NCBI RefSeq assembly: GCF_046119375.1
Contig: NW_027362763.1
Span: 853,368,001 to 853,432,000 of the forward strand
From: Phyllobates terribilis
Taxonomy: Eukaryota
Length of the DNA: 64,000 nucleotides
Direction: 5' to 3'
Below the pieces are notes generated by a model. That model saw nothing but the letters and a program-made list of their open reading frames with translations. It made no database searches and was not told where the DNA came from. A program made the translations under genes and the position numbers. The first letter of the stretch is position 1; each line of letters opens with the position of its first letter. Of this stretch, positions 1 to 64,000 are shown in pieces.

Positions 1-1145
1 TCCGTGGCATTCAATAGTGTCATAGGTACTGGGTAAAAGAATTCCTAGCATAGTTTGGTAAGAATATTATCTTGGGCTTTTCAGAACCCTCTTCTTTTAA
101 TGGCTAAATTTAGTCCTTACTCAGAATGCTTCAATTTATACAAATGACTCAACGGCCATTCGGTTTTATTACGGCATTTCACAGAATAATTTCCTGCAGC
201 TGCCTAGTAGGTTTTCTACTACTGTATTTATAAGTTCCAATATTTTTCTTAATAAATTGAGGAAAATCCTAGATCGTCATTTGAAAAGCTGTTCCATTCA
301 GTGGTATAATTAGAATCCCTTGGGTAAAACCTGTACTAGGGCCTTTGGTTCACTTTAGGCACCAGAGCTTAGGTGCATCTTATACCTCTGTACCTCCTAT
401 AACTAGACCCTTGTCCTTAGAATTGCAAATGTTTCTGCTCTATTTATATGCCACAGCTTTATGGAGCCTCAAATTTGGACAATTATGGAAGATCAGGTCC
501 TCGTTCACTTATCTGTCCACGTCCAAGTCAGTTTGTTCCGCACACGGATAGCACACTGATTAAGCATATATTTGTCTGAACATACCCTAACCTATATATT
601 ATGCTCAACCAGAGACAAGAAAGGCACTCATAAAGATGTGGCCCATGACTTTCATCCTCTGTACTTGGCTTTCTCGGCACTCGGCAGTCCTATAGACAAT
701 GAATGGAGCGGAGACTAGCATGCACATCTCAACTCCATTCAGAAAGATGCTCTGTTCTCGGTGTTTCAGCTCTGATCTTAGAATATCTGGGGTTCCCTGC
801 AGTTTGACCCCAAGTGATCAGCAATTTATACACTATACTATGGGGAAGGGATAACTTGTTATTTTGAAAATCAATCTCTGGGGCTAATAGGAAGCGATAT
901 AATGTACAGTATGTGCTATTTTTTGGGGTCCATATGGGTTCTCACTAATATTTTCCCACATTAAAGCGCACCTCCACCATCTTCACTGCAGCACCATTGC
1001 TTTATGATTGGATGACATTAGCTCCAGCGGCAGGAACAGGATGTTGCCTAGTTAGCGCAGCTGGGCTGACAATAACAGGAAGTCTCTCCCGATTAGAGAG
1101 ATGTAGAGAGCCACCCAGTTAATTCCTTTCCACATGCCTGGTTAA

Positions 1146-1554
1146 AGAATCACTACCATCAAAACTGTTATCCTCTTAATATATTGCAATCATCATATTA
1201 TATAGCACTGTGTACTTACAATTGCTCATCTTGCCTTTGTAGCCAGCTAATTCTTCTGTTTTCCCTTACGTCTATGACTTCATGTGATTAAAAACTGACT
1301 AGCTGAATCCTTCTAAGTTTTATGTAGAAACTGGAGGTCAATTTTCTCTGCACAACTTATGAATCAATGCAAAAGTCTCTGGCAGCGGAGAGGAGTGGAT
1401 CAGCAGGGTCAGGAGTTGAAGAGAGGGATGATAAATTCAAAGAAAAGACTTCCTGTCTCTACATAGAACTCAGAAAAGAGAAGAATTAGCTGGGTAGAAA
1501 GGCAAAATGAGCAATTGTAAGTACACAGTGCTGTATAATACAAGGAGTGCTTCT
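1146..1554. mobile_element. T2/Kolobok-type MITE
   Basis: TTAA on both sides; termini agaatcact / agtgcttct; long subterminal inverted repeat (cactgtgtacttacaattgctca). Confidence 0.7.
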
Positions 1555-1778
1555 TTAAGACAGCATGAACAGGCCTTTAACTATTAATGTATATAATATG
1601 AATGGAAATCACTGACTGTCTTCAATTTTAAGAAGAGCACGTACTTTTAAACTGATGTCCATGATGTGGAATACCTAGTTATTAAGTTGCCAGGAAGACA
1701 TTCAAACAAAGGCATCACATCCATTGTTTTGGCATGGTTTTGGAGCACAATAATGTTCTTGTTCTTTTCGCCACCCAG

Positions 1779-1887
1779 TGAGCTGGACTATTTTGATGCA
1801 GCCAGAGTTAATGAGAGGTGCCAAAAGATTTGTGACCAATGGGACAAACTGGGAACATTAACTCAGAAAAGGAGGGAAGCTCTTGAG
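1779..1887 (+). CDS. ACTN2: ACTN2 exon 13 equivalent ([36 protein letters not shown]), spectrin repeat 2 end
   Basis: ccacccag acceptor, gag|gtacgt donor, 109 nt. Confidence 0.95.
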
Positions 1888-4646
1888 GTACGTCATATAG
1901 TAGCTAGATTTTTTTTTTGCACAATATTATACAAGTTACTTTAAGGATTCTGGTAATGGAAAATTTGAATGGTTTATTTGCTTTGCTCTCATAACTTTAC
2001 ATAAAAATGTATACACGGGACTGCAGGAATCATGGAAATTTATAGGACTGCAAATCAAAATAAGGATTGACAAAGGAGGGCACAGTTCTAATAGCTGTCA
2101 AGCCTTTCATTGCTAGAATAGGAAAACATTAATGAATACAACTCGTAAATTACACCCTGAATTTGGCTCTGGAGCAGAGGCTGAAATACAGCACCCCGGT
2201 GAACAGAAGCTCTGCTCTCATATCTTTCCTGCCATTAGCTTTTCAAATGAGGTTCGGTGATAGACAAGATTTATGTCCTGGCAATAATAAAAGAAAATAT
2301 GCCATAAATCTAGAGTAATTATTGAAATCAATACGGTGCTGTTGCACACATTAACATATATAAATATTCTGCTTTTTACTTTTCGAAATGTAAAGTATAA
2401 AACAAACTATAGTTTTATGGCGGGAAGGTTACTTCATTACTTCATGATATTAAGAAACATTTGTACTAGCGCTTATAGTCAAGAAGAAGTTTTGCTTTAG
2501 TTTCGGTCTAGAAGGAATCCGCTACCTTTTCTTATTTTTACTGTTGTACAGGACATGTGTAATGGTGAGAGTGCCCGGTTATTATTTGGGAGGGTTAGTG
2601 CTTCTTTGCCCCTTATTATCTTTATGGCTCTTCTGTTAATTCCCCATAAGCTTGTTTGTTAAAGGGGTTGTCCAGTAAACACCATATTTCACTTATTCAA
2701 AGGATAAGTGTTAAATGTGTGATTGCTGGGAGTCTAGTTGCTCAGACCTCCACCAATCGTAGAGAGGAGAGCCAAAGGTCTCCTTTGTTAATACAATAGT
2801 AGTGCGTATGTGCGATTACCACCCCTAAAGAAAGTGAATAGAGCAGTTGTTGCATGTGCCTACTTACTCTCAACTCACATAGGGGACTTTGGGCCCCTTC
2901 ATTCTCAGGATCAGTGGAGCCTCAGCAGTCAGACCCCCAGCAATAAAACTTTCATCAAATTCCTGTGCTGAATATGGAGGGCCCTTGAGGGAAAGGGAGA
3001 GAGAGTAGCACTATCTGAGCAAGGAAAACTTGTCACTAGATAAAGTTGTGTAATGTAGGGCACAGCTCCATATAACATGTGTGAGAATCGTATGAAATGG
3101 GTGCAGTCCTGTGCTGCAGGAATTTCCTTCAGAAAGAGCTCTGGTACAGCATGATCAAGGGAGAAGAGCCAGATGATAGACGCTCCTGCAGTGGTAAAAT
3201 TGGAAAGTGATTAAAAAGGAAAGCAGAGAAATTACTACAAAAATAAAAATATTTATAAAAAAAATACACAACGCGTTTTGTCTGTATCCAGCCTTCATCA
3301 GGTGAACGTCTTGCCCGTGAATAAGGGATGCAAATTGTTTATGGGACCCCCTTTAATGTTTTTTGGCTTGTGGACTAGAGGCCATCATGGCAGCTAACTA
3401 GCCCACCACTGTGCCATGAATTGCCTTCACCTAAATCATTTAGTTCTTCCTACTCAATACAAATATGTTGGAGCAATTTCTGTAGAGACTTTAAAGAAAC
3501 AACAAAGCCCCCCATACACATTATAGTAAACTGAACATTGCGATCATCTAATTTGTTTGGGAGCATCCCAGATAAAAGCCCAATTTTTTGGTTCTCCAAG
3601 AAGATCAGCTGCTGCCAGAGGAGGCTTACTACACCCCATCGAGAACACATGAACGCTTGGCCATTAAACCATGTGTATGAAGTAGTCAGAGGAGAAAGTT
3701 AATGGCTACAAGAGTGTCTAGTATATATGGGCACCCTTGTCTTGGGGTTTCTGCACAGTTATATTATCTGTTGTTTGAGAGAAGCCATTATAGGTTAAGT
3801 ACAGGCTGACTATAGACACTTTTGTGTTCCTTATTAGGATTATTGATAGGGGTGCAGAAGTATCTCTGTCCCACTGACCATGGTAACTATGCTACCTGAC
3901 ATTTTTCTGAGAACCATAAGAAACATTCACGCAGTTGAGTGAGAATTATTAGTGACTTTTTCTTTTATTAGCTGCTGACTTTACATTTAATGTTCCTTTA
4001 AGAGTTAAATGACTTGTTACCTTAGATGTCCTCGCTAGAGAGACTGAATGGGTGGTGATATGTGAGGGCCCAGGAGGAAACATGAGGTTTCTCATGATAC
4101 CACATCACAAGCTACAAATCACAGTAATGGTACAACATGAAAAAATGTATGTTATCTCTTTCTACCTTTTATCTCACACTTAACGAGTCTGAACATCATT
4201 TTTATGTCTGATCTCCCCTACCTACAGATTATTTTTTAAATGCTGCAAAAACTTACTCTTAAAAGAAACTTACAGAGCACCTAAACTGCTGTCTAAGCCT
4301 TATACATTATGATAATAGGATTTTATTGATGTCACTTTCTGAGATGTACTTAAAGGAAAAAATAAAGTTATAAAGCAGCACAGGCTACCTGTGAACAGTC
4401 ATGTGGGTGGTGCTCATCTTTTGAGGACTCATGCAGTTTCATGTCTGCCCTCCTTACTTCCTTTTTGTCCCACTGACCTGGAGACATTATTATCATAGCT
4501 CCCAAATATCCCGGATTCAGCGGGACTGCACCGTCACGTCAGAGCATTTGTCCCGGCCATAGGAGCCACAGCCCACAACAATGTAGATAGGAGAATTTGG
4601 TAATCTTGACCTCTATTGCCTGCAATGAACACAGAAGCAGATTATA

Positions 4647-6435
4647 CAACCCCTGGCAAAAATGATGGAATCACCAGGCTCAGAAGATGTTCATTCAGTT
4701 GTTCAATGTTGTTGAAAAAAAGCAGATCACAGACATGGCACAAAACTAAAGTCATTTCATATGGCAACTTTAGGGCTTTAACCCTAGAACGCATACCTGG
4801 GGCCTAGCAGGCCCGCCCTGTTAATTGTTTTCTATTTTCTGCAAGATTACTTTAGTTAGAATTTTGAAACTCTAGGTATTCCTCAGGTATATAGTTGTTT
4901 GTCATTTTTGTTTGAGTTATTCCATGTTATTTGCACATGGGCCTAAAAAGTGCAACAAAATACTAGTGATGTATTGGAGTGTTGTTTTGTGTGTTTGTTT
5001 TTCATGATTCTGACGCGCCCCCTGGGCCATATTCTTTAGGGGAATACCCGGAGCCGGATCAGATGGGGGTTGTAGTCTCCGAGTGGCTGTGACCCGGTCC
5101 GTGCCCAGGGTGTCAAACTCAGTGTGTGTGGCAGTCCTACAGATGTTACAAAGTTCGTTATGTCGACTACGCCACCCGTTGGATTGCGGTCACTACGGCC
5201 GCCGCTGCAGCAGGGTCCGCTGAGGCTGATGGTGTTGGTGCAGCTTTAGATAGTATAACCCCCAACGGGAGGGGTATGGCCTCAGGGGGTCAGGTGCAGA
5301 GGATGGGGGTTGTGGTGGTGCAGCGTAGATGTTAAGTAAAGACAGAGTCGGGTTGTGCAGTTCAGGGTGTTTACTTACTGCAGATATTCCGGTCACTCCG
5401 GCCTTCAGTGACCACCCGAGCCGTGCTGCGTCCACCAGGTCCTGGATTCAGCCAACCCCCAAGCAAGTCCGGAGCGTGTCCCTGAGCCCTCCTTCTTGTC
5501 CTTTCTTCTGGCCGTCCCCACCAGGGATCCACCTAGGTCCAGCTCCCTCGGGCCTTCTGTTGGGAGACCCTTGGCCTTGGGTTCCCTGACCCTACTCGTG
5601 GTTTGCCTTCAGGGTGGATGTGGTGGGTGGCCGTGGCAGATCCTGCCCACGGCCTCCGGTCTCTGGCTGAGGTATGCTTTAGCCCCCACCAGTTTGGGAT
5701 CCGGTACCCTATTGCCAACTCTTCACCCTAGGATTGTATTTGGGGTCTCAGAGTTCCTTCTGTCTTCCCCTCTGGGTCTTTCTGGCTCTCCTCTCTCACT
5801 CTTGCTCTGGGGCTGCTCTGCTCCTCTTCCTCTGACTTCTCTCAGACTGACTGACTCCTCACAGACTGACCCTGATCTTAGTTGGTGCCCACCTTATATA
5901 CTCCCTCTATGTGTGAGCTCAGGTGACCAGCACCCAATGAGCTCCTATCTTTACCCAGGCTGCTCCCCCTATCTGCCCCTACACTACTGGGATGTACCAC
6001 CCCCCTCCCACTCCAGCCAGGAACAGACTCGGTCGTACCTGCACATTTCTAAGTGGGAGTACCGTTGGTCTGCTCCTCGGAAATGGGATGTGTGTAGTGC
6101 ATGCAGCTGACTGAGCTCAGTTCCACACTCCATCCTTACCCGGGAGTGGAATATCACACCTCTGGGTTGAGGTGCAATACCCCTGTAGCAGCCGAATCCT
6201 CAGGGTGCTACAATTCCATAATTTTTTCCTCAGAATTGGTCTGAAAAAAATTACCCTTACTGAGTACCACATTGTTAATCTTGATTTCTTTTAGTGTTTC
6301 TTAAAGCCCTAAAGTTGCCATTTGAAATGACTTTAGTTTTGTGCCATGTCTGTGATCTGCTTTTTTTCAACAACATTAAACAACTGAATGAACATCCTCC
6401 GAGCCCGGTGATTCCATAATTTTTGCCAGGGGTTG
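4647..6435. mobile_element. non-autonomous Tc1/mariner element, interrupted by a solo LTR
   Basis: TA|caacccctggcaaaa ... ttttgccaggggttg|TA; ~135-bp TIRs at 4647-4780 and 6302-6435; no transposase. Confidence 0.88.
5011..6212 (-). mobile_element. solo LTR, same lineage as the LTRs at 42648 and 46383
   Basis: TGACGCGCCCCCTGGGCC...GGTGCTACA termini; 4-bp TSD ATTC (5007-5010, 6213-6216); several blocks shared with the 42.6-kb LTR. Confidence 0.9.
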
Positions 6436-7047
6436 TATATGGCCATAGAGATATATATGATAGTTATAACAATGTATTTCTATGGTCCCAGTATACTGAG
6501 GTGAAGAAAAAGATGTTTTTTGTTCCTTTAACAGTAGTAAAAATAATAAACAATTACAAAAATTTCTTTTTTTTCTGTGAGTCTCCTGGTCGCAAACCCA
6601 CAACTTTAATGCAGCAGGCAGGGGCCTAAGATACTGAACCACAAGCTCTGATTGCCCTGGGGAGAATTTTGTGTACTTGATCTGTATTGTAGGCTGACTC
6701 CACAGGCAGATTATACTGATAGAAATACACTGCTATGTACAGTTTATGTATTTGTATTCTAGAGGGAGAATAAGAGATTTTTTCATCATATAAAGTTACT
6801 AAAAAATAATAATGAAAAACACTTGATGAAGAAAAAAATGATGTGATTTTAATGCGTTTTTAAATAAATAAAATAAATATCACAAATCAGCAAATAACAT
6901 GGACATATTTGGTGTCCCTGTAATCGTAACGACTCGCACAACGATCAGATTATTTACGGGAATCGGTAAATGATGTAAAAAAAATGTTGTGATTGATACT
7001 TTTTTTATGGGTTTAATAGAGAAAAAATAATAAAACTGTAATGCTGA

Positions 7048-7755
7048 GGCTGTGTTCACACGTAGGTGCGTTCTTTCTGCTGCTTTTTTTGTGCAGGTGT
7101 CCGCAACATACAAAGCAATAACAATCTTCTCTAATTATTGCGTTTCTTTTTGTGCATTTTCCCTCTTATTTGATGTGACTTTGGGAGAGTTTATAATACT
7201 TTTTTAATAGTACAGAAAAGCTTTGATTCTGCACTTAAAAATGCAACAGCGTTTTTTTCATGCTTTTTTTTTCAGAGGAAGCCTATAGAGAAAAAATGCA
7301 CCAAAACTGCAGAGTTCAGTAGCATCTTCAGATCACAGGGGGCAGAGATTTCATGGAATCGCATCCACTTTGCTTGGACATTTAGACCATGTTCACAAGT
7401 AGTGTAAATGCTGCGTATTTTCTGCTGCTTTTTTTCACAAAAATTCTGTTGTGTTTAACTGTCCAAGTAAAGCGGATGTGATTTCATGAAAACTATGCCC
7501 GCTGTGTGCCCAAGGACACTGCTGAACTGTGCAAAACCACTGTGTGGTTTTGGTGCTTGTGGAGCCTAAAAAAACGCTTGTATAAAACTTCAGTTACTTT
7601 TTTAATTGCAGAATCAAAACTTTTCTGTACTATAAAAAACACATCAAAAACGCTGCTTCACATCTGCACCAAAACCGCATCAAATAAGGTGCGGACATCT
7701 GCAGAAAACAAGAAACACAGTATTTCTAGTATTTCTGCACTGTGTGAACACGGCC
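7048..7755. mobile_element. PIF/Harbinger-type MITE
   Basis: ggctgtgttcacac ... gtgtgaacacggcc inverted ends flanked by TGA/TTA; internal palindromic blocks. Confidence 0.65.
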
Positions 7756-7866
7756 TTACAGCCATAAAAAAGCCAGATGTCATACAGTGAAGCTACATAA
7801 AGATGAGAAAGTTCTGGCGGCTCGACTGTGAATGAAGGAACAAAAATTAAATCCACAGGTCCCAAC

Positions 7867-8028
7867 TAGAGATGGGCAGGACGCACAGATGACGTCACGC
7901 TGCCCGGACTAATCAAAAGCCACCGGGGACACCGGAAGGTTAGAGATTCAGGACCTCCCGTCCAGCCACCAGGTACCACTGACCTTGATGCTGGACCGGA
8001 GTCCTGTGAATCCATCCACTCATCTCTA
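7867..8028. mobile_element. 162-bp hAT MITE
   Basis: tagagatg ... catctcta TIR; perfect 8-bp TSD GTCCCAAC (7859-7866, 8029-8036). Confidence 0.85.
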
Positions 8029-8279
8029 GTCCCAACTGTTCCACATACAGCAAACAATCCTGGATTTGGGTCTATGCCCTGCTGTCTTGGGCATCTGCTG
8101 AATTTCCCTCACTGCCAGCGCCCCTCCACCCCTCTGACATCTCCTCCTGCTGGGAGAGAAAGAAATGACAAATGAGCGTGGATTGGGGTGTGGCCAGGAG
8201 CATGGCCTAAATCTGACGCGGCGCATCGCTCGTGCCAAATCATCTGTCCCTCTTTCTGTTCTTCAAAAGTTGGAAGGTA

Positions 8280-9909
8280 CAGTACAGACCAAAAGTTTGG
8301 ACACACCTTCTCATTTAAAGATTTTTCTGTATTTTCATGACTATGAAAATTGTACATTCACACTGAAGGCATCAAAACTATGAATTCACACACGTGGAAT
8401 TATATACTTAACAAAAAAGTGTGAAACCACTGAAAATATGTCTTATATTCTAGGTTCTTCAAAGTAGCCACCTTTTGCTTTGATGACTGCTTTGCACACT
8501 CTTGGCATTCTCTTGATGAGCTTCAAGAGGTAGTCACCGGAAATGGTTTTCACTTCACAGATGTGCCCTGTCAGGTTTAATAAGTGGGATTTCTTGCCTT
8601 ATAAATGGGGTTGGGACCATCAGTCGTGTTGTGCAGAAGTCTGGTGGATACACAGCTGATAGTCCTACTGAATAGACTGTTAGCTGCTTTTTTCTTGCCA
8701 TAATACAAATTCTAAGTAAAGAAAAACGAGTGGCCATCATTACTTTAAGAAATGAAGGTCAGTCAGTGCGAAAAATCGGGCAAACTTTGAAAGTGTCTCC
8801 AAGTGCAGTTGCAAAAACCATCAAGCGCTACAAAGAAACTGGCTCACATGAGGACCGCCCCAGGAAAGGAAGACCAAGAGTCACCTCTGCTTCTGAGGAT
8901 AAGTTTATCCGAGTCACCAGCCTCAGAAATCGCAGGTTAACAGCAGCTCAGATTAGAGACCAGGTCAATGCCACACAGAGTTCTAGCAGCATACACATCT
9001 CTACAACAACTGTTAAGAGGAGACTTTGTGCAGCAGGTGTTCATGGTAAAATAGCTGCTAGGAAACCACTGCTAAGGACAGGCAACAAGCAGAAGAGACT
9101 TGTTTGGGCTAAAGAACGCAAGGAATGGACATTAGACCAGTGGAAATCTGTGCTTTGGTCTGATGAGTCCAAATTTGAGATCTTTGGTTCCAACCACCGT
9201 GTCTTTGTGCGACGCAGAAAAGGTGAACGGATGGACTCTACATGCCTGGTTCCCACAATGAAGCATGGAGGAGGAGGTGTGATGGTGTGGGGTTGCTTTG
9301 CTGGTGACACTGTTGGGGATTTATTCAAAATTGAAGGCATACTGAACCAGCATGGCTACCACAGCATCTTGAAGCGGCATGCTATTCCATCCGGTTTGCG
9401 TTTAGTTGGACCATCATTTATTTTTCAACAGGACAATGACCCCAAACACACCTCCAGGCTGTGTAAGGGCTATTCGACCAAGAAGGAGAGTGATGGGGTG
9501 CTGCGCCAGATGACCTGGCCTCCACAGTCACCAGACCTGAACCCAATCGAGATGGTTTGGGGTGAGCTGGACTGTAGAGTGAAGGCAAAAGGGCCAACAA
9601 GTGCTAAGCATCTCTGGGAACTCCTTCAAGATTGTTGGAAGACCATTTCCGGTGACTACCTCTTGAAGCTCATCAAGAGAATGCCAAGAGTGTGCAAAGC
9701 AGTCAACAAAGCTAAAGGTGGCTACTTTGAAGAACCTAGAATATAAGACATATTTTCAGTTATTTCACACTTTTTTGTAAAGTATATAATTCCACATGTG
9801 TTAATTCATAGTTTTGATTCCTTCAGTGTGAATGTACAATTTTCATAGTCATGAAAATACAGAAAAATCTTTAAATAAGAAGGTGTGTCCAAACTTTTGG
9901 TCTATACTG
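8280..9909 (+). mobile_element. full-length Tc1/mariner element, DD38E (Intruder-type), 1630 bp
   Basis: TA|cagtacagaccaaaagtttgg ... ccaaacttttggtctatactg|TA; ~268-bp TIRs (8280-8547, 9642-9909); transposase ORF inside. Confidence 0.95.
8730..9746 (+). CDS. Tc1-family transposase (DD38E); frame open but native ATG lost
   Basis: GRPR linker, WSDESKF, QQDNDPKH and SPDLNPIE; 38 residues between second D and E by my count. No in-frame ATG upstream (stop at 8673). Confidence 0.92.
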   Translation: MAIITLRNEGQSVRKIGQTLKVSPSAVAKTIKRYKETGSHEDRPRKGRPRVTSASEDKFIRVTSLRNRRLTAAQIRDQVNATQSSSSIHISTTTVKRRLCAAGVHGKIAARKPLLRTGNKQKRLVWAKERKEWTLDQWKSVLWSDESKFEIFGSNHRVFVRRRKGERMDSTCLVPTMKHGGGGVMVWGCFAGDTVGDLFKIEGILNQHGYHSILKRHAIPSGLRLVGPSFIFQQDNDPKHTSRLCKGYSTKKESDGVLRQMTWPPQSPDLNPIEMVWGELDCRVKAKGPTSAKHLWELLQDCWKTISGDYLLKLIKRMPRVCKAVNKAKGGYFEEPRI

Positions 9910-10263
9910 TATGTTATTATGAGCCACCTCCAGCTGCATCCATGGCATGTACAGTACAGTGAAGTGAAGTTTTTCGGCCTCAACATCATGTGCACATGGC
10001 ACGTGTCCAGGATAGTGACGGAAGGTGGCTTTTAATTATGTATTTTGACTCGTGAGCAGATATGGGACTTCTCAAAAGACCAGAAACACTCACATGACTC
10101 TTCACAGGTAGTGAAGAGTGACATAGTTAGAGAAGTCTTACCATCCTGTATACAGCTATGGAGGTGGGTTAGGGGGTGTATATGTGATGACAGGGTCCCT
10201 TGGATAATGGATGGTGTATTCTTTAAATAATGCTTATTCTAGACTTTGTTTTTCTCTATATAG

Positions 10264-10404
10264 CGCACAGAAAAACTCTTAGAAACTGTTGATCACCTTC
10301 ACCTAGAGTTTATCAAGAGGGCCGCTCCTTTCAATATCTGGATGGAGGGAGCCATGGAGGATCTGCAGGACATGTTCATTGTCCACAGTGTGGAGGAAAT
10401 TCAG
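10264..10404 (+). CDS. ACTN2: ACTN2 exon 14 equivalent ([47 protein letters not shown])
   Basis: tctctatatag acceptor, cag|gtgagc donor, 141 nt; too short for the ORF track. Confidence 0.95.
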
Positions 10405-10533
10405 GTGAGCACTTCCCTTTATCGTTGGGTAACCAGTCATAGTCTAGTTCTTCCATTTCTGCCTTTAGAGTTATTGCTCTATATAACGGTTGTCGAGGTA
10501 AATTGACTAAATTAAATTTTTTTTACTTTTCAG

Positions 10534-10716
10534 AAATTAATTACTGCCCATGATCAATTTAAAGCTACACTGCCGGAAGCAGACAGTGAAAGACAAGCAA
10601 TTATAGGCATCCAGAACGAAGTGGAGAAAGTCATTCAGAGCTATAACATTAGAGTATCTTCAGTGAATCCATACAGCTATATTACCCTGGAAGAACTCCG
10701 CACCAAGTGGGAAAAG
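10534..10716 (+). CDS. ACTN2: ACTN2 exon 15 equivalent ([17 protein letters not shown]...ELRTKWEK)
   Basis: tacttttcag acceptor, aag|gtaaat donor, 183 nt. Confidence 0.95.
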
Positions 10717-11475
10717 GTAAATCAGAGACTAACAAATTAACACTCCTAACATCTATATTCATCTTTGAACGCCATTTTCTATTGTACTTTAAATGTACTT
10801 AATCAATTCATCATGGTTTTCAAGATCTCTGCTTGCTCTCATTCGATATGAATATTTATTTTTACAGCAGTGGAATAAGACCTGTCCTGGTCATGTGGTG
10901 GACATACAGGTTCTCAAATGACTGCACCTCTCCGATAACTGTAATGAGCCACTGCCCAGTGTGCCCTTCACTCCACCAGGACAGATGTTTTATTCCTGGA
11001 AGTTAACAATTTACGGTTTCCACTGAATGACTGCAGAAAAACCGTGAGGAATTTATATAGGTAGTTTATTTGAGTATTTGCCAATCATGATTTGTCTGGG
11101 ATGATCAGGAAAACCAAAGTACTCTTTTACAAACCCACCCCAAAAATGAACATTCCTGGGCGTTTTAAAACTGGTCCTGGGCAGACCCTGGACGTGGCTT
11201 ACAGGGCTCCATTTGGGGCATTGAAATGATGTTAAGAGTGAAGAAGATTATAAAATTTGACTTTTTTCGCTGAAACCGTAATGAACCTTGTGGAAAGCTA
11301 TTCCAAAGAATGGAATCAAAGGGATGGCCCCTTCATCTTTGGAGGTAGTTTTACATGGAAAAGCTTTAGACCATATTTTTAGTATGGGCCATTTATGTAC
11401 TTATATAAATCTATGTATTTTACTTTTTTTCCTAAGTATTTTACAAAAAGAAATTTGGGAGAAAATTTGTATTAA

Positions 11476-11917
11476 AATTAATCTGTCACAAGGATTTTTT
11501 TCTATGTAATCTGAGAGCAGCACAATGTAGGGGCTGAGACCCTGATTTCAGCAATGTGTCACTTACTTGGCTGCATGGTATAGTTTTGATAAAATCCCCG
11601 CTTTCTCTGTTGCATATCTACCAGTTCTCTGAATGCTGAGCTCTGTATAACCCCGCCCACCCCACTGATTGGCAGCTTCTTCTATTCACGTTTGCATAGG
11701 CAGAAAGCTGCCAATCAATTGGGGGGTTGGGCTACACATAGCAGGAGGACTATATGGCAACTATTCCTTTAGTAATAATTTCCTGCTGATAAAACACTGA
11801 TTTTATAAAAACTTCAGCAAGCAGCCCAGTAAGTGACACATCGTTGGTATCATGGTCTCTGCTCCTAGATCATGCTGCTCTTAGATTGAATAGCAAGCAC
11901 TTGCTGACAGATTCCCT
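11476..11917. mobile_element. T2/Kolobok-type MITE
   Basis: TTAA flanks; aatctgtca ... tgacagattccct ends; same family as 13386 and 35105. Confidence 0.7.
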
Positions 11918-12498
11918 TTAATGTATGTCTACAGGCTCGGTTTATCTCTTATTTGCCTTTTATGTCATCTATATGAGTTTTTACATGATTAATTTGTGCA
12001 TTTTTATAAGAGGCAGGGATGACCACTACAGAAACATAGGAAAATAGATGCTTACCACAAATGGCATTGTCAAACCCCTATTAAATATGCCCTTTACAAT
12101 GCTATTCCTCACAGAAGAGCCATCTGGTGTTGAGGAGCAATCCAATTAGTGCCTACTGCTCTCTTAAAGGAGAACAAAACCCTGTAGGAACTCTGTTTTA
12201 TTTCTCTTCTTTATAGGGTTAGTGCTGTTTACACAAGGCAAATAAAAAGTACAAAGGTCCCTATTAGCAGATATCCTTTAAAACTCATCTATTTAGGATA
12301 TGTGCTTTATGCGCCATTAGCATGTTTTAGTAGGACTGGTTTAGCACCTCTCCAATGGGATTTATTTTAGGGAACTCACCCATTTACTGGGGCCCAGGTC
12401 CGTATAAGTAAAGCTTTTTATATTAGGTCATCTAGTTCTTGATGTGAAATAGTAAATATAATTGATTGTGATATAACAAATCTAATATTTCCATAAAG

Positions 12499-12633
12499 GT
12501 GAAAAGACTGGTACCTGCTAGAGACACGTCTTTACAAGAAGAACTGGCGCGTCAACAAGGTAATGAACGCTTGCGCCGCCAGTTTGCTGCTCAGGCAAAT
12601 GTCATAGGACCATGGATTCAGAACAAGATGGAG
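12499..12633 (+). CDS. ACTN2: ACTN2 exon 16 equivalent (VKRLVPARD...[18 protein letters not shown])
   Basis: ccataaag acceptor, gag|gtaaga donor, 135 nt. Confidence 0.95.
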
Positions 12634-12826
12634 GTAAGAAAGTAAAATGTGCTTGTACATATAATTCAGATAATAAACACTGATGTATCAAACTCTTTCC
12701 TGGAATTGATGTGTTTCTAAGGTTAAATTTTAACCAGAATATTCTAAAGGGCTTATATATTATGGTGGGTGGGTTATATGACAATATGGAATATTCTTCA
12801 TTCGTAATGATATCTGTGTCTTGCAG

Positions 12827-13006
12827 GAAATCGCTCGCAGCTCTGTCGATCTGAGTATAACGCTTGAAGATCAGATGAACAGCTTGAAGCAGCAAGAACA
12901 GAACATTATCAACTACAAGCTTAACGTTGACAAACTGGAAGGCGATCACCAGATTATCCAGGAGTCGCTTATCTTTGATAACAAGCACACTAACTACACT
13001 ATGGAG
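12827..13006 (+). CDS. ACTN2: ACTN2 exon 17 equivalent (EIARSS...[11 protein letters not shown])
   Basis: gtcttgcag acceptor, gag|gtatgt donor, 180 nt. Confidence 0.95.
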
Positions 13007-13385
13007 GTATGTCAAATTGTGGTCCTATGTAAAGAGCTATGTAATTTGTAAAGCTGGCTATGCACATAAGATAGCTGTCGGCCAAACAGTCAGGTGGCTG
13101 ACTGCTGTCTCTCTCGACTCCTCTACACAAAGGAATACTCAGCTTGACCGAGCGTTCCTATATTCTCTATGAGAGAGCCGCTTATCTCGCCACCGATCAA
13201 AATGATCGGGTGATTGAATTCCAGCCATCCCATCCTTATGTTCCCTGACATAAATTGTCAGAAAATAGTTGTGAGGCCTCCTTGTACATTATATGGTTGT
13301 CCAATCCCACCAGAATTGGCAGGTTTGGACACATTTTATCTATTGTGTAATGGGATCAATAACTGTTGTGGATACTCATTCTTAA

Positions 13386-13790
13386 AGGGAATCTGTCAGC
13401 AGAGAGCAGCATGATGTAAGAAACGAGACCCTGATTCCAACAATGTATCACTTCAATTACTGGGTTCAGCCGTTCTGACCCAATCAGAGCTTTTAGGTTT
13501 AGCAATGCATCAGAGCTGAGAAAGCTGCCCCCGCCCACACCACTGCTAACCCCACCCACACCACATCTAACCCCGCCCACACCAGGCTCTCTGTGTACAA
13601 AGTCCATAGACAGTGAGGTGCTTAGTTGCCAGACTAGTCCAGGAATGTTAATCTCTTAGCTATAAATCCTTTACAGTTAGTAAACAACAGCACACATTTT
13701 GACAAGTGACACATCCCTGAATTCTGTGTTTCAGCCTCTATCTCCTGCTGTCTTCAGATTACATAGCATAAACCTACTGACAGTTTCCCT
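13386..13790. mobile_element. T2/Kolobok-type MITE
   Basis: TTAA|agggaatctgtcag ... ctgacagtttccct|TTAA. Confidence 0.8.
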
Positions 13791-13794
13791 TTAA

Positions 13795-14752
13795 AGTGAG
13801 TATGCCCACTATGCGTTTTTTAAGTGTTTCCGCAGCAGCAATTCCGCTGCAGAAACGCTTAAAAAACACTTGGTAGAAGGCCTGCCATGTTCCCCAATGA
13901 TAATCCGCACATGCTGCAGAAATTTCCGCTGTGGATTATCATTGCGGAAAAATCCACAGCACTATCAATTATTTTGCGGAATCACGGCGTTTTCGCCGCC
14001 ATTGACTTGCATTGGACCGCATAATATCCACATCACTACATGTGCACATGTGGATATCATGCGGTTCAATGTGCGGAAGGTACCCGGGTTTGGAGAAGAG
14101 GAGACTCTCCTCCAGACCCGGGTACCATAGTACTTGTAAAAAAAAAAAGAATAAAATAAAAAATATACATTATACTTACCTTCTGATGGCCCCCGGTGTC
14201 CTTATCCGATCCAGACTGGCTTCCTGGCAGCTCGCGATGGTCTAAAAGGACCTGTGGGGATGTCATTTAGTCATGTGACAGGTCACACGACCACTGACGT
14301 CGGCGGTCACGTGACTCGTCACATGACTAAATTACGTCATAGAAGGTCCTTTTAGACCACTGCGAGACACCGGGGACACCGGACGGATCGGATAAGGCCA
14401 CCGGGGGCCATCAGAAGGTAAGTATAATATTTATTTTTTACCATTCTTTACGGTCACACTATGCTGGTTGCATGGATTTATATAGTGTGACCAAGTTGTC
14501 AAGCACTTTCCAAGTGATGATAAAATCGCTTGGAAAGTGCTTGACAACCCGCATGCGGAAATGCATGTGAAGAACATTTCACATCCGCATGCCCCTGGCA
14601 GGAAAAACGCATGTAAAATCCGCATGTACAATCCGTATGTACAATCCGCATGTACAATCCGCATGTACAATCCGCATGCGTTTTTTCTGCCGGGGAGATG
14701 CAGAAACGCTCAGGAAAAATCCGGAACATTTCTGTATCGTGGGCACATAGCC
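13795..14752. mobile_element. PIF/Harbinger-type MITE, ~0.95 kb
   Basis: Ends in cgtgggcacatagcc; closely similar to 23181-23956 and 51681-52597; left end degenerate. Confidence 0.65.
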
Positions 14753-15112
14753 AAAGAGTAAGTAAAGGTTTAAGGTTTTTTGTTCCATATTTTGTAGGCA
14801 CTTTAATTGCCTATGGATCGGTGGGGGACTGGGTCCTGAAACCATTACCGATCGTTCAAAAGACAATAGAGAAGTGTGCCTGAGAACTGTGCAACTTAAG
14901 AGGCAGAAGCACACAGTTCCTGCTTCAGCGAGCGCACAGAAAAGCCTATGACTTTCTATTGAATCCACGCCTCGCTCTGTGCACTTGCTCAGCAAAGAAC
15001 TGTGCGCTCCTGCCTCCCGAGTAAGACACTTATCAGACCTAAATCTTAGTTGTCTTTTGAGGATTTATGGGGGCCTCAGGACCCTGACCACCATCGACCT
15101 ACAGGCATTTAA

Positions 15113-16303
15113 CCCATTCCAGACATATGACATACAGTTAAGTCATATGTCGGGCCTCAGACTTTGATGCGAGCTCACATGCCGAGTTCAAATCTTTCCG
15201 AGCCGATGATGGCTGAATTATTCAGCCATCATCTGCCTCTAACAGACTAGGATGTAACGAAGCTCTGCATGCGGCTGTTAACCTGCTAAATGTCACTGTC
15301 AATCTCTGATAGCAGCATTTAATGCATATCAGCAGGATGGCGCGTCATTCCACTTCCCGTGACATGATTGCGGGGAGTCAATGGGTCGCCATTACAGCCA
15401 AAGGTCTGCTGAAGACCTCCAGACGGTTCTCCTGTGAAAGCCAGTGTTTCAAAGGAGACCGTGATTTTCTCTATACATAGCAGTGCTTATGCACTGTTAT
15501 GTATAGTACAACCAGTTAAGCAATCACCATCCCCTATTGAACTAAGGAATATAGTAAAAGGTGAAAAAAATGTTTTTTAAAAAAATAAATAAATATGTTC
15601 AATACATCCCCTTTTGTCCATTAAAAATAAAGCAATTAAAAAAAAAAAATACACATATTTAGTATCGCTGCATTCGTAAAACTCCGATCTATCAAAATAT
15701 AAACTAAATTAATCCGATTGGTAAACGACATAATACCAAAAAAAAATCAAAACTCCAGAAATATGTTTTTTTGGCCACTGCCACATTGCAGTAAAATGCA
15801 ATAAGAGGTGAGCAAAACATTGTATTCACCCCCAAAATGGTATCAGTAAAAAACAAGCCCTCACAAAGCCACACATCCCAAAAATGTAAAACACTATGGG
15901 CCTTGGAAAAAAAGTGACACAAGCAATTATTATTTTTTTTTTAATTCTCAAATTTTTTTCACTACTGAAATAAAAAAAAAAATATATACATGTTTGGTAT
16001 CTACGTAATCATACTGACCTGAAGAATCATATTGTCAGGTTAGTTTTACCATATAGAGAACATGGTAAATAAAAAACCTAAAAATCAATTGTGGAATTGC
16101 ACTTTTTTTCGCAATTTCAACAGAATTGGATTTTTTTCCCGCTTTCAAATGCATCACATGATAAAATGAATGATGTCATTCAAAGGTACAATTCATCCTG
16201 CAAAAAACAAGCCCTCATTCAGTTATGTGGACGGAAAAATAAAAAAGGTCAAGCTCTTGGAAGAAGGAAAGGAAAAAACGGAAATTGGCCGTGGTGTGAA
16301 GTG
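15113..16303. mobile_element. TTAA-flanked non-autonomous DNA transposon, probably piggyBac-derived
   Basis: TTAA|ccc... left end and ...gtg|TTAA right end; AT-rich body similar to fragments near 33.1-33.7 kb and 38.1-38.5 kb. Confidence 0.5.
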
Positions 16304-16430
16304 TTAAAGTGCCTACAAAAATATTTAAAAAACACTTAAAGTTTCAGTTTCTCCTTTAATTTTTTTAATTTTATTATTTAGTATGTCCTTTTTTTATCAG
16401 AACTTGACTGGCCTTTTTTATCTCCTGCAG

Positions 16431-16577
16431 CACATCCGTGTGGGATGGGAGCTTCTGCTAACTACTATCGCAAGAACAATCAATGAAATTGAAACCCAGA
16501 TGCTGACACGTGATGCAAAAGGCATTACACAGGAGCAGATTAATGAGTTCCGCTCTTCATTCAGTCACTTCGACAAG
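16431..16577 (+). CDS. ACTN2: ACTN2 exon 18 equivalent ([19 protein letters not shown]...FSHFDK)
   Basis: tctcctgcag acceptor, aag|gtatta donor, 147 nt. Confidence 0.95.
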
Positions 16578-17368
16578 GTATTATTGATAATTATAGTAGA
16601 AGATAGAAGCAAAATGGTTTGAAGTCAATACTGCCCTCAAAGGTGGACATTATTGACCTTTGCACATGTCCTTCACAGTTTCATGTTATTTTTATGGTTT
16701 TTCAATGGATATTTTCCAAGCAACAACATAACTTGTGCATATCAATATACCCCCTATATAATGCTGGGCAAGTGTCAGTGACACAAAGCCTCCCTGGTAA
16801 TCTAGAACAAGAACAGAATATGTTCCCTCCATCTGTTGTGCTGCAGAACGCAGCCTTATCAGTGTGACACCAGGAGAAATCCTATCATGGCCAGCTATTT
16901 TAGACGTGATGCAGTAAAGCTGTGTACATTGTGTTTAGTGTTATTTATAGACTGACAATCCATGAGGTGATACTATTATGCCAAGGTTATTTTTCATCAA
17001 GCTCGAATTGCACACAATGGAGAAAACTTCTGTGTAAAGACTACATTCCAGCTGCCAACATCAAGAAAGATAAAGATAGGTTATTTCTAGAGATGAGCAA
17101 AATTATTTGCAGGGTCCCGGTTCAGCAGCCACGTTGGTAGTCTGTGGCCACCAGACCAGAGCCCTATAAATCTGATCCTACCGGTTGGCATCCTTGGTAC
17201 CTCTTCTGGTCAGTGGGGCTGACATGAATGACGTCATGCCAGGCCTACTAATCAGGAAAGGAAGGAGGAAGTTCGCAGGGCTCTGGTCCTGCAGCCACCA
17301 ATTACTGACATGGCCGTTGGACTAGGGTCCTGTGAATCATTTTGCACTACTCTCATTATTTCACTAAT

Positions 17369-17807
17369 AATCATAGAATATTAGAGTTGGAAGGGACCTC
17401 CAGGGTCATCGTGTCCAAACCTCTGCTCAATGCAGAATTCACTGAACCATCTCAGACAGATGTCTCTCCAGCCTCTGTTTGAAGACTTCCATTGAAAGAG
17501 AACTCACCACCTCTCGTGGCCGCCTGTTCCACTCATTGATCACCCTCAAAGTTTTTTTCTAATATCTAATCTGTATCTTCTCCCTATCAGTATCATTCCA
17601 TTGCTTTTCGTGTTTCCATGTGCAAATGAGAATAAGGATGATCGCTTTACACTGTGACATCCCTTCAGATATTTGTAGACAGCTATTAAGTCTCCTCTTA
17701 GCCTTCTTTTTTCAAGCTAAACATTCCCAGCTCCTTTAACCGTTTCTCATAGGACATAGTTTGCAGTCCGCACACCATCCTGGTAGCTCTCCTCTGAACT
17801 TGCTCCA
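17369..17807 (-). mobile_element. CR1 LINE 3' fragment
   Basis: Minus strand reads [31 protein letters not shown], then after a frameshift [16 protein letters not shown] (CR1 ORF2 C-terminus), followed by a typical CR1 3' tail. Confidence 0.88.
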
Positions 17808-19174
17808 TGAGGGGACACATTCTAAAATTCTTTGGTGACCTTCTACAAAACTGCTAAATAATCAAGGATATGACAGTGAGCCAGTCTGGTATGTGTCTCA
17901 TTTCGAACATTGCAGCAGGTGTGGGTAAAGCAAAGAGTCCAGTAAATCTTCCTGCTTATAACTCTAAAAGTTGTCCACATTTTGGTAGTTTAAAGGGAAT
18001 TTCCAGCCATAACTTTCTTCAGCTCATCAAACTGTGCTGGGTCAAAATCTTAAAAAGAGCTATTACTTACCCTCTATCAGGTCCAGCGCTACCTGTCTGA
18101 CACTGCTCCAATCTTTGGTTACAGGCTGCAGCGGTGACATGAAACCATTATCTGAGCTCAACTATTCATGCCATATACATAGGCAGACCCGCTGAGCTCA
18201 GTGATTGGATGCAGCCTTGACGTGTTCTCTAGCCTGTAAAAAAAATTAGAGCAGCAACGGAGAGGCAGCGCTGGAACTGGTGAGGGGGAGTAACAGCTCT
18301 TTTTAATAATTTAACCTACGGCAGCTTGATAGTCTGAAGAAACATTTTGTCAGAAAATCCTTTTAATTGGATTAAATACAGACATTTTTTAGAGTGGTGA
18401 AGACTCTGAAGAGAATTGTTAGTTATAACATTCCTATTATTGTCCCTTAACCACACCGGGAGCATATTCCAGGTCTTAGACATCTATCAACACAGCTTAT
18501 GTAATAAAGGTGTGAGCCATCAGATCCAAAGAATAGGTTACTCACACAACACTATTACATAGTACGGCCATTCTTACCTCTCACAGAGCACCCAGCCATC
18601 AGTGGCTATCCTTGAAATATAAGGTGGCACAATTCTGCCTGAAGAGCATCCGCTCAGACCTTCTGTACTTGCTCAAAAATTACAAAGAATAGGGATAATA
18701 AACTGTAATACACAGATAAGCCCTCCTTTATTACATGCCAACGAAGCTTATGAAAGGGTGTCTGAAATGGCACCAACTGGGCCGTATTCAGAATTAAAAT
18801 ACATTACTAAGTTTTATTATTTTACATTTTTACAACAGGTCAAGAACTTTCTATTTCTCCTGACAACCCAAATGAATGGTCTCTCTGTGCAATGCACACA
18901 TCCAGGCGCGATAGGCAGTGCCCACTCTAGCTAATAATGAGGAGACTGATCGCCAGTTTTTAACATGATACCTTTAACATTTTTTTTTAAACCTCACAGC
19001 CCCTTTTAGTCAAATCCCTGCTGCCTGCTTCCCTCTAGTAAAATGTAACTATTATTAATTACAATTGGAGCTATCTATTTATCATTGTAATAACTCATGT
19101 GTTTTCTTATTTACTACATATCATATGTTGTATCTACTCTGAAAACTGGAAATTGCATTTTGGAATATTTATGA

Positions 19175-19306
<132 letters not shown>

Positions 19307-20035
19307 TAGCAAATGTATAAATGTTGATAGCAGCAGTTCATGCATACATTAGATTACCATTAGTGATGAGCGAGCACTAAAATGCTCGGGTACTCGTTGC
19401 TCGGGTCGAGCAAATTGGAATACTCGGGTGCTCGACCCGAGCAACGAGCCCAATGTAAGTCTATGGGAAACTCGAGCACTTTTCAGGCGGCTCCCCCCGC
19501 CGGTCTGCAGAGGGCCTAAAAATTGCCCAAATCGATGGGAACAGTGCCCAAATGACATGGGAACAGCATGGGGAAGACCCCTGGAAGCATTTCTGACTCC
19601 CAGATCACTGCTGTCAGCAACGTGGTCAGAGTATTACGCCACTTTTACGGACTCACAATGAAACATAAAAAAACAAAACCAAAATGGATTTTCCTGGGAA
19701 ATATGTTAAAGAACATCCTTTCCAGGGTAATGACTTGTATATAAGGCAAAATAAATAACCAAAAACAAAAATACTCCTCCACAACTTGGGCTATTTTCAC
19801 ACGTAGCGTTTTTGATGCGTTTTTGCACTTTTGCATTGCTTTCAACCAAGACAAATGCATTCACCAGGAAATGTAATTTTAACATTTTACAACCTTATCT
19901 GGCCATGTGGTTTTTGTGACACATCATCAAACACATGCATACAGTGCTGAAAAGTCATAGGAACAGCATGGGGAAGATCTCTGGAAGCATCTCGGACTCC
20001 CAGGTCACTGCCTAAAACTGTGCCCATCATAAGTG

Positions 20036-21250
20036 ATCCTTGGCACATGTGAAGATGCCTCCCGCCATGCACCTGTCATTGCAGAATTGCAACAATCACC
20101 GTCCACGTCCTTGTCCCACTGCAGCGTTCAGTTGTCCCTACCCCATTCCTTGGAATGCAAGAGCAAGTATGCAGGCAGCCACCCACCCGCCCACCCACAG
20201 GCTGCAATACTATTCTGCCAAATTTTTGACAGCTGCTAGCACTTGAAATGTGGCCATTTAGGCTCGTGGAGGCGGAAGATTTTCACAACCTCATGCCAGC
20301 GGCGGCCGGGTGTCCATACTTGGTCCCCAGCCACCACTATATTTCCCGGTATCGCCTCCGCCTTCCACAAGCACAGGTCCCACAACATTACCCTTGCCCT
20401 CCCCAGTGCACTTACTGGGAAGGACCGCCTAACCACAAACACGTGGACAGGTGAATGTGGCCAGGGACGGTACGGAGCCAGTCCACAACTTTTTTTGCTA
20501 AGAGTTGTAGTTAGCTAGGTGAAAGGACTGGCATAGAGTGAAATCGTAATTGAGCTTGTTGCAGAAGCAATGGCAGCCCGTCCAACATCAACTCGCACTT
20601 GTCGGTGGTGCTTTGACGCACACACATCTTTCTTTGCACATTTAATTTCTTGAATACAGAGTTGGACAATGGCCTGATCTGTAATGCGTTTTGAGAAATA
20701 ACATGCATAAGCATGGCCGATCCACATTAAAAAAGCAGCCATAGAGTGTCAGGGAACCTTGCCCCACACTTTTCTTAGCCAGGGCTGCTTTTCGGCAGGA
20801 TTGGACGGGCCCACCAGAGAACCGGAGACTCCTCCGGCGGGCCCTGGCTTCTCCTTCAGGAGAGTTCATAGTGCCGAGGTTAGGCCATGATGATGATAGA
20901 GGCCACCATCTGCTTAGTTTTCTGTTACTTGGAATGCAAGTGCAAGTATGCAGCCAGCCACCCACCAACCCACAGGCAGCAACACTAAACTGCCAGATGT
21001 CTGGGCAGCTCTTTGCACTTGAAATATGGCCTTTTAAGCTCGTGGAGGCGGAAGCTTTTCACAACCTCATGCCGGCGGCGGCCGGGTGTCCATACTCTGT
21101 CCCCAGCCGCCACTATATTTCCCGGTATCGCCTCTGCCTTCCACAAGCACGGGTCCCACAACATTACCCGTGCCCTCCCCAGTGCACTTACTGGGAAGGA
21201 CCGCCTAACCACAAACACGTGGACAGGTGAATGTGGCCAGGGACGGTATG
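20036..21250 (+). pseudogene. two degraded partial hAT transposase copies, inverted relative to the main ORF
   Basis: 20036-20473 and 20927-21250 read as sense copies of the segment ending HLTTDTWT..GQGRY (main copy ~30450-30890, - strand), with frameshifts. Confidence 0.8.
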
Positions 21251-21570
21251 GAGCCAGTCCACAACTTTTTTTGCTGAGAGTTGTATTTAGCTCAGTGAAA
21301 GGACTGGCATAGAGGGAAACCGTATCTACCCTGCATGTCATTTCTCCCAGGCTGCTTGCACTTGAAATGTGGCCTGAACATTACTGCTGGTACTTTTCTG
21401 TGGGAATTTGCTTGCCTCCTACCAGTAGCGAAGCCATCCCCAATTTCCTTCTCAGGAATTTTATTTGGTAGACTGAGTGGCTGCCCAAATACATTTTCTC
21501 ACAAAGGAGCTGAAGATAGAGGGGCAGTAGGTGCAAGTTTCTCCAGTCTGTTAGATATTAGAGGGTGAAC

Positions 21571-21697
21571 GGCAGCACTTTGGATCAGTGGTTAGCACTG
21601 AAGCCTTGCAGCGCTGGGATTCTAGGTTCAAATCCCAGCAAGGACAACATCTGCAAGGACTTTGTATGTTCTCCCTGTGTTTGCGTGTGTTTCCTCC
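21571..21697 (+). mobile_element. tRNA-headed SINE fragment (V-SINE-like)
   Basis: A-box-like tggatcagtgg, B-box ggttcaaatcc, then tttgtatgttctccctgtgtttgcgtgtgtttcctcc resembling the V-SINE core. Confidence 0.7.
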
Positions 21698-22842
21698 TCA
21701 GTAAAAAAAGCAGCCATAGAGTGTCTGGGAACCTTCCCACACACAATACTTAGCCAGGACTGCTTCTCGGCAGGGTTGGACGGTCCCACCAGAGAATCCT
21801 CTGGTGTGCCTTGGCTTCTACCTCAGGAGAATTCATGATAGCGCTAACTTTGCAGCTGCTATGGGGATCTTGAGAAAGGCTAGCCCTCAGAATCAAATCC
21901 TCTGGTGGGCACAATGTTTTTCAATTTGAAACAGCTTCTCAGTGGGAGTTGTATTTCACCACAGCCATATTCTTTAGCTTGGTGAAAGGACAGGCATAGA
22001 GGGAAACCGTATCTACCCCGGCTGTCATTTCTCCGTCACCAGGTTCCACCCATTGTCACACACGACCATGCCTGGCTGTATGTTCAACGGTGAGAGCCAC
22101 AGATCAGGCTGCTGTGTTACAGCTTTCACCAACTCTACAGCGCTGGGCGGTTTGTCAATTAAGTATTAAGCATGTTATCTTCAGCACAGCCTGTTGCCGC
22201 TTGGCCAAGGCAGTGCTGCAGTGCTGTCAGCTTGTGACTGATGTGGTCATTTCGGAGATGGAGGAGGAGGTGCATGAGCTGAACAATGTGATTACATTGA
22301 GGTTAAATTGGTGACGCTGTTTTTTATACTAAAGAAAAATCCTATTGTTTTGTTTTTTTACGTTATTTTTTAAGACAAATGCATTCACCGGGAAATGTCA
22401 TTTTAACATTTTACAACCTTATCTGGCAATGTGGTGTGTGACACATCATCAGACACATCCTGTTTTATTTATGATGCAGGGACTCTGAAAGTCATAAAGC
22501 CTATTTTTATAGGGACATCAGATGGCCCTTACTATTCTTAAAAGGCCAGCAGTCGGCCCTAGCTATTGTTAGAGAGCCATCAGCCGGCTATGCTTTGTTG
22601 TTCCCATTATTAACAAGTGGGTCTCCTATACTGTTATTGCGTATCCAGTGACTGCAAGGGCTGTCAAAAATTTGGACGCAACCCAATACCTCTTTGAAGA
22701 GACATAGAGGAGGGTCTCAGTAAAAAAAAATGTTCCCATTATAAAGGAGCGGGTCTCCTATAGTGGTAATGCCCATGCTGTGACCCATGCAGTGAGTCCA
22801 ACGGCTGACCAATTTTAGGAAGAACACCACTAAGAATTTAAA

Positions 22843-23134
22843 GACACATAGAGCACGGCCACAGTAACAAGGTACGACATGTTCCCATTAGAAAGGAGAG
22901 GGTCTGCTATACAGTTATAGGGTATGCAGTGAGTCCAATGGCTAACCAATTTTAGGAAAAACCCCACTAAGAATTTAAAGACACATGGAGCAGGGCCACA
23001 GTAACAAGGTACGACATGTTCCCATTAGAAAGGAGAGGGTCTGCTATACAGTTATAGGGTATGCAGTGAGTCCAACGGCTGACCAATTTTAGGAAAAACA
23101 CCACTAAGAATTTAAAGACACATAGAGCAGGGCC
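22843..23134. repeat. 137-bp tandem repeat in hAT internal DNA (second array 27839-28130)
   Basis: gacaca(t/c)(a/g)gagc recurs at 22843, 22980, 23117 and at 27839, 27976, 28112. Confidence 0.85.
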
Positions 23135-23180
23135 CAGGGGTGGATTAAGAGTAGTAAGGGCCCCGGGCAGTTTAGAAGGC

Positions 23181-23956
23181 GCTGCAGAAACGCTTAAAAA
23201 ACGCTTGGTAGAAGGTCTGCAATGTTCCCCAATGATAATCCGCATGTGCTGTGCACATGCTGCGGTAATTTCCGCTGCGGATTATCATTGCGGAAAAATC
23301 CGCAGCATTACCAATTATTTTGCGGAAGCGCTGCGTTTTCGCCCCCATTGACTTGCATTGGAACGCATGGAATCCGCATCACTGCATCTGTACATGCGGA
23401 ATCCATGCGTTTCAATGTGCGGATGGTACCCGGGTCTGGAGAGGAGGAGACTCTCCTCCGGACCCGGGTACTATAGAATCTGTTAAAAAAGAATACAATA
23501 AAAAATATTATACTTACCTTCTGATGGCCCCCGGTGTCTTTATCCGATGCGTCCCAGCTTGCCGGCAGCTCGCGATGGTCTGAAAAGGACCTGCCGTGAC
23601 GTCATATAGTCATGTGACGGGTCACACGACCGCTGACGTCGGCAGGCCATCAGAAGGTAATTGTATATTTATTTTTTATTTTTTACCATTCTTTTACGGT
23701 CACACTATATAAATCCATGCTGGTTGCATGGATTTATATAGTGTGACCAAGTTGTTAAGCACTTTCCAAGTGATGCTAAAATCGCTTGGAAAGCGCTTGT
23801 CAACCCGCATGCAGAAATGCATGTGAAGAACGCTTCACTTCCGCTTGTCCCTGGCAGGAAAAACGCATGTACAATCCGCATGCGTTTTTTCTGCCAGGGA
23901 GATGCAGAAACGCTCAAAAAAAATCCGGAGCATTTCTGCATCGTGGGCACATAGCC
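23181..23956. mobile_element. 5'-truncated Harbinger-type MITE (family of 13795 and 51681)
   Basis: Direct similarity to 13845-14752; ends cgtgggcacatagcc|TTA. Confidence 0.7.
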
Positions 23957-24890
23957 TTACATTAATTGTATGACTCAATATTGAGCACATGTAGCCATCT
24001 ATACATGGCGGGAGGCCGCACAGCGCCATCTATACACAGCGGGATGCCGCACGGTGCCATCTATACACAGCGGGAGGCCGCACGGTGCCATCAATGCACA
24101 GCAGGAGGCCGCTCGTAGCCATCTATAGACAGCAAGAGGCCGCACGTAGCCATCTATACACAGCGGGAGGCCACACGTAGCCATCAGTACACAGCAGGAG
24201 GCTGCACGTAGCCATCTATACACAGCGGGAGGCCGCACGGCGCCATCTATGCACAGCGGGAGGCCGCACGGTGCCATCAATACACAGCAGGAGGCCGCAC
24301 GGTGCCATCTATAGACAACAGGAGGCCGCAGGTAGCCATCAATACACAGCAGGAGGCCACACATAGCCATCTATACACAGTGGGAGGCTGCACGTAGCCA
24401 TCTATACACAGCAGAACCCCCCACAAAGCCATCTATACACAGCGGGGGGCAGCATGTAGCTGTCTATACACAGCGGGAGGCCGCACGTAGCCATCTATAC
24501 ACAGCGGGAGGCCGCACGTAGCCATCTATATACAGCAAGAAGCCGCACGTAGCCATCTATATACAGCAGGAGGCCGCACGTAGCCATCTATACACAGCAG
24601 GAGGCTGCACGCCGCCATCTATATACAGCGGGAGGCCGCACGTAGCCATCTATATACAGCGGGAGGCCACACGTAGCCATCTATACACAGCGGGAGGCCA
24701 CACAGCGCCATTTATGCACAGCGGGAGGCCACATGTAGCCATCTATACACAGCAGGAGGCCGCACGTAGCCATCTATATACAGCGGGAGGCCGCACGTAG
24801 CCATCTTTACACAGCGGGAGGCCGCACGTAGAAATCTATACACAGCAGGAGGCCGCACGGCGCCATCTACACACAGCAGGAGGCCACATG

Positions 24891-26794
24891 TGTTACGCTC
24901 GCGCCCCGACTGACTGGCATGAGCGTGATTTGTGATCCCACTGGACCATGAACCGAGGAGTGCCTGGAGGGGCATAACTAAGTATCAACCCGGTCTGACC
25001 AAGGTCGCATGGCGGCTCAGTCGACTCTGTGAACCAGGGAGGAACCGAGCAGAGGGACCAGGTGCTACTCCAGGTCAGACCCCTGTCACAGCTGTTGACC
25101 CACACCGGGGAATGCAGGAACAGGCAGGTTAGTCTGGCATATTGACAGGTGGGTACTGGCAGGCACGGCTGGTATTCAGACAGGTGGATATTGACAGGCA
25201 CAGCTGGTATGGCATGCAGACAGGTGGGCACAGGCAGGCACGACTGTCATGCAGACAGGCAGGTACTGGCAGGTAGGAACTTAGGCAGGAGAGGGACCAG
25301 TACAGACTGGGATACAGGAACGGAGCCGCAGGTGCGGTAGACAAGCAGAGCGGAGCAAAACCCGAAGGTGCAGTAGACAAGCACAGCAAAGCAAAACCCG
25401 CAAGTGCGGTAGACAAGCGGAGCAGAGCAAAACCCGCAAGTGCGGTAGACAAGCGGAGCAGAGCAAAACCCACAGGTGCGGTGAACAAGCAGAGCAGAGC
25501 AAAGCCGCAGGTGCGGTAAACAAGCAGAGCAAAGCAAAACCCGCCGATGCGGTGAACAAGCAGAGCAGAGCAAAACCGCAGGTGCGGTAAACAAGCAGAG
25601 GAGAGCACAACCCGCAGATGCGGTGAACAAGCAGAGCAGAGCAAAACATGCAGATGCGGTGAACAAGCAGAGCAGAGCAAAACCGCAGATGCGGTGAACA
25701 AGCAAAGCAGAGCAAAATCCGCAGATGCGGTGAACAAGCAGAGCCGAGCAAAACCGCAGGTGCGGTGAACAAGCAGAGCAAAGCAAAACCCGCAGATGTG
25801 GTGAACAAGCAGAGAAGAGCAAAACAGCTGGTGCGGTGAGCAAGCAGAGCAAAGCAAAACCCACAGATGCGGTGACCAAGCAGAGCAGAGCAAAACCGCT
25901 GGTGCGGTAAACAAGCAGAGCAAAACCCGCAGATGCGGTGAACAATCAGAGCAGAGCAAAACCGCAGATGCGGTGAACAAGCAAAGCAGAGCAAAACCGC
26001 AGATGCGGTGAACAAGCAAAGCAGAGCAAAACCCGCAGATGCAGTGAACAAGCAGAGCACAGCCGAAGGCGCAGGCAGACAGGACAGGGCTCTGTTCACA
26101 TGGAACAGACTGGAAAATACAGGAAGATAGTTAGAACACAGGAGGTAGATACGGAGTCAGGGAAACGGGACAAGCAGAACCAGATACACGCAAGGTACTT
26201 ACAATGAAGTAGCGAGTGGACACAAAACTCACAAACAGAAATACAGAGACAACGAGTTGGAGTTAGGTGCAGGTTCAGACACTGCAGGAAGAGGGAAGGT
26301 TCGGACACAGAGAAAAACAGGTAACGGGCTAGGACACTGTTCAGACAGGAACTGAACCAAGAGCAAGATACAGGAACGAGCCTGGGAACTCAGCCCCCAG
26401 GGTGGCAGAAACAGACTAGAAGTCACAGATACAGGCAACAGGCCTGGGTATACAGCCCCCAGGGTGGCAGAACAGACAAGATACAGGACAGGACCTGGCA
26501 ACTCAGTTGCACAGAACACACTGAATGAAAGTGTTCCTTAGGCACCTCCTACTGGGTGGAGGGGGTTTAAGTATTCAGTGACTCACAGCAATAGGCTGGG
26601 GACGCATTAGGACTGTGCACCCTGTAGCTTTAAGAATCAAGAAGTAACAGCGCCGCCGCCCTAAGCCAGCAGACAAGAGACATACAAACAGCAGGTACTG
26701 GAGCAAAGTGTGCAGCCTGGCCTGATAGGTAAGATTGCAGTCTTGCATGGTGGGAGGTGGTAAGCCATGCAAGCACGCCGCCAGGGATGTTACA
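24891..26794 (-). mobile_element. 1.9-kb solo-LTR-like element with internal minisatellite
   Basis: TGTTAC...GTTACA termini; 5-bp TSD ACATG (24886-24890, 26795-26799); TATA-like tacttaaa on the - strand near 26570. Confidence 0.82.
25330..26070. repeat. ~30-bp minisatellite (gcagatgcggtgaacaagcagagcagagcaaaacc)n
   Basis: Tandem units; source of the Leu/Cys-rich spurious ORFs. Confidence 0.92.
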
Positions 26795-27159
26795 ACATGT
26801 AGCCATCTATACACAGCAGGAGGCCGCGCGGTGCCATCTATATACAGCAGGAGGCCGCACGTAGCCATCTATATACAGCGGGAGGCCGCACGGTGCCATC
26901 TATACACAGCGGGAGGCCGCACGTAGCCATCTATACACAGCAGGAGGCCACACGTAGCCATCTATACACAGCAGGAGGCCGCACGTAGCCATCTATACAC
27001 AGCAGGAGGCCACACGGCGCCATCTATACACAGCGGGAGACCACACGGTGCCCCCCCTGAGACAGCAGGAGGCCGCACGCAGTCACGCACACACAAACAT
27101 ATACATACACGCATAAACACATTTGAAACACAAAAATACATATAAACAGACATCACACA

Positions 27160-27245
27160 ATGATATCTGCCTGCACACACACACACTCTCACACACACAC
27201 TCTCACACACACACACACTCTCACACACACTCTCACACACACTCA
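27160..27245. repeat. (CA)n/(CT)n microsatellite
   Basis: Direct reading. Confidence 0.9.
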
Positions 27246-28590
27246 CCATCCCCCGGCTCCAGTCCTCCTACTCCTCTCCGGTGCAGCAGTGCAGGCCGGG
27301 CGCGCATTGTGTGACGTCACAGCTAGGAGACACGGCCGCGCACAGGGCCGTGTCTCCTAGCTGTGACGCGGCTGGGCCAGCACACAGGGAAGTTAACAGG
27401 TGCAGTGCTGGCTCGGCCGAAGAAGAAGTAGCGGCCGTGCGCCGCTGCTGGGGGAGCGGTCCGGGGTCCCCCCCGCCACTGTCTGCCAGTATGTGCCGCA
27501 GCGCCGCACATATAATGACGGCAATCTGGCCATAGACACCCCGGAGCCCCAGGCCCCCTGGAGGCCCGGGACCCCGGGCGGTAGCCCAGATTGCCGGCTA
27601 TGCTTTGTTGTTCCCATTATTAGCAAGTGGGTCTCCTATACTGTTATTGCGTATCCAGTGACTGCAAGGGCTGTCAAAAATTTGGACGCAACCCAATACC
27701 CCTTTGAAGAGACATAGAGGAGGGTCACAGTAAAAAAATGTTCCCATTATAAAGGAGCGGGTCTCCTATAGTGGTAATGCCCATGCTGTGACTGCAAGGT
27801 CTGCCAAAATTTGGGAAAAACCCCACTAAGAATTTAAAGACACATAGAGCTGGGCCACAGTAACAAGATACGATATGTTCCCATTAGAAAGGAGAGGGTC
27901 TGCTATACAGTTATAGGGTATGCAGTGAGTCCAACAGCTGACCAATTTTAGGAAAAACACCACTAAGAATTTAAAGACACATAGAGCAGGGCCACAGTAA
28001 CAAGTACGACATGTTCCCATTAGAAAGGAGAGGGTCTGCTATACAGTTATAGGGTATGCAGTGAGTCCAACGGCTGACCAATTTTAGGAAAAACTCCACT
28101 AAGAATTTAAAGACACACAGAGCAGGGCCACAGTAATGACAAATTCCCATTAGAAAGGAGAGAGTCTCCCATAGTGTTGACCTATGGAGTGAATGCAAGG
28201 GCTGCCAAAAATTTGGAGGCACTTAAATGCCCCTTGGAAGAGACGTGGAGGAGGGCCTCATAAAAAAATGTTCCCTTTAGAAAGGAGCGGGCCTCCTATA
28301 CTTGTAATGCCCATGCACTAAGTGTATGGGCTGACAAACATTTACCCCTAGGAGGTATACATGAACATACTGCATAAAAATTTTTTTTTTCGGGCATCAT
28401 AAACACCCTTTAAAAAAATTATGTGGGTGTTGCATCACCGACCACGGTCACCCTGGTGATATGGTGGTGGAGGATGAGGAGAAGGAGGAGGACAAGAGCA
28501 AATAGACAAAATCAGGAAGCGTATATCCATGTGTAGGTGTGAAAAGGTGCATGGGAATACACCTCCCAAGAAAATACACTGGATTTGAGT

Positions 28591-31500
28591 TTATGTTACG
28601 CTGCTATCATTCGGTGGTGTTGAGAAGTCTGGCCCAATCCAGCCCTTGTTAATTTTTATAAGAGTCAGCCTGTCAGCATTTTCAGTTGACAGGCGGATGC
28701 GCTAATCAGTTATAATTCCACCAGCGGCACTAAAAACCTGCTCTGATAAAACGCTGGCGGCAGGGCAGGCCAGGACCTCCAAAGCATAGAGAGCCAGTTC
28801 ATTCCACGTATCCAGCTTGGATACCCAATAATTATAAGGCACAGAGGAATCACGGTGGACGTTGATACGGTCGGCAAGGTACTCCCTCAGCATCTTCCCA
28901 AACTTTGCACTCCTTGTGAGAGTACCCCGCACCTCAGGGCCTGTGCGATGGGAGGGTCTGAGAAAACTCTCCCAGAACTTTGACAGTGTTCCCCTGCCTC
29001 TGCTGGATTGAAGTTGTGTCTCTTTCGCCTGTACTCCTTGGTTGTCCAACGAAGTGTGCCCTCTGCCGTCAGCGTTTTCAGATGGGAATTTTTTTAATAG
29101 TTCCGCAACAAGGGCCTTCTGGTACTGCCCCATTTTTGTACACCTGTCCGCCTCAGGAATAAGAGATATAAAGTTCTAAGGGTCTAGAAGTGTCACCAAC
29201 CAGTAATGACTGTCACCCAAAAGTTTGAGAACGCGAGGGTCATGGGACAGGCAGCGTAACATAAACTCAGCCATGCGTGCCAGACTACTAACAGGCAAGA
29301 CTTCCGTGTCCCCACCAAGAGGATGACTGACCATGCTCTCCTCCTCCTCTCTGTCCTCTCTGTCCTCTGGCCATCCACGCTGAACAGACGGTATGACAGC
29401 TGTGCAGGTAGTACCGTCTATAGTGCATGAAACTAGCTTCTGTCCTTCCTCCTCCTCTTCCTCATTGTCACCCAATCCACGTTGGGATGAGATGAGGCTT
29501 GGCTGTGTGTAATCGCCCTGTATGGTTCCTTGCTCCATCTCATCGTGTTCCGCCTGCAATGCATCCTCTTTGATTGTGAGCAGAGAGCATTTCAGAAGAC
29601 AGAGAAGCGGGATGGTGACGCTAATCATGGCATCATCGCCGCTCACCATCTTGGTGAAGTCCTCAAAGTTTTGGAGGATGGTACATATGTCTGATATCCA
29701 TGTCCACTCCTGAGGTCTTATGTGTGGAGTCTGAACTGAATACCGACGGCCTTTTTGATGCTGGTACTCAACAACTGCCCTCTTCTGCTCACAAATCCTT
29801 CCCAACATCTGTGGTGTAGAGTTCCAATGCGTGGGGACATCACACACCAGTCTGTGAGCCGAAAGCTGCAAACGCTGCTGAAACACTGCAAGGGCGGCAG
29901 AAGCTGTAGCTGACTTTCTAAAATGGGCACACTGGCGGCGTACTTTAACAAGCAGATCCGGCAGCTCTGGGTAGGATTTGAGAAACTGCTGAACCACGAT
30001 GTTAAGCACATGGGCCAGGCATGGTACGTGTGTGAGCTCGCCTCGCCTCAGAGCCGCCACCAGGTTCCGACCATTGTCACACACGATCATGCCTAGCTGT
30101 AGGTTCAGCGCTGTGAGCCACAGATCTGCCTGCTCTTTCAGAGCTGTCCACAACTCTTCAGCATTGTGTGGTTTTTCACCTAAACAAATTAGCTTCAGCA
30201 CAGCCTGTTGCCGCTTAGCCGAGGCAGTGCTGCAGTGCTTCCAGCTTGTGACTGATGGGGTCATGTCGGAGATGGAGGCTGAAGAGGAGGAGGAGGCTGA
30301 GGAGGATGAGGTGCAGGAGCTGTAGAACGTGGGGGCAACCCTGATTGACCTAGGGCCCGCATTCCTTGGCGTCGGGAGGACGTGTTCCGTTCCAAGGTCC
30401 AACTGGGTCCCGGCTTCCACTAAGTTAACCCAGTGTGCCGTCAGTGAGATGTACCGTCCCTGCCCACAAGCACTTGTCCACGTGTCCGTGGTTAGGTGGA
30501 CTTTACCGGTAACTGCGTTGTTGAGAGCACGGCTAATGTTTTGGGACACCTGCTTGTGTAATGCAGGGACCGCACACCAGGAGAAATAGTGGCGGCTGGG
30601 GACCGAGTACCGAGGGAGGGCCGCCACCATCAGGTTGCGGAATGCTTCTGTCTCCACGAGCCTAAAAGGCAACATTTCGAGCGCAAGCAGTCGTGAAATG
30701 TGAGAATTTAGTAGTGTGGCCTGTGGGGCGTTGGCTGCATATTTGCGCTTGCGTTCCAAGGACTGGGGTATGGACAACTGAACGCTGCGCTGGGAGAAGG
30801 ACATGGATGTTCTTCCTGATGCTGCTACTTGAGAGTGTGCAATGACAGGTGCAGGGCAGGAGGCGTCTTCGCATGCACCATGGACAGGGGATTGGCTTGC
30901 ATGCACAACAGCGGAAGAAGCAATGGTGCCACCCGCAGACACTGTTCCTGGACCCTGGGGTTCGGCCCACAAAGTCGGGTGCTTTGCTGCCACGTGTCTG
31001 ATCATGCTGGTGGTGGTCAGGCTGGTCGTTTTGCCACCCCTGCTGATTCTGGCCTGGCAGGTGGTGCAAATGGCCTTTTTGGGGTTATCGGCAGAGTCTT
31101 TAACAGACAACCAGACTCGGGAAGACCTAACAGTTGTACTGGCAACTTCCTTCGTGTTGGTGTTACAGGGAACAGTTGCCTGCCTTCTGTCTGCGGCCAC
31201 CACACTGCTTCTTCCTGCCTGTTGGGGTGCTCTGCCTCCCTCCCCCTGTGTGCTGCTCTGCATGTCCTCCTGCCAGGTTGGGTCAGTTGCTATATCATCC
31301 ACCACCTCTTCTTCCGCTTCCGCACCCTGGTCCTCCTCCTGACTTTCTGGCAATTGTGTCTCATCATCATCCACCTCTTGTGACACTTTCCCACCATCGC
31401 CTTCGTGTGACCGTGGCTGCTCAAATATTTGGGGATCGCTACACGCGATCTCCTCTTGCCCCGCTTCAAGTGGACCGGGCGAGAGGCCCGAATCTATAAA

Positions 31501-31893
31501 TGGAAAAGTGAACAGCTCTTCAGAGGGTCCACGTGTGAGATCAGTTGTCTCTGGGTACTCAGCATGGTGGGAGGAAGGAGGATCAGGGTGAGGAATATGC
31601 GGTCCTGACTCACGACTACTGAGCCTTGACCGTGTGGAAGACAGGGTGGTGGTGGTGTTGGCTAAGTGACTGGAAGCATTATCCGCTATCCAACCAACAA
31701 CCTTTTGACACTGCTCTGGGTTCAATAGTGGTGTGCTGCAGTCCCCTAGAAATTGGGACAGGAAGGTCAGACGAGAAGATGTGGGTGTTTGTTGTGTCAC
31801 AATTTCGGCTTGCCCACGACCTTGTCCTCGGCCTCTGCATGCACCATTACCATCACGTCCAGTTCCCCGTCCCTTGCCACGTGCCTTGCCCAT
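28591..31893 (-). pseudogene. hAT transposase with BED zinc finger; about 1100 codons with two in-frame TAG stops
   Basis: BED finger (W..CTTC..HVAAKH), DTWTS, CLAH, DVPTHWNST, SVLSEQVFS and C-terminal dimerisation motif. ORFs 29176-32046 and 28702-29133 plus 28591-28701 share one frame; stops at 29176-29178 and 28702-28704. Confidence 0.92.
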
Positions 31894-31948
31894 TTTAAAT
31901 GGAGTATCTTCCACGCTCACTACAAATGACTGAGTTTGGAGCGAACTT

Positions 31949-32290
31949 ATATGTGATCCGTGTGATAGAGAAAACAGAGTTTTAAATACCTGGCCTGTAG
32001 GTAAGTAGTTTGAACAGCAAACTGCACTGAATTGCTTCAATGACACACTAAAGGAAATTTTTAATGGAGGCCAGAAATGGCAGTATTTTCTGACAACGTA
32101 TATGTGATCCGTTTGACGGAGAAAGCAGAGTTTTAAGTACCTGGCCTGTAGGTAAGTAGTTTGAACAGCAAACTGCGGTGAATTGCTTCAATTACACACT
32201 AAAGGAAATTTTTAATGGAGGCCAGAAATGGCAGTATTTTCTGACAACATATATGTGATCCGTTTGACGGAGAAAACACAGTTTTAAATA
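31949..32290. repeat. ~150-bp tandem repeat upstream of the hAT transposase ORF
   Basis: tatatgtgatccg recurs at about 31949, 32099 and 32250 with near-identical units between. Confidence 0.85.
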
Positions 32291-34429
32291 GCTGGATTTC
32301 TAGCGCTCTAATATGGAAAGGACCTGGCTGCATTCTGCAGTGCCAACAAGCAAATGGCACAGAAAAACGGTGTTCTCTGGATTGCTTTTTAAGCAAATAA
32401 TGAGGATTAAGAACCAAAGAAAAGTATTCCTGGCCCCTGAGACCTGGGCCTTTGTATAGAAATATCTAACAGCAGCAGAAGGCAGAACTGGAATGGAGCC
32501 TCTTGTGCTATATGCACTGCAGTCTGCTATATACAGTGCCTGCCTATACACCCTGCCTGCCTGATATCTCTGCAGACGGATTAGTTCTCAGAAGGACTGT
32601 TTGTTAAGATGGATATGTGTAATGTACGGTTTTTCTCCCTACACTACCTAATACACGATCAAATCTCTCACTGACACAGCAGCAGCTCTCCTTACACTGT
32701 CTGATCCAGAGTGACCGTGACGAGCATGGCGGCGCCAGGTCTGATATAGACCTGATGACGCTGTGCGGCCAGCCAATCACTGTAATACCACAACCAACAT
32801 GGTTACGGCATTACAGTGCATGGCAGGCAATCCCTGCATGTTCATTGGCTCTCTAAAGAGCGCCAAACATGCAGGGAGGGGACCCGAATTCCCGCCCGAG
32901 CAACCCGGAAATACTCGGCGAGCGCCGAGCATCTCGAGCAGTGAGATGCTCGGGCAAGCACCGAGCAGTAACGAGCATGCTCGCTCATCACTAATTACCA
33001 TCCTTTATGGTAGCACTCCAAAATGACGATGTATTTATTCCCAGTGCAATATGGTTTACTGCCATTACAAATAGTCTATGTTTAGTTTTTACCAGGAACC
33101 TATGATGTCTCTACACCCTCAGATGTACATATTTTGTTAAATGTATATTTACTCTGTCACAAAACATTACTTTTTCTTTAATTGTAATCTTTTTAATAAA
33201 TGTCTGTCTATTCATTCTGCCACATAGTGTATTGGAAACCGGGGAAAAAAATTCCAAGTGTGGTGAAATTGCAAGAAAAGTGCAATTCCACAATGTCTTT
33301 TATTTTTTTTATTTACTATGTTCAATATATAATAAAACTGACCTGCCATTATGATTCCCCAGGTCAGTACAAGTAAACAGATATTAAACATATATAGTTG
33401 TTTTTTTTTTATTTAAGTGGTGAAAAAAAATCAAAAATTTGTCAAAACAAAAATTGTAGCTTTCGTCTCCATTTTCCGAGACCTGTAGCATTTTCATTTT
33501 TCAGAATCTGGAAATGTGTGATGACTTATTTTTTGTAGCTTGAGCTGATGTTTTTATTGATACCATTTTGAGGTAGATACAATGTTTTGATCGCCTCTTA
33601 TTGCATTTCATTGCAAGGTTGCGGCGACTAAAAAAATTTAATTCTGGTGTTTTCATTATTTTATCGTTACGCCGTTTACCGATCAGATTAATTTACTTTA
33701 TATTTTGAGAGATCGGACATTTCTGTTCTCAAATGTGGTGTCAGATTCCCTTTAACACCTGTGTGTAGTCTTGTATGACATGGAGGGGATATAACTTTTC
33801 AGATCAGATCACCAAAATACTCACAGTCCAAACACCCAAAGGAAGAACAGACACATCACCTGATAAAAGAATATGGACACCACCATTAATTAGTGAGTTC
33901 TACCATACAACACACACACACTGAATTGGGGGTGAACTGTGCCAATGAAGGTACATCCCATATACCTGCTGAGACGACTAGACGTGAGCTATTGTAATCA
34001 ATACTGGGCTTTTTGTTTACAAATAATAACATGTCTCAGTAACAAGTTTGTTTCTTCTGATGGAAGGAGACCTCTTACGCTGCTCTCTCTGGGCTTCAGC
34101 TTTCGCACTGTGCAATCTGATCTCTCTGGCTGATGAGTTGGGAGGCATTTACACTACGCTTCCAGTGTTCTAGTTATTTCCTATCCAGGCCATTAGGAGA
34201 TGTCTGCTGTGTAACGCAGCTGATACCCCCATTGATGGTAAGGCCAGAACATCTCTGCATAACTACACTGTATCTATACAAGCTCACAGGAGTAAGACAC
34301 AACATACTGTTACAGATAAGAGCCTAAAGGGCTAGGTAAATGGTGAATAATGTGAAACAATGTAACCCTACATCAGTATTTATAGTCAGTCATAGCAGGT
34401 AATATTTTGTCATATGTCATTTCTTTTAG

Positions 34430-34588
34430 GGCGAGGCAGAGTTCGCTCGGATCATGGTTCTGGTTGATCCCAATAGTTCGGGAACTGTATCTTTTCAGTC
34501 ATTTATTGACTTTATGACAAGAGAGACGGCTGAAACTGATTCAGCAGAACAGGTTGTCGCTGCTTTCAGAATCCTGGCTACTGATAAG
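34430..34588 (+). CDS. ACTN2: ACTN2 exon 20 equivalent ([15 protein letters not shown]...FRILATDK)
   Basis: ttcttttag acceptor, aag|gttggt donor, 159 nt. Confidence 0.95.
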
Positions 34589-35104
34589 GTTGGTAAAATG
34601 TTTTTATTTTTTTGACTAATTAAGGCAACAGATACGCTGCGACACAGATTGCATGGCCAAAGATCACTCTGTACCACTGCTACATTGTAGCGTAATGCAT
34701 GTGAATTTGATCACATTGCAACCGAAAGATACTGCGATTGTGACAAGCAAGTCACAGATAATGTAACTGCATCGGACTTTTTGCAGGTTGTTTATCACAG
34801 TATCCTGCGGTTCACAAGGGACTTTATTCACCTGCACTATGGTGCGGTCTAGCACGGCCACAGGGCGATCGTTGGTGGTGTAACCTGTGTAACAGATTGT
34901 TTGGACACAAGGCTGCTTTTAAGGGTATGCCAACTGCATCCGCCACCCACCACCCATACTGGAGAGGGAGCCACAAGGGATCGAACACCTGAGACTTGTG
35001 ACCACCACAGGTTATAAAGTAGCACTCTAGGGCTCTAGGGATTTTTTTTTTATTTAACTCTACCTCTTTAGCCATAGTTATTATGTGTACAGCGCATGGA
35101 TTAA

Positions 35105-35493
35105 AGGGAATCTGTCACCAAGTTTTTGCTACCCCATATAAGAGCAGCATGATGTAGGGACAGTGACTCTGATTCCAGATACAGTTTTGATAAAATCACT
35201 GTTTTATCTGCTGCAATACTCTACCTGCTGATAAAGCGCAATCAGCATTGACTTACAGCTTTATGTGTACACTGTGCATCGGCAGATAGCTGAAAATCAG
35301 TGGTGAGGTTGGGGAGGACTACCTGGTAGCAGGATTACGAGAGCTCTAGTGATAATCTCCTGCTGATAAAACAATGATTTTATCAAAACTACAGCAAGCA
35401 GCCCAATAAGCGACACATCACTGGAATCAGGGTCTCTGTCCCTACATTATGCTGCTCTCAGACTAGGGGGAAAAACATGGTGGCAGATTCCCT
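35105..35493. mobile_element. T2/Kolobok-type MITE
   Basis: TTAA|agggaatctgtcacc ... ggcagattccct|TTAA. Confidence 0.8.
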
Positions 35494-36034
35494 TTAAAAC
35501 ACCTACTGAACGTTGCTTCAGTACAAGTCTTCAGTTCTGATTAGCGTGTTCTGCGTGGACCTGTAGTCACTTTCTCAATGTGAGAGCCTTGTTCTGAGAC
35601 ACTTTGAATTGAGAAAGCGACTTTCGGTGCACACAGAGGATGCAATGTGAGGCAGCTATTCAGAACTGTGGTCACAAAGTACAGGAGTCAATCAGAACGG
35701 TGCTGGGGACAGAAGAAGACAGCGAGCGGTAAGTATTATAGGTCATGCACTATGTACATAACTGTGGCTAATGGGGCACATAACAACAAAAAATTGCTGG
35801 GGTGCTACTTTGATATAAATGATATAATAACATTTAGGCATTGTATAGTAGTATTATTGTATATACAGAGCGCTTATGGCAGCAGTATTTGAACACTGTA
35901 TGGTGGTGTTATGTGACCCTGCAGAGTATATTATTTTTGCAGTGTATAGTGGTTGAAGCCATAAGTAGCTTTGTTATCCAGATAACTTTCTGGGAGCATT
36001 TTTTAGGCAATATCCTGTATGGCGCTTATAATTA

Positions 36035-37209
36035 CAGGTGCATCTCACAAAATTAGAATATCATCAAAAAGTTAATTTATTTCAGTTCTTCAATCCAACA
36101 AGTGAAACTCATATATTATATAGAGTCATTACAAACAGAGTGATCTATTTCAAGTGTTTATTTCTGTTAATGTTGATGATTATGGCTTACAGTCAATGAA
36201 AACACAAAAGTCACTATCTCAGTAAATTAAAATAATTAACAAAAAAACACCTGGAAAGGCTTCCTAAGACTTTAAAAAGGTCCTGTAGTCTGTTTCAGTA
36301 GGCTCCACAATCATGGGGATGACTGCTGACTTAACAGATGTCCAGAAGGCAGTCATTGACACACTCCACAAGGTCCCAGAGTTCCAATTTTCATTTGGAA
36401 ATCAAGGTCCCAGAGTCTGGAGGAAGAGTGGAGAGGCCACAATCCAAGCTGCTTGAGGTCTAGTGTGAAGTCTCCACAATCAGTGATGGTTTGGGGAGCC
36501 ATGTCATCTGCTGGTGTAGGTCCACTGTGTTTTATCAAGACCAATATCAGCGCAGCCGTCTACCAGGAAAATTTAGAGCACTTCATGCTTTCCTCTGCCG
36601 ACAAGCTTTTTGGAGATGGAGATTTCATTCTCCAGCAGGACTTGGCACCTGTCCACACTGCCAAAAGTACCAATACCTGGTTTACAAACAACAGTATCAC
36701 TGTGCTTGATTGGCTAGCAAACTCACCTGACCTTAACCCCATAGAGAATCTATAGGGTCTTGTCAAGAGGAAGATGAGAGACACCAGACCCAACAATGCA
36801 GATGAGCTGAAGGCTGCTATCAAAGCAACCTGGGCTTCCATAACACCTCAGCAGTGCCACAGGCTGATCGCCTCCATGCCACGCCACATTGATGCAGTAA
36901 TTGATGCAAAAGGAGCCCCGACCAAGTATTGAGTGCATTTACTGAACATACATTTCAGTAGACCAACATTTCGTATGTTAAAAACAGTTTTCAAGCTGTT
37001 GTTATAAAGTATTCTAATTTACTGAGATAATGACTTTTGTGTTTTCATTGACTGTAAGCCATAATCATCAACATTAACAGAAATAAACACTTGAAATAGA
37101 TCACTCTGTTTGTAATGACTCTATATAATATATGAGTTTCACTTGTTGGATTGAAGAACTCAAATAAATTAACTTTTTGATGATATTCTAATTTAGTGAC
37201 ATGCACCTG
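36035..37209 (+). mobile_element. internally deleted DD34E Tc1 element
   Basis: TA|caggtgca ... tgcacctg|TA; ~200-bp TIRs; N-terminal remnant ADLTDVQKAVIDTLHK joined to the catalytic part (QQDLAPVH..SPDLNPIE, 34-residue spacing), followed by a TAG where W is expected. Confidence 0.92.
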
Positions 37210-38477
37210 TAGGTACTGAATAGTACAGTTATTTCTACACTGTAGGACTGTATATCATGTAGGGAGATGGTGCCACACAAGGCAGTATCTAATGCAAGGC
37301 CCTGTTTCCATATGTTTTATAAAGAATTGATAGAGTCATGATTATTTTTATACAAAATATCTCCTTCTGTAATGTGTTATCCACAGTGTCCCATAGTAGT
37401 CAATTGTACATGGGTCATAATATTTTGGGAATGGACTAGTGCACTGTGCATTAAAATGAATAGGAGTTGTTAAAAACTCTGATAAATGAATTATCAAATG
37501 CAGTTTAACTTTATAATAACTAAACCGAAAAAAATGAGCTGGAGTATAAGTTATTATACATGCAAAATAGGGGCATGTTCACACTGGCTATTAAACAGAG
37601 AAAGCCTAAGACAGAAACAAAATGAACATATACCCTGCTGTAAGTAAATAAGTAAAAGCAATAGTGCATATAAATAACGCTGGGTACTTAGGAAACACCG
37701 TTTTTGATCAAAACAAGCGTAAAAGCCACATCCCAAAAGCGTCAAGGTGTTCCCAAATTTGGGATGGTCCTAACCTCTAGTGTTATCCGCTCAATGAGTA
37801 TTATGTAAAAAAAAAGCATAGTGCTGAAGAAACCATCATCAATCATATGATCAACAGGCGTCTGCCCAACATAGTAAAGCTGCTGGGCCCCAGATCATCT
37901 CTACCCGTGACTCTGCCTACAGATGTCACAATTACAGTGGGGGAAAAATGCACAATAAAGGAAGACTATATGATCCACAGAGATCTTTTGTGATCTCTTG
38001 GATGAAAAATGAAGTATAAAAATTATCACATCTTAACATTAGGAGAAAAAATAGTAATAAAATAAAAATAACCCTCCCCCCTCAAAGAAAAAAAAGTTAA
38101 AAAGAAAGGGTTTTTTTTATGTAAAATACATTTTAGCCCAAATACTAGATATTGCAAAAAACATACACAAATATCCAGACGCTCATAATAATCTGAATAA
38201 TTCATTCAATAGGTTATTGGATGTGAAACATGACACATAAAAAAAAATACCATACCAAAAATTGTTGTTTTTTTTTCCAAATTTGCGCCATGAAAAAATA
38301 TTATAGAAGTGACATAATAAGTTATATTTACCTATTAGCAGCAACAGCACAAAAAAATACTACAATTTCTCCCATATTAAACAAGGCCACGAACAGCCAT
38401 GTCAGTAATAAAATAAAAAAGGTTATGGCTACTGAAATGTGGAGAGGCGAAGGCTAATTAAATCGGCTTGTCATTAA

Positions 38478-38834
38478 AGTGGTTGTCCGGGCAAAATAAA
38501 AAGTTCACAGGTGGCATGGAGCAGTAAAAAATAACAAACTAAGTTATACTCCCCTACCATAACCCAACTGGATCCAGCGCAGGCCGCTCTGTCATCTGTG
38601 CTGACACAGAGATGTCACTTTTCCACCATCAACAGGACCACTGCAGCCTGTGATTGGCTGCAGCAAACAGATTCTGCTGCTGGAACGGTGACATCACCAC
38701 TTCCTGTCTCTGCTCAGACCACAGGGCTGCGTGCGCTGGATTCATGTGGCTGCCAGTAGGTGATTATGACTGAGTTTGTTATGTTTTATATATCCAGTAC
38801 CATGGGCAAAGTTTGTTTTGCCCACACGACCCCT
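38478..38834. mobile_element. T2/Kolobok-type MITE just upstream of the last ACTN2 exon
   Basis: TTAA|agtggttgtcc ... cgacccct|TTAA; subterminal gggcaaa/tttgccc. Confidence 0.65.
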
Positions 38835-38977
38835 TTAAGACACTTTCAGGCCTGTTCATGAACAAAAGTGCGTTGATTATTGGAATCCGGCGTGTCTACA
38901 ATGCTGTCCGATGTTCCATCCTATCAGTTGTGTTGCGGTACATTGCTGATCATTATTTCTCTGTTTGTTCCCTACAG

Positions 38978-39136
38978 CCTTACATATTAGCTGATGAACT
39001 TCGTCGAGAACTTCCTCCAGAACAAGCCCAGTACTGCATCTCCAAGATGCCTCCATACTCTGGCCGCGGCGCTGTCCCCGGTGCTTTAGATTATTCCTGC
39101 TTCTCAACTGCTTTGTACGGAGAAAGTGACCTGTAA
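38978..39136 (+). CDS. ACTN2: ACTN2 last coding exon ([10 protein letters not shown]...ALYGESDL*)
   Basis: gttccctacag acceptor; canonical alpha-actinin C-terminus YGESDL followed by TAA. Confidence 0.96.
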
Positions 39137-39217
39137 GGGGCTTCTTGTGCTCATCTCCCACCCGAAAATGTAGATGGTGTGCTTGCAGACTTTGATCAAG
39201 CCTAAAGGGAAACATGC

Positions 39218-39223
39218 ATTAAA
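39218..39223 (+). terminator. candidate proximal ACTN2 polyadenylation signal ATTAAA
   Basis: ATTAAA about 80 nt after the stop; motif only. Confidence 0.3.
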
Positions 39224-39584
39224 AATATAAGTGCTTGAAGTGCGGTGTCACACAGAAACGTGGACATTTTCTTTTGTGTAGACAAATATGAATCTGTGAA
39301 TATGTGTTTTCTTTCTTTGGGAAACTGTATTAGATATGACCTTATAGACAGGATTGGATTGTCATTTATCGCTTCACATGATTAGAATACAGATGTAGAG
39401 CCTGCTTCACAGCTGCAATATCAAGCCCCTGGTGCGTACCAATCACTATATAGGGCTTGTTAGAACCGCCGGGGATGGGGTGATGCCGCTATAACCCAAG
39501 CTCTAAAATGCAGTCATGTTACAGCCTTTCATTTGTAAGAATTACTTCAATTTCTATAATGCTTCAAACTGAAATTTTGTTTGG

Positions 39585-39996
39585 GGGCTCATTCACACGA
39601 CCGTAGGTTCTCGTCAATTATGCTAATGACACCCTGATTACACCCTGATCAGAGTTTGATCCGAGTGTCAGCATAGTGTGATCCGATTCTCTCAGATGAG
39701 AGAACTGTAGCACACTGTGAGGAGAAGACGGAGAACAAGATTTCTCCATTCAGCGAATTTGCAGAAATTGGACTGCACTCAGATGTCATCCGAGTGCAGT
39801 CCGATGTTTTCCAAGTACCCATAGACTTGAATGGGTTGAGTGGCATCTGATTTCAGAGTAAAATCTCAGCTTGCTGCAATTTTTTTCACTGACAGATTCT
39901 GTCAGTGAAAAAAATTGGACATCAGCACTGCCCCATTGAATAACATAAAACATCGGATAATACTCGTCCGATATATACGCTCGTGTGAGCGAGTCC
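39585..39996. mobile_element. Harbinger-type MITE in the probable ACTN2 3' UTR
   Basis: gggctcattcacacga ... tcgtgtgagcgagtcc|TTA inverted ends. Confidence 0.65.
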
Positions 39997-40075
39997 TTAG
40001 AGACATTGTTTATGGGATTGGGGGATTTGATGCAGCACTCATCAAACTAAAAAGTTACAGAATGTACACCACACT

Positions 40076-40081
40076 AATAAA
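40076..40081 (+). terminator. candidate distal ACTN2 polyadenylation signal AATAAA
   Basis: First AATAAA I found after the stop, with TG/T-rich sequence downstream; motif only. Confidence 0.4.
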
Positions 40082-41042
40082 GAATAATCGTCATATATAA
40101 TCTGTAATAATACCAATATTTGTGTGGTAAATTGAGTTATAATTCTCTTTGCTGAATTGGTCAATACATACAGTAGCTAGTTCTACCTGGATAACATATG
40201 GGGGCAGATTTACTAAACCTGTGCAATATTTAGACACCGCAAACTTAGACTAGACAGGACAAATATGTGTCTAAATGATGGCAGTGGTTCAATCTGGATA
40301 ATAAATTTGACGCATTTTTATGTGTAACTTTTTGTATAACTTTGCACCACCTCTTGGTCATCTGACTTTGCACCACTTTTTTGTGTATAAAGTTTTCCAC
40401 AATTCGGCTCATGCCCCTTTGTAAGCCATCCCCTTTTCCTCACAGCCATGACCCCTGGTCAGAAAAAGCATACAAGCAGTCTAACACATAATAAATAGGC
40501 AGAAAACGTTCTGTGTCATTTTGGCAAATTTATTTAGAAGGTCTTGAGTTAAAGGGGCTTTATATTTTCAGGAAAGTGGACTCCAAGCGCTTTAAAATGC
40601 ATGAAATAATAAACATAGCAGGTACTCACCCTCCCTGGTTTCATCACCAGCTCCCCAACGTTACTTGGGTCTCAGTGTTTTGGCTGTAGTGTTGATATCA
40701 TGTAAACAGCACACATCACCGCTGCAGCCAATCACTGAGATCAGCGGCTGTGCTGAGGTAGACACCAAAAGCCGCTGAGCTCAGTAATTGGCTGCAGCGG
40801 TGATGAGAGTTGTTGATAAGATGTCACCGCTGCAGGAAAAATATCAAAATCTGAACACCAGCGGAGAGCTTGTGCTGGACTCTGGAGGGAGAGTAACTCC
40901 TCCTTTTGTTATTTTAGGTATCTTAGAGCCTTTGGGGTACACTTTCCTGATAGAGGAAAAAAACCTTCATTCTGCTTTAAACATTTCATAGCTTGCATTC
41001 TTATGGGACTGTATTTATTATAAGTTATTCAATGCAGTTTAA

Positions 41043-42245
41043 GACCTCATTCTGAAGTCAGTGTTTTCACGTATGCAAAAAAATGGTCAGTATGTTATCA
41101 GTGTTTGGTCGGTGTGTCATCAGTGTTTGGTCGGTGTGTCATCGGTGTTTGGTCGGTGTGTCATTGGTGCTTGGTCGGTGTTTGGTCGGTGTTTGATCAG
41201 TGTGTTATAAGTGTTTGGTCAGTGTGTCATCAGCGCTTGGTCAGTGTGTCACCAGCACTTGGTCGGTGTGTCATCAGTGTTTGGTCGGTGTGTCATCGGT
41301 GCTTGGTCGGTGTTTGGTCGGTGTTTCATTGGTGTTTGTTCGGTGTGTCATCGGTGCTTGGTCGGTGTTTCATTGGTGTTTGGTCGGTGTGTCATCGGTA
41401 GTTGGTCGGTGTTTCATTGGTGTTTGGTCGGTGTGTCATCGGTGCTTGGTCGGTGTTTCATCGGTGTTTGGTCGGTGTGTCATCGGTGCTTGGTCGGTGT
41501 TTCATCGGTGTTTGGTCAGTGTGTCATCGGTGCTTGGTCGGTGTTTCATCGGTGTTTGGTCGGTGTGTCATCGTTGTCTGGTCGGTGTGTCATCGATGTT
41601 TGGTCGGTGTATCATCAGTGTTTGGTCGGTGTGTCATCGGTGTTTGGTCAGTGTGTCATCGGTGTTTGTTCAGTGTGTCATCGGTCGGTGTGTCATTGGT
41701 GTTTGGTCGGTGTGTCATTGGTGTTTGGTTGGTGTTTCATCGGTGTTTGGTCGGTGTGTCATTGGCGTTTGGTCGGTGTGTCATCGGTGTTTGGTCGGTG
41801 TGTCATCGGTGTTTGGTCGGTGTGTCATCAGTGATTGGTCGGTGTGTCATCAGTGATTGGTCGGTGTGTCATCAGTGTTTGGTCGGTGTGTCATGGGTCG
41901 GTGTGTCATCGGTCGGTGTGTCATTGGTGTTTGGTCAGTGGGTCATCAGTGTTTTTCACATATGGATAAATAAATATTCATTACAATATTAACCATGGGC
42001 AGCAAACGCACTGCACACTGATGCAATATGTGTACTGTATGTGTTTTTCATGGACCTATAGACTTGAACTGGCACATCCATGCTGCTGAAAAAAATGTCT
42101 CCGTGATTTTTGCACAGACACACAGTCCGGGGAAAAATATGGACATGTGAACAGCCCCATAAACTACTGTATAATGGCTACATTTTCAATCTGAGAAAAT
42201 CACTGATAGAATATGTACGTGCAACACGGACGTCTAAATGAGGCC
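41043..42245. mobile_element. Harbinger-type MITE expanded by a minisatellite
   Basis: TAA|gacctcattc ... aaatgaggcc inverted ends. Confidence 0.6.
41100..41950. repeat. ~22-bp minisatellite (tcggtgtgtcatcggtgtttgg)n
   Basis: Head-to-tail units with no unique spacers. Confidence 0.93.
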
Positions 42246-43992
42246 TTCTAAAGATAGCTGTTTAGAAAATTCTTAGTTGTCCAGGGAAACACACTACAAT
42301 GTAGCACCATCTCGCTGTCAGACATGTGGCTTTAGGCTGGAATGACACTTGCAGTTTCTGATAGGGCTTGTCTGTGTTAAAGGTACTGCACTCACCTCTG
42401 CTTGAAGTACAACACTTTCTGATGGCTCTATTCGTGATGGACTGCTGCCACTAGGTCTGACTATTTAGTTGTTCTTTTTAAGCACCACTCCAGCGTTTTT
42501 TTTTATTTCACCGCTGGAGTGGTGCTTAAAATCCAAGTCCCCTGCCCCCTGTCTGATACTTACTTTCTGGTGTTTTCATCTGTTTTCGCTGCGGTTCTGG
42601 TCCTTCTTCTGCAGTTTGTGACCTGCCAGCTTTTCCAGTGTTGCATGTGACGCGCCCCCTGGGCCGCGCGTGTGAGGGGATACCCGGAACCGGACCCGTT
42701 GCGGATGCTGGGGGTTGTAATCCTCGTGTGGCGGGGACCCGGTCCCGTGGCTCAGGGTGGTCAACTCAAATGGCGGTCTATTTATGTGGTTTTTATGATA
42801 TTAAATGTCCAACTACGCCACCCGTGGATTGCGGTCAGGATGAACCGCCGCTGCAGGGCAGACCGCTAAGGTTGGTGTTGTGGGTGCAGCAGTGTGTGAT
42901 ACAACTCCCCACGGGAGGAGTATAGCCTCAGGGCAGTGTATGCGGAGAATGGGGGTGATGGTGCAGGAGTAGCAGTAACGACACGGAGTCAGTGATGCAG
43001 TCCAGGGTCTTTACTCACAGTTCTTATTATCCAGACCACTTCTGCAGGTAACGGCTGCCCATGTCGTACTGTGCTCACAAGGTGAGGGGCTCGGCCGACT
43101 CCCAGGTATCTCCGGAGTGTTTCACAGGACCCCCTTTGTGTGTCCTTTCTCTGACCTGTCATACCCCGCCAGTGACCTCGCTTCTGTCCGGCTGCCTCGG
43201 GCCTTCTCTTGGTAAACTTGGCGCCAGTTTCCCTGACCCTATATGGTGCCATCCTAGCAGGTGTAGCGAGGGGCTGCGCCACATGAAATGTCACAGCCTC
43301 CGGTTTCTAGCTGAGGGTAGTTCCCCGCCTCCACTAGTTTCGGGGACCGGTCTCCCCCTTTGGCCTGACCCTTCTACGCAGGTAGATTCGGGCGTGTGGT
43401 GGCGACTCGCCGGTCCACACCCATGGGGTCCCTTCGTTCCTTGTTCCTGGAGCCTCCTCCGCTCCTCTTCCTTCCTTCTCCTTCCTTCAGGCTCCGGCCT
43501 CTCTCTTAGGCCTTCCTGCGGAGCAGAGCCCATGCAGAGCCTCTGCTCCCACCTCCTGCTCCCTCTTCTTCTGTCTGACTGAACTAACTCTTCTCTTTCA
43601 GTGCTGGCTGGGCCTCACAGGCTAGGCCCGCCTCCGGAGCGGAGCTCCACAGTGGCCCTGCTCTGTCACTTCTTCTCTCAGACTGAACACAGAACTAAGA
43701 TGGTGCCCACTTTTTATACCTCCCTCTAGGTGCACCCAGGAACTGCTTCCTCCCTGCTCCTGCACTACAGGGTTCCCCCTTCCTCGGTGTTCCCTCCCCC
43801 CACTCCAGCCAGGGACAGGGACTGTCGTGCTCTACTTGGAGCATATCGGTCGCCCTGCCCCCCGGAAATGTGGTGTAATGCATTCAGGTGTCGGGGTCCT
43901 GATCCACACTCCATCCTTACCTGAGAGTAAGATATCGCACATCTGGTTGAGATGCAATACCTCTGTAGCAACCGAGCCTTCGGGGTGCTACA

Positions 43993-44003
43993 TTCCCCCC
44001 TGG
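43993..44003 (-). other. polypurine tract abutting the 3' LTR
   Basis: Minus strand ccaggggggaa|TG. Confidence 0.75.
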
Positions 44004-44721
44004 TAAATCACAGCACGTCCACGGGCTGGAACAGAGCAAAAGACAATGACAATTAGGGCATGCAAAAATTTATTTATTTATTTATTTTTTAAATTGTCAA
44101 CTGCATATCACTTCCCTTTATGGGAAACATTTTCTCTTTTCAACATTATAAATGCACTTTTAATATCAGGGGAACTCTTTTCTCAAACATCATGTAAAGC
44201 ATCATATAAAGCATTTCGGTATATAAAACTTTTCATATAAAACGTTTTCAAGTGGACTCTCTTGTACTAGCCGCGGTGTAACTTGCGACCAGGTGTCCAT
44301 TTTTCAATAAAGTGGAAACTTGCAAACAGGTAACAGACGAACATGAGGGACCCGTTCGTAAACCCTCAACGTAGGCCCTGGGGTGGCTGCAGGGCGTAGC
44401 TGATCCAGCTGCTGGACCTCGTCTTCGGCCACCTCTAATGGGTTTTTGTTCTGAGGTCAGTTGTTGTAGTTCTTTTATAAAACCAGTAGGGGGCACTTTA
44501 AGAAGTGCAATTATTTACAAAGTTGACCGCTCCCAGTCCTCGGCCGGATAGTTCACAAAAGTTGGCTGCTCCCAGTCCTCAGCCGGCTATTACTAACCCG
44601 TCTCCGGGTAACTTTCAGCAAAAACAAACAGGCAACAGTCAGGCAACAGTCCCCGTCTGGGGTAAACTCTTTCTTCCTGTACCCTAACGGGCAACTATGT
44701 ACAGTGCACTCACGTTTTCCT

Positions 44722-45030
44722 TTAATAGCGGCGTCCTCCTTGTGCATGCTCTTCCTCCTCGCCATACTCTTCAGACCCGTCCGGGTCCTCTGGGTAGTAG
44801 TGCTCATGGTAGTGTTCTTCTTCCACCCTCTGGACATTGAGGGCATACCACCCTTTCAGGCCTCGATGTCGGGTGTATATTACCCGATCTCCCGGGAACA
44901 ACTCCCGCTTCGGGTGACCCGCTGGCAGGTGACCCTCCACATCCCTCCTGTCAACATAGAGGTCTGTGGCTGTGGTAGAGTCCCGGATAAATCCCCACCC
45001 TTTCTCCTGGTGGAACTTTACCACAGTCCC
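44722..45030 (-). CDS. cold-shock (CSD/OB-fold) domain with acidic tail, C-terminal part of the LTR-element ORF
   Basis: GTVVKFHQEKGWGFI (RNP1-like), DLYV (RNP2-like), LFPGDRVIY and GLKGWYALNV align in order with CspA/YBX motifs; tail EEEHYHEHYYPEDPDGSEEYGEEEE. Confidence 0.8.
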   Translation of the reverse strand, partial: GTVVKFHQEKGWGFIRDSTTATDLYVDRRDVEGHLPAGHPKRELFPGDRVIYTRHRGLKGWYALNVQRVEEEHYHEHYYPEDPDGSEEYGEEEEHAQGGRRY

Positions 45031-45144
45031 AGCATTTTTAGGACCGCGTGCAGCTTGGGGGTTTCGGCGGGTTCGTGTCTTCTCCGTGCTCCGGGCCTGC
45101 AGCTGCTCCCTCTTCTAGCGCCGCGCCAGCTCTTCTTTCTCGAG

Positions 45145-46356
45145 CTACCTGATTTCCCGCTCACAGAACTCCTGCCTTCGAGCTGTGGCCGCCCGCGTCT
45201 CCTGCGCAAACCCCATCAGATCCTCCCTGGTCTGGTCCCACTCGATCTGGACCTCTTCCTCCGGGAGCTGGGGAATGGCGACTGGCTGTGGCACGGGCAG
45301 GAGCGGAGCAAGCGGAGCCTCGGCCTCTGCGGACAGGTTCTTCCGCTGACTGGGGTGAACCCATCCCTCTGGCACAGAGACCGGCTCTCCATCGGGTCCG
45401 GCGAGCTGGCTGTACAGGTCGGTCCCTAGGGGTGGTGGCTTCGGGATCTGGGGCGCATGCGGTTCGGAGGCGCCTGGGGAGGTCAGGCCTTGCGACCGGG
45501 CCTGGAGCAGGCCGCTTCCGACCGCACCCGGGGTCAGGGGGCACGGCCTGGGGCTTGATCCGGCGACGGTGCTCACGGCTTGGGACCTGTGTGCAGGCGG
45601 CGGGAGTGGGGGAGGCACAGCGATGCCCGAGACGTCTGGCTCCGCGACAGGGTCTGGAGGCAGGTTGGTAACATCAGGGCTGGTGGCAGGGGTGTCCCCC
45701 TTACCTGCTTCCAGGGCTGCGCTGCTCTCAACTTCTTCCGGCCTCCGCTCCTTGTCCTCAGGGGCAGGCTCGCTGGCCGGTGCTGGCGGCGTCCCGTGCT
45801 GCTGGGCTGCGACCCGCCGGGCCATCTCCTCTCTCCATCCTGCTACAGCTTCCCGCTGCGCCTGGACCATCCTCCGGTCCAAATCCTCCAACGCAGTTCG
45901 AAGGAACTCCGGGTCTTCTCCAGGGAGCTGAGCCATCAGCTCCCTGAGGCTGTACGGGGCCACGATGGCCTGCAGCAAGCCACCCATCAGGGTGCTGGAG
46001 TCGGTGCTGCTCGCCATCTCCGGGTGTGGTCTGCCGAGACTGATCCAAACCACACCCTGTCCCCCGGTTTTCTTCTCTTTCCGCCCCTGTTGGGGGTGGT
46101 CCTGGGGCAATCTTCTGACCATCACTCTTAGGGGCAGCCCCCCCACGTTGATGGACATCTCTACAGCCGCACTCATGGCTGTTGGGGGTGGGCTCCATCT
46201 TTGGCGCCATTCTGGGACCTCACCCACGATGGGAGGTGGTTTCCTGTTGTCTTTTGGCGCGCACATTATGGCGTCCGTTCTGCTAGGGCGGGCGCCATAT
46301 TTAATACAGTGAAACAGTCTCTTTTCAGGCACGCAGTACCCATTGGTGGCGGGCAC
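45145..46356 (-). CDS. LTR-element ORF, N-terminal part: Pro/Ala-rich with predicted helical segments; unknown function
   Basis: 403 open codons starting right after the PBS (GTG 46356; ATGs at 46266 and 46176); same frame as the cold-shock-domain ORF. Confidence 0.65.
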   Translation of the reverse strand: MPATNGYCVPEKRLFHCIKYGARPSRTDAIMCAPKDNRKPPPIVGEVPEWRQRWSPPPTAMSAAVEMSINVGGLPLRVMVRRLPQDHPQQGRKEKKTGGQGVVWISLGRPHPEMASSTDSSTLMGGLLQAIVAPYSLRELMAQLPGEDPEFLRTALEDLDRRMVQAQREAVAGWREEMARRVAAQQHGTPPAPASEPAPEDKERRPEEVESSAALEAGKGDTPATSPDVTNLPPDPVAEPDVSGIAVPPPLPPPAHRSQAVSTVAGSSPRPCPLTPGAVGSGLLQARSQGLTSPGASEPHAPQIPKPPPLGTDLYSQLAGPDGEPVSVPEGWVHPSQRKNLSAEAEAPLAPLLPVPQPVAIPQLPEEEVQIEWDQTREDLMGFAQETRAATARRQEFCEREIR

Positions 46357-46358
46357 GA

Positions 46359-46377
46359 AATCCTGCCAACTACTCCA
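46359..46377 (-). other. primer-binding site complementary to tRNA-Ser (AGA/UGA) 3' end
   Basis: Plus strand aatcctgccaactactcca versus recalled vertebrate tRNA-Ser end aatcctgccgactacgcca (17/19), 5 nt from the 5' LTR. Confidence 0.8.
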
Positions 46378-47446
46378 AAAGTTGACGCGCCCCCTGGGCC
46401 GCGCGTGTGAGGGGATACCCGGAACCGGACCCGTTGCGGATGCTGGGTGTTGTAGTCCTCGTGTGGCGGGGACCCGGTCCCGTGGCTCAGGGTGGTCAAC
46501 TCAAATGGCGGTCTATTTATGTGGTTTTTATGATATTAAATGTCCGACTACGCCACCCGTGGATTGCGGTCAGAATGAACCGCCGCTGCAGGGCAGACCG
46601 CTGAGGCTGGTGTTGTGGGTGCAGCAGAGTGTGATACAACTCCCCACGGGAGGAGTGTAGCCTCAGGGCAGTGTATGCGGAGGATGGGGGTAATGGTGCA
46701 GGAGTAGCAGTGATGACACAGAGTCAGTGATGCAGTCCAGGGTCTTTACTCACAGTTCTTATTATCCAGACCACTTCTGCAGGTAACGGCTGCCCATGTC
46801 GTACTGTGCTCACAAGGTGAGGGGCTCGGCCGACTCCCAGGTATCTCCGGAGTGTTTCACAGGACCCCCTTTGTGTGTCCTTTCTCTGGCCTGTTATACC
46901 CCGCCAGTGACCTCGCTTCTGTCCGGCTGCCTCGGGCCTTCTCTTGGTAAACTTGGCGCCAGTTTCCCTGACCCTATATGGTGCCATCCTAGCGGGTGTA
47001 GCGAGGGGCTGCGCCACATGAAATGTCACAGCCTCCGGTTTCTAGCTGAGGGTAGTTCCCCGCCTCCACTAGTTTCGGGAACCGGTCTCCCCCTTTGGCC
47101 TGACCCTTCTACGCAGGTAGATTCGGGCGTGTGGTGGCGACTCGCCGGTCCACACCCCTGGGGTCCCTTCATTCCTTGTTCCTGGAGCCTCCTCCGCTCC
47201 TCTTCCTTCCTTCTCCTTCCTTCAGGCTCTGGCCTTTCTCTTAGGCCTGCCTGCGGAGCAGAGCCCATGCAGAGCCTCTGCTCCCACCTCCTGCTCCCTC
47301 TTCTTCTGTCTGACTGAACTAACTCTTCTCTTTCAGTGCTGGCTGGGCCTCACAGGCTAGGCCCGCCTCCGGAGCGGAGCTCCACAGAGGCCCTGCTCTG
47401 TCACTTCTTCTCTCAGACTGAACACAGAACTAAGATGGTGCCCACT

Positions 47447-47453
47447 TTTTATA
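47447..47453 (-). promoter_or_regulatory. TATA box of the 5' LTR
   Basis: TATAAAA on the - strand, present in both LTRs; the solo LTR at 5011 has a TATAAG counterpart. Confidence 0.55.
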
Positions 47454-50124
47454 CCTCCCTCTAGGTGCACCCAGGAACTGCTTCCTCCCTGCTCCTGCAC
47501 TATAGGGTTGCCCCTTCCTCGGTGTTCCCTCCCCCCACTCCAGCCAGGGACAGGGACTGTCGTGCTCTACTTGGAGCATATCGGTCGCCCTGCCCCCCGG
47601 AAATGTGGTGTAATGCATGCAGGTGTCGGGGTCCTGATCCACACTCCATCCTTACCTGAGAGTGAGATATCGCACATCTGGTTGAGATGCAATACCTCTG
47701 TAGCAACCGAGCCCTCGGGGTGCTACACATGGAGCGCGGTGGAGGTCACTAATCAATGTAATTCTTGTTCTTGGAGCCTTGTTCTGGCCTTGTTCCAGCT
47801 CTCACAGAATTGCATTGACAGCTTGTGACGTAACTTCTGAATTCCGGCCACTCAGAAGCTGCGCTCACAAAAAGGCGTCGCGGGACCGGAGCACCACTGA
47901 AAAACAGTGACAACCCCGGAGTGTGAGTATATGATCGGAGGCAGGGGATTTACATTTAAAGCACCAATCCAGCGTTGAAAAACAAATGCTGAAGTGGTGC
48001 TTTAACACTAAGGCTATGGCTACACGGCGACTTTGGCTGCAATAGAAGTTCACTTGGTGCTACTACTTCCTCACAGTGCTATAACAGTGAATGGGGTTGT
48101 ATTGCAACACTTACACTACCACGACAAGCAAGTGCCAAAAAATCAAGTCTGTTTTTTTGCGATTTGCTTCATAAAACCTTTAAAAGATCTGTCTTCAGAG
48201 CCCAGTCTTGACATTTCAACTTCTGTCAGGTTTAAGCCTCCCTTACCTCGGCCGTGTCTCTGAGAACTGAACACCTTGTACTTCTGGACACTCCAGGGAG
48301 GCTGCAGTTCTGCAATATGACAGCACTGGAGGATAATGTTTTTCATGACCAAGTTGAATATTTGCAACAAAGCTTTTGTTGGTTTTGTGATCACACCCCA
48401 ATATCTTATCAATTTCAAGAGTGCTGCATCCCTCTGTAAGACATGAAACGATTTATGACTTTTAAGAGTTGGTTAAATCTCTTTTTTGGCCCATTTTGCC
48501 TGAGGAAAACAAGCTGCCTAATAATTCTGCACGCATTGATAAAGGGTGCTGTATCCTTAGGCCTCACTCTTTTCATTACACACGTTCACATCACCTGATC
48601 TGCTTCATCCAATAAGCATTCAAGTTTATATGTGTGGTAGATCGGCTGCACACGGAGGTAGACACAGGAACGCTGTTGCTTTAAATTTCTCAGTGGTTTA
48701 TTAAGGCATGGCATAAACCACTTTCAAGTCCATCAAAACAAACAGGCCTTTCTTGGCATAAAGGGGTAAACAAAATAAAAATAGTTATCACAGTCCAGAG
48801 GCCTGTGGGGATCCGCCCGCACAGGGTTAGCAAATCACACATGGTTCAGGTCCGTACAACCACGAGCTCCTTTCTCTGGAGCTAGCCTCTCCAGATACAC
48901 TGAACAACTAATGCCTCAGCAGGCCTTCTATTTAAACCCCAGACCACACCCTGGGGGGGAGATATTGTGAATGACCTCCCACCCGCTCTATGGTTGTTCA
49001 CAAAAACCTAGCCCTTTTGAAATGGCTGCTTAACACCTTGCAGCACTTAGTGTGCTGGAGCAAACACTTCTGGGTTTCAGATCACTGAAGCTAATAGCCT
49101 CAGTGAAACATCCCTCCCCTCCAGCACTTTGCCAGTGACTTTGTCACAATGGCTTGGCGCTGGAAAATCTGCATAAAAATGATGATATGGTCAAAATTCT
49201 CACTTACCTAATATTTGTGCATACAGTGTACTTGTTTTACCTCTATCTCAACCCACTCCTTGATTTTGACTGACAGCTCTGGCCTTACAGAACCAAAGAA
49301 TGGTGGAGATAGAGGGTAAACAAGTAGGTGGAAAGGTGCACTTAAATGTTTGGCCACGCCAATGACTTGGTTTGAACAGTCATTCTGTGCCAACAGTGTC
49401 CCTTTAAGCATTTTTTTAAGTTTTCTTAGAGAAACACACCCTATCTGAGCAAATAGTTTCCAGAGCAACCACAATGCAAATCATCAGAATTGTGAATTAA
49501 ACTTTAGACATAAATGGAGAATAAGACTTCATGTAACTTTAAATCCGTACAGTCTAACAAAAGGAAGGAGTTTACTAGGTTACAAAACTTTAATGTGAAT
49601 TTCAATTGTGGAATGTTAAAAAATTGTTATTTAAGGAGTTCACTGGAAATGGCCATATCTCATCACTGCATTCTGTAACTAATACAAGAGAATAATGTTT
49701 CAGCTTTTATGATTAACCCAGTCCACTGTTTTATTATCCTAAAAAAAATTACACATAAAATAAGAATAAAGGTTGTTAACTTGGTACATAATAAGCAGTA
49801 AGAAGTGCAATCACTTAATAAAGCCTTTGTGACTTTATACATTCAAAATTGATAAGCAGCACACTGAGACAAAACTATGACAACTTGTGCATTCAGAGGT
49901 GTAGCTATAGGGGGTGCAGAGGTTGCAGTTGCTTCTGGACCCTGCCTCCTGAGGGCCACAGAGTCCCTATTCCTCCTAAGATGACAGTAATGTTATAAAC
50001 TGTTCATGGCAGCTGGGAACCCTGCTACAGATTCTGCATTGGAGCCCTGGATCTTGCTGCAGAGCAGAACTCTTGCAAGACTATATATCGGAAAGTAAGA
50101 AGTCACCTGAACATCGCATCTATA

Positions 50125-50430
50125 TGAGCTTTTTGGACATCCAATTCCAAAACCATGGGCACTAATTTGGAGTTGGTCCCCACTTTTGTAGTAGTAACAG
50201 CCTTTATTACTCTGGGAACGCTTTTCACAAGATTTCTGATTGTGTCTGTGGGAATTTGTACTCATTCAACAAAACAGCATTTGTGAGGTCAAGTGCAGTT
50301 TTTGGACGAGAGGTCATCACACCATGTCTTTATGGTCCGTACTTTGTACACTGGGCACAATCATGCTGGATCATAAAAGGGCTTTCCCCAAACTGTTGCC
50401 AGAAAGGATGCAACGTTGTAAAAGGTCTGT
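50125..50430 (-). mobile_element. degenerate Tc1 transposase 3' remnant
   Basis: Minus strand NLVKSVPRVIKAVTTTKVGT resembles the Tc1 C-terminal consensus NLVxSMPRRxxAVIxxKGGxT. Confidence 0.5.
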
Positions 50431-51680
50431 GAACACTGGAGTACATAACCCCAATAACACAATCCAAGATTTAATCTTAAAAGTCAGGGACAACAGGCAC
50501 CAAATGGACCTTATATAAAAATAATGTAAATGTCGCAATTTCTTTGACCAATCTGCTGACAGAACAGTCAGTATGGCACCGTGTGTGGTTTATTAGTCAG
50601 TGGTCCAATAATCAAGCTACTGGCCTAATAATTGGTGATACCGGAGAATAATTTGGGACCGCTGGCAGCATCCACATATTCATAGCATGTCATACAAGGC
50701 TGCAGCTGAATTCACACTTGTGTTGCCATTTCGCAGCATTTTTGATGCAGTTTTTACAGCAGTCTTGCAATCAGTTGATCTCTAAGTTGCAAATATATAC
50801 GGCACTTTACAATAATATTATAGTGCAAAATTAATTTACATGCTTTAATAGTAATAAGCCCCCTTCACATGTACGTTGTCATGATTCTGTTGTCTGATAA
50901 CCTGGGCCAGGGGCACCTTCCCTGTCCCTAACGCTAAGGGTGCCCTAGCTATCCCTGCTCCCCAGGTTACTTCTGATGGTGAAGATGCTGGGGCCACGTA
51001 CCTTGCTGAGCTCCTGAATCAGCCCTAATATGTCCCCTCCCCCACCCAGGGAAGTGGGGAGGAATAGTGTATTTAAATACACAAACCAGACAAACAAGGA
51101 AGGACGTACAGGGATAAAATGAAAATACCAATCATACAAAATATGCACACACAGACAACAGAAGGAAGCACCGGAGAGATTTGGTAGGTAAACAAAATAG
51201 GAGGAGATGGGGACTATGCACACAGCCAAAACACCAAGCAACAGTCACAGAACAATTAATTTGTCTCTACCAACAACTGACACCTCCACACCACTCCTCA
51301 CCAGGCAATACAAGATTTAACACTGTCAATCCAAATTGTCAGAAGTGAGAATGTATAGGAGAGAGAAGAGTGGCCAATACTGCACAACTGAGATCATCCA
51401 AGCAGGAAACTTCAGAGACTCCAAGCTGAAAAAATGAACCCCTGCGCTGTTGACAGAAACCTGCACCGCTTAATATGAGGGAGAAGTGCTTCTAGTCTGT
51501 GCAGAAGTACATGTAATCAGACTCTGCGGTCTTCTGACTCCTCTCTGTTGCGGTACCGGTTTTATACGGATGTGTGAAGGAGGCGTAACAGATGACACAT
51601 AGCTAAAATCTGTGTCTCAGCCTCTACATTATGCTGTCCTCAGATTGCAAAGTAAAAACATGCTCACAGATCCCCTTTAA

Positions 51681-52597
51681 GACAATGTGCACACAAAGCG
51701 TTTTTGATGTGTTTTCCACCGTGGAAATGCTGCAAAAACTCTTGTTAATAGGTCTGCCAGCTATAGCAATGCTAATCCTGATGTGCTGTGCACATGATGC
51801 GGAAATTTCCACTCAGGATTAGCATTGCGGAAAAAAATGCAGCATGACCATTACACCCAGCATTTCCGGAGCATTTACCGCCCATTGACTTTAATTGAAA
51901 CGCAGCAAATGTACAAGTATAATATTTATACCTGCAGATTTGCTACATTTCAATTAAAGCCAATGAGTGGGAAACGCTCCGGAAATGTGGTGTGGGTGGT
52001 ACCTGGGTCGGGAGAGGAGGACTACAACTCCTCTCATCCGACCGCAGCTCCCGCTGATAACAGCGAGAGCGGCGCTGCTGAGAGGAGCAGTAGTTCTCCT
52101 CAGCAGGATCGGGAACCATCGGCAGTGAAAAAAAGAAAAAAAAAAGTAAAAAAAAAAAAAATCCTTATACTCACCTGTCCTCGGTGCCAATGATCCTCCC
52201 CTCCTGGCGGACGGCGGTATACTGAGGGGAGCGCGCTCTCTCCCTGTAGTATACTGTGCTTCCAGGACCTGCGGTCAATCAGACCTTTTCATAACCAAAC
52301 CTAATTAAAGTAAAGAGTTAAATAAACACACAGACACAGAGTAAACACTTTATTTGAAATACAACAGACACATTCTTTAATCATTTAAATTACCAATATA
52401 CTCACCCAAGTTCTGACAGTAATCCAAGGGTTTAAGCAAGGTCCCACCAAATGACTTTATTTAGCTCCAAAAAGCATTCATTGATGTACAAAAACGCATA
52501 AAAAACGAGCGGAATTTCCGCAGCATTTTTCCTGCCTAGGAGATGCAGAAACGCTCAGGAAATGTCTGCTTCAAATCCTGATCATGTGCACATAACC
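51681..52597. mobile_element. Harbinger-type MITE (family of 13795 and 23181)
   Basis: TAA|gacaatgtgcacac ... tgtgcacataacc|TTA. Confidence 0.7.
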
Positions 52598-55550
52598 TTA
52601 TTAATATTCAGAAAAGGTTTAAGTGCTCTTAGCATGATCATAGCACTTCCCAAACATCTACCTCCCTGGTTATATTTCCCACCTGTATTGGAGGCATTGT
52701 TTATGGTCACCTTGGAGATCTAAAGATGGGTACCATGAACAGGATTTAACAGGTTCCCCTAGGCTGAAGCCATGGAGATAACTACTGTTCAGTGGTGCAA
52801 GCTCTGAACCAGGAGGTGCGGGGACAAAATCGTAAGGCAGGAGAGAAGTCAAAAAACGAGCTGAGGTTAAAATCAGGAATGTCTACTGGAAATTACAGCA
52901 GGATACAAAGATGTTTACTGGAGCTTGTCACATTATAACTGGCAGTAGACAGCAGGTTTTCAGTATTGTTAAATAGCTTGCAGCCCAGACCAAACAAGAG
53001 GAAGCAAACACTGAAAAGTTAACTCTTGTTCTGCCAACATGGATGGAACTGCAAGTCCCAGATGACACACAACTAGAATTGTTGCCCCCTGCAACAAGAG
53101 CTCGGCGCCTCCTGGTGACAGAAGCAGAAACAGGAAGGGCAGGCACCAATACAGATGTCACTGCACCTTCTTCTGCTTGACTGTCAGTTCACTGGCCTGA
53201 CCAAGCAGCCAATGAGCTATCAATGAAACAAGGGAAGTTGTGGCTGGGTGGGGGATAGAGCCAATGAGGCAGAGGCTTGGGAAGTGCCTTGACAGAGGAT
53301 TTAAGCCTCATTTGCAAACTATTTAAAACAGTGATTTTTGAGTCAAGGAGAAACAGATTGGATCAGTAAAGGTGTGGATGACATTACTTTTCATATATCA
53401 ACATGACCATAAAAACTGTTTTTGGAGTGGATCATTCTGGGCTCCCAGACGATATATAATGTATTGAGGTATCATATTTTGTAATATAATGGCAGAAACT
53501 CTAACCCTTAAAATTAATATCTTTATTATTTCATTACTAAAATCACCCCATATGTAAGCACAAAATCAAAAATAATAACTAATAATGCAAGTATAGAAAA
53601 GTGCGTTAAAGATGCCGTAAATAAAGTTGCCAGTTACACTCCCTTATTAATATTTGGTCAGGAAGCAAGAGATAAAATTTGATGGGAAAATTGGAACATA
53701 CAGTATATTGGGTGGATAATTCTGACAGATTCCCTTTAATAAAAGATTACTTCTTCAGCACTTCTACTGATTTTATACAACATCCATAGAATTATTGTCA
53801 TGCGTAATACAAGTCTCAATAGAGCGGGCAGTGCCCAATGATTACCGTGAGCAGTGCGTAGTATTGTAGCTACATACATGTATAAGTACATAACAAGTGA
53901 GGAAAATGTAGTTTTAAAAACACGCAATAAATTGTTTATCACTCTTTAAACCCCCTCTCTACAACCGTGTATCCTGGGAGCTCCCTCTCTCCATTTCCTA
54001 TGTAAACCTACTGAAATTGCATTACTATTTTCCCGTATCAATGAAAAAGAGAATTTTTGTGACCGCAAACTGTTGTGTGACACATGTGGTATTTATAGTT
54101 TCCTGGAATAAAATACATGGTGTTTCCCACTCACAAGTGTTCATAGCTGACCGGACAAACACTATAACATTTTACAGGCATCAATGAAGCGGGGTATCAT
54201 AAGGGGTCCACACTCCAGGCCAATAAATTACACGTTATCAAGCTGCTGCTATAGTACTAGCAAAAATGTCTTGTTTTGCACTTTCTATTGTTGGACAATT
54301 TGGTCTTAAAAGAGAAATGTGAAAGTTTTATATGTGTTGTCCCGGTTTCCACTGGAGACTTTTGTGAATCCAGGGAATCCCATTGTTGCCTGGTAAATTT
54401 ATTGTTCCTTGTCCAAGTAAGAGGCACTCATCACTGCAAAGGTGACGAAATGAAGAAACACTTTTAAAAACTGAGGCTAGGCGGTTCCTTGATCACCTAC
54501 TGCCAATGAATCAACAGTGAAGGTCGTCATTGGACTTCTCACCATCGATGAGTCAAGAGCTTCTGGAGAGCCCATAATGATGCCATACTTTCATATATTC
54601 CTTGTTGTAATCCAGGCTTCTTTTCTTGTGGTGTATCCAGAAATTGCAAATAGGAATGCTAAGATAGGTAAGTGAAGAAATTCTGAAAAACTCTGTAAAC
54701 TGTGTTTATGTCAAGAACATTAATTAAACCAAAATGTTTCATCCAAAAATAGAAAGTCAGCTTTCTTAGGCCGGGTCCAGATTGGCTACATTCTGAGCCA
54801 ACGTCCCAAATTCCATCAAAAAAGATGGAAGAAAAATAGTGCAGCATGCCATTTTCTTTTTTTTCCAGAAAATGAGGGACACCATGGCAGTAGCCCACCA
54901 ATATAGTTAGCGGGGTCTGTTGGGCACTGTTGGTATCATCATGTAAGGCATTTATTACAGTACTGAATTTCACTTTTCTGCTACTATGCTGGAACAGTAA
55001 AATGGAATTCTACAGATGGGAACCTGGCCTAATATAGTTTTCTTTTGTCAATATTTTTAAGATCTGTTGACTTTTAATGAATGGAATAAATGTTTCGCCC
55101 CAGAAAATAAAAACCTATCCAGACATAATAGCTAGTTTCCGCAATTGTGTTCAGTTTAGACAATGATATATTACCTAAGCCGCCTGGACTCCAGATCGTC
55201 ACACTGTAAACCAAAAGGAAGGAAGCAATATTTATGCTGTAGATGTCCCTAGCACACAGAGGGTTTCATAGATCGGATACATTTAAAGAAAACTCTCATC
55301 TATAGGAAGTATTATGTATGTAGCCTCTAAATATTCACTGAAAACAAGCACTACTTTAAAATTACTAGAAAAGGCCCCAATTCATATCTTGCTGGGTTTT
55401 TTAAGTCACTTTTCTTTTTTGTCTTGTGGTATTTGATGCCTTTTTTTGCGCTAAATTATTTAAAATGGCACACACGGTTAATGAGTTTGTGAAAGGTCAA
55501 AAGTGGTCTTTTCTTTGTATGAAATTCTTCAAAATACCACATGTGGTTAA

Positions 55551-55993
55551 AGGGGTTGTCCACTACTTGGACAACCCCATCTGAATCCCTATGCTTCCCC
55601 CCAGTAAAATAATAATACTTATATTCACCTCCGGTGCTGGCGCCATTCCAGCAGTGGCTCTCCTGATCTCGCATAACATTGATATGTCACGCGATCCCTG
55701 GAGTCAATCAGCGCTGGCTTCACTCTCCTTCGGACAAATCAAGACATCCAGAGGAAGTGAGAGCTGCTGCTGCCATGTTCCTTGCTCTGGACGTCAATTA
55801 CATTGATAGGAGAGGAGCGTAAAGCCAGTGCTGATTGGCCACAGAGATAATAACGTCACGCAAGCCCTAGGAGAACCAGTGCCGAAACCTCTGGAATGTC
55901 GCCGACACTGGAGGGGAGTATAAGTGTTATTATTTTACTGGGGGGGGGAGCAGAGGGATTCAGAAGGGGTTGTCCAAGTAGTGAACAAACCCT
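55551..55993. mobile_element. T2/Kolobok-type MITE
   Basis: TTAA|aggggttgtccactacttggacaacccc ... ggggttgtccaagtagtgaacaaaccct|TTAA. Confidence 0.8.
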
Positions 55994-58900
55994 TTAATAA
56001 ATTTTGTGCAATGTCAAAAATGGTCTTTATTTCCATCTTTAACCTTTTTTGTGCGCAAAAAGTAGCATGGTTCGCAAAATGGTACACAAATTGATCAAAA
56101 ATTACTTGCATACATAAAGTCAGTCCAGGAGGTACTGGAGTAAATTTGCAACAAATTTTGTAACTTTTCAAAAAGCTGCAAATGATGAGTCATGTGAAAA
56201 CATCTGGAAATCATAAACACAGTGGTAATATATATATATATTTTAAAAAGGCAAACATATATAAATTGAATTTAATAAAAAGCACAAGTTAAAACATGAA
56301 TATGAAGCAAAGAAAAAAAAACGCAAGACACTAAAAACTGAACATAAAACAGGCGCTAATGCAATGCAATATCATACCTAAACGCATGCAATTAGGGCTA
56401 AAAATAATTTTTGCTGTTGGATTTCACTAAATATTTTGCCTTCTATAGCCTTTGTATTACACTGATTACACTGTCCATTACTGACTATAGAATGAGATAC
56501 TGGGGTTATCCACATTATCTTTATTTTCACATATGTGATGATGAAGATGATTTTGTGGCACTTACTGTAATATTATACAGGTATGACCGGTTCTCCTCCT
56601 GCTCTTGTTACTGCAGTTTTCCTCAGACTGCACATCTCTCCAGTCCATACAATGGCGGCAGGTGGAGACATGTGACCAGACCTGTCCATCAGTCTCCTTC
56701 AATAGAACAATTGGACAAGGCTGATAGACAGGTCTGGTTACATGTTCCTCCACCAGCGGCCATTGTACTAACTGAACTTTGCTATAGAAGGTAAACAGTG
56801 CAAAATGTTTAATGAAACCCAATTGCAAAAATGGCTTAGACCAACATTTAAATGGCAAATGTCCCAATATTTTTGAATAATTTCCTTGTTGTGCAAAAAT
56901 ATTGCAACCTTAATGAATTGGGCCCTTGGTAATGTTTCCTGTAATCCACACCAAACCCACAAAAATTTCAAAAAGCTGTAATAGTGATGTATTATAGTAG
57001 AAATAAACAATTATACATAGTCATAGATTTATCTTTCATGAGACAACCTCCAAAAATTGCAGTGAAAAATGGAGGCTGATGGCCCTTTTATATAGATGGA
57101 TGGATGGTCTCCTCAAAGAGGTGGCCTTTTGGCGAGGTTTTACTATATTTACATGCATGTTTTGATATAGTATAGTGCTGCATACAGGTGTAACGGGGCA
57201 CGGGGTGGTAGCCATTGGTGAGGCACTCATCTGTGGCGCCCCGGCACGTTACATGAAAGTGGAGGTCCTGGCTGGGTGTGTTGACTTGTGCTGTGAGGGC
57301 CTTACGCCTGTGCAGGCCGCAGATAACAGATGCTGTGGGTTTTCCAGGACTAGATGTTTCACAGTACTAAACAGTAACTTGGTAAGGGTTATATACAAGG
57401 AATAGCCAGTACAAAGTCTTATGAACATTCCCTTTACAACTTGAAGTATTTTCCACAGTTTTCTTCCTCGGTAGTTTACTCCAGGGCTCTCTATGTCCTC
57501 TGTTTCTCCCTACTTCACCACAACCCAGCGTTAACAAGTGCCCTTAACTTGCTCTGCTGTTCCGTGTCTTCTTTCCACTGCTGGTGCCCTGGAACTCCCG
57601 CTCGGGGCACTTTACTAGTCTCATGTACTCAGTACTGTTTAGGCCCATTACCTTTCAGTGTTATCACCTCTTCTAGGACCCGTTTCCGGAAGGCCATTCT
57701 GTTTCTTAGTCACTAGTAATCTGGATCTCGCTATCCCAGCTTTTCGGTCTCCTCTCACTTAGGGTCACCTCAGAATGCGGCACTGCTCACCTTGGACCTT
57801 GTGGTCCACTCACTTTGCACTCAGCCCTATCTAACTCTCTGAAAGGAACTTGTCACTTTCAATTACACTAGGCTCACCCTGGGCTAGTGAGCCTTGGCAC
57901 TTCCCTCACTCTGGGCTAGTCCCAAACATTAACGCTAACTGTTCCTACGGTCAAACTACACGTCATTAACACATTACATTATTCACATTACACAACACAG
58001 TTCACATTACACCACAATAGCGTGATTGGTGTCTGCAGGGAAAGGAATGCGACAGCAGCAGTCCACCTCCTTACACAGGCACAGAACAATTTATGGCAGC
58101 CTGTACTTAAAGGTACATTAACTGTAAAACACGGGCAGAAACCAGACAATCTATGGAACACAATCCGAGGGAGGTCCCTTGATGCCAGGGCCGGCTGTAA
58201 GTCTCTTGGCTTGAGCCTCATAGGCATATTAATGAAGCTATTGAGTTTGGGTTTAGAGACCCGCAGCTGGTCCAGACATTGTGATCCCTACAAAATTGTG
58301 TTTAACATCTAAATTTGGCCATACGCTGCATCTCATATTGGTGGGGGTAGGTAAAGTGAACATAACAATACAATTTCTACAGCTAATAAATGATCTGATG
58401 AGTACAATTGTTATGAAACTTTTAGTGATAAATGATCAGATATGTATCCACCTAAACAAAGTCACTAAATTACTGGACTTGATTTTAATGCATTGCTTTA
58501 TTTAAAATTAATTCTTACTATTGAAAGAGAATAAATGGTGAAAACAAGATCAGCACCATGTGAGGCCTAAAGTACATAAAACAAGCCCTGGGAATCAATT
58601 CACTCTTGTTATGGTCCTAATAAACTTGGTGTCCATGACAACCCTCACCAACTATTCATGGAGAGATGCTAGTGTAGACAAGTAGGTCTATTGTAAAGTG
58701 TCCTCACTGATGTGTTCTGCCTGCCCAATGGATTTGTACAAAAGGCCTTATATTATTTTCATATAATTCTTTAGGAAATGAAAGCCATGATGCCAGTGTG
58801 ACTCATATCTGACCTACAACATGATCACCTATATCCATCTTCTGTGGATCATAGGTCTGTGGCTGAAGTTCAGTGATCAGATATAAGGACCTCCTTTATG

Positions 58901-59630
58901 TTTTCTTGGTCCCATAGTCATGTAGTATTGTTAAAAGGAATGTGTCATTGGGAAATTTCAAGTTTTTGTGTTAATTGTTTTTTTTTTTACATTTTTGGCA
59001 TGTTGTTTTTCACCATATAATAGACTTAATTTTTAAAAAAAAAGATGAATCTTTCAATTTTCACACTGGCTTCTGAGACTTTTTGAGACTCTTAAGCCGC
59101 TAGTCATCAAACTGTTAATGCCAGGACATGAAGTTCAACAACATTTTATTTACTTTTAGCGTTTTCACAACACTTTTGCCCACCTCCGCCACAATGGAAG
59201 GAGCTGGAGGGGCAGCTGGGATATGATGGGACATGGCAATGCCTGCCTAACAAATTCGTCAAAAGTGCCAGCATTTCTTATACCAGAAATGTTACTCTAG
59301 TCAAAGTCAGGAGTAACATTTCTGGCGTATGAAATGCCAGTCCTAATGCAACGAGACTATACCCGATGCAAACTCAAGTAGCAAGCAATTGCGCTCAAGA
59401 CTAATGACAACTTATTCAATATGATGACCTAATGTTATCAAATTCTGCGTCGTACCTCTGGGTTCAAAATGTTCACTATACCCCTTGATAACATCTTTGA
59501 GGGGTCTAGTTTCCAAAATGGGGTCACTTGTGGGGGGTTTAGGCACATCAGGGGCTCCCCAAACGCAACATGGCATCCGCTAATGATTCAAGCAAATTTT
59601 ACATTCAAAAAGTCAAATGGTGCTCCTTCC

Positions 59631-59916
59631 CAGGGGCGGACACAGACTGTAGTGGGCCCCTGTGCAAGAATTTTTTGGGCCCCCCCCGCTGCCGTTCATA
59701 GGGGGCATGAAGGGCCTCCCCCCCGTGCATCTCTCATCCCCCCGTGCATCTCTGATTCCCCCCACTCCTAGTTAATTAATTGTATTTAAAAATAATAAAA
59801 CTTGTTATACTTACCCCCAGGGCCGGCTCCAGGTTTTTATGGGCCCTGGGCGACAGAGTTTCAGTGGGCCCCTTTATCACATACCATGATTCATGATGCA
59901 CAGATACCACAGAGAA

Positions 59917-59947
<31 letters not shown>

Positions 59948-61939
59948 AAGGTCAAAGATTTCACTTACTACATTACATGAGCGATATCTACTGTAAATTT
60001 GAATAGCTAAAGAAAAATGTAATGTAAAATAGCTCAGAAACCGGCGGATCCTCACAGCGCACAGTGCAGACCGGACAGTATAGTCCTCCATACAGTATTA
60101 TGGGCACCATATAATGCCCCATACAGGATACTGACCCCCATATAATGCTCCATACAGGATACTGGTCCCCATATAACGCTCCATACAGGATACTGGTCCC
60201 CATATAACACTGCATACAGAATACTGGCCCCCATATAACGCTCCATACAGAATACTGTCCCCCATATAACGCTCCATAGAGAATACTGACCCATATAACG
60301 CTCCATACAGAATATTGGCCCCCATATAACGCTCCATGCAGGCTGTTCCCCCCTTATAATGCCCCATTACACGAGCGATATCTATTGTAAATTCTACAAT
60401 AGCTCAGAAACCGGCGAATCCTCACAGCGCACAGTGCAGACCGGACAGTATAGTCCTCCATACAGTATTATGGGCACCATATAATGCTCCATACAGGATA
60501 CTGACCCCCATATAATGCTCCATACAGGATACTGGTCCCCATATAACGCTCCATACAGGATACTGGTCACCATATAACACTGCATACAGAATACTGGCCC
60601 CCATAAATTGCTCCATACAGAATACTGACCCCATATTTCGCTCCATACAGAATACTGACCCCCATATAACGCTCCATACAGAATACTGACCCCCATATAA
60701 CGCTCCATACAGAATACTGACCCCCATATAACGCTCCATACAGAATACTGTCCCCCATATAACGCTCCATACAGAATACTGACCCCCATATAAAGCTCCA
60801 TACAGAATATTGGCCCCAATGTAATGCTCCATGCAGGCTGTTCCCCCCCTTATAATGCCCCATTAAGGATGACACCCCCCTTTTAATGCCCTATGCAGGT
60901 TGTCACCTCTACCCCCCATAAAATGCCCCATGCAGGATGTCACCTCTCCCCCCATATAATGCCCCTTGCAGGATGTCACTTCCCCCCTTTTCAATGCCCC
61001 ATGCAGTATGTCAGACCACCCTCTCCCTTATAATGCCCCATGCAGGAGGTCACACACCCCCCCTCTTTATAATGCCCCATGCAGTATGTCACACACCCAC
61101 CCTCCTTATAATGCCCCATGCAGGATGTCAATTCCCCCTCCCCCTCTTATAATGCCCCATGCAGGATGTCACACCCCCTCCCTTATAATGCCCCATGCAG
61201 GATGTCACATCCGCTCCCTTATAATGCCCCATGCAGGATGTCACTTCCCCCCTTCCCCTCTTATAATACCCCATGCAGGATGTCACTTCCCCCCTTCCCC
61301 TCTTATAATGCCCCATGCAGGATGTCACACCCCCCACCCCCATATAATGCCCCATGCAGGATGTCACCCCCCCCATACCATATAATGCCCCATGCCCCCA
61401 TACATGAAAAAAATAAAAAAATCCAATACTCACCTCACTTCTTACCTGCTGCTGGCTCTGGTCCGGACTCCAGCGTTGTGCGCGTCTTCCCGCTCTGCAC
61501 TGTGACAGGTCAGGAGAGAGCGCGCGCGGTGTAAAGATGTCACCGCGCCCTCTGACCTGAGACGTCACAGTCAGAGAACGTGGAAGACGCTGCGGAGGCA
61601 CGGGGAGGGGTAAGCATTGTGCCGGCGCTGTCACATGACCGGAGATGTCCCTGCACTCAGCATGGGGCCGGGGACCCATGCTGAGCGCAGGGACATCTCC
61701 TTTCATGTGACGGTGGGGGGTGATGTGACGGCGGGGGGTCCTGCGTGGAGGCCCCATGAGGAGACGCACAAGAGGGGGGCCCCAACGGGGCTCCAAGGGG
61801 GCCCCGACCGGCCGGGCCCCATGCTGGAGTCAGGGCAGTCATGCCCTGATGGCAGCCCTGCTGGAGGCTGGAGGGGCCCCCTCTCCCTCGGGGGCCCCCG
61901 TTCAATGAACCGGCTGCACGGGCGGTAGGTCCGCCCCTG
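59631..61939. mobile_element. 2.3-kb non-autonomous hAT element packed with minisatellites
   Basis: CAGGGGCGGAC ... GTCCGCCCCTG TIR; 8-bp TSD ctccttcc / ctcctttc (1 mismatch); splits an older repeat that ends aggggTTAA near 62319. Confidence 0.82.
60090..61400. repeat. two adjacent minisatellites: ~30 bp (ccccatataacgctccatacagaatactga) and ~35-40 bp (cccccttataatgccccatgcaggatgtcac)
   Basis: Arrays at about 60090-60830 and 60870-61400; block near 59975-60360 is duplicated from 60370. Confidence 0.9.
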
Positions 61940-61984
61940 CTCCTTTCCCTCCGAGCCCTGCCGTGTGCCCAAACAGTGGTTTTA

Positions 61985-62137
61985 TTTACTTAGCTGCTTT
62001 TTTCTTGCCATAATACAAATTCTAACAGTCTATTCATAGTTTTGATGCCTTCAGTGTGAATGTACAATTTTCATAGTCATGAAAATACAGAAAAATCTTT
62101 AAATGAGAAGGTGTGTCCAAACTTTTGGTCTGTACTG
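61985..62137 (-). mobile_element. 153-bp deleted left end of the DD38E Tc1 family
   Basis: Outer ~105 bp of the TIR ending ctgtactg|TA, fused via ATTCA microhomology to the start-codon region. Confidence 0.9.
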
Positions 62138-63397
62138 TATCTCTCTGATTTAAGGGCATAAAAATTCAAAGTTTGAAAATTGCAAATTTTTTGCCAAATT
62201 TCTGATTTTTTCCGTTGAAATTTTCCAGAGTTATTGCCTCATAAAGTGACAGTGGTCAGAACTGTAAAAATTGGCCTGGTCATTGACGTGCAAACCACCT
62301 TCAGGGGTAAAGGGGTTAAGGAATATCTGAAATGATTTCTATGTTTGTAAAATAAGTTGTGTAGGAATTTAAAAAAAATCTAAAGGCAGAGAATATGGTA
62401 GAATAAAAAATAAGTTGTACACAACTTATAAATTTCCCGCTGTTCCAGCACAATTGCTCTATTGATCCCGCTTGTCTTTCTGACTTATCCAGAAGTGATG
62501 ACAAGACAACTATATGCAAGTGACTGGTGCAACCAATTTATGATCTCAATTCACAGTCTGGGGAATGGGTTGTCACGTCGTCACCATTTTACCTCATACG
62601 CTTTTTGAAATTCCTTTATAACCCTTGTAGGAAAGCAGGAGGGTAAAGTCCTGGATGGACAGTATGTGTCACTCAGGTGCCTAGCCTTGGTGATGTGAAA
62701 TCCAGAAGAGCAGGCTCAAGCACACATAGGGCTGAGAGGTTTTTTATTAATGGGCCAGGATTTTGGGTCTGGGTTTTAGGAATGCCTGGAAGAGCTGTGT
62801 GGGACTGGTTGTTCCCATTTTCCAATCCAGGCTTCAGGTCATTTAAAAGGCAGCTGAGCTACCTCAGAAAGTTCTGGGAGTAGAGAAGGAAACACCTCTG
62901 TTATACTGGTTTGCTCTGCTAGAGGCTGACTAGGTCTATGAGTGAAGCTGGAAAGACCTATGATCCCTTGCAGATTTGTGTGTGGGAGGAGGGAAGGACC
63001 CTTGTGTTGCTTTAGTTTCAGTCCAGAGTCTAAAGGAGTGTGCACTAATCAGTTCGAGTGAGCCAGCAGGAACATATATAGACCTGCTGAACGAACAGTT
63101 TTGTTTTCTTTTATACCTTTTGTGCCCAGAAAAGGCTGTTTTGTTTGGAGTTTATCTAGAAGTTTATGGAAATAATAAACTTCATCTGTTTTGGACCCGA
63201 CTGCATTGCCTTTATGTATGCTAACGGCTACCAAAGAGCTTGAATCCCTTCACCCTTTTATACTCTATTTATACTTGTGCTATGACTTCTATTGCACTTT
63301 ATTTTATAACGGATCCAGTGTGACAGTCACAGAAACAGTCACCCCTAAGTCAGATGTGAATGTAGCCTAAGGGATGCATACATTTTCATTTTCTTAA

Positions 63398-63781
63398 AGC
63401 GGTTGTCCAGGTTTAGCATGAAAGTCTGTAGTTCACACTATGTGACTGCAGACATGTAAATCCTCACAGCGTGCATAGCGCATGCTATCAGGATTCTCCG
63501 GTGCTGGGTGGTCATGTGACTATAAGTATGCAATATGCATACTCCCGGCCACATTCCAAATGTACATGTGCAGTCAAGCTCAATTAAACTGAATTGAGAG
63601 AAGCCGGACACGTCTAGTTGGAATGTGGCTGGGAATATGCATATCGCCTACTTACAGTCACATTGCTGCCCACTGTCGCTGCTGCCAACGGAGAATCTTG
63701 ACAATGCGCACTGTGAGGATTCACAATTCTATAGTCACTTAGAGTGACTGGAGACCATTGTGCCAAACCAGGACAACGCCT
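63398..63781. mobile_element. T2/Kolobok-type MITE
   Basis: TTAA|agcggttgtcc ... ggacaacgcct|TTAA; long internal inverted arms. Confidence 0.75.
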
Positions 63782-63865
63782 TTAATATTTATATTGTGAC
63801 TTTACTATGAAACACATTGAAATTTTCAAGTTGTTTAACCACTTTGGTATAATTTCTTCATGCAG

Positions 63866-63954
63866 AAATCAATGAAACTGTCATTTGCACAAAGGACTTA
63901 ATAGAGGTGGAGATTCCAAGTACATTTTTCTTAACAAAGAGCCCTCCAATTTAT
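63866..63954 (+). CDS. candidate internal exon of a downstream gene, ZP-N-domain-like (INETVICTKDLIEVEIPSTFFLTKSPPIY)
   Basis: ataatttcttcatgcag acceptor, tat|gtaagt donor, 89 nt with an open frame; V-x-C-x4-I-E-V-x-I-P resembles the first ZP-N strands. Single exon only. Confidence 0.42.
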
Positions 63955-64000
63955 GTAAGTTCAATATCCATTAAAATAAAAAGTAATTAAAATGCTAAAA

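Follow-up and report, generated by a model that had tools for sequence, protein, structure and literature searches.

The window analysed here is a 64,000-nt stretch of Phyllobates terribilis DNA, which carries on its minus strand an LTR element of 5,080 bp (42648-47727). The two LTRs are 97.9% identical and have TG...CA termini, and both a tRNA primer-binding site and a polypurine tract are present. Between the LTRs runs one long open reading frame (ORF) that includes a cold-shock domain (CSD), the only Pfam match in the element; the gag and pol (PR-RT-RH-IN) of an autonomous Ty3/Gypsy (Metaviridae) element are absent. With its paired LTRs, CATG target-site duplication and lack of gag/pol, the locus bears out the original prediction of an LTR retroelement whose only cargo is a CSD protein. 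Its features, all on the minus strand, are as follows.

47728..47731 (-), target-site duplication CATG, 5' side
46383..47727 (-), 5' LTR, 1,345 bp, TGTAGCA...GCGTCA
47453 (-), TATA-like box within the 5' LTR
46750 (-), AGTAAA poly(A)-like signal within the 5' LTR
46314..46750 (-), segment common to the gag-pol helper described below: last ~370 nt of the LTR, primer site and first 69 nt of the leader
46360..46377 (-), primer-binding site, complementary to the tRNA-Ser 3' end (16/18 here; perfect in young copies)
44722..46266 (-), long ORF of 514 codons when counted from the first shared Met, interrupted here by two private TAG codons
45805..45957 (-), conserved N-terminal helical segment, a long predicted helix of no known family; dN/dS 0.26
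45037..45243 (-), W-D-x-x-G-x-D-L-M-G-F motif and charged helix of ~45 residues; dN/dS 0.20
45145..45147 (-), in-frame TAG, near-private to the window copy
45115..45117 (-), in-frame TAG, private to the window copy
44827..45033 (-), cold-shock domain PF00313, with a loop of Y-box length; dN/dS 0.15
44344..44458 (-), 3' untranslated motif common to the helper, 82%
43993..44003 (-), polypurine tract CCAGGGGGGAA, adjoining the 3' LTR
42648..43992 (-), 3' LTR, also 1,345 bp
42644..42647 (-), target-site duplication CATG, 3' side

Sequence similar to the 3' untranslated motif occurs in related gag-pol Gypsy elements, and the motif has no Rfam family (the Rfam search gave nothing near gathering score). 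The primer-site complement is found with tRNA T-arm context at 31 places in the genome, and ARAGORN called a tRNA-Ser in 4 of the 10 such loci scanned. Contigs of four sequencing runs span the element and its flanks; these runs are not on record as RNA.

The minus-strand frame is unbroken from 46356 to 44722 except for TAG codons at 45145-45147 and 45115-45117, confirming that the two ORFs noted at first are one frame split only by these codons (both were read through as X for protein analysis). The length first given, up to 544 codons, holds in that there is one long frame, but that count starts at a GTG just past the primer site. The first Met common to all subfamilies (designated by the letters A-G, labels coined in this analysis) lies at 46266, and a second widely shared Met at 46017. 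At the first TAG position a stop occurs in 1 of 20 other copies picked by the primer junction and in 1 of 21 picked by the CSD; at the second, in none of 23 and none of 43, respectively. The stops are thus near-private or private to the window copy, which points to decay after insertion and not to readthrough signals, and programmed stop-codon readthrough was rejected because the stops are not conserved across copies. Two other candidates were also rejected. An antisense frame of ~315 aa does not qualify as a second gene, given that frames of at least 250 aa were not reported in the young intact copies L128-L133 and L136. A Gag or Pol origin of the ORF fails on hhalign probabilities of 0.2% and 0.1% against helper Gag and Pol.

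The C-terminal part of the ORF matches the Pfam CSD profile PF00313 at 37.4 bits (E 2.4e-9, curated cut-off 27), at positions 44827-45033. AlphaFold, run from an alignment, models a helix of 45 residues and, after it, a five-strand barrel (mean pLDDT 76.5), and Foldseek matches this beta-barrel to solved cold-shock domains with E-values of 6e-6 to 1e-4. The domain call, made at first from the letters alone, is therefore upheld by both profile and predicted fold. Most of the full-length model is disordered: pLDDT is <50 at 314 of 513 residues, and its helices, apart from the CSD, lie at 119-156 and 357-401. A homodimer prediction of helix plus CSD gave no verdict either way at a score of 0.00. 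C-terminal to the CSD there is only a short acidic tail, and a Pfam profile search detected no nuclear or chromatin module in the protein.

Cold-shock domains bind nucleic acid by stacking on exposed aromatics, as described in passages of a CSD review (PMC7825780). We counted residues at the corresponding positions, matched by alignment to YBX1, in 122 distinct copies, a count in which the search pattern itself required some positions. RNP1 W-G-F is retained (W in 122/122, F in 118/122), as is the RNP2 F/Y in 115 of the 122. Every copy has other residues where YBX1 carries the beta-1 Trp (K/R here) and the RNP2 His (T/D/N here), which alters two out of four stacking positions classic for Y-box proteins, and a new W/P-Y pair appears on strand beta-5. 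The nucleic-acid specificity of the domain is likely altered as well, to judge from these residues. With these two residues exchanged, the domain may bind poorly, or bind something other than RNA.

Selection on the ORF was estimated from seven intact-ORF pairs (NG86 counts, no sequence used twice). The CSD gave a dN/dS of 0.15 (bootstrap 0.11-0.21), far from the value near 1 that would have spoken against a protein under selection, followed by the W-motif and helix at 0.20, the N-terminal helix at 0.26 and the linker at 0.29. Weaker values came from the Pro-rich part (0.55) and from codons 1 to ~84 (0.66); synonymous divergence is also low in the latter, and the constraint there looks more like one at the RNA level. 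Between young B lineages the CSD value falls to 0.06-0.08, and CSD constraint persists between lineages with CSD dS near or above 1. As the pairs had been chosen intact, a second set of 23 copies was picked without regard to the ORF. In this set, whole-ORF dN/dS was 0.91 for private changes versus 0.33 for changes common to at least three copies; for the CSD the values were 0.88 and 0.17. Private changes are thus close to neutral and shared ones constrained. Read from these substitution patterns, purifying selection acts on the replicating lineage and not on inserted copies: the protein is under selection during replication and is left to decay after insertion, a pattern that speaks against a host gene.

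The family is not confined to the window. The 10.6-Gb genome yielded 36,840 first-look CSD candidates and at least 25,046 exact copies of the codon motif of the CSD RNP1 strand (11 for a reversed control); if most motif copies are full length, this would amount to ~125 Mb, or 1% of the assembly. For a positional sample we took 20 of the first 100 listed motif matches, about every fifth, from the first 32 Mb of C1, with the bias that the exact motif favours young copies and that one chromosome end may be atypical. A Ser primer site lies 1.1-1.9 kb upstream in 18 of these 20, LTR identity is at least 98% in 16, and an open frame of at least 500 aa runs through the CSD in 14, which supplies the stop-free copies that the original prediction had called for. 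None of the 20 has gag/pol between its LTRs (18 had a detectable LTR pair of their own), and gag/pol is likewise absent between the LTRs of all 20 young B copies. Where both ends of an element were found, an exact 4-bp target duplication is present in 59 of 69 cases and a 5-bp one in none (loci can overlap). By these genomic signatures the family is real, large and active.

Several subfamilies can be told apart. Subfamily A includes the window copy and shows LTR divergence of mostly 1.5-4.6%; 2 of the 23 A copies picked by the primer junction are intact. In subfamily B, all 20 fetched copies (of 40 junction-picked places) have an open ORF and 17 show LTR pairs 99.8-100% identical, although the junction pick favours the youngest copies. 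Judged by such LTR pairs, subfamily B is spreading now. Subfamily C uses a second Ser-type primer variant, subfamily D is intermediate, and subfamily E has an unrelated 1.03-kb LTR, an 819-aa frame and a more distant CSD. The ORF is kept across subfamilies A-E. There is also a low-copy, diverged CSD cluster on C4; a link between this cluster and a chromovirus was considered and rejected, the chromovirus-type sequence being a nested insertion.

The missing gag-pol functions appear to be provided by a relative. A DNA query consisting of the LTR end and primer site only led to 40 places, of which 38 were fetched (the window and one C8 duplicate were left out). Eleven of the 38 loci run into gag-pol after 69 nt, five of them local duplicates on C8. 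The Gag of this candidate helper matches PNMA (32.9 bits), and its zf-CCHC match is weak (17.4 bits, below cut-off) with a visible C-X2-C-X4-H-X4-C motif; one helper copy (L088) has a PR-RT-RNaseH-IN frame of 1,397 aa. The earlier remark that a CCHC knuckle is absent is thus right for the window element, which encodes none, but does not extend to the helper, which encodes one. The CSD motif was found in none of four further helper copies.

The window element and L088 share a 440-nt segment, 87% identical, that starts at the AGTAAA at 46750. Bin by bin, the window element and the helper are 81-96% identical across LTR positions 1125-1375; U3 stays at background level with no alignment. In LTR bin 1250-1375 the A2 sister copies are 68% identical to the window, versus 91-96% for the helper. 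At the junction, identity to the helper is 87.5-94% in A1, ~77% in A2 and 71-75% in B, yet A1 and A2 are ~90% alike just downstream. The simplest reading is that A1 took the U5, primer site and leader of the helper by template switching, which would place satellite and helper RNA in one particle; segment 46314..46750 is likely to serve packaging and priming in cis and to have come in through recombination. The LTR divergence of the helper, 2.2% in L088 and, in two of the four further copies, 19 and 37 mismatches per ~1,020 nt, overlaps that of subfamily A. On shared cis signals and similar age, then, an autonomous partner exists for subfamily A1. For B no helper was found among the gag-pol elements compared, whose best junction identity was 71-75%. 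Separately, a Gypsy element hosting the inserted copy L033 was rejected as a helper of A, as it has another LTR and primer variant.

As for where the domain came from, the family profile scores best against YBX1/YBX2 structures (42.4 bits), ahead of bacterial Csp (at most 38 bits), CARHSP1 (19.3) and CSDE1 (19.1), and LIN28 is absent from its matches at E 0.01. Foldseek puts CARHSP1 and bacterial Csps level with YBX1. Identity to the YBX1 CSD is ~30%, in keeping with the view that the domain is no recent YBX1/LIN28 retrocopy. The CSD tree is weakly supported and holds no intact YBX row; only CSDE1 is clearly excluded, the family being split off from four of this genome's CSDE1 domains with 91% support. 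This split, together with the 19.1-bit score, disposes of nearby intronless CSDE1 pieces as donor and of a CSDE1/UNR retrocopy. Y-box proteins proper combine a CSD that barely varies across vertebrates with a basic/acidic C-terminal domain, a combination that this ORF does not show. The domain was probably captured from a Y-box-type gene, the grading reflecting that Foldseek does not separate the candidates and that the tree is weakly supported.

A word-indexed protein search with the whole ORF, a method weak for low-complexity queries, gave no match among 8,000 candidates; alignment of the ORF against longer proteins returned only three already known proteins, and the P0025 query only itself (with the same low-complexity caveat). 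In a protein atlas the neighbours of the CSD region are bacterial CSD clusters (0.88-0.90), and the N-terminal helix had no usable match. The viral and metagenome contigs searched held no relatives, and a BFVD search found only phage and giant-virus Csp-like proteins.

What does the element do with this protein? We have high confidence that the element depends on a helper and that its CSD ORF is under selection. Beyond this, we think it slightly better than an even bet that it is a gag/pol-less satellite mobilised by Ty3/Gypsy, whose CSD protein binds its own RNA, protects it and steers it into helper particles. The satellite RNA would be packaged in helper Gag particles and reverse-transcribed from the tRNA-Ser primer, its DNA would be integrated by the helper integrase, and co-packaged RNAs would swap U5/leader by template switching. 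The CSD protein, its domain probably captured long ago from a Y-box-type gene, would act mainly in cis on its own RNA, the argument being that, if every RNA profited alike, the ORF would give way to cheaters that had deleted it. Two observations weigh against parts of this reading: the beta-1 Trp and RNP2 His stacking residues are replaced in 122 of 122 copies, which may count against binding of RNA by the CSD, and no helper turned up for B among the gag-pol elements compared.

Work on host proteins offers some context. According to PMC6040738, retroviral RNA is stabilised by the YB-1 of the host, which also supports the making of MLV, MMTV and HIV particles. FRGY2 is described as masking the mRNA of frog oocytes (PMC7825780), Y-box proteins as both packaging oocyte mRNA and keeping it stable (PMC7226217), and poison-frog ova as rich in Gypsy RNA (PMC6278860). 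More tentatively, and somewhat short of even in our estimation, the satellite may be a parasite of a parasite, which dropped gag-pol and uses a captured host Y-box CSD as a cis adaptor, so as to be packaged ahead of its helper in the germ cells of the frog. Over time it would swap U5/leader with different helpers, and it would have seeded a single genome with many thousands of intact genes for an RNA-binding protein, possibly aiding the expansion of poison-frog genomes and disturbing oocyte mRNA masking.

The strongest competitor, which we nevertheless consider rather unlikely, has the CSD protein acting in trans in the germline as an anti-silencing or host-manipulating factor (e.g. a decoy against FRGY2/YBX masking, or a shield from piRNA/HUSH-type surveillance). 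The probable capture from a host Y-box gene and the altered stacking surface would suit such a role, open copies in their thousands might be enough to titrate a host pathway, and gene capture by Drosophila telomeric elements (PMC13534243) is a precedent, as VANC proteins may be. However, if the benefit were purely in trans, cheaters without the ORF could exploit it, yet A-E all keep the ORF, and the protein has no detected nuclear/chromatin module. The next possibility, that the CSD melts or strand-transfers ssDNA/RNA inside the particle and so favours reverse transcription of the satellite over that of the helper, strikes us as unlikely. It draws on the implied recombination with helper RNA and on the reported block of a step after HIV reverse transcription when YB-1 is lost (PMC6040738), but helper Gag has its own zinc knuckle, and the CSD protein would have to enter particles.

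Alternatively, the ORF could be kept for the benefit of the frog, as a domesticated gene or a restriction factor against the helper that the element merely carries. Its presence in NCBI gene models of four poison-frog species and the low-copy, diverged cluster on C4 might be taken that way, but the neutral decay of inserted copies (private dN/dS 0.91; 2/23 older A copies intact) and selection on the shared, replicating lineage make this very unlikely. The original prediction had also listed a substitute for the CCHC nucleocapsid among the possible roles. The element has no CCHC and the CSD fold is of an ssDNA/RNA-binding type, yet the element also lacks capsid, protease, RT and integrase, and the ORF has no Gag homology. 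Helper Gag is thus needed and brings its own CCHC; with a likely helper supplying a PNMA-type Gag with zinc knuckle, this idea is largely refuted and highly improbable. That only an open translated frame matters (e.g. to avoid nonsense-mediated decay), the CSD being a passive relic, is scarcely credible: much of the ORF is indeed low-complexity, with dN/dS of 0.55-0.66 and pLDDT <50 for 314/513 residues, but amino-acid constraint is strongest on the CSD and helices (0.15-0.26).

Non-autonomous LTR elements (LARD/TRIM/TR-GAG; VL30 and ETn in vertebrates) are normally non-coding or carry gag only. The satellite resembles LARD/TRIM/TR-GAG elements in its LTRs, primer site, polypurine tract, lack of pol, presumed need for a helper and cis signals in common with that helper, but differs in having a non-Gag ORF under strong protein-level selection. 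Parasite-encoded proteins that join a long helix to an RNA-binding module include L1 ORF1p and hepatitis delta antigen, both thought to bind their own RNA, and the hepatitis delta agent is also packaged via a helper. The likeness of the CSD protein to these would be one of function, and the replication systems differ.

With PNMA-type Ty3/Gypsy elements (Metaviridae; PMC10516033) the satellite shares LTR termini, tRNA-Ser primer, 4-bp duplication, U5/leader and 3' motif. The helper encodes a CCHC-bearing PNMA Gag and PR-RT-RH-IN, with no CSD in the copies examined; the satellite has the CSD ORF alone and a different U3. The CopiaMBD elements of arthropods (PMC6673714) are similar as retrotransposons that keep a captured host nucleic-acid-reader domain. 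They belong to Copia, and their domain reads methyl-CpG and is proposed to guide where they integrate, unlike the present Gypsy-dependent satellite with a CSD in its sole gene. Plant Gypsy elements of the Retand/TRP28 type (PMC11963269) likewise have an extra conserved ORF with probable nucleic-acid binding, and some of them are non-autonomous. That ORF is antisense, follows pol and encodes another domain, whereas the satellite ORF is sense and the only one. Among host proteins, YBX1/YBX2/FRGY2 share the best sequence match of the CSD, equal loop length and disordered flanks; identity is about 30%, however, and the family lacks their beta-1 Trp, RNP2 His and basic/aromatic-acidic C-terminal repeats. 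The satellite ORF, for its part, has long upstream helices, is intronless and is mobile.

The absence of any described vertebrate LTR family of this kind, suggested at the outset, agrees with a full-text literature search, covering article text, that found no CSD-encoding LTR element. In PMC11445987 and PMC13534243 the passages with a matching term are unrelated to such an element, the word 'cold' is absent from PMC6278860, PMC4131045 and PMC10516033, and the CSD review PMC7825780 contains neither 'transposon' nor 'virus'. An entry for the sequence, as an unclassified repeat, may already exist in Repbase, Dfam or a TE library in a supplement.

A captured host RNA-binding domain held at a dN/dS of ~0.15 in a helper-dependent element would mark a so far undescribed step at which a satellite gains an edge, for which RNA protection, packaging competition and anti-silencing are candidates. 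The unusual scale of the family, with mostly young and open sampled copies, bears on the large genomes of poison frogs and on a possible exploitation of germline mRNA masking by Y-box proteins. There is also a practical side. A HMMER scan of proteins gave 28 matches at E <=0.001; of ten relatives looked up, eight are poison-frog proteins labelled 'uncharacterized', 'unnamed' or 'CSD domain-containing' and two are unnamed, the named ones coming from Phyllobates, two Ranitomeya species and Anomaloglossus. From their similarity to subfamilies in this genome, we infer that the poison-frog relatives belong to LTR elements. The family bears on mis-annotation too, in that such ORFs are already listed as 'uncharacterized' frog genes.

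Two stretches of the element carry signals that may act at the RNA level. Over the first 83 codons of the cold-shock domain (CSD) ORF (window 46017-46266, minus strand), synonymous divergence is low (pS 0.14, versus 0.34-0.46 elsewhere), and for this reason we suggest that an RNA element overlaps the start of the ORF. A 3' untranslated motif (window 44344-44458, minus strand) is conserved in CSD elements and in gag-pol Gypsy elements; it contains stretches that look hairpin-like by eye, had no match in Rfam and is possibly a packaging or export element.

The CSD also occurs with an unrelated LTR, in the copies that we label subfamily E, and elsewhere in the Phyllobates terribilis genome (G000; C numbers are its chromosomes or contigs, L numbers the loci fetched from it):

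L255-L258, on G000 C5, C8, C11 and C9: subfamily E copies, with a 1.03-kb LTR unrelated to that of the element
L231:4727-5623 (minus strand), L238 and L249, at G000 C4:791.47-791.52 Mb: low-copy diverged CSD ORF, three local paralogues
L121-L122, at G000 C1:734.437-734.449 Mb: intronless CSDE1/UNR retrocopy, interrupted by LINE insertions
G000 C2:702.79-702.81 Mb: CSDE1 exons with introns
L232:4851-5054 (minus strand): single degenerate YBX-like CSD
L233:4847-5143 (minus strand): single-copy CSD with a short loop

Subfamily E combines this unrelated LTR with the same Ser primer as the element; its frame is 819 aa long with a central CSD, and its copies are often arranged as tandem arrays with a spacing of ~3.6 kb. 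These features suggest that the CSD was transferred between LTR lineages. The C4 paralogues group with subfamily E. Their 299-aa ORF, which retains the RNP2 His, may represent an ancient remnant, a gene domesticated by the host or a sequence close to the donor.

Two proteins have family-like parts. In P0019, an NCBI gene model, the family's N-terminal helix is fused to an array of C2H2 zinc fingers and to a segment that looks KRAB-like on visual inspection; the fusion could be an exonisation or a mis-prediction. The unnamed protein P0025 (252 aa, encoded on an ENA contig of 854 bp) resembles the element's protein in layout, with a predicted coiled segment followed by a YBX-like CSD.

Nested and chimeric copies were also found: a young subfamily B copy lies within a subfamily A copy (L070), a subfamily A copy lies within a Gypsy pol (L033), and L199/L234 is a chimera of the CSD 3' half and gag-bearing segments.

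Around the element, the window holds:

5011-6212: 1.2-kb solo LTR of a related subfamily, with termini as in the element's LTR and a GAAT duplication
~38975-39136 (plus strand): final exon of an alpha-actinin-type gene, matching Pfam EFhand_Ca_insen at 58.4 bits
22583-28338, 41018-41900 and 59994-61374: minisatellite/tandem-repeat arrays, with units of 31, 35-36, 11 and 137 bp

The solo LTR matches the element's LTR at 74-82% in patches, and the element lies ~3.5 kb downstream of the stop codon of the alpha-actinin-type gene. Several inverted-repeat elements are also present in the window.
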